From a virus (lineage: Duplodnaviria > Caudoviricetes), in the IMG/VR virus record IMGVR_UViG_3300032130_000001, positions 1-53,271 of that record: DNA of 53,271 nucleotides, one strand, 5' to 3'. Shown here piece by piece: positions 1-53,271 of this stretch. The first letter of the stretch is position 1, and every line of letters begins with the position of its first letter. Position numbers and translations under genes: made by a program. A model generated the notes under the pieces. The model was not told the DNA's origin. It was given only the letters and a program-made list of their open reading frames with translations, and searched no databases.

Positions 1-2
1 CT

Positions 3-773
3 GTATTAGACGGTTTAAGACTTGGTACAGTTCTTGGTAAGAAATTACAAGTTAGAAATGAAGAAAGAACACTTAAGTGGACTCGTCAAGATTCAGGTCG
101 TATTGACAGAAGATTAATTGCTGAATTAGGTTTTGGTAATGAGAATGTTTTTCAGTCGACATTTACAGAAAAATATGATGATGCTTTTCTTCATATTTCA
201 ATCGATGCATCAGGTTCTATGGGTGGAGAAAAATGGTCAAACTCAATGAAATCAGCGGCTGCAATGTGTAAAGCTGCTTCTATGGTTGGTAACATTCATG
301 TTCAAGTTAGTATTCGTACAACACACGGTCGTAGAGAAACTAAACCTCTTATCGCTATAATTTACGATTCTAAGGTTAACAAGATTGTACACATCAAGAA
401 ATTTTGGAAGCATTTAGATGCAACTGGTACTACACCCGAAGGTCTTTGTTTTGAAGCTATCGAAAAGCAAATAGTTGCTGATTCAAATGGTAGAGACGCA
501 TACTTCTTAAATCTTTCAGACGGTATGCCTTACTACGGTGGTGGTGAAATGTATTACTCAGGTGAAAAAGCTCTTAAGCACACCGCAGATAAAGTTAAGT
601 ATTTCAAAAACAACATGATCAAAGTTCTTAGCTTCTTTATCACCGATGGATACGATAGAAGAGATACACTAAGAGATTTTAGAAAAATGTACGGTAAAGA
701 TGCGGTACAAATTGATCCAACAAGTGTAGTGTCACTAGCAAAAGTATTAAATGCAAAATTTTTAGAGGCTTAA
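3..773 (+). CDS. vWA (MIDAS) domain protein, CobT/MoxR-partner type; 5' end lies outside the window
   Basis: The frame is open from base 3 (VLDGLRLG...SGRIDRR...LHISIDASGSMGG). It has the DxSxS MIDAS motif, GTTPEG and LSDG. The track ORF starting at 219 is only the C-terminal part. Confidence 0.85.
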   Translation, partial: VLDGLRLGTVLGKKLQVRNEERTLKWTRQDSGRIDRRLIAELGFGNENVFQSTFTEKYDDAFLHISIDASGSMGGEKWSNSMKSAAAMCKAASMVGNIHVQVSIRTTHGRRETKPLIAIIYDSKVNKIVHIKKFWKHLDATGTTPEGLCFEAIEKQIVADSNGRDAYFLNLSDGMPYYGGGEMYYSGEKALKHTADKVKYFKNNMIKVLSFFITDGYDRRDTLRDFRKMYGKDAVQIDPTSVVSLAKVLNAKFLEA

Positions 774-871
774 TAGTGATTGTCTAGATATTTATTATCG
801 ATACGTTTGGAGTATACATCGTTAATCGGAACGGGTTCAAATACTCTACAATCCAAAATTGAGGTATATAC

Positions 872-1156
872 GTGAACGCTAAAGATAAACAAGATTTAGA
901 ACTAGTACATTATAGGTTAGATGAACTTGATAAGAGAATGCAAGATATGAAGGTTATTATGAGAGACGATCATAAAGAAGTTATTACAGATTTCAAATTT
1001 ATTAAAGAAAATTTATTTAATCCAAACGAAGGGTTATGGGCAGAAACAAAATTAAATACAACATTCAGAATGAATTCACAGAAGTGGAGAGGTGTGGTAG
1101 GTACAGGTTTTGTAGCACTGATAATTGAAAGAGTTTGGGGAATATTCACGAGTTAA
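872..1156 (+). CDS. hypothetical coiled-coil protein with C-terminal hydrophobic helix
   Basis: GAGGT RBS, GTG start, C-terminal GVVGTGFVALIIERVW. Confidence 0.65.
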   Translation: MNAKDKQDLELVHYRLDELDKRMQDMKVIMRDDHKEVITDFKFIKENLFNPNEGLWAETKLNTTFRMNSQKWRGVVGTGFVALIIERVWGIFTS

Positions 1157-1165
1157 GGAGTCACA

Positions 1166-1966
1166 ATGTACGGTGCAATTAGTTATACACCACCAAAGTG
1201 GACGGAGAAAGTTCATTTCGGTTATACGATGGCAAGATGTTCAGAAATTGCCTATTTAGATAATACAGAAGCAAAAAAAGAGTATAAACGATTAGGGTTT
1301 ACTGCTCATAGATTTTTTGATGAGGATGGAGCACAGTGTCACTGTACGTGGAACGATGAATGGTTTGTTATCGCATTTAGAGGAACACAAGGTAAAGAGT
1401 GGAGTGATATTAAAGCAGATCTTAGTGTTGATTCAGTTGATGCTAAGGGATTTGTTGGTCGCGTGCAGACTGGATTTCAACATGAGTTGGATAAGCTAAT
1501 ACCAAAATTGTTTAAATTTATAATGAAGAAGTATGATCAGAACCGCAAGATCGTATACACCGGTCATTCTTTAGGTGCTGCGATGGCCACACTTGCGGCA
1601 TCTAGAGCTGAGACACATGTTGATAGTTTATTTACGTACGGTTCACCACGAGTTGGTAATGAAAAATTTGTAAGTAGTTTGTCTTATTTACCCCATTTTA
1701 GATTTGTAAACAATGCTGATACCGTTACAAAGGTACCATTCAGACATTGGGGATACCGTCACCATGGAGAGTTGAGATATATAGATGCTAAGGGTGATGT
1801 TGATGCTAAATCACATGTGTGGTCTAGATTTTGGGATAGAATTATTGGAAGATTGGATGGAATATTAAATAGGAATTATTTTGATGGTGTTTCTGATCAT
1901 TCATGTTCGAATTATTGTGAGCACTTACAAAAGTATGAGGAAGAGTATATTAAAGGAGAAGTATGA
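1166..1966 (+). CDS. class 3 lipase (alpha/beta hydrolase)
   Basis: IAFRGT, TGHSLGAAMA nucleophile elbow, TYGSPRVGN, RFVNNADTVTKVP, YRHHG and a C-terminal DH. Confidence 0.92.
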   Translation: MYGAISYTPPKWTEKVHFGYTMARCSEIAYLDNTEAKKEYKRLGFTAHRFFDEDGAQCHCTWNDEWFVIAFRGTQGKEWSDIKADLSVDSVDAKGFVGRVQTGFQHELDKLIPKLFKFIMKKYDQNRKIVYTGHSLGAAMATLAASRAETHVDSLFTYGSPRVGNEKFVSSLSYLPHFRFVNNADTVTKVPFRHWGYRHHGELRYIDAKGDVDAKSHVWSRFWDRIIGRLDGILNRNYFDGVSDHSCSNYCEHLQKYEEEYIKGEV

Positions 1967-2151
1967 TGCCGAAAGCAAAGAAAAAAGCCGGATTTAAGGT
2001 TAACGAATCGGATATTAGAATTTCAGCGAAGAGAACATCTATAAGACGAGAGACTGCTGATAGAAGAAGGAATAGCAATCCTGGTGATGTCTTTTGGGCA
2101 AAGGTCATTAATGGTTTTGAGAATTTCTTAAAATCACCATGGAGCAAATGA
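1963..2151 (+). CDS. hypothetical basic protein
   Basis: AGGAG RBS; ATGA overlap with the upstream gene. Confidence 0.6.
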   Translation: MMPKAKKKAGFKVNESDIRISAKRTSIRRETADRRRNSNPGDVFWAKVINGFENFLKSPWSK

Positions 2152-2417
2152 TGGCAATTAAAATAGTAGCAGAGAGAGTACCACCTGGAGACAGATGGGT
2201 ACTTACAGATGAAGTGATTCAACCGCATGATGAACAGGTTGTGTTAACGTCTCTAACTGATTGTCTGAACGAGATATTTAAGACTACGGGTGATAGAGTT
2301 TTTACAGTCGATGCAGGTAAAGGGAATGTTTCTGTTGAAGAGGAACGAACACGAGGACCAAGAGTGTGGGACTTATACGGTGAAAAATCAGACGACAAAG
2401 AAATACTCAGCGGTTGA
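2148..2417 (+). CDS. hypothetical protein
   Basis: GGAG RBS; ATGA overlap. Confidence 0.6.
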   Translation: MMAIKIVAERVPPGDRWVLTDEVIQPHDEQVVLTSLTDCLNEIFKTTGDRVFTVDAGKGNVSVEEERTRGPRVWDLYGEKSDDKEILSG

Positions 2418-2561
2418 TAAACCAATGTACGTGTTTTCTCTACCCGTATTTGAAGACAAAGAAGTTATTGAAGATAGAGATTGGAGAATCTTAGAAGAGT
2501 GGGTTATAATGATGTACGAAGATAGATTTGATTTAACAATGTTAATGTTAGCGAGGGCATA

Positions 2562-2807
2562 ATGAAACATGAAGACTATAGGAAACTGATGAGGACACCT
2601 TTCGACGAGTTGTCAGCAGAAGACCAAGAGAAACGAACTAATGAATTTCTTAGACGAATGGAATTAGCATCATCGTTTTTATCACAACTTAAAGATGGTA
2701 AAATCCATGATGAGTTTGTAGATTTGATAGAAGATGATGATCCGATGAAGGAAATGATAGAAGTAGTAAAAATAAAAGCAAATGATAATATAGGAGCAGA
2801 AGCATGA
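2562..2807 (+). CDS. hypothetical protein
   Basis: TAATG coupling with the upstream ORF; GAGG RBS. Confidence 0.6.
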   Translation: MKHEDYRKLMRTPFDELSAEDQEKRTNEFLRRMELASSFLSQLKDGKIHDEFVDLIEDDDPMKEMIEVVKIKANDNIGAEA

Positions 2808-3004
2808 ATTTGACTTGGTTTTATTTACATGTAGTATTAGCAACAATAATACTATATAAAGATTACGATGGTACTCTTGAAGAGTCATTAGATAAATTCG
2901 AACAGTCGATAGGGTTGTATACACCACCAGATACTATCGATGCAACACCACCGTATTACATACCACCAATTAGTGAGGAAGATGAAAATGCAGAACGAAG
3001 TTAA
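2804..3004 (+). CDS. small membrane protein
   Basis: N-terminal hydrophobic helix; ATGA overlap; AGGAG RBS. Confidence 0.55.
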   Translation: MNLTWFYLHVVLATIILYKDYDGTLEESLDKFEQSIGLYTPPDTIDATPPYYIPPISEEDENAERS

Positions 3005-3209
3005 TGTGAATCAACAACAGTTAGATCCAAGTAAGATGTCTGTTGTTAAGTGCAAAGAATGTGATCATGATTTGTGGGAACAAAAATTTGAGATACGTAG
3101 AGCATCACCTATTACATCACCTACTGGACAGGAAATGTTTGTACAGATTCCTATGATGGTGTGTAGCAGTTGTGATGTACGGTATCCAGTTAAAGGTGAT
3201 TTATCGTGA
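2988..3209 (+). CDS. zinc-ribbon protein
   Basis: CKEC...CSSC pair. Confidence 0.65.
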   Translation: MQNEVNVNQQQLDPSKMSVVKCKECDHDLWEQKFEIRRASPITSPTGQEMFVQIPMMVCSSCDVRYPVKGDLS

Positions 3210-4402
3210 AATATTCTCCCGAGTACTATGAAAAAATAGAACAGTATAAACGTGCTCATACGGAGGGTATGTACACTCGAGGTAGTAGGGACCCAGCCGA
3301 TAAAATTCCACGAAGAGTAGTTGCACCTTCTATAACGATGCAAGGTGAAGGAATAATGCGGAATGCTAGCTATTTTGCTAACACTACTGTTATTACTCGC
3401 ATGTTAGGTGGTGAAAGATTTATTAACAGTGTACTAGATTACGGTAGTGGAAAGCCAGTTCCACTTACGTTTACACCAGGTAAAGCTGGAGAGTATGACC
3501 CTTCACGAGCAGCTTCTGAGGGTAAGAAGACTCGAGACGATAAACATGTACAAGATTTTTTATATCCACAAAACCAACAGGATTTTATAGAGTATATCGG
3601 TGTTGGTAATAATTTCTATCAGTGGGATCCAGCAATACCAGGAATAGATGATCCTCTTCCACCAGGTGCACAGTGGGATCAAGTGTGGTGTTCGGATGTT
3701 CTAGAACATATACCAGAACAAGATGTGGATGCAGTACTTGATGATTTATTTGCTCGAGCTCGTATATCATTAGTGATATTGATTAGTGCTAGTCCAGGAA
3801 AGCAGATGTTTAGGGATGATGATTACGAATTCGACTATCAGGGAATGAGGGAAGAAGGGGAAGATTTATACAATATTCAACACGTTCCTGAATCGGATAG
3901 ACAATCACTAAAAGCTGGTGATGATCTTCATTGTACGGTACGGGATGCTAAATGGTGGATAGATAAGATAAATAAACAAGCAAGGGCAAGGAATTGGCAA
4001 GATGCAGACGGAAAGTTTTTAAGATGTTCTATTAAAACTGGTCCTGATCAAAAGGGAACGACTTCAGTTCGAGAGACTAGATGGTTTGGAAAGAATCCTA
4101 AAGGACTAACACCGGATACTATGCCAGTGATACAGCGGCAAGGTCAGTGGTGGGAAGATTTTGATAGGATACTGATTGAAAAGAAAGTATATGAGATGGC
4201 ACGGTTTCCAACGTATCGATATGAACAGTGGCCGAAAACTCCTCCGAAAAGGGGTCACGGCAATATGATATACTGGAAAAAGACTGATATGAAAAATCAT
4301 CAAGCTGGTAAGGCAGCACAGCATAAACCCGGTTCTTGGGAATCATCACGAATAGATAAACCATCGAATAGAAAGAGGAATGCAGACGGTACAATAAAAT
4401 GA
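3206..4402 (+). CDS. class I SAM-dependent methyltransferase-like protein with insertions
   Basis: VLDYGSGK motif I; WDPAIPG; DQVWCSDVLEHIPEQDVDAVLDDL; LHCTVRDAKWW. Confidence 0.75.
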   Translation: MKYSPEYYEKIEQYKRAHTEGMYTRGSRDPADKIPRRVVAPSITMQGEGIMRNASYFANTTVITRMLGGERFINSVLDYGSGKPVPLTFTPGKAGEYDPSRAASEGKKTRDDKHVQDFLYPQNQQDFIEYIGVGNNFYQWDPAIPGIDDPLPPGAQWDQVWCSDVLEHIPEQDVDAVLDDLFARARISLVILISASPGKQMFRDDDYEFDYQGMREEGEDLYNIQHVPESDRQSLKAGDDLHCTVRDAKWWIDKINKQARARNWQDADGKFLRCSIKTGPDQKGTTSVRETRWFGKNPKGLTPDTMPVIQRQGQWWEDFDRILIEKKVYEMARFPTYRYEQWPKTPPKRGHGNMIYWKKTDMKNHQAGKAAQHKPGSWESSRIDKPSNRKRNADGTIK

Positions 4403-5283
4403 GATTTGCATTGAAAATACTAAAGTACTTTTTAATATCATTCTTCGTTCTATCAGCAGTAAGAGGACAGTATGCGGTAGGAGATACGATAGATAATTTC
4501 AGTTTGGAGATTTGTGAGAATGGAGAAGGTACATGGGAGTATCATCAAGATGGTGTAGGTAATGTTGTATGGATGAATCTCTTCACGTCATGGTGACCAA
4601 GCTGTCAAGCGGAGGCTCCGTTGTCTGAAAATATGTGGCAAAATTATCAAGACCTACCGGTAGTAGTAATGGGTGTAGGTAGTGATTGGAGTACTTACTC
4701 TTGTGAAGGATGGGTTAATGCATTTGGAATAACATATCCAATGTTAGATGATTACGCTTCAACGGTTTATTGGTTATTCGGTGATGGGTATATTCCGCAT
4801 AACGTTATACTAGATCATCAAGGTGTTGTACTGTATTCACAATCAGGATTTAATTCAAGTGCTATTATAAGTGTCATTAACAGTGCATTAGATAATATAG
4901 ATGCCGATAATGATGGTGTTTATAATGGTAATGATAACTGTCCAGATGATTACAATCCAGAACAAGAAGACGAGGACGGTGATAGTATCGGTGATGCGTG
5001 TGATCCATGTAATAGTTTAGTATTTACCGGTGGAGATTTAAATACCAATCTAACACTTGATATAGCTGACGTCTTACTGTTGGTCAATATACTAATAGAC
5101 GGTGAAGGACCACAGTGTCAAGTAGAATCAGCTGATATGAATGCTGATGGATTAATAAATGTTTTAGACGTTATAACAATGGTTCAACTAATATTGAACG
5201 GTACTGAGGAACAAGCATTGAGATATTTGGAAGAGAATTTTGATTACATCCCAATGACAACGATCGAGTACGAACAACGATGA
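4399..5283 (+). CDS. secreted thioredoxin-fold redoxin (AhpC/TSA/TlpA-like) with UxxC motif, thrombospondin type-3 repeat and dockerin-like domain; probable selenoprotein (in-frame TGA at 4594-4596)
   Basis: Track ORFs 4399-4596 and 4621-5283 are in the same frame. Read-through gives VVWMNLFTSW-U-PSCQAEAP. It also has an N-terminal signal peptide, ITYPML, YIPHNVILD (cis-Pro loop), DADNDGV..DNCPDDYNPEQEDEDGDSIGDACD, and paired GDLNTN..DIADV / ADMNADGLINVLDV. Confidence 0.8.
4606..4623 (+). promoter_or_regulatory. candidate bacterial-type SECIS hairpin
   Basis: CA-(A)-GCGGA-GGC-TCCGT-TG stem-loop, with the loop G 17 nt after the TGA. Confidence 0.55.
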
Positions 5284-5345
5284 ACGGTCGCGAAATTTTT
5301 AACGGTCCGCGTTTCTCGTATATATCACCCAGAGGAGGGTAAAGC

Positions 5346-5699
5346 ATGAACACACGCTCTCGTAAAGATAAGCCGAGATTCCCAAATCTCACAGAGCAGG
5401 AACAAGCCTCGATTCACGCATTCAGCGAGATAACCGATGGTATAGATAAGATGATGAACGATATGAAGGACACACGAGAGGCTCGCAAGGTCTCGAAGTA
5501 CAATCGATACATCTCATGGCTTTGGGAGGTACCTATTAGTATTTTAATAACCGCGTTACTCACGTTTACAATAATCACGTTAGCAGTGGCTACTTTACTG
5601 GTCAGCTCCGTAATATTCGTGTGCACGCTTACGGTAACCATAACCGCGTACGCCCTCGACGAGTGTACACACAGCGTAAGGAAGATATGGAAAACTTAA
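5346..5699 (+). CDS. hypothetical membrane protein
   Basis: GGAGG RBS; long hydrophobic segment. Confidence 0.6.
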   Translation: MNTRSRKDKPRFPNLTEQEQASIHAFSEITDGIDKMMNDMKDTREARKVSKYNRYISWLWEVPISILITALLTFTIITLAVATLLVSSVIFVCTLTVTITAYALDECTHSVRKIWKT

Positions 5700-5836
5700 G
5701 AAGACCGCTACTCGAAGTACTCAAAGACGCTTGGACCGATGGACCCCAAGGTACCGATTGGCTCGTCTACACGGTAGCCGGAATACTGCTATACAAGGCA
5801 GTAAGGTACGTTATACACATACTAACGAGTAACTAG
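5687..5836 (+). CDS. small membrane protein
   Basis: AAGGA RBS; hydrophobic C-terminal half. Confidence 0.5.
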   Translation: MENLRRPLLEVLKDAWTDGPQGTDWLVYTVAGILLYKAVRYVIHILTSN

Positions 5837-6000
5837 TTACGATCACCGGAACTGCACCAAGAGTCCTGATATAGTCATGGTCGACGATGTTATTTAAAGT
5901 AATGTATACTTATGGGTAGCTATATCCTACGTCTGGTGGTTGATCTAGGTACTGTGCGCGCTGTTGTGGTAACTGTTTTCCCCACCCAAAGTATGTATAT

Positions 6001-6351
6001 ATGGCAAACAAGTATGACATTATGACACCAAAATACCTTACAAAAAAGCAAGTTGCTGAGCTCATGCACTGCTCGATAAAGACCGTGGACCGCTACCGCC
6101 GGGCCGGGATCCTACCGTACATAAAGATGGGTAACACGAGCAATGCGAAGGTACTGTTCGAAGAGCAGGACGTGGCAGACTTCATGGCGCGGCGGAAGTA
6201 TAACAGCGGGCTGCGTGTACACGGAGAGGGCTGGGACTACAACTCTGGCTTCAAGCCGGGAGGAGAGCTGGTATCTGGTAGTCGGGGAACCAGCGGATCC
6301 AGGGACTATATCGGCATGGAAGACTATACCGACGTACCGCCAGACTGGTAA
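6001..6351 (+). CDS. excisionase/MerR-like helix-turn-helix DNA-binding protein
   Basis: YLTKKQVAELMHCSIKTVDRYRRAGILPYIK...VLFEEQDVADFM. Confidence 0.8.
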   Translation: MANKYDIMTPKYLTKKQVAELMHCSIKTVDRYRRAGILPYIKMGNTSNAKVLFEEQDVADFMARRKYNSGLRVHGEGWDYNSGFKPGGELVSGSRGTSGSRDYIGMEDYTDVPPDW

Positions 6352-6366
6352 ATTATTTTCGCTTTT

Positions 6367-6411
6367 GTGAAAATAAACATGTACTTATACCGGTTTTTAC
6401 GTGTATATTCT
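6367..6411 (+). promoter_or_regulatory. repeated early-type promoter element, copy 1
   Basis: GTGAAAATAAACATGTACTTATACCGGTTTTTACGTGTATATTCT; near-identical copies at 21225, 26740, 26903 and 33913. Confidence 0.75.
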
Positions 6412-6452
6412 TATAGAACAAATGACTAAATAATAAGCAACTAGAGGTTACC

Positions 6453-7610
6453 ATGACAAACAACATTATAGTAAAAATTGAATCTGTTTCAGCTACTCGT
6501 ACCAGGGCCGTAGCGGCCGATGGCACGGATTACTCAGCTGAGATGCCTTCATACAAGCGTAAACAGATCTTAGCCGAGACCGGTTATGCTGTTCGCAAGG
6601 AAGGTAGCACTGGAAGAGTCTTCTGGCGTCCAGTGTCTGAAGCTGACTACAACGCTACAAGAGCTGTGGAGACTACGGTTGATGATACTCCCTCGGATCA
6701 TAAGGAGATTACCAACTATATTCACACATCTTATAAACTTAAGCCTCGCGGCCTGATGATGAACGAGATCAAGTGGAAGTATCTCGTCAGGTCTGCCGTA
6801 AGAGGTAAGAACATTATGATGACAGGTCCCGCCGGGTGTGGTAAGACTATGGCTGCTAAAGCTTTAGTCACGTCTCTCGACAGACCTGATTTCTACTTTA
6901 ACATGGGTTCTACACAGGATCCTAGAGCTTCCCTCATCGGGAACACCCATTTCAATAAAGAGACGGGTACCTACTTCTCAGAGGCCCTCTTCGTGAAGGC
7001 TATCCAAACTGAGAATGCAGTGATACTTTTAGACGAGTTATCCAGAGCTCACCCAGACGCATGGAATATTCTAATGACGGTCCTCGACGAAGGACAGCGT
7101 TACCTTAGACTGGATGAAGCAGAGGGTCAGTCTACGATCGAAGTGGCAAAGGGTGTCACATTCATCGCAACAGCTAACATTGGTAACGAGTATACCGCAA
7201 CTCGAGTAATGGATCGGGCGTTAGTTGACAGGTTCACCCAAATTGAAATGGATGTACTTAACCAGGATGATGAGACAACGCTCTTAACAATGATTTATCC
7301 AAACGTCAAGGAAGACCTTATTGGTAACGTTGCCGAGTTTGCGTGGGTAACCAGAGTAGAGGCTGGTAACGACGAAGGTAAGCTCAGCACCCATATATCC
7401 ACTAGGTCAACCGTAGAGATTGCAGGGTTGCTGTACGACGGGTTCAGCCTAGCCGAGGCAGCAGAGGTAGCAGTACTACCCAAGTTCGACAACGCTGGTG
7501 GCCTCGAGTCAGAGAGAACCTTCGTAAAGCAGTTACTGCAGAAGTACACCGCAGACGGATCTGCCGAAGAGCTGTTCGCGGACGCAGACGAAGAGGAGTT
7601 AGACAATTAA
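6453..7610 (+). CDS. MoxR/CbbQ-type AAA+ ATPase
   Basis: Walker A GPAGCGKT, Walker B ILLDELSRA, sensor-1 ATAN, and MDRALVDRF arginine finger. Confidence 0.92.
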   Translation: MTNNIIVKIESVSATRTRAVAADGTDYSAEMPSYKRKQILAETGYAVRKEGSTGRVFWRPVSEADYNATRAVETTVDDTPSDHKEITNYIHTSYKLKPRGLMMNEIKWKYLVRSAVRGKNIMMTGPAGCGKTMAAKALVTSLDRPDFYFNMGSTQDPRASLIGNTHFNKETGTYFSEALFVKAIQTENAVILLDELSRAHPDAWNILMTVLDEGQRYLRLDEAEGQSTIEVAKGVTFIATANIGNEYTATRVMDRALVDRFTQIEMDVLNQDDETTLLTMIYPNVKEDLIGNVAEFAWVTRVEAGNDEGKLSTHISTRSTVEIAGLLYDGFSLAEAAEVAVLPKFDNAGGLESERTFVKQLLQKYTADGSAEELFADADEEELDN

Positions 7611-7722
7611 TGTGTGTAGCTGGTAACCTCACACTGGGAGCGACGGGTGGTAGCGATGCCACCCCAGCTCTGCACACAGACCGGGTGCCCGGCGGAAATC
7701 GGAAACGATTATCGTTTTTTTT
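7611..7722 (+). ncRNA. structured intergenic element ending in a terminator-like hairpin
   Basis: TGTGTGT-AGCTG pairs with CAGCT-(CT)-GCACACA, enclosing a GGGTGGTA-GCGA-TGCCACCC GNRA hairpin; then AAACGA-TTA-TCGTTT plus a T-run. Confidence 0.4.
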
Positions 7723-7796
7723 CTGGCGCCCAATCAATATTACCACCACTAAGGTTTTGAACCCCAAAGGTAATATATACAACAACCATATAATAT

Positions 7797-8014
7797 GGGG
7801 TGGCAGCAGAATGGTCGCTAAGAATTCAAGTCCCGGTCAGGAGGAGGGAGGAAGAGGAATAACTGTCCCAGTTCCCTCCTCGCCGGGCAACCCATTATTT
7901 TGTAACTCAATTGGGAGTCCAGTCGACCGGTCAGATATGGAAGGTTCGAGTCCTTTGCAATTGTGTCCATCCCACAACGCTCGCCGCTTGGATGGCTCTG
8001 TTGAGTGCGGTGAG
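7797..8014 (+). ncRNA. candidate structured RNA with a tRNA-like (T-arm) domain
   Basis: GAAGG-TTCGAGT-CCTTT T-arm at 7940-7956; several GC-rich stems (see findings). Confidence 0.4.
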
Positions 8015-8086
8015 TGATATGACTGAGTTTGAATCGGTAGCTTGTAAGGTTTTGGGAATCGTTATATTCCTGTTGTTAGTTATACT

Positions 8087-8608
8087 GTGGGTACAGCTCT
8101 GAAGGTAACTAATGTAGTAGGACCTGAGAGACGTAAGTCTAAGGCTAGGCTCAAGAGAGTTGCTCAGTTGACTAAACCTATGGCTAGACCCAAGTACATG
8201 ACCAATAACGTAGCCGAAGTTACTAGACCGTATTGGAACCAGCCTATCAGTGGTATCTGTTACGATACTGTTTGGGAACTGGCCGAAGCTATTATACCTG
8301 GGGTGTACTGTCATGATAAGCTTAGTAAGCGGAATTTTTACAAGATGAGTAGGGAACAGAACTTTCATTTACGGAGCCTTGACAAGTTAGAGCTTAGGAT
8401 GCTTGATTGGGCCAGACATGTGGATTATAACCAGGCGGATCCTGAGTTCCGTGAGTTTGCTGAGGACGTGGATTACGTACAGCACGGGCAGAAACTGCTC
8501 TTTAAGAGAGCTGTGCAAATCTTCTCTAAGGTGGACAAGCAGAAGTGTAACGAGCTGTACAAGAAGTACTGGCTCCCAATAAAGGTACATCACAGTTATA
8601 CTAAATGA
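8087..8608 (+). CDS. hypothetical protein
   Basis: 173-aa ORF coupled to the next gene by ATGA. Confidence 0.6.
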   Translation: MGTALKVTNVVGPERRKSKARLKRVAQLTKPMARPKYMTNNVAEVTRPYWNQPISGICYDTVWELAEAIIPGVYCHDKLSKRNFYKMSREQNFHLRSLDKLELRMLDWARHVDYNQADPEFREFAEDVDYVQHGQKLLFKRAVQIFSKVDKQKCNELYKKYWLPIKVHHSYTK

Positions 8609-8997
8609 AGCTATCAGAATACTGTATGCTCCCAGAGGAGGAGAGAATTAAGATGAGTCAACGCTTGGCGTTTCACGAGCTACTGGATGGTAACAAGTTT
8701 GAAGGTACTTCCCAAACTACCCAGCAAGGTGAGAAGACTAAGAAGCTTATCCTTAGGATCATTAAGTGGGGTGAGGTCAATAGAGTTCGTAGAGCTCAGT
8801 TTGATTACCTACTATCTGACGCCTTCAAGGAAGATTTACATAGGGCCGTTGTCATAGATGGACTGGCCAACACACAAGCTGGTATCTCCAGGGTTGAGAA
8901 GAAGGAAGCTAACGAGCTGTGGAACAAGTATGCTAGGAATAACAGACATACATGGCAATCTAGTATAGATGCCGAGGGGATAACACGCAAATTTTAA
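8605..8997 (+). CDS. hypothetical protein
   Basis: ATGA overlap; shares a C-terminal motif with the upstream ORF. Confidence 0.6.
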   Translation: MKLSEYCMLPEEERIKMSQRLAFHELLDGNKFEGTSQTTQQGEKTKKLILRIIKWGEVNRVRRAQFDYLLSDAFKEDLHRAVVIDGLANTQAGISRVEKKEANELWNKYARNNRHTWQSSIDAEGITRKF

Positions 8998-9057
8998 ACG
9001 AAGATATATCGCATTTTGAAACATTTACTTGATATATATTACTAACAAGAGGTTATT

Positions 9058-9255
9058 ATGAAAGAACGACTACTCTACTGGTTACATCGTTACGTGAAGC
9101 GATTACCATTTTTACCACCCCTTAGTTATGGTTTTTGGGCAAGCTTAGCCTGTCCAGGTAAGGAACCATTACATTTCCACCATGACGGCTGTCCACATTG
9201 TGATTGGTCAGACAGTCGAGGTGACTACGCTGGGAGGGTATCATGGCACGTGTAA
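9058..9255 (+). CDS. small Cys/His-rich protein
   Basis: GAGGTT RBS; CPGKEPLHFHHDGCPHC. Confidence 0.6.
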   Translation: MKERLLYWLHRYVKRLPFLPPLSYGFWASLACPGKEPLHFHHDGCPHCDWSDSRGDYAGRVSWHV

Positions 9256-10259
9256 TTACAGGACCAGCAACAAACATTACAAAACATCCTAAGAGCCACG
9301 TCCGAGGGTGGTCCTTGGGCTGGGCTGAATTACTAGGTGCTGACATAGACGAGACGTGTTCGGCAGATATTTACGATTACGACGAGATATACCTAGACCA
9401 TGGAGTTAATTGGGCAGGAAGCCTTAACTTATTTGCAGGTGCTACGGACTCGGTGTTCGAAAGGTTTGATAGACTTATGCAGTTTCACTACGAGTACGGT
9501 AAGATAGCGTCTCTCGACTGGGAGATGCCTGATTACGGGAACTTCCTTATGAAGAGATTGAAGGCACCCACCACATCAGATCATATTACGCCAGCTTGGT
9601 GTTCTAGGTTATCGGAGGTGTGTAAGGCTATAAAGCATATTAAGCAAACCGATTTAGGAGTGGAATGGTTATCGTGGGGCGACAGTCATACACCCGCATT
9701 CGCACCGAAGGGGAGCGCTGTGTCTAAGTTGGACGGGCGAACCTTGTACGGTGTAATAAAGGATAACACGCTTGACAAGATTGAGGTTGACGATCGTATC
9801 AAGGGCATCACACTGTGCCTTGGTCACATCGACGTGAGACATCACCTGTGTCGGCCTGAAAGCATTTCGGTTAAGGAGTTATGTGAGGAGTACTTAATAG
9901 CGTGCCGTAAACTGCGTGACCGTTTGAATTATTCTCTCACGCGATCCGTTCATATTGAGGTGGTGGCGCCGGTTCCCATCGAGCACGAAGATAGAAAGAT
10001 ACCAAAGACAGGTTACTTTAAGAAGACACCGTTCTACGGGTCTAGGGAAGAGAGACAAGCGAAGACACTAGACATTATGAATTGCTTGATAGGGGGAGAA
10101 TTTCCGGTTATATCACCACCGGGTTACAGGTACAGTATGGATGGAGAAGAGTATGCTAAAGAGTATATGGAACTAGGTGGTTCAGTACACATGGCTCCGC
10201 CTTACTACAGACGTTACGATAAGGAAGAGTGGAAGAATATTAATGTCAAAACCAGATAG
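9243..10259 (+). CDS. SGNH/GDSL-like hydrolase or acyltransferase domain protein
   Basis: WGDSH (block I), LGHIDVRHH (block III-like), GGSVHMAP (block V His). Confidence 0.6.
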   Translation: MARVITGPATNITKHPKSHVRGWSLGWAELLGADIDETCSADIYDYDEIYLDHGVNWAGSLNLFAGATDSVFERFDRLMQFHYEYGKIASLDWEMPDYGNFLMKRLKAPTTSDHITPAWCSRLSEVCKAIKHIKQTDLGVEWLSWGDSHTPAFAPKGSAVSKLDGRTLYGVIKDNTLDKIEVDDRIKGITLCLGHIDVRHHLCRPESISVKELCEEYLIACRKLRDRLNYSLTRSVHIEVVAPVPIEHEDRKIPKTGYFKKTPFYGSREERQAKTLDIMNCLIGGEFPVISPPGYRYSMDGEEYAKEYMELGGSVHMAPPYYRRYDKEEWKNINVKTR

Positions 10260-10270
10260 GGAGTAATACC

Positions 10271-11053
10271 ATGTGGGATACAGGAATAGAAGCACCAGCA
10301 CGTTTGGTCTTTAAGAAGAGACATTCATTCGATGAAGACGTACAGGTTGTAGATTATCCCTATGGAATGGTTACTGATTTTGTGTTTATTAATAAGTTAG
10401 ATGATCATCCCGATAAAGAGTACATAGACACAGAATGTATAAAACATATAGAAGAGCAAGGCGATAGACAGGAACATGATACTAACGTAAAGGGAACTAT
10501 GACTGACTGGTATTGTGCACATCTACCTGGTTTTAAGGAGTTAGGTTCATTAGCATGTGAGTTCGCCCGCACAGCATATCCTTGGATAACACACCCTATG
10601 GCGTGGGATACATGGGGAAATAAGTATACGAGTGAACAATATGCCGCAATACATTGGCACAGACCAGCACAAATATCATGGACGTATTATCCTAAACTTG
10701 ATCCAGATCATCCAGGTTTATTCTTTCCAGATATGGCAGATGGACATGATGCAAAGCCTGGTATAACAGTTCTTCCAGAAAGCGGAGATATGTTAATGTT
10801 TCTAGGAGGGACTAGACATGGTGTAAAGCCTACAAAATTTAAAAATCCGAGATACGTCATAGCAGGTAACATATTCTTTGAATACACTGAGATGACAGAT
10901 GAACATAGATTGGGACACCATAATAGGGCCAATACGGAGAATAGGAAATCGATCTTAGCTAAAATGGCTAATCCAAATCGTAGTACATCAGCAGACGTAA
11001 ATCAGGCAAAAACAGTTTTTACAACAGCTAGGATTAAACCGAATGAGTCATAA
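10271..11053 (+). CDS. 2OG-Fe(II) oxygenase superfamily protein
   Basis: WGNKY..HWH..ISWTYY, PESGDMLMF..RHGV, RYVIAGNI. Confidence 0.8.
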   Translation: MWDTGIEAPARLVFKKRHSFDEDVQVVDYPYGMVTDFVFINKLDDHPDKEYIDTECIKHIEEQGDRQEHDTNVKGTMTDWYCAHLPGFKELGSLACEFARTAYPWITHPMAWDTWGNKYTSEQYAAIHWHRPAQISWTYYPKLDPDHPGLFFPDMADGHDAKPGITVLPESGDMLMFLGGTRHGVKPTKFKNPRYVIAGNIFFEYTEMTDEHRLGHHNRANTENRKSILAKMANPNRSTSADVNQAKTVFTTARIKPNES

Positions 11054-11921
11054 CGTACACGTAACAGATGGTATCAATAAGGATTTAGTAACGCTTGATA
11101 GAGAGTGGTACATGGAACAGACCAAAGGATGGAAAGATCCATACGGTTTACCTATGGTAGTACAGCACGATGGATTCAACATTGTTCGGGACGATTTAAT
11201 GGTTGGAAGTAAGGCTAGGTTTGGTGATTACTTTATGTCTCAAGTTAAGGAAGATACTATAGTATATGTTTGTCCAAGGAAGGGATTAGCTGGATTAGCT
11301 GTGCTGAACTTAGCTAAGAGATACAATAAGAAAGTTGTATTGTTTATGCCTGCTAGTAAGGAAATCTCCGATCATCAAGCATGTTGCATAGAGAGAGGTG
11401 CTATACCAAAATTTAGGAGAATTGCGGCCATGCCTAATTTAAATAAGATGGCCAAAGAGTACGCCGAAGAGGTAGGAGGATTCTTCGTTCCATTGGGCTT
11501 GTATCATCCGTTAGTAGTCGCGGGTGTTGCACGAGTTGCAGATAACTTGACAAAAGTCTATGGAGAACCGAAGGAAGTGTGGTGTGCCATTTCGACTGGA
11601 GTCCTCTCACGCGGACTCCAGATCGGGTGGCCAAATGCTACATTCTACTCAATCGCTGTTGCACGTAATCTGAAAGCAGGTGAATTGGGAAGATCGTATG
11701 TTGTATCAGATCCTAAGCCGTTTCTAAGAAATGAAAAGGAGGATCTACTACCTCCGTTTCCAACTGTTCCCAACTATGATGGTAAGGTGTGGAAATACAT
11801 GAAGCATAAGGGTAGTAAAGATGCATGGATGTGGAATGTTGGTATGGAACCAGAATTAAAATCAGAGCAATGGTATCAAACAGTAGATAGTCAACGAGAG
11901 TGGGGAGAAATACGGGATTGA
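11043..11921 (+). CDS. PLP-dependent enzyme (fold type II) of the kind found in phage base-hypermodification loci
   Basis: VRDDL..GSKAR (Schiff-base Lys), VWCAISTGVLSRGL phosphate loop, YDGKVW. Confidence 0.75.
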   Translation: MSHNVHVTDGINKDLVTLDREWYMEQTKGWKDPYGLPMVVQHDGFNIVRDDLMVGSKARFGDYFMSQVKEDTIVYVCPRKGLAGLAVLNLAKRYNKKVVLFMPASKEISDHQACCIERGAIPKFRRIAAMPNLNKMAKEYAEEVGGFFVPLGLYHPLVVAGVARVADNLTKVYGEPKEVWCAISTGVLSRGLQIGWPNATFYSIAVARNLKAGELGRSYVVSDPKPFLRNEKEDLLPPFPTVPNYDGKVWKYMKHKGSKDAWMWNVGMEPELKSEQWYQTVDSQREWGEIRD

Positions 11922-12595
11922 GAGTTTTAGATAAGGGTTTCATAGAGGTTATAGATACATTAGGTAATGACCTAACAGTCGTTAACTCTGCTCGAGTTTC
12001 ATTCGGTAAACGTAAAGAGAAGTTTACCAGTAGCGATGCTAAATTGGTTAAGTACCTAGCAAAGCATAAACACTACTCGCCGTTTAGACATATACAAGCA
12101 CAGTTCCATATAAAGGCACCTGAGTTTGTAATGAGACAGTGGTATAAACATGTTGTTGGTATTGAAACTACATCTAATTCATCTACTAAGGATCATGCGT
12201 GGAATGAGATCTCTGGAAGATACACTCCTGTTATAGATTACTATGTACCTACGGAATATCGTGCACAGTCAGATGATAATAAGCAAGCTAGCGAAGGATT
12301 GATAGCAAAACAAGTAACGGCTGAATATGTGTGGGAAGATGCAGTACTATATGCAAAGGAAGCATACACCAAATTATTAGATTTGGATGTAGCTAAGGAA
12401 CAGGCAAGAGCCATATTACCATTGAGCCAATATACTGAAGTTTACTGGACGGCAAGCTTTCAGGCCATAATGAATTTTATAGAGCTTAGGTATGAGAAGA
12501 CTGCACAGTGGGAAATACAAGAGTATGCTCGCGTTATGTTAGAACAGGTACATGAACTATTTCCGGAAACAACTAAAGCATGGGTAGATAAATGA
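11900..12595 (+). CDS. thyX: flavin-dependent thymidylate synthase (variant motif)
   Basis: DLTVVNSARVSF, HYSPF, APEFVMRQWYKH...WNEISGRY, KEQARAILP, NFIELR, AQWEIQEYA. Confidence 0.92.
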   Translation: MGRNTGLRVLDKGFIEVIDTLGNDLTVVNSARVSFGKRKEKFTSSDAKLVKYLAKHKHYSPFRHIQAQFHIKAPEFVMRQWYKHVVGIETTSNSSTKDHAWNEISGRYTPVIDYYVPTEYRAQSDDNKQASEGLIAKQVTAEYVWEDAVLYAKEAYTKLLDLDVAKEQARAILPLSQYTEVYWTASFQAIMNFIELRYEKTAQWEIQEYARVMLEQVHELFPETTKAWVDK

Positions 12596-13758
12596 ATATT
12601 GAACCAACTAAGTATTACGATAACTATTTAAAGTATCATCAGCTAGCAGAGAAGCAGCAGAAGGATTGTAATTTAGGTCATACCCTACATGAGGAATGGG
12701 ACGGTGATGATGATCTACTTAAACAAGTACAACTGTATGATGTTGTAGAAAGAAAGTATGCAGGCTTTAGTCAGATGATTAATGACATCTTCTACGCAGA
12801 TACTGATGATCATCCTTACATAGATAAGATACGAAGAGGTACAGCTTCGAAGCAAAGATTAGCTTTAGCTCCGATGTGGCGAGGTAAGCATGCAGATTTT
12901 AAACTACCAGAATGGTTATACATCTTCATGGTACATAGGTTATGCGGTTCAGCAATTAACTATGCACAGAAACCTTCAGGTTATCATAACTCTATTGTAC
13001 CTCATTTCTATAAAGATTATACTATAGAGAATATGGTAGAAAGAATTAACAGTGGAGAACACGATCCGTTCTACACATCAATAGGCTATCAGTTTCCTGC
13101 ATTTCCAAAACCACCAGCAGGATCTAGCTATAAACGTAACGGTGATTACTTCATGTCTGAAATGTTACCTGGTATGATAAGAGAATTTGCTAATTGGTTA
13201 GAGCAAGGTGGTAAGAGAGAGATACGAGAAATAGGAGATTGGTTATTTGATTGGAACGTGAAAAATGAATGTCGAAAGTTCAAATTTCAATATGCTGCGT
13301 TCATATCTGACATAGCAGATTGGTATCCACAGTACGTTGTTAGGGAGTCGATGTTCTACTATGGCTCTAATGCAGTAGAGTGCATAAAGTATATGGCTAA
13401 GCCCACTTCTAGAATGAATAAGATGCAGTTTATGGACGAAGTAATGGAAATGGTTTATAGAGATACTGGTGCAGTTCCTTATAATGCAGAAGATGTGATG
13501 TGTGATAGCATTAGGTGGATAGAGAACTACATTAGACCCGGTGAAATGTACGATCATTTAGATTTTAATAAAGTATGGGGTTCATCAAATATAATAGATC
13601 ATCCGTGTGGTAGACAGAAGATGATGTTAGAACTAGGGTTGGTAAAGGATTTTAATGAATTCAAGTCATTCCCATCAGATACAAAAGTATTAGACATGAA
13701 TGGCGTAACGGTAAAACAATATAAGGATATGGTTATAGATCACTTATATGAAGGATAG
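12592..13758 (+). CDS. divergent aGPT-Pplase1-like helical protein (HhH-glycosylase superfamily), putative DNA base-modifying enzyme
   Basis: FQYAAFISDIA...ESMFYYGSNAVECI...YNAEDVMCDSIRW parallels the F..YQ.A.DL...E..V..GPGA..GI...D.E..LCE..KY pattern; gene context agrees. Confidence 0.55.
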   Translation: MNIEPTKYYDNYLKYHQLAEKQQKDCNLGHTLHEEWDGDDDLLKQVQLYDVVERKYAGFSQMINDIFYADTDDHPYIDKIRRGTASKQRLALAPMWRGKHADFKLPEWLYIFMVHRLCGSAINYAQKPSGYHNSIVPHFYKDYTIENMVERINSGEHDPFYTSIGYQFPAFPKPPAGSSYKRNGDYFMSEMLPGMIREFANWLEQGGKREIREIGDWLFDWNVKNECRKFKFQYAAFISDIADWYPQYVVRESMFYYGSNAVECIKYMAKPTSRMNKMQFMDEVMEMVYRDTGAVPYNAEDVMCDSIRWIENYIRPGEMYDHLDFNKVWGSSNIIDHPCGRQKMMLELGLVKDFNEFKSFPSDTKVLDMNGVTVKQYKDMVIDHLYEG

Positions 13759-13760
13759 AC

Positions 13761-13907
13761 ATGGATTGGATAATGAATCTACTTGGTCATTGGATGTGCC
13801 TAAGCCTTGGAGCAATGTTAGGAATGCTGGTTATGGCATTATTCTGTGCTTCAGGCCGGAGCAATGATCATTTAGATAAGGTATTAAGAAATATAGATCA
13901 CCATTAG
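13761..13907 (+). CDS. small membrane protein (not in ORF track)
   Basis: MDWIMNLLGHWMCLSLGAMLGMLVMALFCASGRSND...; AAGGA RBS. Confidence 0.5.
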   Translation: MDWIMNLLGHWMCLSLGAMLGMLVMALFCASGRSNDHLDKVLRNIDHH

Positions 13908-13931
13908 TATTTATTGCTAAAGGAGTTGTAC

Positions 13932-14174
13932 ATGATAGATTTAGTAACCATTGTTGGAACAGTAGGAATATCATTGGTTTTAGTTATAGTCGGATATGTA
14001 CTAGCAACGTTTGCTCAGAGAGGACTATTATTAGAGATGAAGGAACAGATACTAGATAAGAATGAAGAAATTCAATATCTTAAAGTTAAGCTCGGTCTTG
14101 AAGAAGTAGACTTTGATTATAATGGTTGGTCAGATGATTTGATACCGTTAGATAATAAACCGGTGAAGAACTAG
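13932..14174 (+). CDS. membrane-anchored coiled-coil protein
   Basis: AGGAG RBS; N-terminal TM helix. Confidence 0.6.
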   Translation: MIDLVTIVGTVGISLVLVIVGYVLATFAQRGLLLEMKEQILDKNEEIQYLKVKLGLEEVDFDYNGWSDDLIPLDNKPVKN

Positions 14175-14473
14175 TGGAAGCTGAAAAAACAGGATCAGTT
14201 GAAGTTGAAATGAATGGTGGATCTCATGATCACATGAAACCCGATGCCATATACAATAAACCTGAAAACCTAGTATATGTTAAAACTGCTGGAAATACTA
14301 TTTATGTTGTCTGCGACAGAGAAGATCAGATGGATGTCGTAGTTAAAAAGTTAACAACTCCACAATGCAAGTTAGCTGGTTACGAAGAGTGGGATAAAGA
14401 TGCAGATAAGAAATGGATACTTACATTTTACTGTATAGATGATAGTCATGAAATTCAACCGGAGTTAAACTAA
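14174..14473 (+). CDS. hypothetical protein
   Basis: Coupled start and stop. Confidence 0.55.
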   Translation: MEAEKTGSVEVEMNGGSHDHMKPDAIYNKPENLVYVKTAGNTIYVVCDREDQMDVVVKKLTTPQCKLAGYEEWDKDADKKWILTFYCIDDSHEIQPELN

Positions 14474-14625
14474 TGCCTAATAGAAAGGCTAAGGATCGTA
14501 AGCGAAAGAGATTAAATCTAAATGCAAGATTGAACAAAGAAGGAAGAACAGCTAAGCAAATAGCAAAATACAAAGCTAAAAATCCTGATGCGAATAAAAA
14601 TAAATTTGGAATAAGTTATAGGTAG
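14473..14625 (+). CDS. small basic protein (not in track)
   Basis: MPNRKAKDRKRKRLNLNARLNKEGRT...; GGAG RBS; TAATG coupling. Confidence 0.6.
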   Translation: MPNRKAKDRKRKRLNLNARLNKEGRTAKQIAKYKAKNPDANKNKFGISYR

Positions 14626-14628
14626 CAA

Positions 14629-15429
14629 ATGAAAGCGTACGTTATCTATTTGCCGAAATCACCTAAGAGTGTTGAAGCGGCAAATGTAACTATACAAACT
14701 GGTCGAGACATTGCAAAAATCGATGTTGAGTTATGGGAAGGTTTTGATAGGGTTACTGGACCAGAGAAGATGAAAGAAATCGGGTATCTAGAATATGATA
14801 GCAGTATGTCATGGGGATACTCAGATGTTGAGGCGGCTATAGGTACATTCTTTAGTCATCATTCTCTATGGGAAACAAGTGTTAGAACAAATGAACACAT
14901 CTTAATACTAGAACACGATGCACATTTTAAATCTCCTTTAAACCATTTAGACCTGTACAAGAATCATACAGGTGTTATTAATATTGGTAAGCCACAGAGA
15001 GGATTACCAAACATTAAAGTATCAGAAAAATGGTATGCAAACAATAAGAAACCATTATTAGATAGGTCTAATTACGAAAGGCCGGCACCGTTCAAAACTT
15101 CAGCTCGCGGAATTCGTAATACTAAACCGATTAGGATATGTTGTTTATTTGGAGCTCATGCTTACATCGTATCTCCAAATGCAGCGAAGATATTAATAAG
15201 AAAGGCTCGTGAAAGAGGAATGCAACCAGCTGATCTTCACATACAATGTTTTGGATACGATTTAAAACAAGAGCACACGGTTGAAATAGATGATTGTATA
15301 CCCTTTACCGTACATGAACGGAGTTCGTTCTCACTAATACAAAAGATTGGTCACCCATTTTTTAGATCTGGTTCTAAGTGGGGAAACAAGACTCACTCAG
15401 CTGAAACTGCATGGGATGATTATGGATAA
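14629..15429 (+). CDS. glycosyltransferase family 25-like protein
   Basis: KAYVIYL, IGTFFSHHSLW, ILILEHDA, GAHAYIVSPNAAKILI, PAD. Confidence 0.85.
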   Translation: MKAYVIYLPKSPKSVEAANVTIQTGRDIAKIDVELWEGFDRVTGPEKMKEIGYLEYDSSMSWGYSDVEAAIGTFFSHHSLWETSVRTNEHILILEHDAHFKSPLNHLDLYKNHTGVINIGKPQRGLPNIKVSEKWYANNKKPLLDRSNYERPAPFKTSARGIRNTKPIRICCLFGAHAYIVSPNAAKILIRKARERGMQPADLHIQCFGYDLKQEHTVEIDDCIPFTVHERSSFSLIQKIGHPFFRSGSKWGNKTHSAETAWDDYG

Positions 15430-16081
15430 ATTTGCAGATGAACTAGGAAAGCACGTAAAGGAGATTCCACAGAAAGTAGCAAACGTAAATGTACGGTATA
15501 AGAAAGTATGGTCGCAAACTATATTGGACGAACATGGTTATGCTCATTTTCTAAAAGTGGCACAGGATACAAATTTAAAGTATCTGCATTACTATGCTAA
15601 GAAAAAGAAGAACAGGATAGAGGCCGATGATGTTAAACGACTGTATAATTTCTATACGTGTACAGTACTGTGGAGTATTTGTGCCTCGTTCATGAAGGGT
15701 TATGATCATTTTTATTTACTAAAAAATAAGTGCATATCAGTAGAACCCGATATAGGACCTAAACGTAGATGGGAACTTAAGTTCAATTATCCAAAAGCTA
15801 AAGATGATTACTATATGCACGTATTAATTTGTTTAAACGAAGCATCCATACGGGTCTTTGATGTAAACAAAAAAAAGTGGATTGATAAGCAATTAAAGGT
15901 TTGGCCTGGAGATGCAATAGTAATGCCAAATGGTGCACAATTGTGCGGAGAGTTGGGTCAGACAGAATACGAAAAACCATTAAGATTTTATCTTGCTTCA
16001 TATAGCACTAAAGAAAACAAATATACTACAGCAATGTGGAAAGAACCAGTTCATAACGGAATAAATAATAAAAAGTTATAA
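15422..16081 (+). CDS. hypothetical protein, possibly a degenerate cupin/2OG-oxygenase fold
   Basis: Coupled ORF; VWPGDAIVM segment. Confidence 0.5.
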   Translation: MDKFADELGKHVKEIPQKVANVNVRYKKVWSQTILDEHGYAHFLKVAQDTNLKYLHYYAKKKKNRIEADDVKRLYNFYTCTVLWSICASFMKGYDHFYLLKNKCISVEPDIGPKRRWELKFNYPKAKDDYYMHVLICLNEASIRVFDVNKKKWIDKQLKVWPGDAIVMPNGAQLCGELGQTEYEKPLRFYLASYSTKENKYTTAMWKEPVHNGINNKKL

Positions 16082-16686
16082 TGCTTACTCAACGATTTAA
16101 TCCACCAGAAGATTGGTTGGCAACTGAACACTGGAATTATAATCAGTATTTCATGGGCCTTGTAGATATGTTACATTTTATATCTCTACATTTTAAAGTA
16201 GTAGATAGATCTAGACCGTTTAGAATGATAGAAATAGGATCATATATGGGGGAATCCACAATGCTATTCGCAGCATCTGGAATATTTGATTCTATATGTG
16301 CCATTGATCCGTTTAAGGGAAGTGACCCATCGATGGGTTTAGGAGAGCAAGGATTGAATTGGAAAGACGTTAAAGATGAGTACGATAATAACACAAGATA
16401 CTTTAGCAACATAACCTTATATGAAGATTACAGTTATAATGTAGTTGAGAAATTTCCAGATGGATATGCAGATTTTATTTATATAGATGGAGCCCACGAT
16501 TATGAAAGTGTAGTACAGGATTTAGAGTGTTATTTACCTAAAGTTAAGAAGGGCGGACTTATAGGTGGTCATGATTATAATAAGTGGTATGAACCGTATG
16601 AGGATGTAATACGAGCAGTTAATCATGTTGTCGGTAAACCAACCAAAGTATTTTTAGATTCTAGCTTTGTAAAAATAATACGTTGA
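16081..16686 (+). CDS. class I SAM-dependent methyltransferase (Methyltransf_24-like)
   Basis: IEIGSYMGEST, IDPF, DFIYIDGAHDYESV, VKKGGLIGGHDY. Confidence 0.9.
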   Translation: MLTQRFNPPEDWLATEHWNYNQYFMGLVDMLHFISLHFKVVDRSRPFRMIEIGSYMGESTMLFAASGIFDSICAIDPFKGSDPSMGLGEQGLNWKDVKDEYDNNTRYFSNITLYEDYSYNVVEKFPDGYADFIYIDGAHDYESVVQDLECYLPKVKKGGLIGGHDYNKWYEPYEDVIRAVNHVVGKPTKVFLDSSFVKIIR

Positions 16687-17606
16687 AGATTTTATATGTA
16701 AATGACTGGTCGGTAGGATCAGAGTTTTCAGCATCAAACACTGGAAATAGTTATATGTGTGATATGATATTTCATGGTGCTAGGAGTTTATTCGGTACAG
16801 ATTGTATAGATAGTACTAGGGCCTGGTATATGTATGACGATTCATACGTTGATACAGCTAGACATAAATTATATGGACTTGGTTTTAATTATGCGGCTAA
16901 ACTTCCTGTTGTAAAAATAGATAGGTCTAGTTTACGTGAGAAAATATTAGACAGATATTTTGATTTAATTATTTACGGTATGGGTAGACAACGATTGAAA
17001 CCATATTGGGATGATGTAATAAAGGTTTATAAGCGGGAACAGATTGTATTGATTGATGGAAATGATAGAGGTAATATCTTACTCAATGATTCGTTAGTAG
17101 AAAAAGCTTTATACTTTAAACGAGAGTTTGTAACTCCATCTAAGTGGCCTAAGGGAGTATTACCTCTTAGTTATTCTATACCAAAATCTCAAGTAGTAAC
17201 TACACCTGTGCAGAAACTTGGTAAGGATCAGTTCGTATCACCGCCAAATCATGGAGAATATGGTTTTAGAAATGAAGAAGAGTACAATAAAAATTATCAG
17301 AAATCTATGTTTGCGCTTACAAGACAAAAGCTCGGATGGGATTGTCTTAGACACTATGAAATTGTTGCTAATGGATGCATACCGATTTTTTACAAGTATT
17401 CGTCAATTCCTGATTCAATCATGACAACATGGGATAGATCACTCTTTCGCGATGCATACAAATTAATGTGGGATACAAAGAGTCAAAATACCAGGGTATT
17501 AACAAGGTATTATAGAGATTTAGCTGCCGCATTTACAGATCAAATGTTAAAAAGACAAACAACAGAGAAGGCAGTTGAATACATTCTGAATCACGTTAAT
17601 ATTTAA
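16683..17606 (+). CDS. GT-B/exostosin-like glycosyltransferase
   Basis: IDGND, YFKRE, YQKSMFALT..KLGWDCLRHYEIVANGCIPIF. Confidence 0.7.
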   Translation: MKILYVNDWSVGSEFSASNTGNSYMCDMIFHGARSLFGTDCIDSTRAWYMYDDSYVDTARHKLYGLGFNYAAKLPVVKIDRSSLREKILDRYFDLIIYGMGRQRLKPYWDDVIKVYKREQIVLIDGNDRGNILLNDSLVEKALYFKREFVTPSKWPKGVLPLSYSIPKSQVVTTPVQKLGKDQFVSPPNHGEYGFRNEEEYNKNYQKSMFALTRQKLGWDCLRHYEIVANGCIPIFYKYSSIPDSIMTTWDRSLFRDAYKLMWDTKSQNTRVLTRYYRDLAAAFTDQMLKRQTTEKAVEYILNHVNI

Positions 17607-17610
17607 TGAT

Positions 17611-18255
17611 ATGAATATCGCAGTCATAGCAGGTCATCTTGCATTTGGTTTAATAGCATTCTCGTTCTTGGTTAAAGATATAATGTGGCTTAGGGTTTTA
17701 TCCATAGTAGCTAGCTTATTTTCTGTATTTTATAATTGGGTTATTCCACCTGAACCTATGTGGATTCCAATAGGCTGGAACTTTGTATTTGTTGGTATAA
17801 ATGTTTTTAACATAGGCATACTGATATACGAAAAGAGACCAGTTTCCATGGAACCAAAATTACAGGAATTGTACGATACTATGTTTAAGTCAATGACACC
17901 AGTAGAGTTTTTAAAAATATCTAAAATAGCTGAGTGGAAGTCTATTAAACCGGGAGAGATTATTATAGAACAGGGTAAAAGGGTTTCTACTTTAAACCTT
18001 ATCTACAATGGTACTATTGATGTAGCCGTTGATGGTAAATGGGTTGCAGAATTAAAAGACGGTCAGTTCGTTGGAGAAATGAGTTTCTTAACGGAAAAGA
18101 AGGCTACAGCCACTTGTATAGTTAAGCACAGTACAGAAATGTTAATGTGGCAACAGCCTGAATTTAAAGAGTTATTGAAGAGAAATCCGTCGTTATACTA
18201 TTCCATACAATCGTTATTAACATCACAGCTTGTAAAAATTAAGAGCGGAAAATAA
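17611..18255 (+). CDS. Popeye-domain-like membrane protein with cyclic-nucleotide-binding domain
   Basis: Three N-terminal TM helices (FLVKDIMWLRVLSI); GEIIIEQG, LIYNGTIDV, GQFVGEMSFL, ATATC. Confidence 0.8.
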   Translation: MNIAVIAGHLAFGLIAFSFLVKDIMWLRVLSIVASLFSVFYNWVIPPEPMWIPIGWNFVFVGINVFNIGILIYEKRPVSMEPKLQELYDTMFKSMTPVEFLKISKIAEWKSIKPGEIIIEQGKRVSTLNLIYNGTIDVAVDGKWVAELKDGQFVGEMSFLTEKKATATCIVKHSTEMLMWQQPEFKELLKRNPSLYYSIQSLLTSQLVKIKSGK

Positions 18256-19167
18256 ATGAAACGGATTACGATTAAAGATAAGAAAATTAGAAGATGGGAT
18301 CATGGTTTACCTGGTATTGAATGGCCGCACATACTAACAGATCACACGTTTAATGCTCCTTGGCTTATTTGGATTAAGAAAGAATTTAAGAACCTTCTAA
18401 AATCAGTAAGCAATGATAAGCTAGGAAAAGATCAAATAAACAGTGATGGTTCTTTTAAACCGGGTGTTAATACTTTTATGACACCAGATGGATTAAAGGA
18501 AGTTTCTTCGTTTAGTAAAGTATTAATGTTTCATCCGCATGGAGTAGATAGGTGGGCCGAGACTATTAGAGAATTAATACACTTAAGTCCAGATAGATCA
18601 ATAATAGAACAGTTACGTAGAACGTATGTCACAATGGTTCAACTAACGCTAGTATTTCCAAATTATATTTATGGATGGCATACGGATACAGATCTTAAAC
18701 GAGTTAGTGGAGTTTGTTATATCGGGAATAATGGATCGGGTACTATTGTAAAATCTAGCAGTAATATTGTAACTGTTCCATGGAATGATAATAGAGCATT
18801 TTGGTTTTGTGGTTCGAGTACAGATAGAGAAGAGGCATCACTGTCTAGTAAACGTAGAAGTGAAGTGTATAGCAATGGAAATGATTTGTTTGAAGATGAG
18901 TGTGATCCACTGGTAACGTTTCACATGTATAAGAATGAAACAACTTTACCCAGGAAAATATGCAATGTAAACATTATAACAGCTGCAAACGCTATAGGAA
19001 TAATAGGATTGTGCGACGATGCTAGTAGATGGGGAAATCATGGAATTCCGTTTAATGATATGTACAATCTATACGGAAGAAATGAAGCCGGCTTACAACT
19101 AAACAAATGGGATTTTAGAGTAGCTTCTGCAAAACGTAAAGATAAGAATGTAATACGTTATATATGA
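18256..19167 (+). CDS. 2OG-Fe(II) oxygenase, paralog A
   Basis: YGWHTD, GTIV, WNDNRAFWF, TFHMY, RKICNVNI. Confidence 0.7.
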   Translation: MKRITIKDKKIRRWDHGLPGIEWPHILTDHTFNAPWLIWIKKEFKNLLKSVSNDKLGKDQINSDGSFKPGVNTFMTPDGLKEVSSFSKVLMFHPHGVDRWAETIRELIHLSPDRSIIEQLRRTYVTMVQLTLVFPNYIYGWHTDTDLKRVSGVCYIGNNGSGTIVKSSSNIVTVPWNDNRAFWFCGSSTDREEASLSSKRRSEVYSNGNDLFEDECDPLVTFHMYKNETTLPRKICNVNIITAANAIGIIGLCDDASRWGNHGIPFNDMYNLYGRNEAGLQLNKWDFRVASAKRKDKNVIRYI

Positions 19168-19168
19168 T

Positions 19169-20056
19169 ATGGCTAAATTAAAAAAAATAGGAAGACATCA
19201 TAAAATTATGTGGCCTCATCAGGTAACAGATAATACTTGGGATGATCATTGGGAGAAATACCTTAATAAGACGTTTGAAGCTGGAAAGAAAAAAGTTATA
19301 GAAGGTTTTCCTAAACAGTTAAACGAGGACGGATCATTTAAACCAGGACATACAGAGTTACGCGGTAAACGAGGAGCAGTTAATGGAGAAGTGATTGAAG
19401 AGTTCGAAGATCTTCCTATCAATCACATTTCATTTTATGTTCCATTTTGTGCACCAGCTGAGGGTAGATGGTCTGAAGTAATAGATGATTTATTTTGTCA
19501 CGCGTGGGATATTGGAAGTATATCTGAAACTGAATATATGTCTAGTTGTTATATGTCATTTATACAGTTGAATATAATTCCCTCGGGATTTTCATACGGA
19601 TGGCATTTGGATGCAACATATAAATACATAAGTAGTGTTACCTATTGGGGAGAAGATGGTGAAGGTACTATTTTGAAGTCTAATCATAATCAAGCTCAAA
19701 TAGAATGGAAACATAATAGAGCGTTTTGGTTTGTTAGATCACCGCTTGGTATGGAATTGAAAGACCCGTTATTAAGTAAAGAGTTATTGAATAAGGTATA
19801 TGAAGATGATACGTATCCATTTCATGAACCGTGTAACGAACAATTAACATGGCACAAGTATGTGAATACCAAATCTGCATTTAGATACTCAGTTAACATG
19901 TTTATGATTAATCAAACGGATGCATTGGGATTAATGGGTCTTGATGATCATTTACCAGGAGATATTAACCCACGTCCAAAACCAGTATCATTCGGAGAGT
20001 GGTTGATATGGAATATTCCAGACCAATCGCTGGCTAAGAAGAATGGTGAAATATAG
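19169..20056 (+). CDS. 2OG-Fe(II) oxygenase, paralog B
   Basis: YGWHLD, GTIL, WKHNRAFWF, TWHKY, RYSVNMF. Confidence 0.7.
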   Translation: MAKLKKIGRHHKIMWPHQVTDNTWDDHWEKYLNKTFEAGKKKVIEGFPKQLNEDGSFKPGHTELRGKRGAVNGEVIEEFEDLPINHISFYVPFCAPAEGRWSEVIDDLFCHAWDIGSISETEYMSSCYMSFIQLNIIPSGFSYGWHLDATYKYISSVTYWGEDGEGTILKSNHNQAQIEWKHNRAFWFVRSPLGMELKDPLLSKELLNKVYEDDTYPFHEPCNEQLTWHKYVNTKSAFRYSVNMFMINQTDALGLMGLDDHLPGDINPRPKPVSFGEWLIWNIPDQSLAKKNGEI

Positions 20057-20070
20057 GTAGACAAACTAAA

Positions 20071-21228
20071 ATGAAGTTAGGCGTAATGATGGTGCTTCGA
20101 AACGAGGCTGATACTATGGATGAATTTCTTCAACATTATATTGGTGAAGGTGTTGATCATTTTTATATTGTTGATAACGAAAGTACAGATAATTTATACG
20201 ATGTATTGAAACCGTATAAGGATATTGTTGATGTATTTCAATGGAAAGTTGAACGTAGAAATTGGCATCAATATGTTTCGTTTAACGATAACTTTGCTTA
20301 CTTTCATAGAGGAGCATTTCACTGTGATGCGTACAAATTAATTTTGTCAAAAAGTACATTAGTAAGGAATATGGATTGGGTTATTCAGGTTAATCCCGAC
20401 GAATACATGTACACAAGACACAGATATAATAACATCAAAGATCTATTAGAACAAGAAGGAAATACATTTACAACCATAAACGTTGCATTAAAAAACTTTG
20501 GTCCTGGAAATACAGTAAAGCAGCCAAAAAGTATTGTTGAGGGTTTTACGTGGAGAGCAGGTTATCCATTAACTGGAAGAGGTAGATTGTCTTCTGTAAA
20601 ATCAATTACTAAAACGGAAGTTTTTGATACTCAACCAAAGATAGATAAAAATATTGGAGTTCATGCTAATAGACTAATTGGAGTAGAAGAACCGGTTACT
20701 GCTAATATGAGATTACAATTATTTTCTGGAAGTTCACCAGCACATAAATTTAAAAGCTTAAGAAGTGCAAGCGAACAATGGTACGATCTAGCATTCATTC
20801 ACTGTAATCATTATCAAATACAGAGTTTGGAACATTGGTGTAAACGTGCAAAAAATATAGTACAGTGGCCTAAACACGGACATCCAGACTATGCTGCAGA
20901 TGGAATAAAAAGATGGTCCTTTAGGTACGAACGTTTAAGACAACACTTGTTAACTAATGAAACAATAAGTGATAAGCTTAAAGAATCAAGCACTTTTATG
21001 GACTGGAAGGCTAAGCGTGATATTGATTCTGCACGAAATATACGTCTTGGTCAGATGAAGCCAAGGTATGTTGAGGGTGAAGGGAATTATGCTTCACTTG
21101 AGATTAATAGAAAGAACTGGAGTAGAGCAGATCTTATGTGGTTAACGAATAGATATGAAACACATTGGGCTCATCATGGTAAAGAAGATACAGAATTAAG
21201 AGACAGAAAAAAAAATGAAAAAAAGTGA
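20071..21228 (+). CDS. glycosyltransferase family 2/92-like (GT-A)
   Basis: LRNEA..EFLQHYIGEGVDHFYIVDNESTD, WVIQVNPDEY, VKSI, IHCNHYQIQS. Confidence 0.85.
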   Translation: MKLGVMMVLRNEADTMDEFLQHYIGEGVDHFYIVDNESTDNLYDVLKPYKDIVDVFQWKVERRNWHQYVSFNDNFAYFHRGAFHCDAYKLILSKSTLVRNMDWVIQVNPDEYMYTRHRYNNIKDLLEQEGNTFTTINVALKNFGPGNTVKQPKSIVEGFTWRAGYPLTGRGRLSSVKSITKTEVFDTQPKIDKNIGVHANRLIGVEEPVTANMRLQLFSGSSPAHKFKSLRSASEQWYDLAFIHCNHYQIQSLEHWCKRAKNIVQWPKHGHPDYAADGIKRWSFRYERLRQHLLTNETISDKLKESSTFMDWKAKRDIDSARNIRLGQMKPRYVEGEGNYASLEINRKNWSRADLMWLTNRYETHWAHHGKEDTELRDRKKNEKK

Positions 21229-21270
21229 AAATAAACATGTACATTAACCGGTTTTTACGTGTATATTCTA
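21225..21270 (+). promoter_or_regulatory. repeated early-type promoter element, copy 2
   Basis: GTGAAAATAAACATGTACATTAACCGGTTTTTACGTGTATATTCTA. Confidence 0.75.
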
Positions 21271-21310
21271 CTATAACAAATGATTAAAAAATAAGCAATA
21301 GAGGTTACCA

Positions 21311-21670
21311 ATGAAAAATTTAAACGAAACAACATATACAAATAAAAATATCATCGCTTGGACTGATTACTCGGGTGAAAGAACCCGCATTATTGATATT
21401 CCATTTATAGATCTCATGAGAAAGACTAAACATATTGAGGCTGGAGTTGAAGCAACTGAAGGTGAAGTTAAAGAAGTTTGTGTCGTTTGGTGGTTGGATG
21501 GAGAAGATGTAATGATTGAGCAGATTTACAATAATGATACAGGCGAAGTTTACTTTGAAGACCATACTGAGGATTGGACTGAGGATGATGAAATTCTCAT
21601 TAATGGAATACTAATGTGGGCTGATATAGAAAGTTATTTAATGAGTACTGTGTATGGTGCTGGATATTAA
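21311..21670 (+). CDS. hypothetical acidic protein
   Basis: GAGGTT RBS directly behind the promoter copy. Confidence 0.7.
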   Translation: MKNLNETTYTNKNIIAWTDYSGERTRIIDIPFIDLMRKTKHIEAGVEATEGEVKEVCVVWWLDGEDVMIEQIYNNDTGEVYFEDHTEDWTEDDEILINGILMWADIESYLMSTVYGAGY

Positions 21671-21683
21671 TAGGGGAGAAAAT

Positions 21684-21875
21684 ATGCCGTTAACAAAAAA
21701 AGAATGGTTAAATGAAACTGTCTGGGTAGATGAGTTTGGTAGACCGTATAATCTATCAGATGTTCCAATGACTTACATGACACGGAGCGAATCATTTAAA
21801 AAACAAAAATTTGATAATAAAAAAATAAATAAATTATTTAAAGAGGAAGTGTATGGGGGATTTCGTAGTGTTTAA
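21684..21875 (+). CDS. hypothetical protein
   Basis: GGGGAG RBS. Confidence 0.55.
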   Translation: MPLTKKEWLNETVWVDEFGRPYNLSDVPMTYMTRSESFKKQKFDNKKINKLFKEEVYGGFRSV

Positions 21876-22107
21876 AGATAAACAAGTAAAAGAAGTATTG
21901 GATAAATTGCAAGATGCATCTGATAATATAGAATATGGACTAAGTGAAGTTTACAGTGCTGAATCTAATCTGTCAAGTATTGAGGGTTTAGATGAAGTAT
22001 CTAGTGCTAAAGATTATGTTAGTCAAGCAGAGTCTTATTTGTATGAGGCAAAGGATCAAATGGTAGAGTTACAAACGATGATTAAAACCATTGGAGCTCT
22101 GTCATGA
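21853..22107 (+). CDS. hypothetical helical protein
   Basis: GAGG RBS; heptad pattern. Confidence 0.6.
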   Translation: MGDFVVFKDKQVKEVLDKLQDASDNIEYGLSEVYSAESNLSSIEGLDEVSSAKDYVSQAESYLYEAKDQMVELQTMIKTIGALS

Positions 22108-22625
22108 AAATACCGTTAACAGATAATGATCGAGCGCTTGCTAAAAAACATACTAGAAAGGGATTTAAAGGTCGTAAGAAATTTAACGATCCACTTAGGC
22201 AATCGTATTACCCAAACCTTTCTGAAATAGCCGTAGCAAAATATTACGGTGTAGAATGGCAACCGTTTGATGGTGTTAGAGGACCGGATGTCTATTTAGT
22301 GGACGGAACCGGTGTTCAAGTTAAGTGTGTATTGAGTTCAGATTATTACAAAAAATTTGTAGGATATGAATTAACCAAATGGGAATGGGAACAAAAACGA
22401 GGATGTGATAGGGTTGCATTTGTTTTTGTAAACGATAAGGAAGCTGAGATAGTATCTATACTAGATTATAATACTGTTCTACAAAAGTGTATGCCAATGA
22501 ATAAGTTGATGAGTGGAGATTCTGCTAATCTCAGTGCCGATTGGACTGGTATACCAAAACAGACTTTGAAGGGCCTAGGGATTATGGAGGAATATGAAGT
22601 CACCAACTACAATGAATCTGTTTGA
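22104..22625 (+). CDS. possible PD-(D/E)XK-family nuclease
   Basis: SEIAVAKY...GPDV...VQVKC. Confidence 0.4.
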   Translation: MKIPLTDNDRALAKKHTRKGFKGRKKFNDPLRQSYYPNLSEIAVAKYYGVEWQPFDGVRGPDVYLVDGTGVQVKCVLSSDYYKKFVGYELTKWEWEQKRGCDRVAFVFVNDKEAEIVSILDYNTVLQKCMPMNKLMSGDSANLSADWTGIPKQTLKGLGIMEEYEVTNYNESV

Positions 22626-22706
22626 GATTTATGAATACATACAAAAATTAGAACGCAGAATAAAAAAAGTCGAAAAGAAACTTAGTCGAAGTCAAAGGAG
22701 AAAATA

Positions 22707-23297
22707 ATGATTTTAGATAGTTTACTGGCAGGAGTTATGCTCTTTAGTTCTTTTGCCATGCGATCACCAAATGTACAGCCAAATCCAGATGACTATGAAT
22801 TTAGTATTGGATTAAGTCATAGTAATTTCTATATTAATCGTCAATGGGAACGAGAACTTGGCGGAAAATATATTGATGATTTAGTTTGGGCAAAGTTAGA
22901 TCACGTAGGATATTACTTTAAGCCTGAGTACATGAATAAAGAGAGTCAGAAAATTAAGTATATGAAGATGGATTGGCGTAGATCGTGGAAGGATATATCG
23001 CTTGGATTTACTACTCGTTCAACAACCGATGCACTAGATGTGTATGATACATTTGCTTCTGTTGGTATAAGCAAGAAGAAAAAATATAAAGATGATAAGA
23101 TAGAAGTAGAAGTATCATTCGATGGTTATATGCCACCAGACGAGAGTGGAGAAAATACTACATTTGAATACGAAGATAAGTTTAAAATATCTTGGAAGTT
23201 AACAGAAAAAGTTAGACTCTATAATATGGGTGAGGTAGCAAAACTCAAAGGTAAAGAGTACTATAAAGCTAAAATAGGAATTGAGGTTTCTTTATGA
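22707..23297 (+). CDS. putative outer-membrane beta-barrel protein
   Basis: Signal peptide, amphipathic beta pattern, C-terminal YKAKIGIEVSL. Confidence 0.55.
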   Translation: MILDSLLAGVMLFSSFAMRSPNVQPNPDDYEFSIGLSHSNFYINRQWERELGGKYIDDLVWAKLDHVGYYFKPEYMNKESQKIKYMKMDWRRSWKDISLGFTTRSTTDALDVYDTFASVGISKKKKYKDDKIEVEVSFDGYMPPDESGENTTFEYEDKFKISWKLTEKVRLYNMGEVAKLKGKEYYKAKIGIEVSL

Positions 23298-23854
23298 AAA
23301 AATTTGCATCCACAATGATAACAGGAATGATGTGTGCAGCTGTCACCATGTTTTTAACATACTCTATGATACACATGTCAAAGGTAAACAATAAGATAAG
23401 CGAATGGGAAGAAGCGTATGACGTAATACATAAAGATGTGTCGACGTTTGTTAAAGTATCTGATCCAAAAACTATTCGTCTGTATGTCAAGGAATTAAAT
23501 AAGATACTAGATGAAATACACTTCTTAAGTAGAATGGTTGAGAGTGGGCAATTAGCAGATGAAGGATTGACAAAGATACTAAATGAACAAGTCAAAATGA
23601 ATAAGAAGATTCTAGAGATGGTAACACTGAAAGCTCATAATAAAACTAGAGATGATATTGAAGATTTATCAGATCGAACCGTAGGAGCTTTAGATCAAAC
23701 GTATGAAGATATGATGGATATTGATGACAAGCTGGATAAGACAAATAAAAAGATTCATCAACAATTAGATAATATACAAGATGAGATTGATGACATCAAA
23801 AAATTATTAAAGACAATGAATAAAAAGAAATTTATGCATACACATAAGGAATAG
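23294..23854 (+). CDS. membrane-anchored coiled-coil protein
   Basis: N-terminal TM helix; heptads. Confidence 0.65.
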   Translation: MKKFASTMITGMMCAAVTMFLTYSMIHMSKVNNKISEWEEAYDVIHKDVSTFVKVSDPKTIRLYVKELNKILDEIHFLSRMVESGQLADEGLTKILNEQVKMNKKILEMVTLKAHNKTRDDIEDLSDRTVGALDQTYEDMMDIDDKLDKTNKKIHQQLDNIQDEIDDIKKLLKTMNKKKFMHTHKE

Positions 23855-23856
23855 TT

Positions 23857-24069
23857 ATGCCACGATCAAGTTGGGCCTCATTGGGCCAATCTATACAAGA
23901 ACTGTTAACTACTATTTATCATACTGTGATAGTCGATAAGTTACCAGAAAAATTAAAAAATGATGAGCCGGCTCCATACATTGATGATGTAGATGAGACG
24001 GATACTGACAAACCGATGGATTGGTCAGATATTGAATTAGAAGAAGACGAGGAATTTTTAGGAGTATGA
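23857..24069 (+). CDS. hypothetical acidic protein
   Basis: AAGGA RBS. Confidence 0.55.
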   Translation: MPRSSWASLGQSIQELLTTIYHTVIVDKLPEKLKNDEPAPYIDDVDETDTDKPMDWSDIELEEDEEFLGV

Positions 24070-24416
24070 CTAAATTATCGTTAATGTTTACGTACATGAT
24101 ACTAGGAAATTTCTTAGCATGGTTTCAATTACAAGGTCAGTTTATGAATGGTAAAATATCAGAATTGATGAAACAAGATTGGACAGTTATTATTTTAGGT
24201 GTACCGATTGGTTGGTTATTTTGGAGATCAGCAACGTTATCTTATGAATATTTTGGTGCAGTTTGGAACATTAGACTTATTGGGTTTGGTGTTGGAACTG
24301 CAATATTTGCAGTGTTAACCATGGCTATATTAAAGGAGCTTCCTGGTTGGCATTCAATAATATCGATAATTTTGGCAGTCGTTATCATTATGTTACAATT
24401 TGCCAATTTAAAGTAA
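24066..24416 (+). CDS. small 4-TM membrane protein (DMT/SMR-like topology)
   Basis: Four hydrophobic helices in 116 aa. Confidence 0.6.
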   Translation: MTKLSLMFTYMILGNFLAWFQLQGQFMNGKISELMKQDWTVIILGVPIGWLFWRSATLSYEYFGAVWNIRLIGFGVGTAIFAVLTMAILKELPGWHSIISIILAVVIIMLQFANLK

Positions 24417-24436
24417 TTAATAGCAAGCGAGGAAAT

Positions 24437-24730
24437 ATGTTAATGGAGAGAAATAGATTATCTGACTATGAAAAATTTATAGTTATGGCAGATAATGTTC
24501 GTGGAAGTTTTACAGGAGGCATGCAGGCCTTTATAGGTTTTAAAGAAGTTTTAAAAGCATGTCAAGAATGTAGTAAAAGTGATTCTGATGATTTTACTTG
24601 GAATGGAAAAGTTACGGTAAAACCCGTAACAAGAATCGATGCACAAAAAATGCTAGATGATTTCGATAATATCCGGTGGAATCCGTTATTCAGAATAGTT
24701 GCAAACAAATTAAATATAGAATTACGATAG
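24437..24730 (+). CDS. hypothetical protein
   Basis: GAGG RBS. Confidence 0.55.
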   Translation: MLMERNRLSDYEKFIVMADNVRGSFTGGMQAFIGFKEVLKACQECSKSDSDDFTWNGKVTVKPVTRIDAQKMLDDFDNIRWNPLFRIVANKLNIELR

Positions 24731-24793
24731 TCATAGTGTCATATTAGTTTGCCATATATGGCTTTTAGTATGTCATGATGGCATATAAAAAAG

Positions 24794-24811
24794 TTTGGCA
24801 TACTATTTGCA
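24794..24811 (+). promoter_or_regulatory. sigma54 (RpoN) -24/-12 promoter of hsp20
   Basis: TTTGGCATACTATTTGCA has exact GG-N10-GC spacing; TG(T/C)CA palindromes lie upstream at 24751-24762 and 24769-24785. Confidence 0.7.
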
Positions 24812-24886
24812 CTATATACCCTGGGTACGCTAATGATTTAGGTACCCCATAGTTGATTAAAATAATAACAAAAAAGGAGAACTAAA

Positions 24887-25369
24887 ATGAGTTTAGTTTT
24901 AAAACATCCCACCTTTCCCGGGATTTCAAGAGATAACTTTCTAACACCATTCGATCGTCTGTTTGATACGATGTTCGAATCTAACTTTCCAGAAATTGTT
25001 GATACTGTCGGCGTAAGACCGTTCGAAGGTACAGCATATCCAAAGGTTAATGTATATGAACACGAGGATAAAGTTGGTGTAGTTGCGGAAATACCTGGTA
25101 TTTCTAAAGAAGATCTTGCAGTTGATGTAGAAGATAATGTGCTAACAATAAAGGGTTCAAAACATGGAGCTATAGGACGAGCGATGGAAGAAAATGCTAC
25201 AGTACTTCGTAGAGAGTTAAAGCATTCATCCTTTGAACGTAGGTTTACGTTAGGAGAATCTTTAGACGGTGATAATATAAAAGCACGGTTTAAAGATGGT
25301 ATTTTGTCTATTGATATTCCTAAGACGGAAATCAAAGAGCCAAAAAAATCCTTTGTTAAAATCTCATAG
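24887..25369 (+). CDS. Hsp20/alpha-crystallin small heat-shock protein
   Basis: PKVNVYE..AEIPGISKEDL..LTIKG..SFERRFTL..ARFKDGILSIDIPK and a C-terminal VKI motif. Confidence 0.95.
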   Translation: MSLVLKHPTFPGISRDNFLTPFDRLFDTMFESNFPEIVDTVGVRPFEGTAYPKVNVYEHEDKVGVVAEIPGISKEDLAVDVEDNVLTIKGSKHGAIGRAMEENATVLRRELKHSSFERRFTLGESLDGDNIKARFKDGILSIDIPKTEIKEPKKSFVKIS

Positions 25370-25398
25370 CTAGTTTAACATTACGGTTACAAAAAAAG

Positions 25399-25431
25399 AT
25401 GGAGCGGTGGATTATTCTGCCGCTCTATTTT
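25399..25431 (+). terminator. intrinsic terminator after hsp20
   Basis: ATGGAGCGGTGGA-TTAT-TCTGCCGCTCTAT stem followed by TTT. Confidence 0.7.
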
Positions 25432-25436
25432 GATTT

Positions 25437-25507
25437 GCGAGTATCGTATAGCGGTAATACCCCAGCCTTCCAAGCTGGTGACGTCAGTTCGATTCTGTCT
25501 ACTCGCT
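25437..25507 (+). tRNA. tRNA-Gly(TCC)
   Basis: Acceptor GCGAGTA/TACTCGC, anticodon arm CCAGC-CTTCCAA-GCTGG, T-loop TTCGATT, discriminator T. CCA is not encoded. Confidence 0.92.
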
Positions 25508-25573
25508 CAACGGGATATTCCAAATGCAGTTAATATCACTTCTTGATACTAACGGACTACATAATATAATTAA

Positions 25574-25759
25574 ATGAAAATAATAAGAGCATCTAACGGC
25601 AAATTATATTTAGTATTATATGTATATCATAATGGATTACCTGATGGTCTTACTAATGAAGTTGCAAAGAAACAATGGGGTTGCAATACTATTTTGAGAG
25701 GACCGGACGGTATTTATATGTGTAACGAAGTCATTGACGCAGAATTTGAGGATCTATAA
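25574..25759 (+). CDS. hypothetical protein
   Basis: 61-aa ORF on the coding strand. Confidence 0.55.
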   Translation: MKIIRASNGKLYLVLYVYHNGLPDGLTNEVAKKQWGCNTILRGPDGIYMCNEVIDAEFEDL

Positions 25760-25882
25760 TGTTGAACGACAGTACAAGAGAAAAGTTATTTGTGCTGTTG
25801 ATAATGGTTATTATGGCTGTGTCTTTTATATTACACATACCAAAATATATAGAAGTTTGGAATAATACTAAAAGGATCGATA

Positions 25883-26734
25883 ATGGAATTTATTAAGAGT
25901 AAAGTGTTTCCTTATATAGTTGCATTGAGTGCAGTGTTAGTTGCTTTTAGTGCGGCTTTCTTTTCTGTATTTGGATTATCAAAATTATTTGCCGGTGCAC
26001 AGACGTCAGTAGTTATTATGGCTGGAAGCCTTGAATTCGCGAAACTGGTTGCGGCGTCTTTTCTTTATAGATATTGGACAAGAGTACCAGTATTCTTAAA
26101 GAACTATTTACTCATCGGCACACTTGTTCTAATTTTAATAACATCAGCAGGAATATTTGGTTTTCTGTCTAATGCGTATCAGGGTGCAACTACAGAATTT
26201 GAAAAGCAATCTACTGTACTGATGTTTAAAGAAGATCAGTTAGAGCAGTTAAAGGAAGATAAGATATTTCTTAAACAAGAATTAGAAACTGCAATCTCTG
26301 AACTACCAGAGAATTATAGAACAGCAAAGTCAAAATTGAGAGATGAGTATCAACCACAAATATCAGAAATAAATCAAACTATTCTCAATACTAAACAGGA
26401 AATAGGAGATTTAAAAACAAAGTTAGTTGATACGGGTGTAGATGTCGGACCTGCAATTTACTTGGCTAGAATATTTAATACAGAAATTGATACGGTTGTA
26501 AAGTGGTTCATATTCATATTAATATTTGTGTTTGATCCGTTAGCCGTATCTCTTGTTATCGCAGCAAATATAGCATTTGAGTTGGCGTATACGTCTCGTA
26601 AAGAAGAATTATCAGAACCTAAAAAGAAGAGTAACTGGAAATTCTGGGAGATTTATAAGGATAAAAATCCAGATGATGCTACAAAATCAGAATTCGAAGT
26701 TAAACGAGTAGATAGAGAAGATAAAAAACTTTAA
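25883..26734 (+). CDS. membrane protein with TM helices flanking a coiled coil (conserved large-phage type)
   Basis: SAAFFSVFGLSKLFAG..LEFAKLV..ITSAGIFGFLSNAY..VGP..IFVFDPLAVSL. Confidence 0.75.
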   Translation: MEFIKSKVFPYIVALSAVLVAFSAAFFSVFGLSKLFAGAQTSVVIMAGSLEFAKLVAASFLYRYWTRVPVFLKNYLLIGTLVLILITSAGIFGFLSNAYQGATTEFEKQSTVLMFKEDQLEQLKEDKIFLKQELETAISELPENYRTAKSKLRDEYQPQISEINQTILNTKQEIGDLKTKLVDTGVDVGPAIYLARIFNTEIDTVVKWFIFILIFVFDPLAVSLVIAANIAFELAYTSRKEELSEPKKKSNWKFWEIYKDKNPDDATKSEFEVKRVDREDKKL

Positions 26735-26739
26735 AAAAA

Positions 26740-26785
26740 GTGAAAATAAACATGTACATTAACCGGTTTTTGTTTGTATATTCTA
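26740..26785 (+). promoter_or_regulatory. repeated early-type promoter element, copy 3
   Basis: GTGAAAATAAACATGTACATTAACCGGTTTTTGTTTGTATATTCTA. Confidence 0.75.
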
Positions 26786-26902
26786 ATATAATAAATGAGA
26801 AATAAATAATGAACTTGAATATAAATAGCCCGTGTCTTATTAGACGTAGCGATAGTGCTGAAACAAGTGGGAAAGGGCGTAAATCCACATCGAAAATTTT
26901 TT

Positions 26903-26944
26903 AAAAAAAGCATGTACAAGTACCGGTTTTATCGTGTAGATTCA
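26903..26944 (+). promoter_or_regulatory. repeated early-type promoter element, copy 4
   Basis: AAAAAAAGCATGTACAAGTACCGGTTTTATCGTGTAGATTCA. Confidence 0.65.
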
Positions 26945-26986
26945 ACCATAATAAATGAATAATAAATAAACAATAGAGGTTACTAA

Positions 26987-27256
26987 ATGACACTAATCGA
27001 ACAAGTTAACAACATGAATATAGACGATCTAAGGATGCTAAATAAATTAGCTATTAGTCGTATCAATGAACTTACATCAAACTATCGCTTTAACTTTAAA
27101 GCTGGTGATAAAGTTGTAATTGATAATAACGGTCGTGGAGATATTCCTGGAACAGTTATAAAAATTATGCGTAAGAACGTTCAGGTAAAAGCTGACAAAG
27201 GATTTGTTACCTATAACGTTACGCCAACTCTTCTAAAACATGTAGGAGTAAAATAA
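26987..27256 (+). CDS. KOW/SH3-like small protein
   Basis: FKAGDKVVI..GTVIKIMRKNVQV..YNVTPTLL. Confidence 0.65.
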   Translation: MTLIEQVNNMNIDDLRMLNKLAISRINELTSNYRFNFKAGDKVVIDNNGRGDIPGTVIKIMRKNVQVKADKGFVTYNVTPTLLKHVGVK

Positions 27257-27702
27257 TGAATACTTCTGGAATAACAGTTGAATGTAATGATTGCGGTAGG
27301 TTTATGACCGTTTCAGATACTGCCACCGGTGGTACCTGTTCAACATGTACGCACAGACGATGTATAGGTTTAATGTCTGATTCTGATCGAGATAAATTAT
27401 TTGGTGTTTCGCCCGAAAATAGATCTACTAAACCACGTGGATGGAGATGGATGACTGAATTTGTTTTGGCCGATGGTACTGTTTACCATAAAGGTGTTGA
27501 GCAGCCTGATCTAAAGGGCACGCGTCCAATTACAGACATAGACGCTTTATATAAAAAGCGTAAGAAGAACAAAGAAGCGTTGCAAAAAAAGGAACATAAG
27601 GCTCTTTTAGCCCACGCGAAGAAAGTTAAAGAAGCAAAGTCTGCTGCTGACGCTTTGAAAAAACAAAAGGATTTTTTAAACCATAAAGTAGGAGATAAGT
27701 AA
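27256..27702 (+). CDS. zinc-ribbon protein with basic tail
   Basis: CNDC..CSTC, KPRGWRWM. Confidence 0.65.
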   Translation: MNTSGITVECNDCGRFMTVSDTATGGTCSTCTHRRCIGLMSDSDRDKLFGVSPENRSTKPRGWRWMTEFVLADGTVYHKGVEQPDLKGTRPITDIDALYKKRKKNKEALQKKEHKALLAHAKKVKEAKSAADALKKQKDFLNHKVGDK

Positions 27703-27857
27703 TGCCTAAGAAGAAGACTAAAGGTCAATTCTCAAATTACAAGAAATGGAAATCCGATGAAGGTTACACATTTTTTGCGAGAGACAAGGATGATGCAAAA
27801 TTGTATCTTAAAAAGATGGATCATCTTGGTAGTGGTTTCGCAGAGGTGAAGTCTTGA
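27702..27857 (+). CDS. small basic protein (not in track)
   Basis: [28 protein letters not shown]...; coupled at both ends. Confidence 0.55.
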
Positions 27858-28558
27858 GACCAATTCCAAATTGTTTTATTGAAGATAATCATCTCATCAA
27901 TAAAAAACTAAAAGAGGTTACAGTTGAAGAAGGATTAGAAATTGCTAAAGAACTTCTTGAAATTATGGCCACGAGAAAAGACGCTATTGGTTTAGCGGCT
28001 AATCAGGTTGGTATTGATGCTCGTGTGGCCGTTGTTAATGTTAGAGAACCTCTTATCTTAATTAATCCAGAAATTACTGAAGAGTTTGATGAAATAACAT
28101 TTTATGAAGGATGCTTATCGTTTCCAAAAAAGGGCGTCTATACTAAACGTTATAGAAATGTTGTTGTTAAGACTGCTCAAGAAGAAAGTGGATGGTACTT
28201 TAGTGGTAATGAACAGAGTCATGATGGAAAGGGAAGTTGGGAAAAATCTAAGGTTGATAAAGATAATGAGTTGAGATTATTAGAAGCAGTGGCAGTTCAA
28301 CACGAAATAGATCATTTAAACGGAATAACTATTCATGACAATGCAACACCATTACAACCAATAATTGCAGAAAAGAAACCTGGTCGTAATGAAAAGTGTC
28401 CGTGTGGTAGTGGTAAGAAATATAAAAAGTGTTGTCTCAATAAACCAAAAGCTACAGATCATCAAGATAGACACTGGCAAGATATTGAATATGAAGGAGC
28501 CAGAAATGCTCCATTAGAAGAAGGCGGATGGGCTACAAGTAATACTCAAAATGAGTAA
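27854..28558 (+). CDS. def: peptide deformylase with C-terminal SEC-C zinc motif
   Basis: [23 protein letters not shown]; [19 protein letters not shown]. Confidence 0.92.
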
Positions 28559-28769
28559 GAAAAAAAATGAAACAAAAGCTGTACCCAAAAAAGCTGCTGT
28601 CAAATCTTCTTCATCCGGAAAGGGTGATAAACTTAGACGAGGAATAACTCAAGATGAGTGGGGAGAAAAGTGGGAAAAGGTTTTTAGATCGAAAGAGAAG
28701 TTGGAAAGAACGGAATCTAGGTCGATACATTCATCAAAGGTTGAAGGAAGAAAATCTAACAAGGAATGA
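28551..28769 (+). CDS. small basic protein
   Basis: [13 protein letters not shown]. Confidence 0.55.
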
Positions 28770-28883
28770 TTTAGATGAAAGTACAATTAATTTTTTCTTT
28801 CAACAGTTTAAGACAAGAGGTTGCGCAGGTCATTCAGAATGGTCAGAGAGATTTCAGAGAAATATTTGGATAGAAGATGACGA

Positions 28884-29102
28884 ATGAAATTGATTTTATT
28901 CCCGAGATTAGAAAATGGAAATGTATTATGGGAGTGCGATAATTGTGGGAAAACGGCTCAAGTTAGTTGCTTTAATACTAGAGCTGTAGCATTAGTTTGC
29001 TCTTGCGATATGACATGTCATCCTAAATGTAACAATAGATGGTACTATGATGGATTATATCATGAAACAAAATTAAAAGAGAAGTACGAACCAGATGAAT
29101 AG
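28884..29102 (+). CDS. Cys-rich protein
   Basis: CDNC..CSC..C..C. Confidence 0.5.
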   Translation: MKLILFPRLENGNVLWECDNCGKTAQVSCFNTRAVALVCSCDMTCHPKCNNRWYYDGLYHETKLKEKYEPDE

Positions 29103-29328
29103 ATTTATAGATGTTTTTTGGAATAAATATTATGGTCCGGATGAACAATATCCAGATGAAGATAACTATAGAGTTATATCTGCAATTGTTTTTAATAGAT
29201 CTGTTACACTAATATGTGTATGGAAAAAATTACATTTTTATTTGAGTATGTCAGAAAATTTGCAAACACAATGGGACGAAATGGCAGGACCACCAAAAGA
29301 ACGTGTATGGGAATTTAGGATTTTATAA
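29095..29328 (+). CDS. hypothetical protein
   Basis: Overlapping start on the coding strand. Confidence 0.5.
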   Translation: MNRFIDVFWNKYYGPDEQYPDEDNYRVISAIVFNRSVTLICVWKKLHFYLSMSENLQTQWDEMAGPPKERVWEFRIL

Positions 29329-29562
29329 TGGCAAGAAATATTTGGGGAAATAAAGTAATAAGAAAGGAAGATAGGTATACATCAAAATCAAAGTTTACAC
29401 AATCGGATATTAGATGGGAACAATTTAAAATCGTTATTTGGTTGGTATTAGGTTATGCTTATTTTCATTTTATAGCAATGGGGTGGACATGGTAGAATTT
29501 ACAATTATGTTTGTATTCTTTTTGAGTCTTTTTATAGTTCTGTATATGGAATCTAAAAGAAA

Positions 29563-30501
29563 ATGAATATAACATATAAAAATACAATTAATCCAGAGTT
29601 AAATTCTAGGGGTAAACCTATTACTTCGTGGATGGAAGACTGGACTTTAAATCATCGTAAGGCGAAGTTTTTTGAGTGGTGTAAAGCATTTGATAAACGT
29701 GAAGATGAATTGCTTAGGGATGATTATCAAATATTTTCTCACAGGCTACATTGGCATGAACATCCGTATTGTGAAGATATGAAAGATGTAGATGATTTAC
29801 ATGCACGTATAATGTACACTATGATATTTTCATTTTCTAATGAACATTGGTTAACACATAAAACTCTTAGAAATCATGGAATCAATGGGTTAAAGGAGAG
29901 ATTTGTAACTGAGCGTCATGCTAGAAATGATTTGTTTCAAATTTATTATCCAAAGGGAACGAATGTAAAAGAGTGGTTATTAGAAGGTCCAAAAAAATGT
30001 GCTGATGATATGGTGCACGTGTTAGAAGGAAGACATAAACAATGGACGATGATGGAATTAGCAAAAGTATTTTGTAATTATTTCAAAGAAAATCAGGGAT
30101 TTAGAGCTCCAATGTATCCGTGTAAAAACTTTGCACGATATATGGCTATGACTTGGCCACAAGACTACAATCCAGAATCTGTTTTATTTGGTGGAACTGG
30201 ACATTTTGATGGAATGCATCAGATATTTGGTGGTAAAAACTTAATGAATAAAGTTAAGTACGATATAGAAGATGGTGAATTTATTGCAAAAAATAAATAT
30301 GGAGAATTATGGTTAGATCAAATGTACGAATTAATGGATGATAATCGTAATCCAATGAGGGAACAAAAGTTTTTAAACGTAGAAGATAAAACGTGCTTTT
30401 TTTATAAGCATATTGCTATCTCTCATGGTGTTAAAAAACCAACAAAAAGGATTCCGTACGAATGGATATTCCCAAAAGATTTTAGTTTAAGGAAAGTATA
30501 A
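29563..30501 (+). CDS. second aGPT-Pplase1-like helical protein
   Basis: EDELLRDDYQIFSHR; YPCKNFARYMAM..PESVLFGGTGHFDGM..LNVEDKTCFFYKH, colinear with the motifs of 12592-13758. Confidence 0.5.
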   Translation: MNITYKNTINPELNSRGKPITSWMEDWTLNHRKAKFFEWCKAFDKREDELLRDDYQIFSHRLHWHEHPYCEDMKDVDDLHARIMYTMIFSFSNEHWLTHKTLRNHGINGLKERFVTERHARNDLFQIYYPKGTNVKEWLLEGPKKCADDMVHVLEGRHKQWTMMELAKVFCNYFKENQGFRAPMYPCKNFARYMAMTWPQDYNPESVLFGGTGHFDGMHQIFGGKNLMNKVKYDIEDGEFIAKNKYGELWLDQMYELMDDNRNPMREQKFLNVEDKTCFFYKHIAISHGVKKPTKRIPYEWIFPKDFSLRKV

Positions 30502-30692
30502 TGAAAAAATTAATAATGACCGTATTAGAAGAAGAGTGTTGCAATAAACAAATCAACATGGATTCTATAGCGGCTAGAGAAAGTATAGCCTTAGCGATTA
30601 TAAACAAAATGAGAAATAGTAGTGGCGGATGGTTCTTGGATTTAGGATCATACCCGCCTAGAAAATCTTCTAAATCTTAATATTTATCTAAT

Positions 30693-31133
30693 ATGGGTGT
30701 AATTAAAAGTAGAACAGAAGTTCGTGCTCCATACGAAATCGTAAAGAAATTATTTTTAGATCGTGAAGGAAAACTATTTAAGTTTTTAATTCCTTCGTTT
30801 TGTGAAGTAACTCATTACAAAGGGATTCGTCGAGGCGCCGTAATTAAATTGAAACTGTTCGATAAACCATGTGAATTTAAAGTGATAACATATTCTACAA
30901 ATAAAAATAAAACATCGTTCAACTATATTATTACCAAAGGAGACATCTTTAATGCAAAGTTTTGGTCGCATAGGCATTTCATTGAACGATATGAGGACAA
31001 TACGGTTATAAGAGATGAATTAGCATTTACGTCTAAAAATAAAATACGAGACGCTTTCCTTCATGCATTTTTGTTTTGTTCATTTCGAATAAGATCTTTA
31101 AAGTACAAGATCTTTTTATTTTTCAACAAGTAA
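30693..31133 (+). CDS. SRPBCC/START-like protein
   Basis: RTEVRAPYEIV..FWSHRHFI..TVIRDEL. Confidence 0.6.
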   Translation: MGVIKSRTEVRAPYEIVKKLFLDREGKLFKFLIPSFCEVTHYKGIRRGAVIKLKLFDKPCEFKVITYSTNKNKTSFNYIITKGDIFNAKFWSHRHFIERYEDNTVIRDELAFTSKNKIRDAFLHAFLFCSFRIRSLKYKIFLFFNK

Positions 31134-31144
31134 AGGAGATAATA

Positions 31145-31372
31145 ATGGCACAAAAATCATGGCCCGAAGAGCGGTCTGAGATAGCTATTTGGTTGTCTGG
31201 CTTTTTAGGAACGTATAAAAAATGGGTTGATAAGATTTTGGATAATGACGATCATGAAGTAACAAAAAATAAAATAGTAGATTTACTTTCAGATTGGATA
31301 GCAAAATTAGAAGAAGAAAGAACGAAGATATTAAAGATGTCAGATACTATTCATGAATCTACAGATGAGTGA
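31145..31372 (+). CDS. hypothetical helical protein
   Basis: AAGGAG RBS. Confidence 0.6.
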   Translation: MAQKSWPEERSEIAIWLSGFLGTYKKWVDKILDNDDHEVTKNKIVDLLSDWIAKLEEERTKILKMSDTIHESTDE

Positions 31373-31384
31373 TATTTATTATTG

Positions 31385-31717
31385 ATGAATAGAATACTTG
31401 AACAATCCTCGAATACTACTAGTTATTCAGCCGACCCGGGTGAACCGGATACTGGTTGGGTTCCAGGTGGAGAAGTTAGAATGTTAGGCTTTGAATCCGG
31501 AAAACCGGAATCATGGTTTCATCAGCTGGAATTTGAACAGGTAGAATTTCCTGTAGCAGATCATATTTATGGGAAAGGTGTTAAAGCTGTGTATAGCGTT
31601 ACTAAGAACGTTCAAGTAGTAGATCTTAAAAAGATGATGAAAAGTATTGATGCTGACATTGAAGAAATTAAAAACAATACATCCGTAATGTTGGGTGATT
31701 TGAAAAAGAGAAAATAA
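31385..31717 (+). CDS. hypothetical protein
   Basis: Follows an ATATTTAT motif. Confidence 0.6.
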   Translation: MNRILEQSSNTTSYSADPGEPDTGWVPGGEVRMLGFESGKPESWFHQLEFEQVEFPVADHIYGKGVKAVYSVTKNVQVVDLKKMMKSIDADIEEIKNNTSVMLGDLKKRK

Positions 31718-31718
31718 G

Positions 31719-32039
31719 ATGGAAGAAAAAGATATTTTAAAGGCCATTAATCAAAAATTTAAAGACTTAGCTTTACGTGGTATTTCAATAAAAGCATTAC
31801 CGCCAATTGGAAAACTCCATTCCTTAGATAGAAAAGCTGTAGAAATAGATTTAAGTAAGGTTGGAGCTGGACTTGATGCAATATTTAAAGTAATGAAAGT
31901 TCAGATTTCAGTTGGACATGATAAATTAGGTGCGGCAATTTCTTTACAGTATGATTGGAAATTTTGGAATGGTGGACAAAACGGTCATAGAGCTAGACAT
32001 ATTTATTCATACAGTAAAAAGAAATGGGATATGGGATAA
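31719..32039 (+). CDS. hypothetical protein
   Basis: Tightly packed ORF. Confidence 0.55.
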   Translation: MEEKDILKAINQKFKDLALRGISIKALPPIGKLHSLDRKAVEIDLSKVGAGLDAIFKVMKVQISVGHDKLGAAISLQYDWKFWNGGQNGHRARHIYSYSKKKWDMG

Positions 32040-32713
32040 TGCCGAAAGAGCTAGAACCAAATCAAGATTTAAAAATTAATGCTGGACTTGTGGGTATGTG
32101 GAAAAAAGCTGGCTTACGAGTAAAGAGTTTTAAGGCTACTAAAAAGGGTCACAATGAAATTTGGGCTGGAAAATTTAAAACTAAAAACGCGATACTTCAA
32201 ATGAGCGTTAATAAGTTTGGTTTTGTATTTTATCATGCTGGAAACAAATCTGTAAACATAGGAAGACTTGATAAGCAACGTAAGATAATAGATTGGATGA
32301 AAGCAATAATTAGAAATGCTCCATGGGCCGAATCCGTAAATGAGAGGAAATTAAGTTCTCAACAAAAGAAAGCAATATTGATAGCTATAGAGATGAGTGG
32401 TAATATGACTGGAGCTACCAAGAAGATTGAAAAAATTAAAAAAGGTTTATCTAAAGATAAAAAAGTAAGGGATGCTCTTCAGCTTGCAAACGAATCGGTA
32501 AATGAAGATATAGTACGCGATGAAGTTCACGCTAAAACAAAAAGAGAACTTAAAGCGGCCATAGCAAAAAGTATGAAAGAAATATTACAGGGTAAAACAC
32601 CAAAGTATGATATTATTAATGGTATGACCGGAGAGATGATTGGTTGGAAAGATGGTCACGATTATATCTGGCAACCAAGTGCAATTCCGTATGCAGAGAG
32701 AGAATTAAAATGA
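32039..32713 (+). CDS. hypothetical modular protein (ESVNE linkers)
   Basis: TAATG coupling; ESVNE occurs twice. Confidence 0.6.
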   Translation: MPKELEPNQDLKINAGLVGMWKKAGLRVKSFKATKKGHNEIWAGKFKTKNAILQMSVNKFGFVFYHAGNKSVNIGRLDKQRKIIDWMKAIIRNAPWAESVNERKLSSQQKKAILIAIEMSGNMTGATKKIEKIKKGLSKDKKVRDALQLANESVNEDIVRDEVHAKTKRELKAAIAKSMKEILQGKTPKYDIINGMTGEMIGWKDGHDYIWQPSAIPYAERELK

Positions 32714-32931
32714 TTAAAATAGATGTTAGCGTTGGCGATACAATTAAAGTAGGAAGATTTAAAAACAAATCAATCGTAGTTAAAGAGATTGGTGAAGACG
32801 ATCACGGCATGCCGACAATTAATGGTCGTTCAGTGGTTACTTTTAGAAAAAATCGGGCCGGTGATATGTACAGAACTAAGGATAAAGTTGAAGCAATGCT
32901 TAAGGATATGGGCTTGCCAGATAATAAATAA
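32710..32931 (+). CDS. hypothetical protein
   Basis: ATGA overlap; VGDTIKVGRFKNK..GMPTING. Confidence 0.6.
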   Translation: MIKIDVSVGDTIKVGRFKNKSIVVKEIGEDDHGMPTINGRSVVTFRKNRAGDMYRTKDKVEAMLKDMGLPDNK

Positions 32932-32964
32932 GTTTTACGAAACTGTGAAGGTATAATTATTAGT

Positions 32965-33204
32965 ATGAATAGATTTCAAGAAATGATAGAAGATTCGTCT
33001 CCAATCTTAGATTGGGACACACTATGTAGAGAAGTACGATGGTTGTATAAGAATAATAAGGCCGTGTTAGAAACTGTTAGCGATGGGGAGTTAAACTTAG
33101 ATGAGACGGCATTAGAAATTTTTCAAGCATTAATATATGATTATGCGCTGTCTAAGTCGGATAATCCTGGTTTTAAATTAAGTTACAAATTAGCTGAGGC
33201 GTAA
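32965..33204 (+). CDS. hypothetical protein
   Basis: ORF behind an ATAATTAT motif. Confidence 0.55.
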   Translation: MNRFQEMIEDSSPILDWDTLCREVRWLYKNNKAVLETVSDGELNLDETALEIFQALIYDYALSKSDNPGFKLSYKLAEA

Positions 33205-33206
33205 AT

Positions 33207-33470
33207 ATGCAAGTGAATATTCCTTACCTTAATGGTGTGGATTCTGATGTAATTTCTATTACACCAATACTAGATTTTTCTGTAAAAGTACCATATATAA
33301 CTTCAACCATGGAGAGCTACGAGATGAGTACTAAAGATATTATATTGAGACTAGAAGCAGCCATAGAAGATAAAGATTGGGAAGCTGTTGAGTTACTATT
33401 AGAAGATTTAAGATTAGACGGTGATTATGATAGAGGATATGATCAATTCGGTGGAGACGAAGAATACTAA
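33207..33470 (+). CDS. hypothetical acidic protein
   Basis: GAGG RBS. Confidence 0.55.
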   Translation: MQVNIPYLNGVDSDVISITPILDFSVKVPYITSTMESYEMSTKDIILRLEAAIEDKDWEAVELLLEDLRLDGDYDRGYDQFGGDEEY

Positions 33471-33477
33471 AAGATAT

Positions 33478-33884
33478 GGGCCCGCTGGGTATCGACGGGT
33501 GTTTTTTGACAATTGAGTGCAGCAGAGTTTGAACAAGACTCGAGACAAAAGGTTCACTAACCAAATTGGCGAATTTTCGCTAGACGGGTTGGTAATAGAT
33601 TGGCATTTAGCCGATACTGATTCAGCACCACTTGTTGGAGCTGAGCTGGCTTACCAACCGACTTACGCTTACGCTTAGGTCCTTGGGTTGTCTGACACCC
33701 GAGTATAAAATAAGTTAGACAAACAACTCTATGTGTGAGAGTATAAACACACCAGTTAATGGATATGTTCTGCAAAAGAAATCCACATGGTTGTTTGCTA
33801 GTTGCTACCAATGGAAACTAGCTAAGCTGTAACGACTCATTGTTAATAGCAGGCCGGACGGGAGTTCGAATCTCCCCGGGTCCA
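33478..33884 (+). ncRNA. ssrA: tmRNA
   Basis: 5' GGGCCCG..ATCGAC and 3' GGACGGGAG-TTCGAAT-CTCCC-CGGGTCC-A. The acceptor stem has the G3-U alanine determinant. Internal tag ORF at 33568-33678. Confidence 0.92.
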
Positions 33885-33912
33885 CAAGATATATGAAAAA
33901 AGTTATAAAAAA

Positions 33913-33958
33913 GTGAAAAAAAGCATGTACATGTATAGTATTTTATGTGTATATTCTA
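33913..33958 (+). promoter_or_regulatory. repeated early-type promoter element, copy 5
   Basis: GTGAAAAAAAGCATGTACATGTATAGTATTTTATGTGTATATTCTA. Confidence 0.7.
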
Positions 33959-33981
33959 ACTAAATAAAACAGGAGTTCGTA

Positions 33982-34506
33982 GTGAATATGTTAAACAAGT
34001 ACATTCTATCAATAATAGCCGTTACAATGATAAATGGATACATTAGTGTTCAGTTCATGAAGAGTAATAGAGAAACATACAAGGGTTATTACGATGAATT
34101 GATGTATGAGAATCAACAATTAGGACGGGAACTGGATGAATTTTATGCTTATGGTATAAAGGTTGATGTAACAATGTATCAACCAACGCGATATCAAACA
34201 GATAGTACACCGAATATTACAGCTGATGGAACTAAAATTCGTATTAATAGTGCATCAGATTATAAGTTCGTTGCTCTTTCTAGAAATCTATTGAAACGGT
34301 GGGGTGGACCATTTGATTACGGTGATTTTATTTTAATTAAGGGTACTGGTAGTAAAGATGGAGTATATCAAGTTAGAGATACCATGAATCCAAAATGGGT
34401 TAATGTGGTAGATATTTTAGAATCAAAGGGTGTTAAACAATACAAGTATGAAAATTGTGATATTTTTAAATTACCCTGGTTAAAAAAAGAAGAGGAAAAT
34501 GCATGA
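33982..34506 (+). CDS. 3D-domain (MltA-like) cell-wall enzyme with N-terminal anchor
   Basis: VTMY..QTDSTPNITADG..VALSRNL..YQVRDTMN..VDIL. Confidence 0.8.
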   Translation: MNMLNKYILSIIAVTMINGYISVQFMKSNRETYKGYYDELMYENQQLGRELDEFYAYGIKVDVTMYQPTRYQTDSTPNITADGTKIRINSASDYKFVALSRNLLKRWGGPFDYGDFILIKGTGSKDGVYQVRDTMNPKWVNVVDILESKGVKQYKYENCDIFKLPWLKKEEENA

Positions 34507-35249
34507 AATTAGGTGCTGAACAGATAGTAGAAAATTGGCGACTACTACATGAAGTTATAGATACAACGTTTAAAGATGAACGTTTAGAAAATATAAAAAA
34601 GTTACACAATCATTTTGAAGATAGAATGCAGATAGCACCTGCTTCTGCTACAAAATGGTTTCACAACGCATTTCCAGGTGGATATACTTCTCACGTTTTA
34701 AATGTGATAAAGTGGTCTTTAGAATACTGGAAATTATTTGAAAAGATGGGAATGCATGTGGATGACTTAGATAAAGAGACGATTGTTTTTTGTGCAATGT
34801 TTCATGATCTTGGTAAGATAGGTGATATGGATAATGATTATTATATTACACAGCCAGATGATTGGAAAGCAAAAAAATGGGGTCGACCTTATGATCATAA
34901 TCCAGAATTGCATTGGATGAATATAGCTGATAGATCGTTTATGATATTAAATCAATTTGGAATAAAGTATTCTCAACAGGAATTTTATGGTATAAAGATG
35001 GCAGATGGATTATATGATGAGGCAAATAAACCGTATTTTTTTGAAGGTCAAGAATGGAAAGCAATTAAGACTAATATTGGTTTCATAATACATTATGGAG
35101 ATTCTTCTGCAACTCGATGGGAAAAGGAACAATACATGTTGTCCGGAGAAAGTGCAGTAGATTTTCCAAAAATTATGAAGGGAATAACCAAAGACGACGA
35201 GGTTTTGAAATCTCTCGATGTAGATAAATTAGGAGATTTATTCAAATGA
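34503..35249 (+). CDS. HD-domain phosphohydrolase (YhaM-like)
   Basis: APAS..FHNAFPGGYTSHVLNV..MFHDLGKIG..IHYGD. Confidence 0.85.
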   Translation: MKLGAEQIVENWRLLHEVIDTTFKDERLENIKKLHNHFEDRMQIAPASATKWFHNAFPGGYTSHVLNVIKWSLEYWKLFEKMGMHVDDLDKETIVFCAMFHDLGKIGDMDNDYYITQPDDWKAKKWGRPYDHNPELHWMNIADRSFMILNQFGIKYSQQEFYGIKMADGLYDEANKPYFFEGQEWKAIKTNIGFIIHYGDSSATRWEKEQYMLSGESAVDFPKIMKGITKDDEVLKSLDVDKLGDLFK

Positions 35250-35500
35250 TACTTGAAATAATTACAATAGTATTCGGTATAATATTAATTGTACAACTAT
35301 ATGTCATATACAATTTGTATCAGAAGACAGATAGCTTGGAACAATGGGTGGATTCTACGTATATAAATATACAAGAAACATTAGCTGAATTTAGAAAAAT
35401 AGACTCTACTGGTCATTTCGAAGCAGATGATGAGATAGGTGTAATTTTCACACAATTAAAAGAAACACTAGAAAACCTAGAAAAAATTACAGAGGAATAG
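35246..35500 (+). CDS. membrane-anchored protein
   Basis: N-terminal TM helix; FEADDEIG. Confidence 0.65.
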   Translation: MILEIITIVFGIILIVQLYVIYNLYQKTDSLEQWVDSTYINIQETLAEFRKIDSTGHFEADDEIGVIFTQLKETLENLEKITEE

Positions 35501-35502
35501 AA

Positions 35503-36222
35503 ATGCCCAGAAAACCAAGCAAAACACGAATGTATTTTCACGAAGGTACAGAACAGGGAATTATTGATTATAACAATGCAACATCTTGGAGAGAAAGAAA
35601 TTTAATATATAACGAACACTTACGCGCTCCGTTTGAAAAATTAGTTGAAAGTATCATACACACGTTTAAGTTTTATTATTTTGATGTTCCAACAGAAGAT
35701 GTTAAACACGAAGTCATATCGTTTATGATTACTAGATTGGGAAAATATAAACAAGGTAAGGGAAAGGCATTTAGTTATTTTAGTGTAGTTGTAAAAAACT
35801 GGTTAATATGTCATAATAACGGCAATTATAAAAAATTAAAAACACACAGCGATGTATTAGATCTTAAACATAAGGATGTTAAGAAAGTTACATACGTAGA
35901 CGATTCAGAATCTAGACAGGCCGAATCTTACTTTTTTTCTTCGGTTAAAGATTACTGGGAAAATAATATTGATAAAGTATTTAAAAAAGATCGTGATAAA
36001 AAGATTGCATATTCTATTCTTGAATTAATGGATAAAGTTGACTCTATTGAAATATTCAATAAAAAAGCACTTTATATTCTATTAAGAGAAATTTCTGGAG
36101 CCAAAACCCAACATATAACTAAAGTTTTAAATGTAATGAAGGGTCACTTTGCCAATTTACATAAGCAATGGATCACAACAGGCTCTATTAATACAATATC
36201 TACCCTACGTCGTTTTTCATAG
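35503..36222 (+). CDS. phage sigma-factor-like protein (T4 gp55-like)
   Basis: Region-2-like EDVKHEVISFMITRLGKYKQGKGKAFSYFSVVVKNWLI; lies directly upstream of the virion genes. Confidence 0.6.
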   Translation: MPRKPSKTRMYFHEGTEQGIIDYNNATSWRERNLIYNEHLRAPFEKLVESIIHTFKFYYFDVPTEDVKHEVISFMITRLGKYKQGKGKAFSYFSVVVKNWLICHNNGNYKKLKTHSDVLDLKHKDVKKVTYVDDSESRQAESYFFSSVKDYWENNIDKVFKKDRDKKIAYSILELMDKVDSIEIFNKKALYILLREISGAKTQHITKVLNVMKGHFANLHKQWITTGSINTISTLRRFS

Positions 36223-36256
36223 ACTAGTATATTTATAATCAAAAGGATGTTCTAAG

Positions 36257-36643
36257 ATGTCTGCTGATTATGAAATATACAAAGGGAAAACAATTGCCGA
36301 TCTATTTAAGAAGATAGACGACAATTCCAAACGCAATAAAATTCAAATAGAATCTCTTATTCAAGAGATGATGGTCTATATTAAAGATCCACAAAGCGCT
36401 CAAACATTATTTCCAATGATTAGCGATTTCATGGAAGCTAACATCAGAAATGATGAGCTACTAGTTAAGTTAGGAGCAGTAGTTCAACGAGTTATGCAAG
36501 CAGAATCCAAAAACCAAGAGGGTGAATATGGTCTATCAGATAAAGAGAAAGATCAAATTTTAGGAAAAATAGAAGAAGCAGCACAAAATATTCAAGGTGA
36601 AATAGACGATATTCAATTGGATATTACAAGCAAGTCCAAATAG
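36257..36643 (+). CDS. hypothetical helical protein
   Basis: AAGGA RBS after an ATATTTAT motif. Confidence 0.65.
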   Translation: MSADYEIYKGKTIADLFKKIDDNSKRNKIQIESLIQEMMVYIKDPQSAQTLFPMISDFMEANIRNDELLVKLGAVVQRVMQAESKNQEGEYGLSDKEKDQILGKIEEAAQNIQGEIDDIQLDITSKSK

Positions 36644-36651
36644 GGGACAAC

Positions 36652-37905
36652 ATGCAATCAAAAACAATCGCTGGTATCTTTGTAGATAACATTGCAGATA
36701 GTAGCAATCCAGAATTAAACCTTTCAGATGCGTTAGCAACTGAGAAGGGTGCTAGAGACATTGCCTCTCAGATGATTGCCGCATCACAAACGGTATCTAT
36801 TCAAGCAGTTCCGTGTGAAGTAGATGCAGTACTTTATAACGAAGATGATTTAGATAAATTTGGATTGAAAAGTTCAGCATTTATTGGTGGTATTAAATGT
36901 ACTCCAATATATTCTGCACATGAACTTGGTAGAGGTGGATCCGGATGGGTTTTTCCAGTAGATCCTCATATAAAATATTATCCAATAATTGGTGAACTGG
37001 TTCCCGTTGTAACTTTTGGTGGACAGTCATATTATTATCCTCCAATAAATTCAAAGAATAATGTTAATCACAATGCAATGGCAAAAATTACTGCTAAGAG
37101 CGGAACTGGAAAATATGATAAGTCTAAAATAAAGGCATTTCTAAGTGGAGGAAGAGATAAGGATGCATTTGAAGTTTCTGAATTTCCTCGTCCAGTTAAA
37201 CAATATCCAGGTGATTGGGCTATTAACGGTCGTAACGATCAATCTATACGAATAGGAAAAGCAGCAGAGCAAGACGGTACATCATATTCTGTTATGAAAT
37301 TTAGAATTGCAAAAGAAGAAAAGAAAGCAAAGAATTTATTTCTTCCACTTGAAGAAAATCCGAATGAAGATGTAGCTTCAATATACATGATGAGAAATGA
37401 AGATCTTGAGTTAAATGTAATTCCAAAGGTAGATGATGAAACTACTCCAGTTAATTTTAGTGGAGAACAAATTTTAATAGATTCAAAAAAGTTAATTTTT
37501 AATTCAAAATTAGGTGGAAACATAAACATTTTTTCAGGAAAGAATTTTAATTTTGTAGCAAGGAATACAGTTAATCTTGTTGGCGAATATATTAGGATTG
37601 GAGATGTAAATGTTGATAAAATGCAAAGTGCAGTTATGGGAGAACTTCTTTGTGAATTTTTAGCAGAACTTTTACAAGAAATTAATAGATTTGCAGGAAA
37701 GGTTAGTGGAGCAACGGGTATTGGGAATATCGGAATAACCGTTCCAATTCCAGCATTAATGGGTGCGGGATCAGGATTACAAGCATATATTTCAGAACAT
37801 ACGAAAGAGTCGTTACAAAAACGATTATTGAGTGGTAACATTAAATTGTCAAGAAGAAAAAGAAATTTAAAAAGAGGATTAAGAGAAGGAATTGGTAATG
37901 GCTGA
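36652..37905 (+). CDS. baseplate hub/spike (gp5/VgrG-like) protein
   Basis: OB-like YPIIGELV; PGDWAINGRNDQSIRIG; FSGEQILIDSKKLIFNSK; AVMGE; position in the module. Confidence 0.55.
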   Translation: MQSKTIAGIFVDNIADSSNPELNLSDALATEKGARDIASQMIAASQTVSIQAVPCEVDAVLYNEDDLDKFGLKSSAFIGGIKCTPIYSAHELGRGGSGWVFPVDPHIKYYPIIGELVPVVTFGGQSYYYPPINSKNNVNHNAMAKITAKSGTGKYDKSKIKAFLSGGRDKDAFEVSEFPRPVKQYPGDWAINGRNDQSIRIGKAAEQDGTSYSVMKFRIAKEEKKAKNLFLPLEENPNEDVASIYMMRNEDLELNVIPKVDDETTPVNFSGEQILIDSKKLIFNSKLGGNINIFSGKNFNFVARNTVNLVGEYIRIGDVNVDKMQSAVMGELLCEFLAELLQEINRFAGKVSGATGIGNIGITVPIPALMGAGSGLQAYISEHTKESLQKRLLSGNIKLSRRKRNLKRGLREGIGNG

Positions 37906-39445
37906 TTTATATTGTAAAAATATTACGTCATTAAAAAGACATCTTCCTCAAAATGCTAAACTTCTATTGGGAGATCAGATTACTGGAGGTTCTGCAATTA
38001 AAGAAAGTCATGGTGATAAATCGGCTTCAGGAATAAGTGATGCGGAGTTAGAAAAAAATAAGATTGCTTCTTCCATTTATGGTCTTAGCGGAAATATGGT
38101 AGAACTGTTTCCACTTGGCAGTGTATTGGGTCCTGGAGATTTTGTTTCAGAGGATGGATTTATCGCAGGTTCGGATGGAGTAGATGTTATTCACTCTGGT
38201 TATGGTGGTGAAGCTCGAGCTTTTGCACCTGGAACACATTTACGTGATGGAGATATTGTTATAAATGGTAAATTTAGAGATGCAGATGGTAATTTAATAG
38301 AAGCACCGGCTGTCGCATCAAATGGAAGTACAGTATCAGATGAAGGTGCCGTAGTTTCTCCAGGTGGTGCAGATCCTGAAGCGGATGAATACTGTTCACT
38401 ACAAGAATTGGCTGGAAGACCAGAAGAAGGTTCGTTTTTAGATGATTTGGCTCAGGATTTAGATATTGATTTAGACATTCCTGGTTTAGACTTTGCATGG
38501 TGGGTAAAAATACAGAAAAAAATAAATGAGTTAACTGCATTACAAGGAAAATTTCTTGCTAAAACAAAGAATTTGGTTTCGTTAATAGAATTAGACCCTG
38601 AAGATGCATGCAAGTATGTTCCTGATATTAGTAAATTATTAGAGCTCATGCAAAAAGTTCAAAGAACCATTAGCAAAATTAAAAAAATATTGAGAGCAGT
38701 TAATAAATTAATTAAAAAAATGAAAAAGGCTATTAAACTTATTAAGTGGCTGTTTGCTCCAATTAGATTGGTAGAAGCATTCCTATTTTGTTTACAAATA
38801 ATAGAAGGAATGGCAATAATGTTAGATCAAGCATACAAAAATTTAACAGATACAAGCAAATTACTTCCACAATTGATTTCTTTGTTGAAAAAACTTTTAG
38901 CACAATGTGCAACAAACAGAGGAGCCGAAGCAGGATTAAGTGCAGAAGAATGTGCAAAATTGGGTGGAGTTTTGGTAGATAGAAGAGCAGGCGATATGGG
39001 ACCCACCACCGGTGGAAGATTAGCGAATGCATTAGATGAATTGGCTGATGGTCTTGGTGATGAGTATGGCGATGATGATTACATGAGACCAGGACTTGGA
39101 TTAAATGTAGGAGATCAAGTTAATAGTGGATCTGTTGTTCGACATTCGAATCCACCAGTAATAATCAATATTTATGGTTCAGCTGGTGATGGAAGTGGAG
39201 ATGGAAGTGGTGATGGAAGTGGAGATGGAAGTGGTGATGGAAGTGGAACATCGGTCCAAGCACCATTTATAGTTCCAGATGATGAATTAGATTATAGTGC
39301 CGGAGATGAAGGAGCCGCTGGATTATCAGATAATGCAGTATTATCAGAAGAGGAATTAGAAGCACTGTTAGATTCTCAATTAATAGATTTAAATGATTGT
39401 ATGACAGAATTAGATGATATGGATAAAGCAAACAATTTTGTTTAG
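37898..39445 (+). CDS. virion-module protein with long helical segment and GDGS repeat
   Basis: Coupled ORF in the baseplate module. Confidence 0.65.
   Translation: MADLYCKNITSLKRHLPQNAKLLLGDQITGGSAIKESHGDKSASGISDAELEKNKIASSIYGLSGNMVELFPLGSVLGPGDFVSEDGFIAGSDGVDVIHSGYGGEARAFAPGTHLRDGDIVINGKFRDADGNLIEAPAVASNGSTVSDEGAVVSPGGADPEADEYCSLQELAGRPEEGSFLDDLAQDLDIDLDIPGLDFAWWVKIQKKINELTALQGKFLAKTKNLVSLIELDPEDACKYVPDISKLLELMQKVQRTISKIKKILRAVNKLIKKMKKAIKLIKWLFAPIRLVEAFLFCLQIIEGMAIMLDQAYKNLTDTSKLLPQLISLLKKLLAQCATNRGAEAGLSAEECAKLGGVLVDRRAGDMGPTTGGRLANALDELADGLGDEYGDDDYMRPGLGLNVGDQVNSGSVVRHSNPPVIINIYGSAGDGSGDGSGDGSGDGSGDGSGTSVQAPFIVPDDELDYSAGDEGAAGLSDNAVLSEEELEALLDSQLIDLNDCMTELDDMDKANNFV
39185..39244 (+). 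repeat. 12-bp coding tandem repeat GGWGATGGAAGT x5 (GDGS)
   Basis: Read directly from the sequence; position 3 alternates T/A. Confidence 0.95.
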
Positions 39446-39463
39446 TCATATATATTATTAAGA

Positions 39464-39904
39464 ATGAAGGGTATTACCATGAAAAAAGATACAACTAAAG
39501 CATTAAGGGGCATAATAAAAAAGATGGTGTCAGAGGAAGTTTCTAAACAAATAAAATATGTTATAAAGGAATTAACTGATCCAACACCAGTTGATGCAAT
39601 TGGTAAAGAAGAGCATCAACCAAAGTATACTGAAACTAAAAAATATACTGATGATCCTATTTTAAACGAAGTTTTAAATAATACAGAGGGTGGTATATCT
39701 AATGGTGCTCCAGCTGGATTTGAAGAATATCCAACTTTGGGCGGTGGTGCTGTTGACAGTGTAGAAAAATTAGCAGGAATGCAATCTTCTATGCAACCAG
39801 TACAAGACACGGCTAATATGCCAGATTTTATGAAAAAAGCTTTTAGCGGACATTCAGCAAAAGTAGTTAAGGCAATAGATAATAAGCATGGCACTAGAAC
39901 TTAA
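39464..39904 (+). CDS. hypothetical phage protein
   Basis: DPILNEVLNNT motif. Confidence 0.65.
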   Translation: MKGITMKKDTTKALRGIIKKMVSEEVSKQIKYVIKELTDPTPVDAIGKEEHQPKYTETKKYTDDPILNEVLNNTEGGISNGAPAGFEEYPTLGGGAVDSVEKLAGMQSSMQPVQDTANMPDFMKKAFSGHSAKVVKAIDNKHGTRT

Positions 39905-40346
39905 ACGATTAATAAAAAATTTAGCAAACTTAAAGCATAGACAAACTTTGAAAAATAAGTTTTTGAAGACTAAGCCTAAAATTCAAGAAATGAAACAAAA
40001 TGTTGAAAAGGCTAATGAAGAAGCGATTGCATTTCATGATTATGTTAAAAGGGCAGAAGTTGGAATGGATCCTGCTGGAGTTATTCCTCCAATGGAAAAA
40101 AATTCATTTAACCCTCTTGTTGAAACATTAACTACTTTAGTGTCCAATACATCATTGACTTCAACGCAAAGAATAGCGTTAGTTGCTTCTCTTGAATCAT
40201 CGTTGGATATAGGTATTGCTGTTACAAATAGTGGTCAACGATATTTAACTACAAGGGCACGAGCAACTGAACTTGGAGCTTCGTTTACAGAAATGAATTC
40301 AACCCTTGCTAACGTGCTTAGTGGCGGAAAAGGAACACTTAAATAA
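39888..40346 (+). CDS. hypothetical protein
   Basis: Coupled ORF. Confidence 0.6.
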   Translation: MALELKRLIKNLANLKHRQTLKNKFLKTKPKIQEMKQNVEKANEEAIAFHDYVKRAEVGMDPAGVIPPMEKNSFNPLVETLTTLVSNTSLTSTQRIALVASLESSLDIGIAVTNSGQRYLTTRARATELGASFTEMNSTLANVLSGGKGTLK

Positions 40347-40783
40347 TGGCATTAGAAAATCCAAGAACAACAACAGTTAGGTTAAGAGATAAAGATCCGG
40401 ATTCGAAAATAGGAATAACATTACCTATTCAACGGGGACAAAACGGGTTTTTTCAACAATCAAGTACACTGCTAGAACAAACAAAAAGTAATTTAAAAAA
40501 TTTATTATTAACGGTTAAGGGCGAAAGATTAGCTCAACCAGAATTTGGAAGTAATATTTATAATATTTTATTTGAAAATATGGATACAGGTTTTTCTAAA
40601 AAAATAGAAGATTCTATTAGAGAAGCGGTAGCAAAATGGTTGCCGCATGTTATTCTAAATGCAGTAATTATAGATGCTTCACATAATACAAATACTGTGA
40701 ATATATCTGTACAATATTCGTTAGTTAATGATGCGTCAGCATTAGAATCATTGTCTTTAAATTTAATACGAGCTGGAGATTAA
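40346..40783 (+). CDS. baseplate wedge protein gp25/GPW-like
   Basis: NLKNLLLTVKGERLAQPEFGSNI..LFE..IREAVAKWLPHV. Confidence 0.9.
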   Translation: MALENPRTTTVRLRDKDPDSKIGITLPIQRGQNGFFQQSSTLLEQTKSNLKNLLLTVKGERLAQPEFGSNIYNILFENMDTGFSKKIEDSIREAVAKWLPHVILNAVIIDASHNTNTVNISVQYSLVNDASALESLSLNLIRAGD

Positions 40784-40784
40784 T

Positions 40785-42779
40785 ATGGCGAGTGTAAAAA
40801 CTAGGCCTAAAGAGGTAAACTATTTAAGTAAAAATTTTACAGGATTCAAATCCGATTTGATGGAGTTTGCTAAAACTTACTTTCCAACTTCGTATGCAGA
40901 TTTTAATGAGACGTCTCCTGGAATGATGTTTATTGAAATGGCATCGTATGTTGGTGATGTTCTTTCATTTTATATAGACGAACAGTTTAGAGAGTCGTTA
41001 CTGGTATACGCAGAAGAAAGAAAAACTATTTTTGATATTGCTCAATCGTATGGGTATAAACCAATAATGTCAACGCCGTCTGTAGCCAATCTAGATTTTT
41101 TTCAAACTGTTCCAACAACTGGTACTGGTGCAAATATAAAACCAAATTATGATTATGGTCATATTATTAAAGTTGGGTCAGTAGTAGAAAGCGAAGAATA
41201 TGCTAGAACTTTTAGAACGTTAAACGAAGTTGATTTTAAACATTCAAGTTCTATGGATCTTACTACTACATCTATTTACGAGCTAGATGACGATGGTGTT
41301 ACTCCAACAAAATATTTATTAAAAAAATCGTGTAAAGCAGTTAGCGGAACAGAAAAAACAGAAACGTTTGAATTTGGAACTGCTGTTGCTTATGATCAAA
41401 TTAAATTGGGAAATGGTCCAGTATTAGAAGTATTATCCGTTGAAGATGCAGATGGCAATAACTGGTACGAGGTAGAATCTTTAGCACAAGATATAATTTA
41501 CGATGATGTTGAAAATACTGCAGAGTTTGATGAAAATTTAGCGGCGTATAATGAAACAGTTCCATATATTTTAAAATTAATACGAACACAAAAGAGATTT
41601 AAAACTAAATTAGATGTTGATGGAAAAACTATATTACAGTTTGGATCTGGAACAGCTACTTCTGCAGATGAAGAAGTAATACCAAATCCAACAACAGTAG
41701 GAAATTCTTTTACTAATAGTAATTACCTAAACAATAATAGTGCACTGGATCCAGCAAATTTTTTGACTACGGCAGTATACGGAGCAGCGCCGTCTAATAC
41801 AACTCTTACAATTAAGTATTCAGTTGGTGGAGGTGTAGAATCTAATGTTCCTTCTAATAGTATAACAACCAAAAGAAGCCTAATAACTGTTATTAATTCT
41901 TCTGGGTTAGACACTGCACTGGTTCAAGAATCTTTTAGATCTATTGCTGTTAATAATCCTGTTCCAGCAACCGGTGGGAGAGGAGAAGAATCTTTAGCAG
42001 AAATCAAAGAGAATACTAGACAGTATTTTCAAGCACAAAATAGAGCAGTTTCTAAAGAAGATTATATTACAAGAGTTTATAATTTACCTCCAAAGTATGG
42101 TAATATTGCAAAGGTTTATATAACGCAAGATGATCAGATCAATTCTGGAGAAGGAGTAATTCAAGAACAAACAATTACTCAAGAAACATTAGATGATTTT
42201 GGTGGAGAAATACCAATATCAAAGGTTCAGCAAAGAATGCCTAATCCAATGGCTTTGAATTTTTATGTTCTTGGATATGATCAAAATAAACAATTAACAA
42301 CGGTTAATCAAGCTACAAAGAAAAATATTAAAACGTATTTGGGGCCATACAGAATTTTAACAGATGCAGTTAATTTAAAAGATGCGTACGTTATTAATGT
42401 CGGTATTAGGTTTTCGATTTATGTCAAGAAAGGGTTTAATAAGCAAGAAATTATATTAAAATGTATTGATAATGTTAGAAACTATTTTGATCCAGATCTA
42501 TGGCAAATAAATCAACCCATAATATTAGCTGATATTGCATACGAAATATCTTTGGTTGAAGGAGTTAACAATGTAGTTCCTCCAATAAACAACAATCCTT
42601 CTGGGAATTTAATTGTTTTGGAAAATAAATTTTCTCAGGCTTTAGGTTATTCGGGAAATATTTATGACATTCAATCTGCTACTAAGAATGGAATAGTTTA
42701 TCCGTCTTTAGATCCAGCCATATTTGAATTAAAATTCCCATCAATTGATATTGTTGGTAAAGTTCTAGGAGATTATTAA
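40785..42779 (+). CDS. baseplate wedge protein (T4 gp6/baseplate J-like)
   Basis: YADFNETSPGMMFIEMASYVGDVLSFY, LQFGSG, ATGGRGEES, QNRAVSKEDY. Confidence 0.88.
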   Translation: MASVKTRPKEVNYLSKNFTGFKSDLMEFAKTYFPTSYADFNETSPGMMFIEMASYVGDVLSFYIDEQFRESLLVYAEERKTIFDIAQSYGYKPIMSTPSVANLDFFQTVPTTGTGANIKPNYDYGHIIKVGSVVESEEYARTFRTLNEVDFKHSSSMDLTTTSIYELDDDGVTPTKYLLKKSCKAVSGTEKTETFEFGTAVAYDQIKLGNGPVLEVLSVEDADGNNWYEVESLAQDIIYDDVENTAEFDENLAAYNETVPYILKLIRTQKRFKTKLDVDGKTILQFGSGTATSADEEVIPNPTTVGNSFTNSNYLNNNSALDPANFLTTAVYGAAPSNTTLTIKYSVGGGVESNVPSNSITTKRSLITVINSSGLDTALVQESFRSIAVNNPVPATGGRGEESLAEIKENTRQYFQAQNRAVSKEDYITRVYNLPPKYGNIAKVYITQDDQINSGEGVIQEQTITQETLDDFGGEIPISKVQQRMPNPMALNFYVLGYDQNKQLTTVNQATKKNIKTYLGPYRILTDAVNLKDAYVINVGIRFSIYVKKGFNKQEIILKCIDNVRNYFDPDLWQINQPIILADIAYEISLVEGVNNVVPPINNNPSGNLIVLENKFSQALGYSGNIYDIQSATKNGIVYPSLDPAIFELKFPSIDIVGKVLGDY

Positions 42780-43885
42780 TGGCTCATTATTTTGAATATG
42801 CCGATAAAGATGCAACTATATTGAGAGGTGCAACGGAAGTTGCAACTGGTAGTTGGAAAAATACCGGAATGGATGAAATATTAGAAGTTGGTAAAAATTT
42901 TACATCTGGTACTACATCGTTTAATCAAGTTAATAGATCACTCATTAAATTTTCGACAACTATATTGTCTCAATCTGTTGCTGATGGAACTATTGGAGCA
43001 GGTGTTACATTTTATTTAAACATGTATGATGCTGGTGCCACGGAATTAAATCGAGATAACACACTGTATACGTATGCTGTTTCACAAAGTTGGGACGAAG
43101 GTGATGGAAAAGCAACTGATCTTCCACAAACAGAAAATGGAGTAAGTTGGAGATATAGAACTGCAGATACTGGTTCTGAATGGGGACACGTTGATAGTGG
43201 TAGTTGGGGCGGAACTTACTATTCAGGATCAGAATACACAGGTTCTCAAACATTTAACAAGAATGATTCAGTTGATATGAGAATGAATGTTACCAACATT
43301 GTAAACCATTGGATTAGTGGAAGTATTAGCAATGAAGGTTTTTTAGTACGACGAGGGTTGAGTGAAGAAACTAGTAGTGTACATAGTGGAAATTTTAAAT
43401 TCTTTTCATCTGATACTCATACAGTTTTTCAACCCAGATTAGAAGCAGTATGGAATGATTCTGTTTATGATACTGGTTCATTGAGTGGATTGACTTCTAC
43501 ACAAATAGAAAGACTAACTATAAACATAGAAAATTTTAAACCAAAATATAAGAAAGGTACACTATCAACAATTAGAATTAAGGGAAGAGAAAAATATCCT
43601 GCCAAAACACATTCTGTAACATCATCGTATATGGATGTAAAATATTTGCCAAGCGGATCTAGCTATTATTCTATAGTTGATAACAGAACAAGTACTACAA
43701 TTATACCATTCGGATCAGGATCTATTATTAGTTGTGATTCTAATGGGAATTATATTAATTTAAGAACTGAAGCATTAGAAGTAGAAAGAGTTTACGAAAT
43801 ACAGTTTAAAATAGAAAGCGGTTCGGGTATTAATAAAACTGTACAATATTTTGATGGAAATCATCAATTCTTGGTAGTAAAATAA
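42779..43885 (+). CDS. virion structural protein (DNRLRE-like beta-sandwich)
   Basis: DKDATI..NTGMDEILEV..RSLIKF..SQSWDEG..NEGFLVR..FFSSDT..PRLEAVW. Confidence 0.65.
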   Translation: MAHYFEYADKDATILRGATEVATGSWKNTGMDEILEVGKNFTSGTTSFNQVNRSLIKFSTTILSQSVADGTIGAGVTFYLNMYDAGATELNRDNTLYTYAVSQSWDEGDGKATDLPQTENGVSWRYRTADTGSEWGHVDSGSWGGTYYSGSEYTGSQTFNKNDSVDMRMNVTNIVNHWISGSISNEGFLVRRGLSEETSSVHSGNFKFFSSDTHTVFQPRLEAVWNDSVYDTGSLSGLTSTQIERLTINIENFKPKYKKGTLSTIRIKGREKYPAKTHSVTSSYMDVKYLPSGSSYYSIVDNRTSTTIIPFGSGSIISCDSNGNYINLRTEALEVERVYEIQFKIESGSGINKTVQYFDGNHQFLVVK

Positions 43886-44004
43886 TGGATTTCGATTGGT
43901 TAAATAGTCTTGGATATTTTGAAGTTATAGAAATGTCTTTTTGGATGGGTGTGATGTATTTTGGAAAATGTTGGATAGACAATTACTTTAAAGGAAAATA
44001 GATA

Positions 44005-44304
44005 ATGCCATATAGTCAAGAAGAATTAGAAGCAAACGAACATTATACTTCCTTAAAAGTTCGAGATGAAATAAAATATAATCAAGAATACGTATTTTCC
44101 AGAGATAAGTGGCTTGCTAAAGGTGGTGAAGCACATGATTCATTTAGAAATGAAGATGACGTTATTCAATTGTATGAAGATCCAGAAACGGGTGACTCAT
44201 TTCCTACACCAAATCAACATTTACGGATTTGGTTATACCAAGTAAGATATAGAACCAACGCAGCCACTAAGGATATACTGGATAGAGAATTTAAGGAGTT
44301 CTAA
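44005..44304 (+). CDS. hypothetical structural-module protein
   Basis: AAGGA RBS; TAATG coupling. Confidence 0.6.
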   Translation: MPYSQEELEANEHYTSLKVRDEIKYNQEYVFSRDKWLAKGGEAHDSFRNEDDVIQLYEDPETGDSFPTPNQHLRIWLYQVRYRTNAATKDILDREFKEF

Positions 44305-47300
44305 TGCCTAGCTCAAAAACACGCAGGTCAACAGATATTCCTAAAAAGTTATATGATCTAATAGCATTACCAGATGCAAATGATTATACAACATATAGGG
44401 ATGGTGTACAATATCCTCAATTTTCAGGAGAAGGTTATACGTCCGTAAAGTGGCCTGATGCTCTATTCGGTTTAGATCCTAATGATATTATTAGAATAAA
44501 CATTTATGGAAACAATAACGAATTAATTGCTACAGAATATGTTACCCATGATAAATTCGAATCGTTTATAAATTCAAGTATTCCGAGTCATCCAGCTATT
44601 GTTAGTTTGGATGCTGGTAAAATTTTAAGAGATCTCGGCTATCGTAGAGGAAGATTTCATTTGACTTTTGATTTTATGAGGATAGAAGCTGGAGGACCAT
44701 TTCCGTTATTGGTTAATGGAGCAGAAAGGATATTTAAAGGTTCTTTTGAAGAAACTGAAGGCAGTATTTTTGCAGCGGAACCGCATATTGATTCTGAAAC
44801 AAATGAAGGCGATCCACTATATGTAAAAGAAAATAAATTTATTCTTCAAGAAATATCATCTGGTAAGGATGAAGTTATAGTATCTCCGGCGTTTATTAAC
44901 GATGAGAGTTATAGGGAACGATTTAGAATGGCAGCATATAACTGTCTTAATTGGTTTCCAGAAGAAGGAATGACGGCTGGGTTTCCTGGAATAACATCAA
45001 ATTTTATAACATTCAATACTGGAACAAATTTACCAAGAAATTGGGTCAATGGAACAATAAGAATTAATGATGCTTATTTTATGGGAAAAAGAATAACCCC
45101 TGAAGAAACTGATGTTTTAGTAGTAGAACCAGAAATTGATATAGAAAGCAGAAGACCAAATTTGCTTGGCGATATGAATATGGATAGTTTATTTGGATGG
45201 GCAGCTCATGGATCATGGCCAAATGCTGGAGTACTGCTAAGCGATAACGGTTTCGGACACAGAGCATTGTTTTTAGATGCCGTAGCCGAACCAAATCCAG
45301 CAGGTCAATTGGCAATCAGAGCAATTATACAGAATACTATCCACTTAGATTATGAGAGTCGCCATCCAAGTTCTCTTGTTGGAACTAACTTATCTTTTAA
45401 TTTAAAATCATTCGATTGTCCAGTTGATCTAGAAGGAGTAACCTTTACAACTAGCGCGTATGTAAATGCACCGTCTGGAAGTATTGTACGATTAAGAGCT
45501 CACTCTGGTCCATGGGGAATAAGTGGAAATGATGCAGTGTCCGGACCATATACTGCTACTGGTGAATGGCAAAGAATTTCTCATACTTTTACTCTAACAA
45601 ATACATCAACTAGGGCTTTACAAATAAGATGTCAATGGGATCCAAGAAATGCAGGAATAGATCCCTCTCAAGAATCAAGTTTGGGTCAATATGCTACGTG
45701 GGCTGGAGCTCAGTTAGAACAGGGTTCTTCTATGACACCGTTTACTCGATCACAAGGTTTTGAAGATGGAACAGTAGAAGTTGCAATAAACGGTACTATT
45801 AAATTTCAAGATCCGGATGGGGTTTTAATGAATGCAGTTTTTGCAGACGGTGATGATACGTTTACTCCAATTATGACTGGAGGAACTTTAAAAATTCATG
45901 ATGCAATTGCGATTGATGATTTATCTGAAGTTACAATGTTTAGCGATGCAGACATAGAAACAATATTCGAACCAACAGTTATTCCGAAAGATGGTGACGA
46001 AGGAAAACCAGGTGGTTTCTCACCAGAAGGATGGGATCAAGAATTAAATGGACAAGCTATAGCTGTAAGAGATGAAAATGGTGATTTTATATGGAGTAGT
46101 GGATATAACGCATTTGGATCTGGAAACAAATGGTCTAATGCTGGTACCGCAAAACATGGATACCAAGCCCAATGGAGAAAGGGTAAGGGAGTCGATGGTG
46201 GTCCAGCTATGTTTTTCCCAGATTTAAATTATCAAAGTTATATTTTAGAAGCTATGAGAGCGGCTGCTTTAGAGGAGTGGTCAAATCCAGCTAAGAGTTG
46301 GTATCTTACTCGGGGATTGGCTGATCCTCGTTTTGATAACAATACACAGTTGGCTAGTTGGTGGCCACATAGATGGATGGGAATTGCATGTGGATGGAAT
46401 ACTATTGGAGCATTGGCTGCGTATGGTGTAAAACCAGGAGATACTATTAAAGTAAGTTGGATGCAAAAATCGGCTCCGGTAAATTTTGATCAGGGTGGTA
46501 GAAAAGGTGCAATGATTGGACTAGATCACTTTTTACTTGATGAATTAACACCTCCAGAGCCTCCAGTAGTTGAAGCAAGTGAAGTGTACGAAATGGATAA
46601 AGCAATTTACGAAGCGATGAGTGAAGTAAATGTGTTTGATATAGCTACTGATTGGTTCGATCCGGAAGAAATTGTAGAGGGTGAATACGTTAATATAAGA
46701 CCAGATTCGGGTGATACACCAGAGGGTTTCTATGTAGTATCACCTTCAGATTATCCAGAAGCAAAACCTCCACCACCCGCTCATAACTCTCCAGGAGCAA
46801 GAAGTCCAAGCGGAATATGGCTAGTAACGGATTTAGATGAGCAAGAACGTAGGGGAATATTAGATGAAATAGAAGAACTAGAACGGGAAGATTATGAATC
46901 CGGACATTTTAAAGAAGGTGCGTACATAGCTCAAAGAGCAAAATTACAACAAAGATTAAATAGCATGAATCAGGGTGGAAGTGCCAGAAAATCTTGGACA
47001 TTAGATGGCGAAGTATCAAGTGATTTTGAGTGGAATCAGAGTCAGAATCAGTGGATTTTAAGAGTAGGTGTAGAGAATCGAATGGTGGGTGAGGTTAGAC
47101 CAGGTTTTGTTAATATAAATGGTGCATTGGTTGAAAGTGAGGCGTTTGGTTGGAGATGGAATGGTAGTTCATGGGAATCAAACTATGTTTACTTAGGAAA
47201 TTTGGGTTCCACTACAACGGGTCTTTTTAGAATAGTTTCACACGATGGATTTTTATTTGAAGCTTCTAATGTAAGTTTTTATCCAAGTAGGGATGATTGG

Positions 47301-50300
47301 GTTTCAACAAAAAATATTTCAGCAGATGAAAATTGGACTTGGAAAGGAATTGATGGATGGGTTTTAGATGATAGTGTTGAAACAGAAGAAACGGCTGATG
47401 GAAGACATATTGTAAGAGTTAAAACGATGAGATTGGATAGAGCGCACATTAGTGGTGGTGATAATGAGGGAGATGGAACCACTATGCACTATCTTCCATG
47501 TAGTCTATACAATGAATGGGAAGAAGTATCGTTTGATTTTGTAGTAAGTGAAGAGTTTAGTTTAGAAGATAACACGTGTTTACGAGTATACGGACATAAA
47601 GGTGATTACGGAACACTTTATGTTGATAGTATACGAATAGATTTACTTATGACTTCAGAAATGAGAGCATCAGTTGATGATACAGCATTATTGGCACCAT
47701 TAGAACTAGTAATTGATGAAGTTGTTGATTCTAATACTATTAGAGTACAGAACACTTACGAGGAAGCAGCGGAACAACAAGGATCTGTTCTTTCTAATTT
47801 TAGAGTTAATAAATATTCTACATTTGATAGAGGATTTGAAGTCGATTATGTTAGTGTTCCAGCTAGTGAAGATAATGTCTACGCAAGATACGAGGGAAAA
47901 GTTTTAGATGTTGTTAACGATGATGCACCAAAAAAGATTGTAGTTGATAAAACATATCAAGAATTTGGACAAGAAATAAATGCAATAATGTCAGGATCGG
48001 AAGCAGTTAACGCAACTACTGCATTTGAAGATTATTTTGTTAGATATCGAATAAATGATCCAGATAATTTATACACATATATGATTACTGGTCCTGATTC
48101 TAAAACGCTGATTACAAATTTTAAACCGGTAAATTCTGAAAATTATCCGGGATCAATAGCATATAAATTATTAGAACCACTTTCTGATGATTTTGAACCA
48201 CTAGACATGGTTTATATTGCAAAAGAAGTTACACCGTCGTTAACAGAAACTGTAGATTTAATACCGTTTTTAGATGAAAAAATATCAGATACAGTATTAA
48301 GGTTACCTAGATTTCAAGATTTAGAGTCTCCAATTAGAGAACGACAAACAGAATATTTATCTCATACTGATATTGTTGGAAACGGTAAATGGGTTAGAGA
48401 ACAATTAGAAAATAAATTATTAAGTGGAAGTCTTGAAACAGCAAAAATTAATGTAGATTACAGGCAATATAAAAACTTTGTACATTTTGGTTCAGCCGAA
48501 AAACGATTGTACAATATGAAAACAAAGCTTACTAATTTAGAATTGTATCAAAATTATAGTTCATCATTAACTGGAGATTTAAGTGGATCAGGATATTTAG
48601 GAAGTTCACAAGGGACTTCAGTTAGTGGATCTGCAGTTGATATTCAAAAATGGGAGGATTCAGCTAGAGAGGTTATTAATGCTTTTGATGATTTTGAAGA
48701 ATACATGTACGTTCAAAGTTCTTCATATATTACCAGTTCAATAGGAGAATTTTATGATAACGCTGCTCCTAAATTATCCGGTGATGGTACACTAACCAAT
48801 CCGTATCAGCTGTATTCAGTTTCTAGTTCTGTATTTACTACGTGGTACAGTGCTTCTCAAGTAACTGCTAAAGTTTATGATAGAAATAATGCAAATAGAT
48901 TGGTTAACTTATTACCAGAGCATATTTCTTATGATCAAACAAATAATCAATTCTTAACATTTATGGATATGATTGGTCATCATTACGATAATATTTGGTC
49001 CCATGTTGTTGCATTAACTGATGTACATGATAGAACAGAAGATGTAACTAAAGGAATTTCTCAAGCTCTAGTAGAACCGGTTGCAAAGGGATTTGGTTTT
49101 GAAATGCAAGAAGGAAGAGATCTTGTTAGATTACCTCAATATTATTTAGGATTACAAGAGTCCGGTTCTCAAACTGGAGTATTCAATGTTAGATGGAGTA
49201 AGAAATCTCAAAAAGATGTAACAAGAGAAATATGGAATAGAATTCTTGCATCGATGCCTTACATATTAAAATCTAAAGGTACCAAACAGGGATTAAAAGC
49301 AATAATTGCAGCGTATGGTATACCAACATCAATATTGAGAACGCAAGAATACGGTGGACCTAAGATCGCTGGAGAAAAAGATTACGAAATAAAACAAAGA
49401 TTTACAAAAGCATTAGACTTTCAGGGTGGTCAATATCTTGAAGCACCGTGGTATCATACTGGATTTGGACGAACACCAGATACAATTGAAATGAGATTTA
49501 AAACACCGTATGAAGTTGATACTGTGCTAGCGCAAAAGGTTAATTCTACGGATGGAATAGATGCTTCGATTTATATTACAAACGTAACAGCATCGGATGC
49601 TAAAGGTAGAGTTGAATTTGTAATGAGTAGTAGTGGTCATGGTGAATACAGTATGAGTTTAGGGGAATACTCTGTATATAACGATGAATATTGGTCATTA
49701 ATGTTAAGACGTAGAAGTACAATATCATCGTCAATATCAAGTTCTTATGATAGTATGCATGTTCTAACTGATGCTGATCCGTTAACTCAAAGTTTTGATT
49801 TATTCTTGGGTTATTATGATTCAGGAATAGATGAAGTTGTAGTTGCAAAATCTGCTAGCATGGATATATCAGGAAGTTTATTAGCAAATTATTATAGAAC
49901 AAGTAGTGTTGCCGGAGATGATAATTGGTATTTTGGTGGTAAGCGAAACGATGCTAGAAGAGGGTCTAGATTTTCTGGTTCGATGATGGAAATAAGATAT
50001 TGGGGAACACCGTTAACATCATCTGCATTTTATAACCATGTAGCGGCTCCAAAAGCAGTAAATGGAAATCATATTAGTTCATCGTATTATGATATGTCAT
50101 ATAGACTTTCATTAGATGATTACATTAATTTGAGTACTACTCCGTATGGTTTAAAAGATTATTCACTTACAGATGGTCAATTATATGCAACTGGATCTGG
50201 ATTTGCAAATGAAATTAATTTTAGTAATGTATCAGATAGACAGAAAGCATTTACTCCGGCAATTGGATTGGGAAAGAAATCTAATAAGATAAGAATTGAA

Positions 50301-51497
50301 GGTAGTATATTAAAAACTCCCGATGGATTACCAGCAGTTTTAAGTCCTACAGAAAGAGTTGAACTTGGTTCTTACGACTTAGCAGCAAATGATTCTAATA
50401 AGTTGGGAATATTCTTTGCACCGAGCGATGTTATAAACGAAGATATTATATTATCATTAGCAGATATGGATTTTGGTTCTTATCTTGGAGATCCTCGAGA
50501 TGATTTTGAAGAAGATTACTATTATGGAAGATTTAAACGAGTAGCAGATACATATTGGCAAAAATGGACAACAAAGCAGGGATTCTGGGATTATATTAAA
50601 TTGATCAAATATTATGATTTAAGTTTATTCGATCATCTTAGAAGAGCTGCGCCAGCTAGAGCTAAGAAAAATATTGGTCTTCTTATTGAACCAACAATAT
50701 TAGAACGATCTAAAGTTGTTGTGGGTGCTCCTCCATCCATGGAAGATTTAAAGAAAAGAGCCATATTAGATCTGACACATCGTTTTCCTGTTTCAGGTTC
50801 TCAGCAAAGATATAGAGGAATATTAGATTATATAGAATCGTATCAAGTAAGTGGATCTGATGTATTACAAAGAAATGGAATTTTAGATACAGATCTTGGT
50901 GGTGAAATAACAAGTACTAAAGAAATAAGAGAGGCTTTATTTCATTGGGATTCTACTCAACCTACCGGTAGTAATTTATTGGAATACGGAACAATACCAC
51001 TTCCTGGAACTGCAGTGACTGCATCTTCAGAACGTATTGATTTCGAAACTTCCGGTTCGGATGGAGTAATAGCAACAAATATTTCTAGCTTTAATTTTCA
51101 AACTTTACAGGAACCAGTAGATTCGTACAATGATTATAGTGGTTCGTCAATATCAACTGGTGGCGGGGATACTATTTTCTTTGAAGTATTACCGCCAAAT
51201 GTAACGGGTTCAAGATTGGCGAGATACAATCAAGATACTATTCCGTATTTTTCATCCAGTTTATCAGCATCTTATAATTTATCGTATTCATCTTCTTTAG
51301 AACAGAGTGAATATGAATCCGTGTATGATTCTCATACAGCATTAGAAAATTTAGCGTATAATGGATGTAAAGAGGATGGTTCAACTGTACCGTTTGGAGA
51401 ACAATTAAGTGTTGAAATTTTCGAAACTAATCCGTATCAAGTTAAGACTGATTCTACTGGTGGCACATATCTAGACACTGAATTAAAAGGTGAATAA
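44304..51497 (+). CDS. 2397-aa baseplate/tail protein with carbohydrate-binding-like and LamG-like domains
   Basis: NFVHFGSAEKR, FMDMIGHHYD, LKSKGTKQGLKAIIAAYG (baseplate wedge-like); TATGEWQRISHTF..AQLEQGSSMTPF (CBM-like); TIEMRFK..FSGSMMEIRYW (LamG-like). Confidence 0.75.
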   Translation: MPSSKTRRSTDIPKKLYDLIALPDANDYTTYRDGVQYPQFSGEGYTSVKWPDALFGLDPNDIIRINIYGNNNELIATEYVTHDKFESFINSSIPSHPAIVSLDAGKILRDLGYRRGRFHLTFDFMRIEAGGPFPLLVNGAERIFKGSFEETEGSIFAAEPHIDSETNEGDPLYVKENKFILQEISSGKDEVIVSPAFINDESYRERFRMAAYNCLNWFPEEGMTAGFPGITSNFITFNTGTNLPRNWVNGTIRINDAYFMGKRITPEETDVLVVEPEIDIESRRPNLLGDMNMDSLFGWAAHGSWPNAGVLLSDNGFGHRALFLDAVAEPNPAGQLAIRAIIQNTIHLDYESRHPSSLVGTNLSFNLKSFDCPVDLEGVTFTTSAYVNAPSGSIVRLRAHSGPWGISGNDAVSGPYTATGEWQRISHTFTLTNTSTRALQIRCQWDPRNAGIDPSQESSLGQYATWAGAQLEQGSSMTPFTRSQGFEDGTVEVAINGTIKFQDPDGVLMNAVFADGDDTFTPIMTGGTLKIHDAIAIDDLSEVTMFSDADIETIFEPTVIPKDGDEGKPGGFSPEGWDQELNGQAIAVRDENGDFIWSSGYNAFGSGNKWSNAGTAKHGYQAQWRKGKGVDGGPAMFFPDLNYQSYILEAMRAAALEEWSNPAKSWYLTRGLADPRFDNNTQLASWWPHRWMGIACGWNTIGALAAYGVKPGDTIKVSWMQKSAPVNFDQGGRKGAMIGLDHFLLDELTPPEPPVVEASEVYEMDKAIYEAMSEVNVFDIATDWFDPEEIVEGEYVNIRPDSGDTPEGFYVVSPSDYPEAKPPPPAHNSPGARSPSGIWLVTDLDEQERRGILDEIEELEREDYESGHFKEGAYIAQRAKLQQRLNSMNQGGSARKSWTLDGEVSSDFEWNQSQNQWILRVGVENRMVGEVRPGFVNINGALVESEAFGWRWNGSSWESNYVYLGNLGSTTTGLFRIVSHDGFLFEASNVSFYPSRDDWVSTKNISADENWTWKGIDGWVLDDSVETEETADGRHIVRVKTMRLDRAHISGGDNEGDGTTMHYLPCSLYNEWEEVSFDFVVSEEFSLEDNTCLRVYGHKGDYGTLYVDSIRIDLLMTSEMRASVDDTALLAPLELVIDEVVDSNTIRVQNTYEEAAEQQGSVLSNFRVNKYSTFDRGFEVDYVSVPASEDNVYARYEGKVLDVVNDDAPKKIVVDKTYQEFGQEINAIMSGSEAVNATTAFEDYFVRYRINDPDNLYTYMITGPDSKTLITNFKPVNSENYPGSIAYKLLEPLSDDFEPLDMVYIAKEVTPSLTETVDLIPFLDEKISDTVLRLPRFQDLESPIRERQTEYLSHTDIVGNGKWVREQLENKLLSGSLETAKINVDYRQYKNFVHFGSAEKRLYNMKTKLTNLELYQNYSSSLTGDLSGSGYLGSSQGTSVSGSAVDIQKWEDSAREVINAFDDFEEYMYVQSSSYITSSIGEFYDNAAPKLSGDGTLTNPYQLYSVSSSVFTTWYSASQVTAKVYDRNNANRLVNLLPEHISYDQTNNQFLTFMDMIGHHYDNIWSHVVALTDVHDRTEDVTKGISQALVEPVAKGFGFEMQEGRDLVRLPQYYLGLQESGSQTGVFNVRWSKKSQKDVTREIWNRILASMPYILKSKGTKQGLKAIIAAYGIPTSILRTQEYGGPKIAGEKDYEIKQRFTKALDFQGGQYLEAPWYHTGFGRTPDTIEMRFKTPYEVDTVLAQKVNSTDGIDASIYITNVTASDAKGRVEFVMSSSGHGEYSMSLGEYSVYNDEYWSLMLRRRSTISSSISSSYDSMHVLTDADPLTQSFDLFLGYYDSGIDEVVVAKSASMDISGSLLANYYRTSSVAGDDNWYFGGKRNDARRGSRFSGSMMEIRYWGTPLTSSAFYNHVAAPKAVNGNHISSSYYDMSYRLSLDDYINLSTTPYGLKDYSLTDGQLYATGSGFANEINFSNVSDRQKAFTPAIGLGKKSNKIRIEGSILKTPDGLPAVLSPTERVELGSYDLAANDSNKLGIFFAPSDVINEDIILSLADMDFGSYLGDPRDDFEEDYYYGRFKRVADTYWQKWTTKQGFWDYIKLIKYYDLSLFDHLRRAAPARAKKNIGLLIEPTILERSKVVVGAPPSMEDLKKRAILDLTHRFPVSGSQQRYRGILDYIESYQVSGSDVLQRNGILDTDLGGEITSTKEIREALFHWDSTQPTGSNLLEYGTIPLPGTAVTASSERIDFETSGSDGVIATNISSFNFQTLQEPVDSYNDYSGSSISTGGGDTIFFEVLPPNVTGSRLARYNQDTIPYFSSSLSASYNLSYSSSLEQSEYESVYDSHTALENLAYNGCKEDGSTVPFGEQLSVEIFETNPYQVKTDSTGGTYLDTELKGE

Positions 51498-51560
51498 AAT
51501 ACTTAGAGTAATATTTATAAACAAATGAGTTCTACGTAATAATTTTAGGAGAATATTAAA

Positions 51561-52238
51561 ATGGGATACCTCAATAATGCAACAACTGTCTTGGACGCGA
51601 TCCTCACGAAAAAAGGTCGAGAGTTACTAGCTCGCGGACAAAACGAGTTTAGTATCACTAAATTTGCTTTGGCTGATGACGAAGTTGACTACAGCCTTTG
51701 GGATCCCGGACATCCATTAGGATCTGACTACTATGGTCAGGTTATAGAAAACCTACCACTTCTGGAGCCTACTCCGGATACGAATACCATTATGCGATAT
51801 AAGCTAGTAACAAGAGCTGTTGGTACACGAAAAATGTCGACACTTCTTGGTATAGAATCTTCTTATACTGTGGAATGGAGTTCAGCGGGTAATGAAGCAT
51901 CAACTGCTGGTCCGATATCACCAACTACAACGAATGTTCCAAATGATGGAACAACAGATCCAGCTGGATATTCGTTTACTGTTCTTAATTCATCGATATC
52001 TTACTTGACATCTCCAAGTAATGATGGTGGAGTAGGTGGTGGCGGAAGCATTGATTATACAGCTTCTACACAAAATATTAGTCAAACTGTTTTTGGTAAT
52101 AGTGTTACTATTCATCCAAAAGCAATTAATGATCCAGGTGCGGCTGCCGATCCAACCACAACACTGATCGTCACTGGCCTTAGTTATGGAGCAACGTTTG
52201 CTTCAACTATCACTATAGGCTACGTAGACGAATCATAA
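51561..52238 (+). CDS. conserved virion structural protein
   Basis: MGYLNNATTVLDAILTKKGRELLARG..ITKFALADDEVDYSLW. Confidence 0.7.
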   Translation: MGYLNNATTVLDAILTKKGRELLARGQNEFSITKFALADDEVDYSLWDPGHPLGSDYYGQVIENLPLLEPTPDTNTIMRYKLVTRAVGTRKMSTLLGIESSYTVEWSSAGNEASTAGPISPTTTNVPNDGTTDPAGYSFTVLNSSISYLTSPSNDGGVGGGGSIDYTASTQNISQTVFGNSVTIHPKAINDPGAAADPTTTLIVTGLSYGATFASTITIGYVDES

Positions 52239-52255
52239 TATAAGGAAACTTGCCG

Positions 52256-53271
52256 ATGGCGTTTCTAGATAATACTTCACTCATAGTAGATGCGGTGCTA
52301 ACAGATAAGGGACGAGAAATGTTAGCTAGTAATTCGTTCAGCATCGTTAAGTTTGCTTTGGGTGATGATGAAATTGATTATACAATGTACGATGAGTCCA
52401 ACTCTAATGGACCCAATTTTTATGGTATATCAATTGAGAATATGCCAATATTAGAATCATCTACATATTCAGATACTGCGTTAAAGTATAAGTTAACAAC
52501 CTTAAAACCAACAACAAAGCAACTTCCAGAAATGGGAGCTAGTGTTCCATTGACTATATCGTTAACTGGAGATGGAGCAGTTAGTGCAGATTATGCTATG
52601 ATTTCTCCATCAACTTTAAGGTTTGATGAAGATGAAGAATATATGTTTGAACTTCAAGATGATTCATTTGTTGATTTAATACTTGGTGATTACGCAGATC
52701 AAGTTAAAAAAGTTGCTCATAAAGTAATATTTGAACAATTAACTATTGATGGTGATCCTGTTCCTAAAGATGCTTATCAAAGCATTTTATTTGGGGCTAA
52801 GAAAACTCCTCTACCACTGAAAAGAAGTGAGCAAGATTTATTTGCAGATTTATATAAATTTTATATTCCACCAAATAAATTTGGTGATATAACAGTTTCA
52901 GCAGTTAGAGCAGAAGGTGAACTTTATTTTAAAGGAGTTTCCGGTCCAACACAGCTTATAACATCAGAAAATTTAATCTATTCAGAAGCAGGAATTGTAG
53001 TTAGTGTTGAAGGTGCTGGTATAATTTCTCTTGGTTTAACTGATTCCAGTGGAAAGGGTACAACAGATGAAGGCGATGTACCAGCTTCCGAAGGTGAAAT
53101 AGTATTTGCTACAATTTTAAAAGAGAATAGAAAAATATTAGTTGAAAAAGAAAAGGGCGGATTTAAAGCATTAGGAATCGCAGCAAATAGTAAAGTAATT
53201 GTAACGTATACAACTAAAGGTAAAGTACAAAGCATTACTATGTATGCACAATCAATAAATGCACAGAAAAC
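52256..53271 (+). CDS. paralog of the upstream structural protein; runs off the window end (not in track)
   Basis: MAFLDNTSLIVDAVLTDKGREMLASNSFSIVKFALGDDEIDY...; AAGGA RBS. Confidence 0.8.
   Translation, partial: MAFLDNTSLIVDAVLTDKGREMLASNSFSIVKFALGDDEIDYTMYDESNSNGPNFYGISIENMPILESSTYSDTALKYKLTTLKPTTKQLPEMGASVPLTISLTGDGAVSADYAMISPSTLRFDEDEEYMFELQDDSFVDLILGDYADQVKKVAHKVIFEQLTIDGDPVPKDAYQSILFGAKKTPLPLKRSEQDLFADLYKFYIPPNKFGDITVSAVRAEGELYFKGVSGPTQLITSENLIYSEAGIVVSVEGAGIISLGLTDSSGKGTTDEGDVPASEGEIVFATILKENRKILVEKEKGGFKALGIAANSKVIVTYTTKGKVQSITMYAQSINAQK

Follow-up and report, generated by a model that had tools for sequence, protein, structure and literature searches.

UxxC selenoproteins with a thioredoxin fold have been described from marine bacteria. 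The redoxin gene analyzed here resembles those genes in the fold and Pfam families of its product, in the position of its predicted selenocysteine (Sec) as the first residue of a redox motif that carries Cys in homologs, in a bacterial-type SECIS-like hairpin right after the UGA, and in its marine, uncultured setting. It differs from them in residing on phage genomes, where it forms a clade of its own, and in the fusion of its family to thrombospondin-type repeats, a dockerin, and mostly a type IX domain; this comparison is one of family features, and the exact subfamily or viral members of it may figure in the accession lists of selenoproteome papers. Among Cys-dependent enzymes, ResA, TlpA, and CcmG (DsbE) provide the best sequence and structure matches. 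They share with the gene product the W-C-x-x-C position, the proline of an I-P-H motif, an N-terminal extension and, as predicted for the phage protein, a location outside the cytoplasm. Unlike these membrane-anchored proteins, the phage redoxin is predicted to be soluble and secreted with additional C-terminal modules; it has a predicted Sec in place of the first Cys, and the surrounding DNA carries no linked cytochrome c maturation genes.

Among viruses, molluscum contagiosum virus and fowlpox virus encode glutathione peroxidase selenoproteins, and in the literature examined virus-encoded selenoproteins are documented only for these two poxviruses (PMC8310308). As far as that account goes, the poxvirus genes are host-derived viral selenoprotein genes that use the host Sec machinery, as proposed for the gene described here, and the fowlpox SECIS likewise lies inside the coding region (PMC8310308). 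They differ in having eukaryotic SECIS elements and SBP2-type decoding, in belonging to another enzyme family, and in being single genes rather than a diverse phage clade. The converse arrangement has been reported from wastewater huge phages, which carry tRNA-Sec genes that also point to Sec decoding during infection; in the available part of that report selenoproteins are merely suggested and no selenoprotein gene is described (PMC10747093), the reverse of what we find in our sequence and five related viral records. The words "phage" and "virus" do not occur in two reviews of prokaryotic selenoproteins (PMC13188914 and PMC9312934), and a GOS re-analysis reported no or very few viral sequences for families besides RNR II, plastocyanin, and Cu-Zn SOD (PMC9402790). 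In the literature examined we found no paper on a phage selenoprotein of the redoxin type. The enzyme type itself is already known.

The gene lies in a 53,271-nucleotide stretch of DNA, the whole of which was analyzed and is referred to as the window (IMG/VR virus record IMGVR_UViG_3300032130_000001). An earlier note on this DNA had proposed that two apparent open reading frames (ORFs) are one frame interrupted by a single TGA, placed exactly at the first Cys of a thioredoxin WCxxC motif. Indeed, positions 4399-5283 of the plus strand form a single reading frame with one internal stop, the TGA at 4594-4596, and gene calling under translation table 11 breaks this frame into ORFs of 65 (4399..4596) and 220 (4621..5283) amino acids. 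The codons TGG TGA CCA AGC TGT read W-U-P-S-C, as the note had them. The assignment to the first Cys was borne out by an alignment to ResA from the PDB, in which the U66 column corresponds to the first Cys of WCxxC, and by the position of this residue in an AlphaFold model. The ATG of the gene overlaps the stop of the gene upstream (ATGA, 4399-4402). Features of the locus are reported in Table 1.

Had the TGA been an assembly error, TGC or TGT would be expected in the reads, as the earlier note pointed out. Neither was seen. Contigs from two independent DNA runs belonging to different studies (X2, covering 4000-4904, and X4, covering 4000-4935) keep the TGA; each has one difference from the window, neither located at the TGA, and these independent assemblies match the window sequence over both gene junctions as well as the TGA. 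Six runs labeled as RNA contain parts of the stretch. Two of these were compared, both as contigs (X15 and X16). They may include carry-over DNA, and the parts of the gene that they leave uncovered carry no meaning. One RNA-library contig (4428-4634) spans the TGA and possibly derives from contaminating DNA.

Table 1. Features of the redoxin locus (window coordinates)
Feature	Position	Strand	Description or basis
Whole redoxin gene	4399..5283	+	294-residue precursor, predicted Sec at residue 66
Signal-peptide-like segment, residues 1-23	4399..4467	+	MRFALKILKYFLISFFVLSAVRG; from sequence
Thioredoxin-fold domain, TlpA/ResA/DsbE type, residues 27-153	4477..4857	+	Pfam, PDB, Foldseek
In-frame TGA, predicted Sec U66	4594..4596	+	First position of the U-P-S-C redox motif (4594-4605)
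SECIS-like hairpin inside the coding sequence	4602..4627	+	Fold and covariation
Lower stem	4602-4605 with 4624-4627	+	2 of 4 pairs formed in window copy
Apical stem, 6 bp	4608-4613 with 4617-4622	+	Loop GGC, 4614-4616
Thrombospondin type-3-like calcium-binding repeats, residues 166-206	4894..5016	+	PDB matches
Dockerin type I domain, residues 212-263	5032..5187	+	Pfam and PDB
Short conserved C-terminal tail	5206..5280	+	..RYLEENFDYIPMTTIEYEQR; alignment with relatives
Terminal TGA stop of redoxin gene	5281-5283	+	

The N-terminal segment, which contains a helix at residues 2-18 in the AlphaFold model, suggests that the redoxin is exported; all homologs share a comparable hydrophobic N terminus followed by Q-(T)-Y-x-V-G-D. 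The next domain matched the Pfam families PF00578 (AhpC-TSA; 40.8 bits, cut-off 26) and PF08534 (Redoxin; 39.3 bits, cut-off 26.6) and ResA in the PDB (E 2e-11), and its top structural matches by Foldseek were ResA, DsbE, and CcmG (target TM 0.83-0.86). In the model (pLDDT 82.8), U66-P-S-C69 sits at the N terminus of helix 67-83, opposite P133, the proline of a conserved I-P-H motif and invariant among homologs. Profile, fold, N-terminal extension, and redox motif are those of the TlpA/ResA/DsbE-like family (PF08534, PF00578, cd02966), with predicted Sec instead of Cys at the first position of the motif. We also considered a peroxiredoxin proper (AhpC/TSA, T/S-x-x-C) and rejected it, as the motif is W-U-x-x-C and the PDB peroxiredoxin match had an E value of 0.18, versus 7e-11 for ResA.

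PDB chains of thrombospondin-2 and COMP match the thrombospondin type-3-like repeats at E 3e-15 to 2e-13, while Pfam TSP_3 scored 16.2 bits, under its cut-off of 25, and model pLDDT is low in this region. The dockerin matched PF00404 (Dockerin_1; 25.9 bits, cut-off 22.9) and PDB dockerin chains at E 0.002-0.003. The 25-residue tail occupies the place held in most relatives by a type IX secretion C-terminal domain. In the Pfam search of the window protein, this tail matched no family and the type IX sorting domain (Por_Secre_tail, PF18962) was not found; most relatives, phage-linked ones included, do have PF18962. The redoxin matched no PHROGs family. Together, these features are best explained by an exported TlpA/ResA-type thiol-disulfide oxidoreductase with a putative nucleophilic Sec.

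We next compared the motif column across related loci, which had been collected with scan patterns that excluded the Sec site. Of 113 sources examined, 108 cover this column (102 distinct CDS and 84 distinct 48-nt windows; at least three contigs, present in two collections, are counted twice), and all 108 carry TGA there at protein identities of 40-100%. The expected alternation of Cys and TGA was seen in part. It holds against distant Marinimicrobia homologs without the stop, of which 9 of 11 have WCxxC at the Sec column and 2 have no Cys there, but it does not extend to the close redoxin family, in which Cys homologs are absent (0/108 loci). The opposite outcome, in which all close homologs would carry Cys, was likewise not what we found. 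TGA also serves as an ordinary stop nearby, as noted earlier for the ATGA overlap upstream: among the 51 plus-strand window ORFs of at least 100 amino acids, the stop codon is TGA in 16, TAA in 26, and TAG in 9. Since 40 of 91 genes of the redoxin family itself also end in TGA, this codon is not reassigned.

Purifying selection acts on the gene both before and after the TGA. Median omega in the phage clade is 0.276 before U (1005 pairs), 0.322 after U (1109 pairs), and 0.336 in the C-terminal domains; between the window and its relative L050, the corresponding values are 0.10, 0.10, and 0.20. The downstream half therefore does not show the relaxed selection by which the earlier note would have recognized a pseudogene. 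These data bear on the reading in which the TGA is a true stop in a split or decaying gene that yields only a 65-residue N-terminal product or a 220-residue C-terminal product starting at the TTG at 4621. Although table 11 gene calling returns exactly these two ORFs and most database entries are the downstream product (e.g., P0002, 220 amino acids), we consider this reading exceedingly improbable: decay would not keep a stop at precisely the same catalytic codon across 108 of 108 loci, omega stays near 0.28 upstream and near 0.32 downstream, translation from 4621 would leave out the signal peptide, the initial strands of the fold, and the entire redox motif, and the downstream "start" codons vary among homologs.

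The hairpin that the earlier note had placed 3′ of the TGA, with its loop G 17 nt downstream, was confirmed by folding: it begins 11 nt past the UGA, and, counted from the A of the TGA, the first G of the loop is 17 nt downstream. Bacterial SECIS elements have a consensus spacing, with which this distance was compared. The window copy forms 8 of the 11 pairs in total, and a single-sequence fold of 4585-4680 is no better than chance (z = 0.96; 163 of 200 shuffles at least as stable), so the significance of the hairpin rests on comparative data. Across 84 distinct 48-nt sequences from related loci, 84.5% of cells are paired, compared with 34.5-46.4% when the partner is shifted by 1-3 columns, and the covariation score of 0.265 (shuffled mean, 0.147) was equaled in none of 500 shuffles. 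Pair 20-30 occurs as CG (61), UA (17), AU (3), and UG (2), and pair 19-31 as GC (34), UA (15), GU (9), UG (5), AU (4), and CG (3). The hairpin, whose conservation was the other feature in question, thus covaries across the family.

Codon usage in the same genes tells a similar story. Glu in the hairpin core is encoded by GAG in 100/102 CDS (483/1803 elsewhere in these genes), Ala by GCT in 100/102 (525/1607 elsewhere), and Pro at the hairpin site by CCG in 76/102 (157/1308 elsewhere); the hairpin core fixes synonymous sites that are otherwise free. The GGAGGCTCC core is absent from all nine Cys-bearing Marinimicrobia homologs. No Rfam SECIS family matched at the gathering threshold, or at E values up to 10 on 4560-4680, and the only Rfam match in this interval, to an HIV stem-loop model (10.9 bits), was dismissed as chance.

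The redoxin has its nearest cellular relatives in Marinimicrobia, in genes that share its architecture, and we searched five Marinimicrobia genomes that carry this cellular homolog for Sec machinery. tRNA-Sec (anticodon tca), SelB above cut-off, and SelA were each found in four of the five genomes, and SelD was found in all five, each selD gene with one in-frame TGA. In these selD genes, a hairpin of 5-6 bp follows the UGA at the same distance, with a loop G 18 nt downstream of the UGA. We also scanned these genomes with the pattern TGA N8-30 GGAGGCTCC. At the 14-nt spacing the only matches were the redoxin family and its paralogs, and the pattern at other spacings was about as frequent as a reversed-pattern control. 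We therefore do not treat GGAGGCTCC, which in the five genomes was found only in the redoxin family and paralogs, as a phylum-wide SelB site. On the viral side, neither the window nor five related viral records yielded a tRNA-Sec above cut-off, and those five records yielded no SelD; the records are fragmentary (32-70% complete), and phage-encoded sel genes may exist outside the sequenced parts. Judging from the nearest cellular homologs, the one line of evidence on this point, the host is most likely a member of the Marinimicrobia (Fidelibacterota), a name attached to just 4 of the 13 genome-derived loci. The tmRNA in the window was discarded as a host link, as only its last 31-33 nt match Marinimicrobia (90-91%) and these are the universally conserved tmRNA end.

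These results also address whether the TGA might be decoded without selenium, as Trp or Cys, by near-cognate read-through, a suppressor tRNA, or a Cys-charged tRNA-Sec-like tRNA. In favor of such decoding, the inserted residue is assigned here by sequence comparison only, some gene callers give W (entry P0004 is locus L057 under code 4, with 96% identity and W at both TGAs), and Cys is functional at this column in distant homologs. Trp at the CxxC nucleophile would, however, abolish redox chemistry in a domain that is under purifying selection, and replacement of the TGA by TGC or TGT would be expected at times if Cys were inserted, yet it was seen in 0 of 108 loci. In addition, TGA is the genes' own stop in 40 of 91 cases, the RNA genes of the window are a tRNA-Gly and a tmRNA with no suppressor tRNA, and the conserved hairpin at SECIS distance and the complete Sec machinery in the cellular lineage fit Sec. 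We therefore regard decoding without selenium as improbable and favor Sec insertion at U66.

We propose that host Sec-tRNA(Sec) and SelB would decode the UGA at 4594-4596 as Sec, with SelB recruited by the small hairpin within the coding sequence, 11 nt past the UGA, as in bacterial selenoprotein genes. The phage would provide the mRNA signals only and borrow the machinery of its host, which would supply SelA, SelB, SelD, tRNA-Sec, and selenium. The product, with a signal peptide, a redoxin domain, calcium-binding thrombospondin-type repeats, a dockerin, and a short tail in this order, may be exported via the Sec pathway and act outside the cytoplasm as a disulfide reductase or isomerase; it might also act on a peroxide-type oxidant. 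Such an enzyme would presumably benefit the phage. Overall, a phage-encoded U-P-S-C redoxin of the TlpA/ResA type, decoded by the host Sec machinery, is in our view a highly likely explanation of the locus.

The window probably represents part of a large tailed marine phage; its CheckV completeness of 27% implies a whole genome of probably about 190 kb. PHROGs matches in the window include a baseplate wedge protein, a CobS-like ATPase, and a peptide deformylase. Further genes of the window recur in 30 of 112 related loci and in no genome-derived locus (L002-L017). In a phylogenetic tree, all 24 phage-linked copies fall inside a clade of 55 rows that contains no genome-derived row, and a group of 27 rows holds the 13 genome-derived copies and no phage-linked one; the split between the two groups has an SH-aLRT support of 100, and short contigs of unknown origin make up 31 of the 55 rows. 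With a Cys-homolog outgroup added, the phage-linked rows remain one clade without cellular rows; the six outgroup rows do not form one group and have long branches. The predicted selenoprotein gene is no one-off: it is a member of a large and diverse phage-linked clade. Its viral neighbors, along with nearest cellular relatives from a group that could plausibly be the host, are those of a putatively host-derived accessory gene (AMG or moron).

It is conceivable that the selenoprotein gene is real and cellular, on a Marinimicrobia island, in a chimeric assembly, or in a misclassified record. This would accord with the Marinimicrobia genes as nearest cellular relatives, the low completeness of the record, the many window ORFs without a PHROG match, and the presence of a tmRNA and a tRNA. 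We judge it very improbable, given that a tight, same-strand array holds the baseplate wedge homolog together with accessory genes typical of marine phages, that the 30 gene-sharing loci, many of them IMG/VR records of 40-131 kb, have window genes around their own copy, that 0 of 13 genome-derived copies belong to the phage-linked clade, and that independent assemblies from other studies bridge both gene junctions. Taken together, the redoxin gene very probably is a real phage-encoded selenoprotein gene expressed with host machinery.

Protein identity within the phage lineage falls to about 43%, and no reversal from Sec to Cys was seen. We lean slightly toward a broader reading, in which a large marine myophage lineage, probably with Marinimicrobia hosts, has kept a Sec-containing surface redoxin through deep divergence, with decoding by host SelB and tRNA-Sec during infection and, for the majority of copies, export to the cell surface by the type IX system of the host. 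If so, phage fitness would be tied to the oceanic selenium supply, and selenoproteins would be a viral accessory class that gene callers systematically overlook. A phage clade with UGA and SECIS would, if real, mean that phages exploit bacterial Sec recoding, that the Sec system remains active during infection, and that selenium can serve viral accessory functions. The short, well-defined hairpin is also a compact SECIS candidate for reporters.

Among the GenBank phages of INPHARED there is no close homolog; the sole match, a gut phage record, aligns with one third of the query at 31.7% identity. In public protein sets the redoxin family appears in just two forms, products truncated at the N terminus and code-4 translations that place Trp at the Sec site and run through the real stop, and viral gene catalogues consequently miss the family.

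A second selenoprotein candidate in the window, a TGA at 31370 with open frame on both sides, was rejected. At seven related loci, the downstream ORF has no homolog beside the homologs of the upstream ORF, and we take this TGA to be a normal stop that separates two genes.

Under table 11 the redoxin gene is called as two ORFs in one frame, and reading through both gives a 294-residue protein whose sole internal TGA lies in the context TGG TGA CCA AGC TGT (W-U-P-S-C). The gene begins in an ATGA overlap with the gene upstream and ends in TGA. A PDB sequence search returned thrombospondin repeats and ResA-type thiol-disulfide oxidoreductases, and alignment to ResA places the TGA-encoded residue, U66, at the first Cys of WCxxC. 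The AlphaFold model (35 homologs; mean pLDDT, 82.8) has a helix (residues 67 to 83) starting immediately past U66, and its top structural matches are ResA, DsbE, and CcmG (target TM, 0.83 to 0.86). These results confirm the observation in the earlier note of one redoxin frame interrupted by a single TGA at this Cys position. The N terminus looks like a signal peptide, and the protein would be an exported enzyme, probably a disulfide reductase or isomerase acting outside the cytoplasm; peroxide reduction is possible.

Features of the window, the redoxin protein, and related loci
Feature	Position	Strand	Remark
Redoxin gene	4399-5283	+	stop TGA 5281-5283
First ORF	4399..4596	+	65 aa
Sec-site TGA	4594-4596	+	U66
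Second ORF	4621..5283	+	220 aa
AhpC-TSA/Redoxin	residues 27-153		Pfam, above cut-off
Thrombospondin type-3 repeat			redoxin protein; Pfam, below cut-off
Dockerin type I	residues 212-263		Pfam, above cut-off
Conserved tail	5206-5280	+	..ENFDYIPMxTIE..
CobS-like AAA ATPase gene	6453-7610
tRNA-Gly (anticodon tcc)	25437-25508	+
Peptide deformylase-like gene	27854-28558
Second same-frame ORF pair	31076..31372 / 31382..31717		TGA 31370-31372
tmRNA	33478-33887	+	Rfam RF00023, 62.6 bits, model positions 1-374
2397-residue ORF	44304-51497	+
Hairpin variant	L045:5163-5210		GAA GCA CCT
Marinimicrobia paralog clusters	G001:C8:9164-25843; G002:C37:99963-110539; G005:C23

The TGA is unchanged in contigs of two DNA runs from different studies, which argues against an assembly error. 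Homologous DNA was gathered from three collections with search patterns that omitted the Sec site: 16 loci from species-representative genomes, 15 from IMG/VR, plus the locus L001, and the best 80 of 512 metagenome relatives. All 108 motif-covering sources among the 113 examined carry TGA at the Sec codon. Three of the other five are distant paralogs without any CxxC (L015 to L017), and two are fragments ending short of the site (L106 and L129). The set includes at least three contigs retrieved twice and comprises 102 distinct coding sequences and 84 distinct 48-nt windows. An extra regular-expression match in locus L047 lies in a different frame and is unrelated.

TGA also serves as an ordinary stop, in 16 of the 51 long plus-strand ORFs of the window and within the family itself: of 91 copies complete at the 3' end, 40 stop at TGA, 38 at TAA, and 13 at TAG. 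Because 40 of these copies also end in TGA, the codon has two readings within single genes, and TGA at the Sec site is context-dependent recoding, not code reassignment, in line with the earlier claim that recoding is not genome-wide. A second same-frame ORF pair was rejected as a candidate, as the pairing is not kept in related loci, so the TGA between its two ORFs is an ordinary stop. Median omega in the phage clade is 0.276 upstream of U, 0.322 in the redoxin segment downstream of it, and 0.336 in the C-terminal modules (0.10, 0.10, and 0.20 for the window versus the related locus L050), which argues against the relaxed downstream selection of a pseudogene.

From the W codon on, the alignment is gapless in all copies, with the hairpin consensus UGA, 8 nt, CUGU, C, A, a 6-bp stem closing the loop GGC, U, ACAG. 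When covariation was tested on this specified structure (11 pairs, 924 cells), 84.5% of cells were paired, versus 34.5 to 46.4% with the 3' partners slid by 1 to 3 columns; both sides had changed in 62 cells versus 20.6 expected, and none of 500 shuffles matched the score. The three variable apical pairs each occur as several pair types (pair 20-30: CG 61, UA 17, AU 3, UG 2, other 1) and couple a nonsynonymous base in one codon with the synonymous third base of the Pro codon. Synonymous sites are frozen in the invariant core, GGAGGCUCC, and free elsewhere in the same genes: Glu is GAG in 100/102 copies at the core and in 27% of cases elsewhere, Ala is GCT in 100/102 and 33%, and Pro is CCG in 76/102 and 12%. 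The GC-rich hairpin proposed earlier is thus borne out by covariation and codon choice. The window copy has a complete 6-bp apical stem but forms only 2/4 lower-stem pairs; its single-sequence folding energy is nothing out of the ordinary, and an Rfam search matched no family to the hairpin. The sole variant lacking the core, in locus L045, keeps the TGA, and a second locus has the identical 48 nt; judged by eye, an alternative 4-bp stem (CUGA with UCAG) could form there.

Relatives occur in 47 of 151 genomes sampled across the phylum to which one host-type genome belongs, many with one in-frame TGA and some with none. Twelve no-stop matches were fetched, of which eleven were alignable. Nine of these more distant Marinimicrobia homologs have WCxxC at the Sec column, giving the Cys/TGA alternation proposed as a check, and two lack the first Cys; the GGAGGCUCC core is absent from all nine WCxxC homologs.

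Five Marinimicrobia-type genomes bearing the cellular selenoprotein were searched for Sec machinery. Four have tRNA-Sec (anticodon tca), four SelB above cut-off, and four SelA, next to selB; all five have SelD, with one in-frame TGA each (L168 to L172). A 5- to 6-bp hairpin begins 10 to 11 nt downstream of the selD UGA, a distance as in the phage redoxin. The window tRNA search found only tRNA-Gly and tmRNA, without tRNA-Sec, and five related viral records (32 to 70% complete) have neither tRNA-Sec above cut-off nor SelD. Taken as a whole, the analysis supports the selenoprotein interpretation; Sec insertion, the host, and the function of the phage redoxin are what we infer. SelD of the five genomes is a selenoprotein itself (G-S-G-U-A-C/S-K). 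The family also forms paralog clusters in Marinimicrobia genomes; among the members are dockerin-only relatives and further TGA copies that combine a U-G-Y-C motif with the same hairpin core. Redoxin-domain paralogs without the redox motif (L015, L016, L017, L145, and L146; ..DADNFTSRTEAP.., ..PTSRSC..) are presumably not redox active.

The window is a virus record in IMG/VR, rated 27% complete by CheckV, with every long ORF but one on one strand and PHROG matches to a baseplate wedge homolog, a CobS-like ATPase, a methyltransferase-like protein, and peptide deformylase. Further window genes surround the redoxin copy in 30/112 related loci and in none of the genome-derived loci. In a maximum-likelihood tree, the 82 complete copies form two groups separated at 100 SH-aLRT: one of 55 rows, with all 24 phage-linked and no genome-derived copies, and one of 27, with all 13 genome-derived and no phage-linked copies. 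Adding Cys homologs gave no firm root, but the phage-linked rows still grouped together. Over half of the window's sampled words turn up in 14 DNA runs, which come from at least eleven studies; the phage is thus widespread across marine samples.

Most cellular copies measure about 500 or about 310 aa, and most phage-clade copies 355 to 385 aa, the latter with a C-terminal type IX secretion sorting domain (PF18962). This domain is absent from the window copy, loci L042, L036, and L066, and many database entries, which have a short conserved tail instead (alignment A2 of family copies). Tail-type copies are scattered over several branches of the tree, which suggests that C-terminal modules were swapped. 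Most relatives would be displayed via type IX secretion, and the window form is perhaps periplasmic or sorted by another route.

Neither the enzyme type nor the recoding mechanism is new: UxxC redoxin-type selenoproteins are on record for marine bacteria (PMC2398784; PMC13188914), two poxviruses encode selenoproteins (PMC8310308), and huge phages carry tRNA-Sec genes, with selenoproteins only suggested there (PMC10747093). In the literature searched, we found no description of a phage selenoprotein gene, in keeping with the earlier remark on their rarity, and no close redoxin homolog was found in GenBank phage records. As far as these searches reach, a redoxin selenoprotein forming a diverse, selected phage clade is new. 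In public protein sets the family appears either truncated or translated under code 4, which puts W at the Sec site; P0004, for example, is locus L057 under code 4. The W-bearing full-length entries (P0003, P0004, P0006, P0008, P0010, P0012, P0023, and others) overrun the real TGA stop (..LLKWLTTKS) and are gene-caller artefacts; most remaining entries are N-terminally truncated.

Peptide deformylase and CobS-like ATPases are typical accessory genes of marine phages, and the latter is the window gene most often common to related contigs. At E 1e-5, no PHROG family matches the 2397-residue ORF, which is located downstream of the baseplate wedge homolog. tRNA-Gly is the sole tRNA of the 53-kb fragment. 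The full-length tmRNA encodes a 21-residue tag peptide (ARAGORN) and matches Marinimicrobia genomes over its last 31 to 33 nt only, at 90 to 91%.
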